Positions 1 to 64,000 of a DNA stretch of 64,000 nucleotides are shown here, piece after piece (positions within the stretch are counted from its first letter, which is position 1; each line of letters begins with the position of its first letter). The stretch covers positions 1,736,001 through 1,800,000 of the forward strand of contig NC_083281.1 in NCBI RefSeq assembly GCF_963506605.1. The letters are read 5' to 3'. Position numbers and translations under genes: made by a program. The notes below the pieces were generated by a model that was given only the letters and a program-made list of their open reading frames with translations, made no database searches and was not told the origin of the DNA. This stretch comes from Zootoca vivipara. Taxonomy: Eukaryota.

Positions 1-23456: not shown

Positions 23457-26400
23457 CGCCTCCCACCTCCCCAAAACTCCATGTCATCCGGTTCGCTCCA
23501 AACCAGAGCCGGGCTTTGGCAAATGTTTTGCAGCGCCCCGAAAACGGAGCCATAGACCCTCAAACCCGTTGGGGGTTTTAGGGGGGGTGACCCCCAGGTT
23601 TGAGGGTCTTAGCTATGGCTCTGTTTTTTGGGGGTGCCGCAAAGCGCGGGGTGTTTCTTTGCCATGGAAAAAAGGACCGCAAAACTTTGGCACCGGTTTC
23701 GAGGGGGATCCCGGATTTTGGGGTTCGTAGTTAACGAAGCTGCTTGGGAGAGGGAGACTGCAACGTTTGTGGGTGAGAAATCATCCCTTTTTTAAGTCCG
23801 CACACCCCCAAAATAGGATTGCATTGCGTTGTTCGACTCAGCTGGCCAGGCCGCTTGATTTTCAATTCAATCCTTTGATTTTTCAATGCAGCCCATGATT
23901 TAGTCAGCCAGCAATTTCTAAAAAATTGTATATTTTTAATAGGTCTCTCTTTCTTTGAAAATGAAAACTGGGATTTCTGAAGGATGTTTTCTTTCTTACT
24001 CAAAAGGGAATGCTTCTCCTCCCCCTGAGATGCAGAAGGGTTCAAATTTGCTTTTCTTTCTTTTATACCTTCGGATTTGACACTTGATTCGAATTTGGCA
24101 CAGAAGCTGTGAGCGGGCGTTGTGCCAATCCAAGAAAACGCTTCGATGTTTTCTCATCCAGGGCCAGGACTATAAAAACCCAAACTTTTTAAAGTTTTTT
24201 GTAGGGTGAAATTTTTGTGGGCTCTTCAGGGCCAGAGATCGATGGTGTTCCTTTCAGGTTGTGCCCAGTTTTACGTCCTACTCGAAGTAGACCTGTTGAA
24301 ATTGATGGGCAATGACCCCCTTGAGTGCATTTATTTCAGCGCTCAATTAATTTCGTCTGCCCCGAGAAAAAGATAGGATGCCTCCACACTAGACATTTAA
24401 AGTGCTGTGGCACCACTTTAGAGAGTCCTTGCTTCTCCCCTAAAGAACCCTGGAAATTATAGTTTGTTCAGGGCGCTGAGAATTGTTAGGAGACCCCCCC
24501 CCAATTCCCCACCCCCAGTGCTACAGTTTCCAGAATGGTTTAACAACCCATTCCTCTTCACGGGGAGCGCCGCTGGAAATTACAGCAGTGTGGCGGAGAG
24601 GAATACATCTCGGCGCCCTTATCAAACTACAACTCCCAGGATTTTTTTTGGGGGGGGGGTTACCCATGACAGTTTAAAGTAATATCATAAATGGCTCAGT
24701 GCGAATGGGATACAACTCCTTTTCCCCCCTGCAAACGAAAGCATCGCATCTCAAATAACTTTGGAGAATTTGAAAAGGGGTGATTTCGTCGACCCAATTT
24801 GATGCAGTCGTTTTTTTATTTTGCGTTTTTGCAATGCAAACTTGGGGGTGGGGGGGGGAAAGGTTTCCTCTCTCCCGCAAGCTTTTTGGGGAAAAGGTTT
24901 CCTCTCTCCCGCAAGCTTTCTCGAAATATCCACAATGCCTCTCGAATCGGCAGCCGTTTGACCTGGAGACATTTATCTATTTATATATCCCTGGTTTCTA
25001 AAAAAATAAATGTTATAGAGCTGGCGTCGTCGTTAGCCTGGCTTTGCCAAAAGAGGTCAAAAGGAGACTCTAACTGATTTTAAAGCGGCAGAATTTGGGT
25101 TTCCCCACAAGCGCCTTGAATTCTCAATAAATCCTTGGGGCGGAGGGGGGTGCGTGAGACCATTTTTCAAGGGGCTGCGTTGCTGCAGTTCAGGAGAGGA
25201 TCGGGTCCGCCTCGCGGGGGGGGGGGTCGTGCCAGGAAACAGCCGCCCATCTGTTCTGGCATCTGGGCTCAGGTAGACTGCTCCTGGGATGGGAGGTTCT
25301 CTCTCTTAGCTACAATGGGCTTTGTTTGTTTCTGTCTCAACACTCTTTTATTATGGGGGGGGGAAACAACACCTCTTGGAAACTGGGTGCCCTCCTGCAA
25401 CACCTACAGGAGGAAAAAACTGTTCTAACTGGCCTTAACGGTGCTTTGATTTGTAACCCGAATTTCTCTGAATTTGGGGGTCGGATCGCATCGTGTCTGT
25501 AGCAACCCCCCCCCAAAAAAACAACAGCAGCCGTCCGTTCTCAGCCGAACTGCCTCATTTTCTAAATGTATGAATGACAATTGCAGATTTCCCCTTTTTT
25601 TGCCCACCCCCCCAAGTTGCCAGAAGCCAGCCTGTGTTTTGTAAAATGTAATATAGTGTATTTTTAAAGATAATAGGTGTGTATCTGTAAGTTTTATGGC
25701 CAATTGATTAGGATTTTATTTTCGGTTTCCCCCAAATTGCTATGTACTGATGAAATGACCCTGGCAAAAAAATTATTATTATTATTATCCCTCCTTCTTC
25801 GCCGCTGGTTCATTCGTTTGTTTGGTTTTCCCAGTTTGCTCTGTCGTGCCATAAAGTGCAATGAAAAGTGAGTTTTTTAAAATGTTAAATTATATTAAAT
25901 TAAAACATGCATCGCCGTCTGTTCCAAAGAAGTCTACGCAAGTTTTTAAAAAACCTCAAAAATGAATTTAGCCGACCCCGCTCCTCGGGAATGGATTCCT
26001 TTCCCTCCGTAGGGCAGGGAAGAGAAATCTGTGGTCTTTCAATTGTTAGAATCGTAGAATTGTAGAGCTGGAAGGGACCCAAGGGTCACAATTAGTTGAA
26101 TAAATTAATAAAATAAGAAAATCAGGCAGGGGTGCGACAGGGAACCTCCTCGCAGGATCTCAGCCCTGAGGCATCTTTGTCAAAGGCTCTTTGCATCGGA
26201 TGCGATTGGATCCTTTAAAAAAAGGTGAACCTGGAGGAGGCTTCCTGCTGTACCTCTGTCTGATATACCGGTCTGCCCTTCACATGCTAGTTTGAATTCC
26301 TGTCTGTACAAGGGATGGATTTCTTGACCTTGGGAGCCTGGTGATCAATAAAGATGAGAGCCAATATTCCTGCATTGCATGGGGTTGGCCTAGATGACCC

Positions 26401-26550
26401 TTGGGGATCCCTTCCAACTCTAGAATTCATCAGGAATCATCTGCTGAAGAGGAATATCATCGGGAAATAGAGGGTCTTTTTCCCCGGCTACTGATCACAT
26501 ATGGATTTTTATTTTGATTGTTGCATGCTCAGAGAACTATACCAAAGTTG

Positions 26551-26610
<60 letters not shown>

Positions 26611-27524
26611 GTTTTATGATTATCCGGGGTGTCAGTTTCCCTTTGCAACTGTTCTTCTTATTGAGAGTTGTGGCATTTATGGTGATTTTCAGACTTTTTC
26701 AAGGAAGATGCCGAATTTCTGGTTTTTTAAAAGGATCTCTTCTTCCGCTTGTATTGCCACGATGGTGTCAAAACAGTGGGATTTTGTGGGGGGGGGCAGC
26801 CAAATTCCTGGGGTTAACTTGGCCCTAAGTCAGAGGAAATACTTTCCCCTGAAATATACTTAGGCTGGGTTCCCCCCCCCCCATGTTTGCAAGCTCCCCC
26901 TACGAGGGGAAAACTCCCTGCCTGCAGAAATCTAATCTGCCAAGGAAACTTCTGCCCAACCTTTCTAACTTTCCATGTGCAAGAAGAATTGGAGGGGGGG
27001 CATTTGAACATGAAACACACACCCCCCAAATTACACACTTTCCTTGCACTGCAACGGTGCAGAGACCTTCCTTCTGCCAAACATACAAACCAACTTTGCA
27101 TTTTCCAGAAGAACAAAATGTTGCTCCGTGTAAGATGTTTTCATGTAAATAATAATAAAAAATGATGCTTTTAAGAGTATTGCCTTTCTTAAATGCAGAA
27201 AGGGGACTCGTTGGGAAGGTGGGGGGGAGAGGCTTGCTTGCATTTCCAAGCCGCAGGCAGAAATCCAACAGGTGAGGCGGCGTCCTGTAATAAGGGGCAG
27301 CGGTGGATTTGCAGGAGCCTGGGAATCCTGAGAGTTGGTGAGTCAGGCAGCCAGAAAAGGTGGATATAGCTTTCCTCACGAGGAGGGGGAGAAATCAAAC
27401 TTCCTTAGCGCCCCTCCAGAAGTTGGGAACAAAGGCATGCGGCCCTTGGGCTGCGAAGGACCCCCTCCCCAACCCCACTCAGCAATCAACGATGCCTCCA
27501 ATTTGCAGATGACACCAAACTTGG

Positions 27525-28340
27525 GGTGGGGGTGAATGCCGCAGAAGGCAGAAATGGGATTTAAGATGACCTTAACGGATCGGGGAACTGGGCCAGAGCT
27601 AAAAATATGAATTTCCATAGGGACAAAGGCCAGGTTCTGCACTTAGACAGGAAGAACCAGATGCACAAATATAGGATGGGGGACACCGGGCTTATTAGCA
27701 GTGCATGTGAAAAGGATCTGGGGGTCTCGGTGGACCGCAAACTTGACGTGGGCCAGCTGTGTGATGCAGCAGCAAAAAAGCTAACACTATTCTAGGCTGC
27801 ATCCACAGAAGTCCAGATCAAGGGAACTCGGAAGAGTCCCGCTCTATTCTGCCTCTGGTCGGACCACACCTGGAGTCCTGTGTCCATTTCTGGGCACCAC
27901 AATTTAAGGATATTGACAAGCTGGAAGGTGTGCAGGGGAGGGCAACCGAGATGATCAAGGGACTGGAAACTGAGCCTGATTAGGAACGGTCGAAGGAGCT
28001 GGGGATGTTTAGCCTGGGAAAGAGGAGACTTAAAGGAGATAGGAGAGCCGTCTTCCAATATATGAAGGGCTGCCACATGGAAGAGGGAGCAAGCTTGTTT
28101 TTCTCCTGCTCCGGAGGGCAGGACTCGAACCCATGGCTCCGAGTGACAAAGACGGAGATTCCAACTCAACATCAGGATGAACTTTCCAACAGTAAGTGTC
28201 GTTTGACCGTGGGACGGAAGGTGGCAGACTCTCCTTCCGTGAAGGTTCCTAAGCAGAGGTTCGATGACCCTCTGTTGGAGATGCTGTAGCCGAGATTCCT
28301 GCATTGCAGGGGGGTTGGACTAAATGAGCCCTGGGGGTTC
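27525..28340 (+). mobile_element. Older, frameshifted CR1 LINE fragment (duplicate at about 61625-62440)
   Basis: Degenerate ORF2 peptides (CEKDLGV.VD.KL; FSLGKRRLKGD). Confidence 0.85.
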
Positions 28341-28737
28341 CTTCCAACTCTGCAATTCTGTTTCCGGCGATTGAACACGGCAACACACATGTTTTTTCTG
28401 CGCCAGCTGAAGAAGCAGCCAGACCGGCACAGGAGCATATAATAAAGAGCATATTCCAAATACCCATTATATTCCTCGCTGTGTACAATCTGTTCCTCTC
28501 GCCGCTTTGCAGGTGCAAATAAATTGGAAGGAGCCGGCAAGAGGGCGGAGGGGTGATGCCACCCGCTCTTTTCCTCCTTTTCACGTGCTCATTTTAAGTT
28601 AGAGCTTAATAATTATTTCGCTATGAATATACTTATTCTGAATTGTATTTCGTTTCAACAATGACTTTGATAAAATACATTCTTTGTTATGGGCAAATGG
28701 ATTGAGATACCTGTTAGGTCCATCAATTACTATAGAG

Positions 28738-29095
28738 TCAGACAGTTGTTTATTTCCTTGACATCCAATGGGAGGGCGTTCCTCAGGGCTGGTGCCACCA
28801 CCGAGAAAGCCCTCTGCCTGGTTCCCTGTAACCTCATTTCTTGTAGGGAGGGAACTGCCAGAAGGCCCTCAGAGCTGGACCTCAGTGTCCGGGCAGAACG
28901 ATGGGAGTGGAGACGCTCCTTCAGGTCTACTGGCCCGTTTAGGGCTTTCAAGGTCAGCACCAACACTTTGAATGGTGCTCGGAAACATCCTGGGAGCCGA
29001 TGTAGGTCTCAGCCGCCGTTCCCAGTCCCATCTAGCTTCTGCATTCTGGATTAGTTGTAGTTTTAGAGTCGCCTTCAAAGGCAGTCCCACGGATA
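28738..29095 (-). mobile_element. L2 LINE fragment (duplicate at about 62837-63194)
   Basis: GLPLKATLKLQLIQNA...; RTLRSSSEGLL...AFSVVAP..NALP. Confidence 0.8.
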
Positions 29096-30019
29096 GCGCA
29101 TATGATAAAAGGTACCTTCTCTTCCTTTAACTTTTCCATCTCTTCTTCCTCTTCTTGTTTTTCCATTTGCTGGATTCCCCAATGCAAAAGTGTGTGCGAG
29201 AAAGACATTAGAACGGGCCAGCAGACTTTTTCCTCAGGGGGCCGGTCCACTGTCCCTCAGACCTTGTGGGGGGCCAGACTATATTTTGAGGGAGGAAATG
29301 AGCGAATTCCTATAGCCCACAAATAACCCAGAGATGCATTTCAAATAAAAGGACATATTCTACTCATGTAAAAACACGCTGATTCCTGAACCGTCTGAGG
29401 GCCGGATTAAGAAGGTGATTGGGCCGAATCCGGCCCTCGGGCCTTAGTTTGCCTAACCATGCTTTAGAAGTTGCTCAGGCCCTTAGCCAAAGACCACCCG
29501 AGAAGCACTGGAAAGAGGCAATCTGCAACAGAAATTTGAGAGAATCTCAGCTAAAGCACCCCTTGCAACCTCTGCTTTAAAGGGAAGGAGAGGCCATCTT
29601 CTTTGTGCAAACATGGAGATTTAAAGGTCGGGGAGGGGGGGATGGAAAACAGAGATATGAACTTAAATTGGCACCTTCTCTGGCAGCGGAGAAATAAATT
29701 ATCGGGTGTTTTCGTTTCCTCGGAACAAAGACCTTCGCGCGATGACGCTCCAATTTCCAACCACTTTGGGAGCGAGCGAGAGAGTCAATTTTGGCTGTGT
29801 TCTGCCACTTAGTGCTCTATGTAAGTGCTGATCTCGCATGCCCTCTCTTCCATTTGGGTCAGTGTGCACTTGAGACAAAAGCTGAAGCGTTTTCAAGCAC
29901 CTGGAAGGAGCAAACACTTCATGGTGTTTAGGCAGAAAGCTGATTTGGCTGGCAATGATTCAGTGCTTCGTGAAGCTTCTTCTTGGCGACTGCTTGTAGC
30001 CGAGAAAAATTGACTTCCA

Positions 30020-30740
30020 TCAACACGGTCTTAGCAGTGAGTCCGTAAGTGACTGTGGAGGCCAATTCTGCATCCACACGTCCTTCCACAGTGGGGACAT
30101 TGGTTTCCAGGCGGGTTTTGCCAAGTGTGCCTTCCTCTTAGCGCATTTCTCCCTCGCGTCCTGAGTTCGAGTGTCTTCAATGCCCAGGAAACCTTTGGTA
30201 AAGGCTGTTCTCCAACTGGAGCGCTCACAAGTGTTTCCCAATTGTTGGTGTTTATACTACATTTTTAAAGACTTGCCTTGAGAGAGTCTTTGAACCTCTT
30301 TTGTTGACCACCGGCATTACGCTTTCCATTCTTAATTTCGGAATAGAGTAGTCGCTTTGGAAAACGATCATCAGGCATCCGCACAACATGACCAGTCCAA
30401 CAAAGTTGATGTTGAAGAATTGCTTTGACACTGGAGATCTTTGCTTCTTCCAGTACCCTGGCATTAGTTCGCCTGTCTTCTCAAGTGATGTGTAAAAAAA
30501 AAATCGGAGACACCGTTGATGGAATCTTTCGAGGAGTTGGAGATGGCGTTTATAAGTGGTCCATGTTTCACAAGCGTACAGTAAGGTTGGTAGTACAATA
30601 GCCTTGTAAAAAAGCATCTTGGTTTCCCTGTGAATATCCCTGTCCTCAAACACTCTGCACTTCAATCGGGAGAAAGCCGCACTCGCAGAGCTCAGGCAAT
30701 GCTGGATTTCAGCATCAATGTTGGCCCTTGTGGAAAGAAT
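30020..30740 (-). mobile_element. RTE-clade LINE 3' fragment
   Basis: IDAEIQH.LS.ASAAFSRL...YKAIVLPTLLYACETWT and a terminal C2H2-like CPHCGR...GLHSHLRTH; frameshifted. Confidence 0.8.
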
Positions 30741-30954
30741 ATTTCGTGAATATTTCCCACTGTAAACAGACAAGTCCAAGAAATGAGACGGAAAGGGGGA
30801 AAAGAGTATTGGGAAATGATCCATAATGGCTTGAGATACCTATGAGGTCCATAAATTCCCATAGAGCATATATTCAACACAAAAAACAGTGACCATTTGT
30901 CGTTGACAAAGGACAGCTGGACATAGAAAGGGCCCCATTACCTTCAGTAGCTTA

Positions 30955-31277
30955 AAGGTAAAGGTCAAGGGACCCCTGACCATTAGGTCCAGTCGTGACC
31001 GACTCTGGGTTTGCGGCGCTCATCTCGCGTTATTGGCCGAGGCGTACAGCTTCTGGGTCATGTGACCAGCATGACAAAGCCACTTCTGGCGAACCAGAGC
31101 AGTGCACGGAAACGCCGTTTATTTTCCCACCAGAGCGGTACCTATTTATCTACTTGTACTGCATGCTTTCAAACTGCTAGGTTAGCAGGAGCAGGGACCG
31201 AGCAATGGGATCTCACCCCGTTGCAGGGATTAAACCGCTGACCTTCTGATCGGCAAGCCCTAGGCTCTGCGGTTTAA
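30955..31277 (-). mobile_element. Sauria SINE with 22-bp TSD, nested in a hAT-like MITE
   Basis: (ACCTTT)n tail and tRNA-derived head; CCCCATTACCTTCAGTAGCTTA at 30933-30954 and 31278-31299. Confidence 0.85.
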
Positions 31278-31841
31278 CCCCATTACCTTCAGTAGCTTAG
31301 GGCTCGATTACCTTCAGTAGCTTAGGGCCTCATCAAACCTAAATCTGGCCCTGGGCATAACTCTGATTTTAAACGCATTGTGCAGATGAAGTTGTCAGCT
31401 ACAGCAGCTTCCTTTGCATTCAGCTGTGCATATCAAGGAAGGCCTTTCGGAATCACATCCATGCTAAATATTAGGAGCTGCTTGAAACTAAACAAATGGT
31501 TTAAATCCTTTTCTGTTTGAGTCCTCGGGGTTTACCCCTGTCTTGGGCCAACGCCGTTTCTTTCTGCGTTTTTCGCAAATTTGCTTTCTGCTTCTATGGC
31601 AGTGAACTTGAATGAACCTTGACGGTCGCAGATAGAGCTTTGAATCGAAAGGCCAAAAGGGTTTTGCCCGTTTACGTCGAAAACAGAGGATGTGCGGGGC
31701 TTAATTTTCGCAAGCTGCTGCCAACCTGCTTGCTTTTGAACTTGGGTGAAAAGTTATTAATCGGCACATGGAATTTCTTCCTGAACCTGGTGTACTTTGT
31801 CTGCAAACTGGAATGAGGAGCAAAATGAGCTGCTTGTGCCG

Positions 31842-31883
<42 letters not shown>

Positions 31884-32708
31884 TGGAACAATAATTTCAT
31901 GCCTTCCATGGCTGCTGAATTAGCCCACTAATCGAGTCCTCTCCAAAGGGGGTTGCTTGGTAGCAAGATCTCCCCCTCCCCAGGTGGAGAGAGAGAGAGG
32001 AAAAAAACAGAGATCAGCCAATCACCTGCTTGAGGAGAAATCCTGCTCTTGCAAAGCGCAGGAGGGGAGCAATCGCTCCAGCAGCCCTCCCTCCGCCTGG
32101 CTTTCTCCAACTCGCAGCACTCCTGGGTCCTTTCAGAGCTGGGCGGTGGTCCCAGGTGGCTGGATGGTTGGGCCGGCAATCCATTCAGACACCATTCACA
32201 CAATTCCTGTGTCCCAAGATTGTCCCTGGATCGGAATGCGAGCCTTCTACTCCAAAAGGAGCGTGCCCGTTTGACGGCATGCGTTGCTGAAGGGTGCCAC
32301 CTTTGTGCCTGGGAACTGGTCCCTGGTGTGTTGCCGGTCCTCGTTGAGGTTCAGGAGAGCATCCTTCATTCTGCAAGGAACTTGAGAAGCAGAGGGTGCG
32401 GCAAAGGTGTGCAAGAAGGACTCCGGAGGAGGAAAGATGCAGGTCTCTTTCTGAAACTTAAGGGGAGGAGAGAGTCATAACTGCCACGGGATTCACTCTT
32501 AAGATGACCCCAAGCCAGGACAAGACCGCCAACATGTCCCTCAGCCCCTGAGTCCGCCAGAGTTTCCTAGATTCCCATTTGAGGAGCGGCACAACATCTC
32601 TCTTGCTTGGTGAGCTCTCCGAGGTGCTGAAAACTTGCCACCAGACGCCTCAAGCCCCAATTCGGTGCTCCTGGCCGGCAGAGGCTGCTCTCGACGCAAA
32701 GCGGAGCC

Positions 32709-32955
32709 ATGCTAGTGGGCTCCTCCGCCTCCGACCTCAACGATTCCTTCCTGTTCCCGAACAGCTCGGCCTGCACCGCAGGGCTGTGGTGCGCCAATGT
32801 CTCGGAGCCCCAGAGCCCACCACGCTTGGTGGATGCATGGCTGGTGCCCCTCTTCTTCGCCGTGCTGATGTTGGTGGGTGTGGCGGGCAACTCCCTCGTG
32901 ATCTACGTCATCGCCAAGCACAAGCAGATGAGGACGGTGACCAATTTCTACATTG
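32709..32955 (+). CDS. KISS1R: Kisspeptin receptor exon 1 (N-terminus with NxS sequons, TM1, ICL1)
   Basis: GCCATGC start; [14 protein letters not shown]...GNSLVIYVI...MRTVTNFYI; GTGAGT donor. Confidence 0.95.
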
Positions 32956-33997
32956 GTGAGTTTGGTGAGAATAACGGGGTGCAACTGGGTGGGTGGGACA
33001 GAGGGTCAAAGCTTCTATGGCTACTAGCTGGTGCCTGTTCTGTTTGCTGCTAGCCAGGACTGCTCTGCTCTGCACACACAGTCAGGAGCTGTAACCCTTC
33101 TGAATGCCCTGGGTTCAAATCCTGCTTGCTAAAGGCATCTGGTCGGTCACTGGGAGAAAAGGGTGCTGGCCCAGATGGGCGAAGCAATTCTTACGCTCTT
33201 TTGTGATGTTCTTATAGGAGAGGAAGCACATTGGTTTTTTTGGCCTGTCCAGAATCTTCCAGCTTCATGAGATGCCCACGAATCCTGGTGCTATTAGAAA
33301 GGGAGAAAAACTTATATAACATTTTTATTTATCATTTTCAAACAAAAACAAAGCATACATCAAGCACTGACTCCCACGCCCCTTCCATGGTTCATTTCAA
33401 TTTTCCCTTTACTGCCGCATATTCTAATTATTCCTTATTCTTTCTCTTCCCATTTTCCCTCCGTTGATCATTTTGCCGCTAAATTTATTCTCGTCCTGCT
33501 AACATTTCAAGTTGCTGACAATAATTTTTTCAAATGTTCCACTGTTCCCCCCTCCCCCAGTCTTCTTTAAAGACTCTTCCTGCTCTCTTTGATAATTCAG
33601 ACGCATTAGGTTTTTTTTAAAATCAACCTTTTGAAAGCGTTATAAACATGCAACACCAGAGGGCGCAGGAGAGTAAAAAAAATTCTATGCAGTTTTTCCA
33701 TAGCGGTTTTTTCTTTTGTTATAACAATTTGATTTCTGACTTATTTATATCGTTTCCCCTCACCCCACCCCCTGTGTGTAGATCCACCCCTTTATTCTAC
33801 CAGTTAAGCCAGCCATTTCTGAAAGGGAGAAAAACTTCCCTCTAGTCACTTTTTACATAATTTCATGTATGCCCCTTACTTGCTTTTCCTTGCAATGAAA
33901 AACCGCCAGGTTTTCCTAAGAGAGAAGTTGCTCCGTTCAATTGACCTTTTTCTCTTCTTCTAAACTTTTTTCCAAATTGTGCCCTTTGTCCAAACAG

Positions 33998-34122
33998 CGA
34001 ACCTGGCCGTCACGGATATCATTTTCCTGGTCTGCTGTGTACCGTTCACGGCTGTCCTTTATCCTCTTCCGGGCTGGATATTTGGGGAGTTTATGTGCAA
34101 ATTTGTCAATTACATCCAACAG
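33998..34122 (+). CDS. KISS1R: KISS1R exon 2 ([19 protein letters not shown]...CKFVNYIQQ)
   Basis: 125 nt, AG/GT boundaries, TM2 to TM3. Confidence 0.96.
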
Positions 34123-34568
34123 GTGAGTTTGTGGCTGCTTGCGGGGGAATCTGCCCCCCCCAAAAAAACTTTAAACCATGGGTAGGCAAACTAAGACCCA
34201 GGGACTGGATCCGGCCCAATTGCCTTCTCAATCCGGCCCACGGACGGTCCGGGAATCAGTGTGTTTTTACATGAGTAGAATGTGTGCTTTTATTTGCGGT
34301 GAGTATTTCCCTCTTTACACCTTTTCCATTTGAAGTCTCTCCCCTCATGACATGCTGCAAGTGTCTTGAGGGCGGGGATGCCTTCGCCACTTACCTTCAC
34401 AACAACCCTGTAAGGTAGGGCTGCTGCTAAATATAGGGCGGCACAGAGTTGGTGTGCCGCCGGATTTTTTTTCATAGAACAAGTGTGCCGTGGCTCAAAA
34501 AAGGTTGAGAAACACTGTCCTAACAGGTACATCAAATAAAATCTAATTACAGCAACAGTTTTTTGTAT

Positions 34569-34810
34569 TAGTTACAGGTAGGTAACCATGTTGGTCTGCC
34601 ATAGAAGAAACAAAATAAAACAATTCCTTCCAGCAGCACCTTGGAGACCAACTAAGTTTGTCATTGGTATGAGCTTTCGTCTGCATGCACACTTCTTCAG
34701 ATACCGTCAGATAGTCTTCAGGGTATCCGAAGAAGTGTGCATGCACACGAAAGCTCATACCAATGACAAACTTTGGTCTCTAAGGTGCCACTGGAAGGAA
34801 TTTTTAAAAT
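34569..34810. mobile_element. Penelope-like element fragment with inverted pseudo-LTR (KISS1R intron 2)
   Basis: Long imperfect palindrome sharing sequence with the 38255 and 39425 insertions. Confidence 0.7.
34666..34761. ncRNA. Two divergently oriented hammerhead motifs (34666-34705 minus; 34722-34761 plus with a U4C core change)
   Basis: GGTATCTGAAGAAGTGTGCATGCAGACGAAAGCTCATACC on minus; GGTATCCGAAGAAGTGTGCATGCACACGAAAGCTCATACC on plus. Confidence 0.6.
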
Positions 34811-35050
34811 GGTGTTTTGTGTTGGGTAGGCTCCTAGGATGTACGTCCGTTTGACTTCCGAAATGTTTGGAAACCGAGGCGCGGCTTCTGATTGGCGTAA
34901 GCGCCCCGGAAACAATAGCCGACAGCCGCGTCAGACGTCTGGCTTCCGGAAAACGTGCAGAAACCGGAACAGCCACTTCCGTGGTTTCAGCGTTTGGGAA
35001 CCAAGGTACCACTGTAATAAACACCCCACCCTGTCTTTTTGGCTTCGCAG

Positions 35051-35186
35051 GTCTCTGTGCAAGCCACGTGCATCACCCTGACCGCCATGAGTGTGGACCG
35101 TTGGTACGTGACTGTCTTTCCCCTTCGGGCCCTGCGGCAGCGCACCCCCTTCGTGGCGGCCACCGTCAGTGTCAGCATCTGGGCTG
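35051..35186 (+). CDS. KISS1R: KISS1R exon 3 ([22 protein letters not shown]...SIWA)
   Basis: 136 nt; DRW motif typical of mammalian-type KISS1R. Confidence 0.96.
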
Positions 35187-35865
35187 GTGAGTGGGGGGGG
35201 AATAGCATGGAGGACCCCTCGGTTACCACAAAAGGGGGATTCCTGCCCATTCACCTCGGCCCGAACCTCGGCCAGTGCCCTCGGCCCCTCGCGACCCATC
35301 TCCAGGGATACAGCAGGCTTACGAAAGGGTACCAGTCTATTGTGAATGCTTGAGCTGAGATTCCTGCCTTACAGGGGGTTGGGCTGGGTGACCCTTGGGT
35401 GGGCGGGTGGGGTCTGGGAGGGATTAATCCACTTGGCATTCCTTTCTATGGGAAAGCGCACCTTGGTTTCGGAACGCTTTGGTTTTGGAACGGACTTCCG
35501 GAACGGATTATGTTTGAGGACCAAGGCAGACTTTTGAAAACAACCTCTAAAACTGCAATTTAACATGAATTTTGCCATCTAACGAGACCATTGATCCATA
35601 AAATGAAAGCAATAAACAATGTACCACAGCCACACTCACAAGCAATCCATCAGTAGCTGAACTGGGTTCCACACAGTCACAAAAACAAATAAATAGCAAA
35701 AACACGACAGAACTCAAAACGGAGCACGTTTGGCTTCCGGAAAAAGTTCACAAACCGGAACACTTCCTTCCGGGTTTGCAGTGTTTGGTTTCCAAGTTGT
35801 TTGAGTACCAAGGTGTTTGAGAACCAAGGCACCACTGTATACAATCTATCTTCCATATAGATTGC

Positions 35866-36525
35866 CTTATTTTCATCGGAGAAATGTTGGAGGGGATGGA
35901 ATAGGACGTCCCTATTTTCACCGGAGAAATGTTGGAGGGGATGGAATAGGAAGTCCCTATTTTCATCGGAGAAATGTTGGAGGGGATGGAATAGGACGTC
36001 CCTATTTTCACCGGAGAAATGTTGGAGGGGATGGAATAGGAAGTCCCTATTTTCATTGGAGAAATGTTGGAGGCGATGGAATAGGACGTCCCTATTTTCA
36101 CGGGAGAAACGTTGGAGGGGATGGAATAGGACGTCCCTATTTTCACGGGAGAAATGTTGGAGGGGATGGAATACGATGTCCCTCTATTCATGGGAGAAAC
36201 GTTGGAGGGGATGGAATAGGACGTCCCTATTTTCACCAGAGAAACGTTGGAGGGGATGGAATAGGACGTCCCTATTTTCAGGGGAGAAACGTTGGAGGGG
36301 ATGGAATAGGACGTCCCTATTTTCACTGGAGAAATGTTGGAGGGGATGGAATAGGACGTCCCTATTTTCAGGGGAGAAACGTTGGAGGGGATGGAATAGG
36401 ACGTCCCTATTTTCACCAGAGAAACGTTGGAGGGGATGGAATAGGACGTCCCTATTTTCACTGGAGAAACGTTGGAGGGGATGGAATAGGACGTCCCTGT
36501 TTTCACGGGCGAAATGTTGGAGGGG
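35866..36525. repeat. 45-bp minisatellite, about 14-15 units (KISS1R intron 3)
   Basis: Unit GGGAGAAAYGTTGGAGGGGATGGAATAGGACGTCCCTATTTTCAC. Confidence 0.97.
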
Positions 36526-36957
36526 TATTGCAACACATTAAAACATCAAATGAAACAGTCCAGAACAGTCAGAGTTATGCTGGTTTGAAAACTTATCGTT
36601 AGAGGGCTGGAGACAGCCTGTGTTTTAATCTTGCAAGAATAGAATTTCCTTTTCATTAAATATCTTTGTAGGTTGCCGAACCTCATATAGAAATAACTTT
36701 AACCATTTTTGGGGGGTAATTCCCAAACTGAGCAGTTTGATTTAGTCTTTGTTAAAGTTTAGCATAATTGCAGTGGAGAGTTTGGCTCCTTTTGATATTA
36801 TTCAAACAATAAGATATTAAAAACCTATCTCTAATCTTTTCCCTCTGAGGAAGATAGCTCCAATGAAACGAGAAAATAGCCGGCCCCTCGTTAGGTGAAT
36901 TGATTTATAGTTTATTTTATAAGCATTTAAGTTTCTTCGTTTGACTTTGATTTGGGA

Positions 36958-37205
36958 GTTGTTGTTGTTGTTGTTTAGTCGTTTAGTCGTGTCTGACTCT
37001 TCGTGACCCCATGGACCAGAGCACGCCAGGCCCTCCTGTCTTGCACTGCCTCCCGCAGTTTGGTCAAACTCATGTTCGTAGCTTCGAGAACACTGTCCAA
37101 CCATCTTGTCCTCTGTCGTCCCCTTCTCCTTGTGCCCTCAATCTTTCCCAACATCAGGGTCTTTTCCAAGGATTCTTCTCTTCTCATGAGGTGGCCAAAG
37201 TATTG
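36958..37205 (-). mobile_element. BovB (RTE) LINE 3' end with (CAA)n tail
   Basis: SLEKTLMLGKIEG.RRRGRQR.RWLD...WRALVHGVTKSQTRL is the BovB ORF C-terminus. Confidence 0.92.
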
Positions 37206-37590
37206 GGAGTATTATACCTGATAAATAATTTGGAATAGTCCGAGCTACAGTATATTCCTGAGTATAAGACTACTTTTTAACCCAGGAAAATCAGGGGCCG
37301 TCTTATACGCCGGGTCATATTTCTTATATGGCGAGTATATCCCAAATTCTATATTTTAACTGGAAAAGTTGGGAGTCGTCTTATAAGTTTGTACATTATA
37401 TCTCGTATCAGGGAGATTGTCACGGTGGTTTATCTTAATGTTAGGGGTGCGGCAGTGGGGGGAGTTGTGAGGAATGCCCCCCCCCCCTAAGCAGAGGACA
37501 TTGCCCCACTTGACCTAGGATTCGAGTCGGTCCTGTCCGAGACTTTGGAACTGTTGGGTGAATTTGGGGCCCTGGCCTTTCCGCTTACAG

Positions 37591-37829
37591 GTTCTTTCGC
37601 CATCTCCACTCCGGTTTTGGTCTACAACCAGCTGACGGAAGGCTACTGGTTCGGCCCGCGGACCTACTGCAGCGAGAGCTTCCCGTCCGTCATCCACCAG
37701 ACGGCCTTCATCCTATACAATTTCCTCGTGGTTTACCTTCTCCCCTTGCTGACCATCCTCCTTTGCTACACCGCCATGCTGTACCAGATGGGGAGACCCA
37801 CGGTGGAGGCTTCTGACAACCAATGCCAG
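37591..37829 (+). CDS. KISS1R: KISS1R exon 4 (GSFAISTP...YWFGPRTYCSESFP...TM5...NQCQ)
   Basis: 239 nt, AG/GT boundaries, phase 1-0. Confidence 0.95.
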
Positions 37830-38254
37830 GTATCGCATTGCCGGATGCACGGTGGCGATCTCACAGTCACCATTGGAATTATTTCACCACCATCCCTTGC
37901 AAATCCAGGCTTATTATCAAAATCTTATAAGGGAAAAAAACTGCTCCTTTCCCCTTATGGGGTATCCAAGAGCCCGTATAGAGTCTTTAATTGGGTTCCC
38001 TATCGGTAGGAGGAAACTGCAGAGAGCACAAAAGGAAAGAGGGATGGGGAGGGAAGAGGGAACCAAGCGAGCTCAGGCTCCGACTCTTCAACTTGTAGTT
38101 TATACAATCTCCTGGTGGAATATCTGGTTATGCAATGTGAGAAAGACAAGGCTGGGCTAGGCAGATCTTTCCTACGAGTTATCTTGGTAGTGGCACCCGT
38201 CCTGTGGAACACCCTCCCAGCAGATGTCAAGGCGACAAGTAACTATTTTACTTT

Positions 38255-38461
38255 AAAAAAAATTCCTTCAGTAGCACCTTAAAGACCAACTAAGTTTTTA
38301 TTTCGGTATGAGCTTTCGTGTGCAGGCACACTTCATCAGATACCAAAATGTGCATGCACACGAAAGCTCATACCAAAATAAAAACTTAGTTGGTCTTTAA
38401 GGTGCTACTGAAGGAATTTTTTTAATTTTGTTTCGACTCAGACCAACACGGCTACCCACCT
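38255..38461. mobile_element. Penelope-like inverted pseudo-LTR insertion inside an L2 tail, 16-bp TSD
   Basis: GTAACTATTTTACTTT at 38239-38254 and 38462-38477; palindromic body. Confidence 0.75.
38305..38344 (-). ncRNA. Minimal type I hammerhead ribozyme motif within a Penelope-like element
   Basis: Reverse complement reads GGTAT-CTGATGA-A-GTGTG(CCTG)CACAC-GAAA-GC-TC-ATACC: stem I, CUGANGA core, stem II, GAAA and UH site are all present. Confidence 0.75.
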
Positions 38462-38607
38462 GTAACTATTTTACTTTCAGAAGACAACTGAAGGTGGCCC
38501 TGTTTAGGGAAGTTTTTAATGTTTAATGCTGTACTGTTTTAATATTTGGTTGGAAGCCGCCCAGAGTGGCTGGGAAAACCCAGCCGGATGGGCGGGGAAT
38601 GAATGAA

Positions 38608-38642
<35 letters not shown>

Positions 38643-38704
38643 ATATATATATATTTTAGGAAATAGAGATTGCAAGGAAAAAAACTGCTCCCTTTCCCTT
38701 AAGG

Positions 38705-38841
38705 CAGGCATAGGGCAAACTCGGCCCTCCAGATGTTTTGGGACTACAACTCCCATCACCCCTAGCTAACATGACCAGTGGTCAGGGATGATGGGAATTG
38801 TAGTCTCCAAACATCTGGAGGGCCGAGTTTGCCTTTGCCTG
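38705..38841. mobile_element. Palindromic hAT MITE
   Basis: Almost fully self-complementary; 8-bp TSD CCTTAAGG / CCTTATGG. Confidence 0.85.
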
Positions 38842-39424
38842 CCTTATGGGGTATCCAAGAGCCCGTCTCGAGTCCTTAAGTGGGTTCCCTATCGGTAGGA
38901 GGAAAGAACAGAGGCCAAGCAGAGAATATTGAGAAGAAGCAAAGCGGCTAGTAAGCCTGATCTTTATTAAACTGTTGCAACAGGGTCCCCAATCCCCACA
39001 CGCAGGAGAGAGGAGAACCTCGAACAATGGGTTTTTTTAATAATTTCGATGGCCCTGCATTTTAAAAAGCTACCCCCTCTCTCTACAAGATGCCAGGGGG
39101 TTCTCAACCTGGGTCTGTGTTCCTTTGGAGAACTGAGACGTGGCAGAGACTGTTGTAGCTTCAAGAACCTCACTTCTCCCATGGAGGGAACCGCCAGAAG
39201 GCCCTCGGAGCTGGACCTCAGTGTCCGGGCTGGACGATGGGGGTGGAGATGCTCCTTCAGGTATACAGGGCTATTTAGGACTTTCAAGATCAGCACAAAC
39301 ACATTGCATTGCGCTCAGAAATGTCATGGGAGCCAATGTGGGTCTTTCAGGACCGGTGTTATACGGTCTCGGCGGCCGTTCTCAGTCCCCAGTCTAGCTG
39401 CCACATTCTGGATTAGTTGTAGTT

Positions 39425-39634
39425 ACAGGTAGGTAGCCGTGTTGGTCTGACGTAGTCGAAACAAAATAAAAAAATTCCTTCCAGCAGCACCTTAGAGACC
39501 AACCAAGTTTGTCATAGGTATGAGCTTTCGTGTGCATGTGTGTGTATCTGATGAAGTGCGCATGCACACGAAAGCTCATACCTATGACAAACTTGGTTGG
39601 TCTCTAAGGTGCTGCTGGAAGGAATTTTTTTATT
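39425..39634. mobile_element. Penelope-like inverted pseudo-LTR insertion inside an L2 element, 16-bp TSD
   Basis: TGGATTAGTTGTAGTT at 39409-39424 and 39635-39650; palindromic body. Confidence 0.75.
39543..39582 (+). ncRNA. Minimal hammerhead ribozyme motif, core intact, one stem II mismatch
   Basis: TGTAT-CTGATGA-A-GTGCG(CATG)CACAC-GAAA-GC-TC-ATACC. Confidence 0.6.
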
Positions 39635-39897
39635 TGGATTAGTTGTAGTTTCTGAGTCACTTTCAAAGGGAGCCCCACGGAGAGCCCATGGCAGTAGTCC
39701 AAGCAGGAGATAACCAGAGCATGCACCGCTCTGGCCAGACAGTCTGCGGGCAGGTAAGGTCTCATCCTGCGTACCAGATGGAGCTGGGAGACAGCCGCCC
39801 TGGAGACAGAATTGACCTGCTCCTCCGTGGACAGCAGAGCAGGGACCGCAGAGGCCCAGCCAATCTGATTGCAAGTCCCCTTCTTGACTCCTTGCAG

Positions 39898-40257
39898 GTC
39901 CGGCAGCTGGCCGAGCGCTCGGAAGCCATGCGGGGCAAGATATCGCGCATGGTGGGCACCATCGTGGTTCTCTTCGCCATCTGCTGGGGCCCAATGCAGC
40001 TGCTGATCCTCGCTCAGGCCTTTGGCAGCGGCTTCCGGCGCAACTATTACACCTACAAGCTGAAGATCTGGGCGCACTGCATGTCGTACGCCAGCTCCTC
40101 CCTCAACCCCATCGTCTACGCCTTCATGGGGGCCAATTTCCAGAGGGCTTTCCGGAAAGTCTGCCCCTTCCCCGCGAAGCGCCGGGTGGGCAGCTGCGAG
40201 GCGGCCGGCCGGCCCGGCGCCAACGTGGAGATGCAGTTTGTCTCTTCGGGGATGTAG
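39898..40257 (+). CDS. KISS1R: KISS1R exon 5 (TM6, TM7 with NPIVY, C-tail, stop)
   Basis: CWGP and KIWAHCMSY...NPIVYAFMGANF motifs. The spliced CDS is 1107 nt = 368 aa plus stop, with no frameshift. Confidence 0.96.
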   Translation, partial: VRQLAERSEAMRGKISRMVGTIVVLFAICWGPMQLLILAQAFGSGFRRNYYTYKLKIWAHCMSYASSSLNPIVYAFMGANFQRAFRKVCPFPAKRRVGSCEAAGRPGANVEMQFVSSGM

Positions 40258-41653
40258 GGCCTTCTCTGCGGTGTCCCCGATTCGAAGGGTCTTTTGCAGG
40301 AGCAAAAGCGAGCCAGGTGGCGTTGGGCTTTCCTTTCCCTTGTTCTCTGCGCAGCTGGGCTCGCTCGCTCGAGTCGCCTGGGGCGGTTTCCGCGCCGTTG
40401 CTGCTCTGAAGATGCCCCGGCCCGACAAGGAAACACCCGGGATCGGGGCGAGGAAAGGACGGGGAAGGATGTTGCCAGAGAGGGACGCGAGGGGGGCTAT
40501 TTTGCAGCCGAGGGCCGCTTCCCCTGCCTGCCAAAGCTCCCGGGGGCCACATGCTAGCAATGGGTGGAGCCAGTGGGGATGAGTGGGCAATGGATTTGAA
40601 TATTCGCTTCTGTACTAGGTCCTACACCATCGTTGGAGTTCAAGGCCAACACAGGCAAGAATGGGGGGGGGTGTCACCTGGGGACAGATAGCGAAGGCCA
40701 TGGCGTGCCAGGGGGGTCCCTGAGGTCTCCCCACCAGTCCCAGTAAGCTGCGGAGGGTCCTGGTCTTTGCAATGTTGTTCTTTGCGAGCGCTAAAGAGAG
40801 GACATTCAGGGAAGGCAAAAAAGCAGTGCCGGATTTACGTACAAGCCCTAGCTTAGGGCCCCACTCTCTTGGGACCCCCCAAAAATTAAAGGAAAACAAC
40901 AACCTGTATGTACATTTCCAAAATATAAGATTAAAGACAAATAAAACAAAACCTACATACAGCAACCGTGTTTTGTGTTGTGTAGGCTCCTGTGATGTAA
41001 GTCATGGGCCCCGCCTGCGAGCCTGCTCCCTAAAATATCACTGGTTTGCTCCTTTCTATATATAGGGTGCCTACATTCTGCTGTTTATCATTATTAGTAG
41101 TTTGCATCATATATTTACACCTCTTATTATTTCATGTTCTAGCAAGTTTCTAGAGACCAGATGATGAGTTTTTGTCAATTGTGTTTCCGAAGGAACTTTT
41201 GCTATTGCCAAATGCCAATGTGTTAGCATTATTCAGTTTGTTGTGAATAAAAAAAAAATCATTTCACGTTTGAGCTTCATAATTATTTCACCATTCATAT
41301 ACTTCTTCTTAATTGTATTTCAGTTCAACAAGGACTTTGATAAACTACATATTTTGTGATGTGCACATGGCTTTAGATACCTCCATCAATGACCACATAG
41401 CATATAGTCAACGCAAAAAAACAGCGACAATTTGTTGTTGACAAAGGGCAGCTGGACATAGAAAGGGCCCCATTACCTTCAGGCGCTGAGGGCCGCTTCA
41501 AACCTCAATCTGGCCCTGGGAACAATGGCTACACAACCGCACAGAGGCAGGCGGGCCGGCAAGTCTTGGACTGAGTCCTTCCCTGCTTGGAAAGGGACCC
41601 CAATGGGTCATCTTCTGCAAATGGTCTCCATGCGTGGAATCACAGAATCGTAG

Positions 41654-42130
41654 TGTTATAAGAATCCCAAGGTCTCAAATACAAATTGAATGTTCATAGG
41701 GTGAGCCTGCTGTGACCTGGATCCCGGAATTAGAGTATTAACCATCACCAAAGGTAATGCAGTCAGTGACCTTTATCAGGTATCCTGGCAGGCAGGATTT
41801 CTGCTGCAGACCTGCCTCCTTCTGTGAGGTATGTATGATGTTTCAGGGGGGTGGTCTTGGGCTACAGGGTGGGCAACTTCAAAAGTCTATATAGGGGTTT
41901 GCTCACCAATGTTCTGGGTTCCTCGCCTCCCTCCTTCTTGTGGTGAGCGGGGTCCCTGTTGCAACAGTTCCTTGAATAAAGATCAGGCTTACTAGCCGCT
42001 TTGCTTCTCAATATTCTCTGCTTGGCCTCTGTTATTTTCTCCTACCAATAGGGAACCCACTTAAGGACTCTATAGTGGCTCTTGGATACCCCATAAGGGA
42101 AAAGGAGCAGGGTTTTTTTTTCTTATAAGA
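41654..42130 (+). mobile_element. Probable solo LTR (antisense partial relatives near 37923-38020 and 38677-39030)
   Basis: Termini TGTTATAAGA / TCTTATAAGA, TATA-like at about 41887, AATAAA at about 41976. Confidence 0.6.
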
Positions 42131-42292
42131 GTTGGAAGGGACCCCCAAAGGCCATCCAATCCAACCCCCTTTGATGCAGGAAACCCAGCGGAAGAATCCA
42201 TGATGGATGGCAATCCAAACTCTGCTTTAAAAAGCTCCAAGGAAGGAAGAGGTGCCAGAGCCGCCGCCGCCGCCGCCGCCTCCTCCTCCTCC

Positions 42293-42352
<60 letters not shown>

Positions 42353-43929
42353 CCCAGCCACCCTGTGTGGCTTGCAGCACAGATAAAAACATAATAAAAT
42401 GCCAAGCTTTAAAAACTCCCCAATGCAAGGCTGCTTTCTGTGTGTTTGTGTGTGTGGAGCTTGTGTAGGGTTTGTATATTAAGAGACATACGGCAAAGCG
42501 TTACCCAAAGAGATATTTGTAGGGCTTGAGGTAAGGTGGAGTCCAGTGGGCGGGACCTTTGAAGTGTGCTGCGTGCTGATTTGCTGAGGACAGAGCATGA
42601 CGGGCAGGTGACAGGGCAGTTAAAGGCAGTTGGGCTTGGGAGGGGGGACAGGGAGGACGGCGTCTGGTTTGGGCAGTAAGGAACAGTGGTTAGAGCAGGC
42701 AGGATAGGATTAGGAAGTTAACCCATGCCACAAAACGCACCAAAACGTGCTACTGGAAGAATTTTTTTTAATTTTGTTTGTCCTAAACCCTGTTTATTGA
42801 GAGCAAACCTTGCAAAAACTGGTTTTACTATAATAATAAAATTTTAAAAATTCAACTTCTTTCTCCAAACTGCGTCTCATCTTTGGCCAGGCTATCGCGG
42901 ACGTGGCAGAGTCTGTCAAGAGTGTCCGGAGAAGTCCATGAGTTAGGCGACTGCTTGAGTCCTGGAAGGGGACCCCAGGGGTCATCTAGTCCAACCCTCT
43001 TTAGTGCAGAAATCCCAGTCCTCACGGTAGCTAACAAAATGCCGTTATACAAAGTCTGCTGAGCAGACTTCAGGAAATCCATTTCTGGGGCTCGGACAAG
43101 CTGATTTTCCTCCGGAGGGGCAGTTTGGTCTCCGCAGACGAAAGACTTCAATGAGTCTCATCTTCAGGAAGGAGCGAGGAACCTGCCCGGCTGAGGTCAT
43201 CCAAAATTTGGCAGTCCTGGCTGGATGCAAAACTGGTTCCTTGTTATTTAGGCCTCAATAACAAATATACAAATTCCAAAGAGACAGACTGAAAGGAGAG
43301 GCGGATGGTTTTTGCCCAGTTATCCGAGAGATCTAAAAAAATATACTTTTGCCCAGAAAATGTTGACCTTGGGGCAGTCCCGCAAACAGACCGGGGGGGG
43401 GGGGGTGTCTCAGTATCCTGGCATAGCGACAAGGCCCCCTCTAGGCGTACAAAATAAATTAATTGCAATGTCCCCGGTTCATGCCGGAAAATGATCTCTG
43501 CGCAGACCTCAGAGCAGAAGTTTCCCCCATCTTCTTCTCGTACCCGAACTTTCCAGAAGAGTCCATTCTTTGTGGCCGCATATCTGTTGGGACGAAAAGG
43601 AAAAGCTTCGGGCTTTTTTGGTACCATCACATCTTTTTCATCTCGTCGTATATCGTCTCCCAAAACTCCCTCTCTTTCCTACAATGGCACCACATGCGGG
43701 AAGAAGCGTCCTGCTTGCATTTCCAGCCGTTATTAGGAATCTCGGTCAGCTTACTAGGCACAGAGCGCGAGATCTGAACTCGATAGATGAAAATAGCGGA
43801 AATAATTTTTTTATACGCGGCTCTCGGACAATACGGGCTGGAAGGCAAGTGAGCTTGCAACGGGGAGCTGCCTTCCGCTATCCCTTCAAGGAGGATGTGA
43901 GGCAGATGGGGGGCCCAGATGACTCCCGG

Positions 43930-44466
<537 letters not shown>

Positions 44467-44546
44467 TCAGTGCTAGCAGAGCTTCCAAGCATTCTGGTTT
44501 TCCAGGGACAGTCCTGGATGGCCAGAAGCCATCCCGCTTTTCCTTA

Positions 44547-45771
44547 GGATGCCTCTATTTTCAAGGGAGAAATGTTGGAGGGGATGGAATAGGACGTCCC
44601 TATTTTCAGGGGAGAAACGTTCGAGGGGATGGAAAAGGATGCCCGTATTTTCACGGGAGAAATGTTGGAGGAGATGGAATAGGACATCCCTATTTTCACG
44701 GAACGTTGGAGGGGATGGAATAGGACGTCCCTATTTTCACGGGAGAAACCTTGGAGGGGATGGAATAGGACGTCCCTATTTTCACAGGAGAAACGTTGGA
44801 GGGGATGGAATAGGACGTCCCTATTTTCACGGGAGAAATGTTGGAGGGGATGGAATAGGACGTCCCTATTTTCAGGGGAGAAACGCTCGAGGGGATGGAA
44901 AAGGATGCCCGTATTTTCACGGGAGAAATGTTGGAGGGGATGGAATAGGACATCCCTATTTTCACGGAACGTTGGAGGGGATGGAATAGGACGTCCCTAT
45001 TTTCACGGGAGAAACCTTGGAGGGGATGGAATAGGACGTCCCTATTTTCACAGGAGAAACGTTGGAGGGGATGGAATAGGACGTCCCTATTTTCACAGGA
45101 GAAACGTTGGAGGGGATGGAATAGGACGTCCCTATTTTCACGGGAGAAATGTTGGAGGGGATGGAATAGGACGTCCCTATTTTCAGGGGAGAAACGCTCG
45201 AGGGGATGGAAAAGGATGCCCGTATTTTCACGGGAGAAATGTTGGAGGGGATGGAATAGGACATCCCTATTTTCACGGGAGAAACGTTGGAGGGGATGGA
45301 ATAGGACGTCCCTATTTTCACGGGAGAAACCTTGGAGGGGATGGAATAGGACGTCCCTATTTTCACGGGAGAAATGTTGGAGGGGATGGAATAGGACGTC
45401 CCTATTTTCACGGGAGAAATGTTAGAGGGAATGGAATAGGACGTCCCTATTTTCACGGGAGAAACGTTGGAGGGGATGGAATAGGACGTCCCTATTTTCA
45501 CGGGAGAAACGTTGGAGGGGATGGAATAGGACGTCCCTATTTTCACGGGAGAAACGTTGGAGGGGATGGAATAGGACGTCCCTATTTTCAAGGGAGAAAT
45601 GTTGGAGGGGATGGAATAGGACGTCCCTATTTTCAGGGGAGAAACGTTGGAGGGGATGGAATAGAACGTCCCAATTTTCAAGGGAGAAACATTGGAGGGG
45701 ATGGAATAGGACGTCCCTATTTTCAAGGGAGAAACGTTGGAGGGGATGGAATAGGACGTCCCTATTTTCAT
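44547..45771. repeat. 45-bp minisatellite, about 27 units, same family (predicted RNF224 intron)
   Basis: Same unit, with variant units recurring at 266/311-bp spacing. Confidence 0.97.
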
Positions 45772-46269
45772 CAAATGAAACAGTCGAGAACAGAACCAAT
45801 TAAAGCTTCAAGGAAACTCTTTCAGATCCTTCTCGAAGGGATACTTTGCTTTCCCCATATTTATTTACCGACTTGATTTATAGAGCTACTGCCATAACAG
45901 CAGGACTCTAGGAAGACAGTGGGGTGCAGTGGTTAGAGGGTCAGACTAGGACCCGGGAGATCAGGGTTCGAATCCCCTCTCCGTCAATAAGCTCACTGGG
46001 TTACCTTGGAGTCAGTCGCAGCCTCTTGGCCTACCTTGCAGGTCTGGTCATCGTAGGGATTAACTGAGTGGGGGGGGGCGAACCAGGGACTCCTTGGGAG
46101 AAAAGGGTGGGATAAAGACACAGGGGATAAGCTCTTCCACTGCCTGCTGGAGAAAGCTGGAGGGGCCAGCAGAATGGAGATGTTCTGGCACCCAGAGATC
46201 GGTTGCAAAACGCGCCTGGCTAATTTCTAACACCGGCTTCATGCAAACACCGGACAGGAGAAAACTTAC

Positions 46270-46292
46270 ATTTCCCATTGCAGAGGCTCCAT
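46270..46292 (-). CDS. RNF224: Predicted short first coding exon of RNF224 (MEPLQWE-M)
   Basis: ATG in good Kozak context (AGGATGG) and a perfect GTAAGT donor. The 23 nt end in phase 2 and join the 44440 acceptor in frame, giving 177 aa. Confidence 0.55.
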
Positions 46293-47189
46293 CCTCGCTG
46301 CGTCCAGGTCCCCTCGGCAAACACCGAACCCGCGATCTGCCTTTGGGTGCTGGGTGGCCTCGGCGGGGCTCCTGGATCCATCTCCCGCCAGCCTGCCGTC
46401 CGCTCATAATGGGAGGTTCACATTTCAGACGCCGCTGTGCCATTGTATCGGCCGCAGGGAAGGCGAACCAGCCAGGTAGGGTTACCGTTGTCCCGGCCAA
46501 CAACAGCCTCGGAAACACACAATCGTGTGCCCCCCTCCGCCCAGCTGGCTTCCTGGGCTGAGCTCCAGTGCTGGATTTACTACTACTAACAATAATAATA
46601 ATTTTTTATTTATACCCTACCCATCATGCTGGGTTTCCCCAGCCATTCTGGGCAGCTTCCAACAAAATATTAAAATGCATTGGTCTGTTAAACATTAAAA
46701 GCTTCCCTAAACAGGGCTGCCTTCATATAAGCTAAGCAAGCTATAACTTAGGGCCCCACTCTCTTGGCCCCCCCCCAAAAAATTCTGGATTTCGGCATCT
46801 GAGAACCAAAACGTTTGAGAAACAAGGCGTTTGAGAACCAAGGTACCACTGGAGCTCAGCTGGTTGCAAGTTCGATCCCTGTTTGGGATGGCTGCATATA
46901 TTTCTGGCTTGATAGTGGGCCTTGCAGGGGGTTGGGCTAGATGACCACCTGGGGTCTCTTTGCAACCTGACGTTTCTATGATGTATATGGAGCTCAGCCC
47001 AGGAAGCGGAGGGGAGAACGCGATTGTATTTCTGAGCCTATTGTTGGCCGGGGGGATGGTAACCCTATCCGGCTAGGTCAGCTTCCTTGCGACCGATACA
47101 ATAGCCCAACGGCAGCGTCTGAAATTTGAGGACCCAGCTGCTGCAGGAGGCAAGGTAATATTTCTTCCAATTGTTGTTTGCATGCAGGC

Positions 47190-47615
47190 AGTGGACCACA
47201 AGCTGAACAGGAGCCCACAGGGTGATGTAGCAGCAAAAAAAGCAAATGCTATTCTAGGCTGCATCCACAGAAGTCTAGTGTCCAGATCAAGGGAAGTCAT
47301 AGTCCCAATTTATTCTGCCTGGGTCAGGCCACACCTGACCCAGAGTCCTGTGTCCAGTTCTGGGCAGCACAATTTAAGAAGGATGTTGACAAGCTGGAAG
47401 GTGTGCAGAGGAGGGCGACGACCGAGATGATCAAGGGTCTGGAAAGGAGGAGATTGAGAGGAGATATGATAGCCATCTTCCAATATCTCAAGGCCTGTCG
47501 CATGGAAGAGGGAGCATGCTTGTTTTCTCCTGCTCTGGAAGGCAGGACTCGAACCCGTGGCTTCAAGTGACAAGGAAGGCGATTCCGACTTGACATACGG
47601 AAAAAACTTTCTGGC
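47190..47615 (+). mobile_element. Degenerate CR1 fragment
   Basis: [26 protein letters not shown]... Confidence 0.85.
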
Positions 47616-48284
47616 AGTTTTGTTGTTGTTTTTTAAATATAAAATTTCTGGCATGTCATGTGAGTCGTCTCGTGGGTATGTAAAAACCTGCCCTCCTGTT
47701 GTTTTATGGTGTAGTCAAAATAATGCAGTTTACCCTCTTCTTCTCCCAGTTGTTTTAGCTAGTTGTGGGGGGTGTTTAAAGAATGTTTGATGAATAATGG
47801 TATAAACGAAATCCTAATGGCAGAAATAGACGGACCCGGCTGAAACGTATAATTAAGAGAATAAAGAGTATATGAAATTAAGGGATAAAAAGAAATTCAT
47901 AACTGTGAGATAAAGAGATAGTAAAATATAAATTACAGTGAGAATAACTGGAAGTTTATTGTTTATAAAAGAGAAATGGATGTATTAGATATGGAGAGTT
48001 TGTTTAAAGTTGTCTATTTGTGTAATGTATGTAGGTTTGTGCAAGGTTTGTTGTAAATACGTGTGTTCTTTATTTTAAACAATAAAAACTATTTTTAAAA
48101 AACCAAAATCATGCAGTTTAACTTTCAAAAAGAAACTGCTCCGCGAGGGAAACGATTGTATGTTAGTCATATTGCAGTTTCTAGAGAAGTGGTTTGTTAC
48201 CAAATTTGCTAAGATGGTGGGCTCTCATTGCTTGGAGGTTTTTAAGCAGAGATGGAAATAAGCCAGCCTGAAACAGGCACAAAC

Positions 48285-64000
<15,716 letters not shown>

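What the first reader, a model, noticed from the sequence alone, without database searches (positions are those of the whole stretch)
34569..39650. Cluster of hammerhead-ribozyme-bearing Penelope-like palindromes in KISS1R introns
Seen: three ~200-240 bp palindromic insertions (34569-34810, 38255-38461, 39425-39634), two with 16-bp TSDs. They share the 40-nt motif GGTAT-CTGAWGA-A-GTGTG(N4)CACAC-GAAA-GC-TC-ATACC. This folds as stem I (GGUAU/AUACC), CUGANGA core, stem II, GAAA, a vestigial stem III with the palindrome AGCU, and a UC cleavage site. Established: Penelope-like retroelements carry minimal type I hammerheads in their pseudo-LTRs, insert as inverted 5'-truncated pLTRs, and such minimal motifs are thought to cleave as dimers. 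Inference: this lizard has a recently active ribozyme-carrying PLE family that hit this reproductive-control gene three times. The copy at 38305-38344 is fully canonical but antisense. The sense copies are each damaged (U4C at 34722, truncation at 38349, stem mismatch at 39543). That could reflect selection against pre-mRNA cleavage, but the sample is tiny.
Basis: partly seen in the sequence, partly recalled or inferred. Interest (0 to 1): 0.75.

Follow-up and report, generated by a model that had tools for sequence, protein, structure and literature searches.

The report
Penelope retroelement stumps in KISS1R introns
These three mirror-image insertions in the introns of a kisspeptin-receptor gene are short stumps of a very common Penelope-type jumping gene that carries an already known kind of minimal hammerhead motif; they are likely harmless passengers, and the family's copies suggest that such stumps form when the start of the element's RNA is copied onto both cut DNA strands.

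Summary
The three palindromes, their motif and their place in KISS1R introns 2 and 4 are real. They are 5'-truncated, inverted pseudo-LTR stumps of an endonuclease-bearing Penelope-like element (Neptune-type linker). The same arm lies behind an RT + GIY-YIG frame elsewhere in the genome. The family is huge: 23,213 exact copies of a 27-mer and at least 6,254 palindromes. The hammerhead fits the published minimal type I form; cleavage is untested. The selection idea is not supported: the 'mismatch' at 39543 is the family's own base, cores are intact in 1 of 3 sense and 2 of 3 antisense arms, and each sense motif is predicted to be trapped in its own hairpin. Across 50 other palindromes, one arm has a tail and the other usually stops at a TATA/initiator-predicted RNA start (29 of 50 against 6 of 50). 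This fits two cDNAs primed from both cut strands. A modest excess of copies starting at the predicted cleavage site (84 against 30 and 16) hints at some cleavage in vivo. The scan noted this architecture and model before in other genomes.

The parts
32709..32955 (+). KISS1R exon 1
33998..34122 (+). KISS1R exon 2
34558..34569 (+). E1 left target duplication (10 of 12 identical to 34812-34823)
   Evidence: D17/D18; single copy in the empty related repeat at 40968-40979
34570..34707 (-). E1 tailed arm (-7..+127 relative to C3); hammerhead 34667-34704 with intact core and a stem II substitution at 34681
34717..34805 (+). E1 tailless arm (to +81); hammerhead 34723-34760 with U4C at 34728
34812..34823 (+). 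E1 right target duplication
35051..35186 (+). KISS1R exon 3
37591..37829 (+). KISS1R exon 4
   Evidence: low RNA depth in run X23
38239..38254 (+). E2 left 16-bp duplication (first 5 letters also match the element's tail end)
38255..38343 (-). E2 tailless arm (-4..+84); hammerhead 38306-38343, core and stems intact, one loop change
38346..38461 (+). E2 tailed arm, truncated near the start of stem II (no CUGANGA)
38462..38477 (+). E2 right 16-bp duplication
39409..39424 (+). E3 left 16-bp duplication
39425..39538 (-). E3 tailed arm (+13..+127), truncated in the stem II loop
39543..39634 (+). E3 tailless arm (-5..+83); hammerhead 39544-39581, core intact, stem II substitution at 39559
39635..39650 (+). 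E3 right 16-bp duplication
39898..40257 (+). KISS1R exon 5

Best explanation
The three palindromes are minimal insertions of an abundant, recently active Penelope-like retroelement, each likely built on the spot from two short cDNAs of the element's RNA start, and they are likely neutral passengers in KISS1R introns. Shown: each arm is the hammerhead-bearing pseudo-LTR of an element with one RT + GIY-YIG frame. Arm 3' ends fall in two groups (about +83-93 and +122-129 from C3), 5' ends pile up at -7..-1, and insertions have 11-16 bp duplications. Inferred: a TATA box at -35 and an initiator with its A at -7 start the RNA just before the hammerhead. The protein would nick both target strands about 12 bp apart. 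Each nick would prime reverse transcription at one of two internal sites in the 5' leader. The shorter cDNA would usually run off the RNA's 5' end, and the two cDNAs would join in the middle through short homologies, often in the self-complementary stem II. The hammerhead is predicted to cut weakly, as a dimer or with protein help, in the element's own RNA. In KISS1R pre-mRNA it is predicted to be locked in a long hairpin.
For: PLE link: the arm starts about 190 bp after a 789-aa RVT_1 + GIY-YIG frame in L067, and it matches in 28 of 30 GIY-YIG loci L037-L066, mostly 200-350 bp downstream of the domain match. L189 shows ORF end, pseudo-LTR, ATG at +133 and the next ORF; tandem copies are 3,030 bp apart. 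Abundance. TATA-like box at -36..-34 in all 35 copies where the pattern was found, with an initiator-like stretch at -10..-5; the same layout is described in PMC3846280. In 50 palindromes the shorter arm ends at -7..-1 in 29 and the longer arm in 6 (Fisher p 2e-6); among 43 with a clear tail/no-tail pair the discordant counts are 23 to 2. In the random set, 12 of 47 arms end at -6..-1. The tailed arm reaches about 40 bases beyond its partner, so it cannot be a copy of the partner alone. About 45 different junctions in 50 (hand count). Duplications of 11-16 bp in 30 of 50, mode 12. PMC11167929 reports in vitro nicking and extension of both strands, two internal start sites and a predicted dimer for a related element. 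Hairpins of -118 to -143 kcal/mol pair the sense motifs with their partner arms.
Against: No biochemical test; the RNA start is predicted only, and RNA reads showed no pile-up there. The 50 palindromes were chosen with a spacer limit of 110 and come from the first 6 Mb of one contig; two of them (L230, L231) belong to one compound insertion. 14 of 47 random arms run on upstream of -7, so read-through templates are also common. 11 of 50 had no exact duplication found. All three family insertions in the window's 48 kb of unduplicated sequence lie in KISS1R introns; Poisson P = 2.5e-4 for a gene chosen in advance.
Confidence: 0.75

Rival explanations
1. Same element, but the palindrome forms by fold-back self-priming or a template switch of one cDNA (or on an antisense template, as proposed in PMC3846280), not by two target-primed cDNAs.
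For: Junctions often lie in the self-complementary stem II or use stem I homology; some are perfect palindromes centred on stem II (L221; L092, L106). Junction reiterations show template jumping (L217, L240, L253, L263). Both arms carry the same subfamily letters in nearly all cases (by eye).
Against: The arm that reaches the RNA start is usually the tailless one, and its partner extends about 40 bases further out, which one fold-back cannot template. Both outer ends face the flanks as target priming predicts.
Confidence: 0.2
2. One reading: selection removed active sense-strand hammerheads from KISS1R introns because they would cut the pre-mRNA.
For: The only arm with unchanged core and stems is antisense (38306-38343). 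The one core mutation is on the sense strand. A preprint reports depletion of tandem retrozymes from Xenopus introns (10.64898/2026.07.22.740005, passages).
Against: Sense 1 of 3 and antisense 2 of 3 core-intact. 39543 is the parent base. Truncation of one arm is the rule. Random copies show 5 of 26 core-damaged. Sense motifs are predicted to be hairpin-locked. Published minimal motifs do not cut as monomers (PMC4209133) or need the element's protein (PMC11167929).
Confidence: 0.05
3. The palindrome is itself a mobile unit (MITE-like or retrozyme-like) copied whole.
For: At least 6,254 palindromes; three junction types recur two or three times in 50.
Against: About 45 distinct junctions in 50, several subfamilies, arm lengths from tens to hundreds of bases, and asymmetric ends instead of terminal inverted repeats.
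Confidence: 0.04

Closest known systems
Insertions of endonuclease-bearing PLEs with inverted pseudo-LTR, optional tail and short duplication (Pen2a_Av, PMC3846280, passages; overview PMC8557442, passages)
   Same: Head-to-head inverted pseudo-LTRs, one about 40 bp shorter; tail at one end; target duplication; TATA and initiator-like motifs; partial tandems
   Different: Here most insertions are pseudo-LTR-only stumps of about 200-240 bp, with an estimated 26,000 palindromes per genome; duplications are about 12 bp rather than 8-10; the ATG lies at +133, beyond the tail
Minimal type I hammerheads of metazoan PLEs (PMC4209133, parts 1-2 of 4 read: results and discussion)
   Same: Core boxes, extra base between 9 and 10.1, G10.1-C11.1, palindromic 15.2-16.2 without loop 3, 4-bp helix I; the paper notes opposite-strand pairs 100-700 bp apart and motifs in turtle and snakes
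   Different: Helix II is 5-6 bp (7-8 in Schistosoma) and is a perfect 14-base palindrome; the motif is highly uniform within this genome
Poseidon element of Anolis carolinensis, PAc (PMC11167929, parts 1-2 of 4 read)
   Same: Hammerhead in the pseudo-LTR, two 3' end positions matching two reverse-transcription starts, tandem organisation
   Different: PAc is Penelope/Poseidon clade with the ORF starting in stem II; this element has the Cys linker of Neptune/Nematis and starts its ORF 133 bases after C3
Non-LTR retrozymes (10.64898/2026.07.22.740005, abstract, introduction, methods, passages)
   Same: Non-coding, hammerhead-bearing, PLE-derived
   Different: Retrozymes are head-to-tail tandems; these are inverted pairs. 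Locus L165 elsewhere in the genome is a head-to-tail array

Membership tests
EN+ Penelope-like element | Single ORF with RT and C-terminal GIY-YIG endonuclease linked to the repeat | tested here: met
EN+ Penelope-like element | Tandem or partial-tandem copies forming pseudo-LTRs | tested here: met
   L189; 3,030-bp spacing
EN+ Penelope-like element | Inverted truncated copy, 30-40 bp tail at one end, target duplication | tested here: met
EN+ Penelope-like element | RT groups with PLE RTs in a tree | not tested
   No reference PLE proteins were on hand; no tree built
Neptune (or Nematis) clade | CX2-5CxxC linker between RT and endonuclease | tested here: met
   C-x4-C-x2-C before the GIY-YIG region; definition from PMC8557442. 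Does not separate Neptune from Nematis
Minimal type I hammerhead | CUGANGA, GAAA and UH boxes with helices I and II | tested here: met
   intact in 3 of 4 full-length window motifs
Minimal type I hammerhead | Extra base between 9 and 10.1; G10.1-C11.1; palindromic 15.2-16.2 | tested here: met
   columns; criteria from PMC4209133
Minimal type I hammerhead | Compensatory changes in the stems | not tested
   Stems are nearly invariant within the genome; no cross-species alignment made
Minimal type I hammerhead | Self-cleavage as dimer or with protein | not testable with these tools
   Indirect only: inconclusive
Rfam hammerhead families | Match to a covariance model | tested here: not met
   no hammerhead family among 41 matches at E <= 10
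MITE or self-copying palindrome | Uniform copies with symmetric terminal repeats and one shared centre | tested here: not met
Non-LTR retrozyme | Head-to-tail tandem units each with a hammerhead | tested here: not met
   Window copies are inverted pairs

The most novel reading that the evidence does not exclude
The tens of thousands of stumps are a fossil record of Penelope integration: a protein dimer primes two cDNAs from both nicked strands at two fixed leader sites, the tailless one runs off the transcription start, and a small but real class of copies begins exactly at the hammerhead cleavage site, which would be genomic evidence that a vertebrate minimal hammerhead cuts in the germ line.
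Probability: 0.35. Interest if true: 0.6.

Novelty: new member of a known kind. Interest (0 to 1): 0.28.

Why it matters
For KISS1R it probably does not matter: these are three of an estimated 65,000 insertions. For retroelement biology, how PLEs make inverted pseudo-LTRs and whether their minimal hammerheads cut in vivo are open questions (PMC3846280, PMC11167929). This young family with long open ORFs gives position-level predictions that can be tested: RNA start at -7, reverse-transcription starts near +88 and +127, a 12-bp stagger and a cut between +29 and +30.

Tried and rejected
Rfam gave no hammerhead match. A 3' splice site at -5 as cause of the truncation pile-up was considered and set aside: the AG is lost in 25 of 71 copies, including the L067/L189 type, while the initiator-like sequence and TATA spacing stay. 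The look-up of sequencing runs: no RNA holder listed. Raw RNA runs X21-X23 (about 6% of each read, one study) showed high depth only over the pseudo-LTR; 66-91% of laid reads run on into unlike sequence, and no pile of ends was listed at the predicted start or cleavage site. Ordinary RNA-seq is weak for that question. Laying three contig sets and one RNA run on 37400-40400 showed no empty-site joint among the rows displayed; repeats swamped the tables and 614 joints were not shown. Among the 50 palindromes only 4 of 100 arms begin at +28..+30, no visible peak. The predicted dimer fold paired the two stem II palindromes with each other rather than giving the dimeric helix III. The assembly duplication could not be judged from contig depths. 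Paper searches with no hit: Penelope + pLTR + twin priming; KISS1R + intron + transposable element + lizard. One search gave three papers that look unrelated by listing. The library lacks most subscription papers and repeat databases, and no supplements were read.
Full report
OBSERVATION. The three palindromes are present. Arm-to-arm identity in the best local alignment is 76/81, 73/75 and 74/74. E2 and E3 have exact 16-bp flanking repeats. E1 has a decayed 12-bp one, shown by an uninterrupted related repeat at 40941-41003. The host gene is KISS1R on the + strand: five GT-AG exons give 368 aa, and exon 5 hits the KiSS-1 receptor at E 6e-32, far above other receptors. E1 lies in intron 2; E2 and E3 lie in intron 4. 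Positions below count from hammerhead C3 = 0.

WHAT IT IS. A GIY-YIG search of the genome gave 2,846 candidates, 150 scored. The E1 arm matched 28 of the 30 loci returned. L067 holds a 789-aa open frame with RVT_1 (E 1.4e-12) and GIY-YIG (E 1.8e-5), and the arm begins about 190 bp after its stop. L189 shows the junction of two tandem copies: ORF end, pseudo-LTR, then an ATG at +133 opening at least 728 codons. Two pairs of tandem copies are 3,030 bp apart. A C-x4-C-x2-C linker precedes the endonuclease, the mark of Neptune and Nematis in PMC8557442 (passages). No tree was built. All 40 scored copies of a 301-bp ORF stretch were listed at 100% rounded identity, so the family is young.

ABUNDANCE. 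A 27-base piece of the motif occurs exactly 23,213 times, with reversed control 0. An exact two-anchor palindrome pattern occurs 6,254 times, control 0. Sixty 10-kb stretches at round coordinates (nine of them within 3 Mb of a contig start) held 27 insertions, 11 of them palindromes. That extrapolates to about 65,000 and 26,000. Three palindromes in 6.4 kb of introns have Poisson P = 2.5e-4, yet about 56 such stretches are expected in the genome. Pairs within 10 kb occur in the random set. Against this reading, the rest of the window's 48 kb of unduplicated sequence has no such insertion.

THE RIBOZYME. In 71 copies that extend natively upstream, the core is nearly invariant and position -5 is T in 69 (the set was picked with a pattern that fixes part of the core). 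Stem I is therefore 4 bp. The motif has the traits listed in PMC4209133: an extra base after A9, G10.1-C11.1 and palindromic 15.2-16.2. That paper found no monomer cleavage and low dimer cleavage for a schistosome motif. PMC11167929 found that an anole motif cut only with the element's protein and was not needed for insertion in vitro. Rfam has no matching model. Activity here is untested.

SELECTION IDEA. Each of the four full-length window motifs is one change from the parent: sense E1 U4C, sense E3 stem II, antisense E1 stem II, antisense E2 loop. The other two arms, one per strand, are truncated. Core-intact arms are thus 1 of 3 sense and 2 of 3 antisense. In 690 kb of random DNA 21 of 26 real full-length motifs had an intact core. 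Only 8 of 50 palindromes have both arms reaching C3, and 41 of 50 have at least one. On either strand the readable hammerhead is the second arm transcribed, and folding pairs it with the first at -118 to -143 kcal/mol. Orientation to the host gene therefore means little for palindromes. The genome-wide intron test could not be run without annotation.

MECHANISM. In the random set the 47 arm 3' ends fall in two groups, mostly +82-93 and +122-129. Of the 5' ends, 12 lie at -6..-1, 14 are spread from -718 to -18, and 21 lie downstream. In the first 50 palindromes listed, the shorter arm ends at -7..-1 in 29 and the longer arm in 6. Upstream, a TATA-like box sits at -36..-34 and an initiator-like stretch has its A at -7, the layout noted for a rotifer pseudo-LTR in PMC3846280 (passages). 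I infer that the pile-up marks the RNA's start. Both arms point their 3' ends at the flanks, the duplications are mostly 11-16 bp, and the tailed arm extends beyond its partner. This fits two target-primed cDNAs joined in the middle, and it matches the both-strand extension and two start sites of PMC11167929. I wrote this model down before the look-up showed that the scan had reached it in other genomes. Fold-back priming remains a rival.

CLEAVAGE SIGNAL. By hand count 37 of the 84 begin with AG or GT, which stem I or self-homology could explain; 47 remain. Of the first 20 of those, 16 start at +30 on inspection (8 as solo arms, 7 in palindromes, 1 after an internal deletion), 3 are local duplications and 1 is a palindrome junction that the alignment reads through. 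Of 10 controls each, 8 were true starts at +27 (all in palindromes) and 8 at +33 (3 solo). The excess is about two- to five-fold over only two control positions, and other positions such as +13 are hot spots too. It is a hint, not evidence of activity. Such copies are a small share of the family. RNA reads gave no support either way.

VERDICT. A real, correctly recognised, ordinary product of a known kind of element. The gene-specific story is not supported. The value lies in the family-wide end statistics, which make the integration model testable.

Noticed in passing
window 14189-48284, repeated from 48285 to 18.4 kb past the window end (L032-L033): A 34.1-kb tandem duplication at about 99.86% identity that contains all of KISS1R, the three palindromes and a RING-finger gene. 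It may be a real copy-number variant or an uncollapsed haplotype.
   Followed up: partly
L165:2320-4741 (G000:C1:2777-2780 kb): Four head-to-tail 598-bp units, 99% identical to the parent, each with the endonuclease end, the pseudo-LTR with an intact hammerhead and 80 bp beyond the tail: a retrozyme-like array in which dimer cleavage would be possible.
   Followed up: partly
window 35865-36525 and 44545-45793: Two arrays of the same 45-bp minisatellite, one in KISS1R intron 3.
   Followed up: no
window 44044-44463 (-): An open frame with a RING-type zinc finger downstream of KISS1R (Pfam PF13445).
   Followed up: no
window 38714-38833: An unrelated 120-bp palindrome with 50-bp arms in intron 4, very abundant in sequencing runs; probably a small DNA-transposon derivative.
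   Followed up: no
window 42744-42789: A short fragment of the same pseudo-LTR's 3' part.
   Followed up: no
L217, L240, L253, L263, L278, L284: Short reiterations of element sequence at the junctions, suggesting repeated slippage of the reverse transcriptase at template ends.
   Followed up: no
L068, L069: Frames in which LINE-type coding sequence runs into this element's ORF without a stop; probably nested insertions.
   Followed up: no
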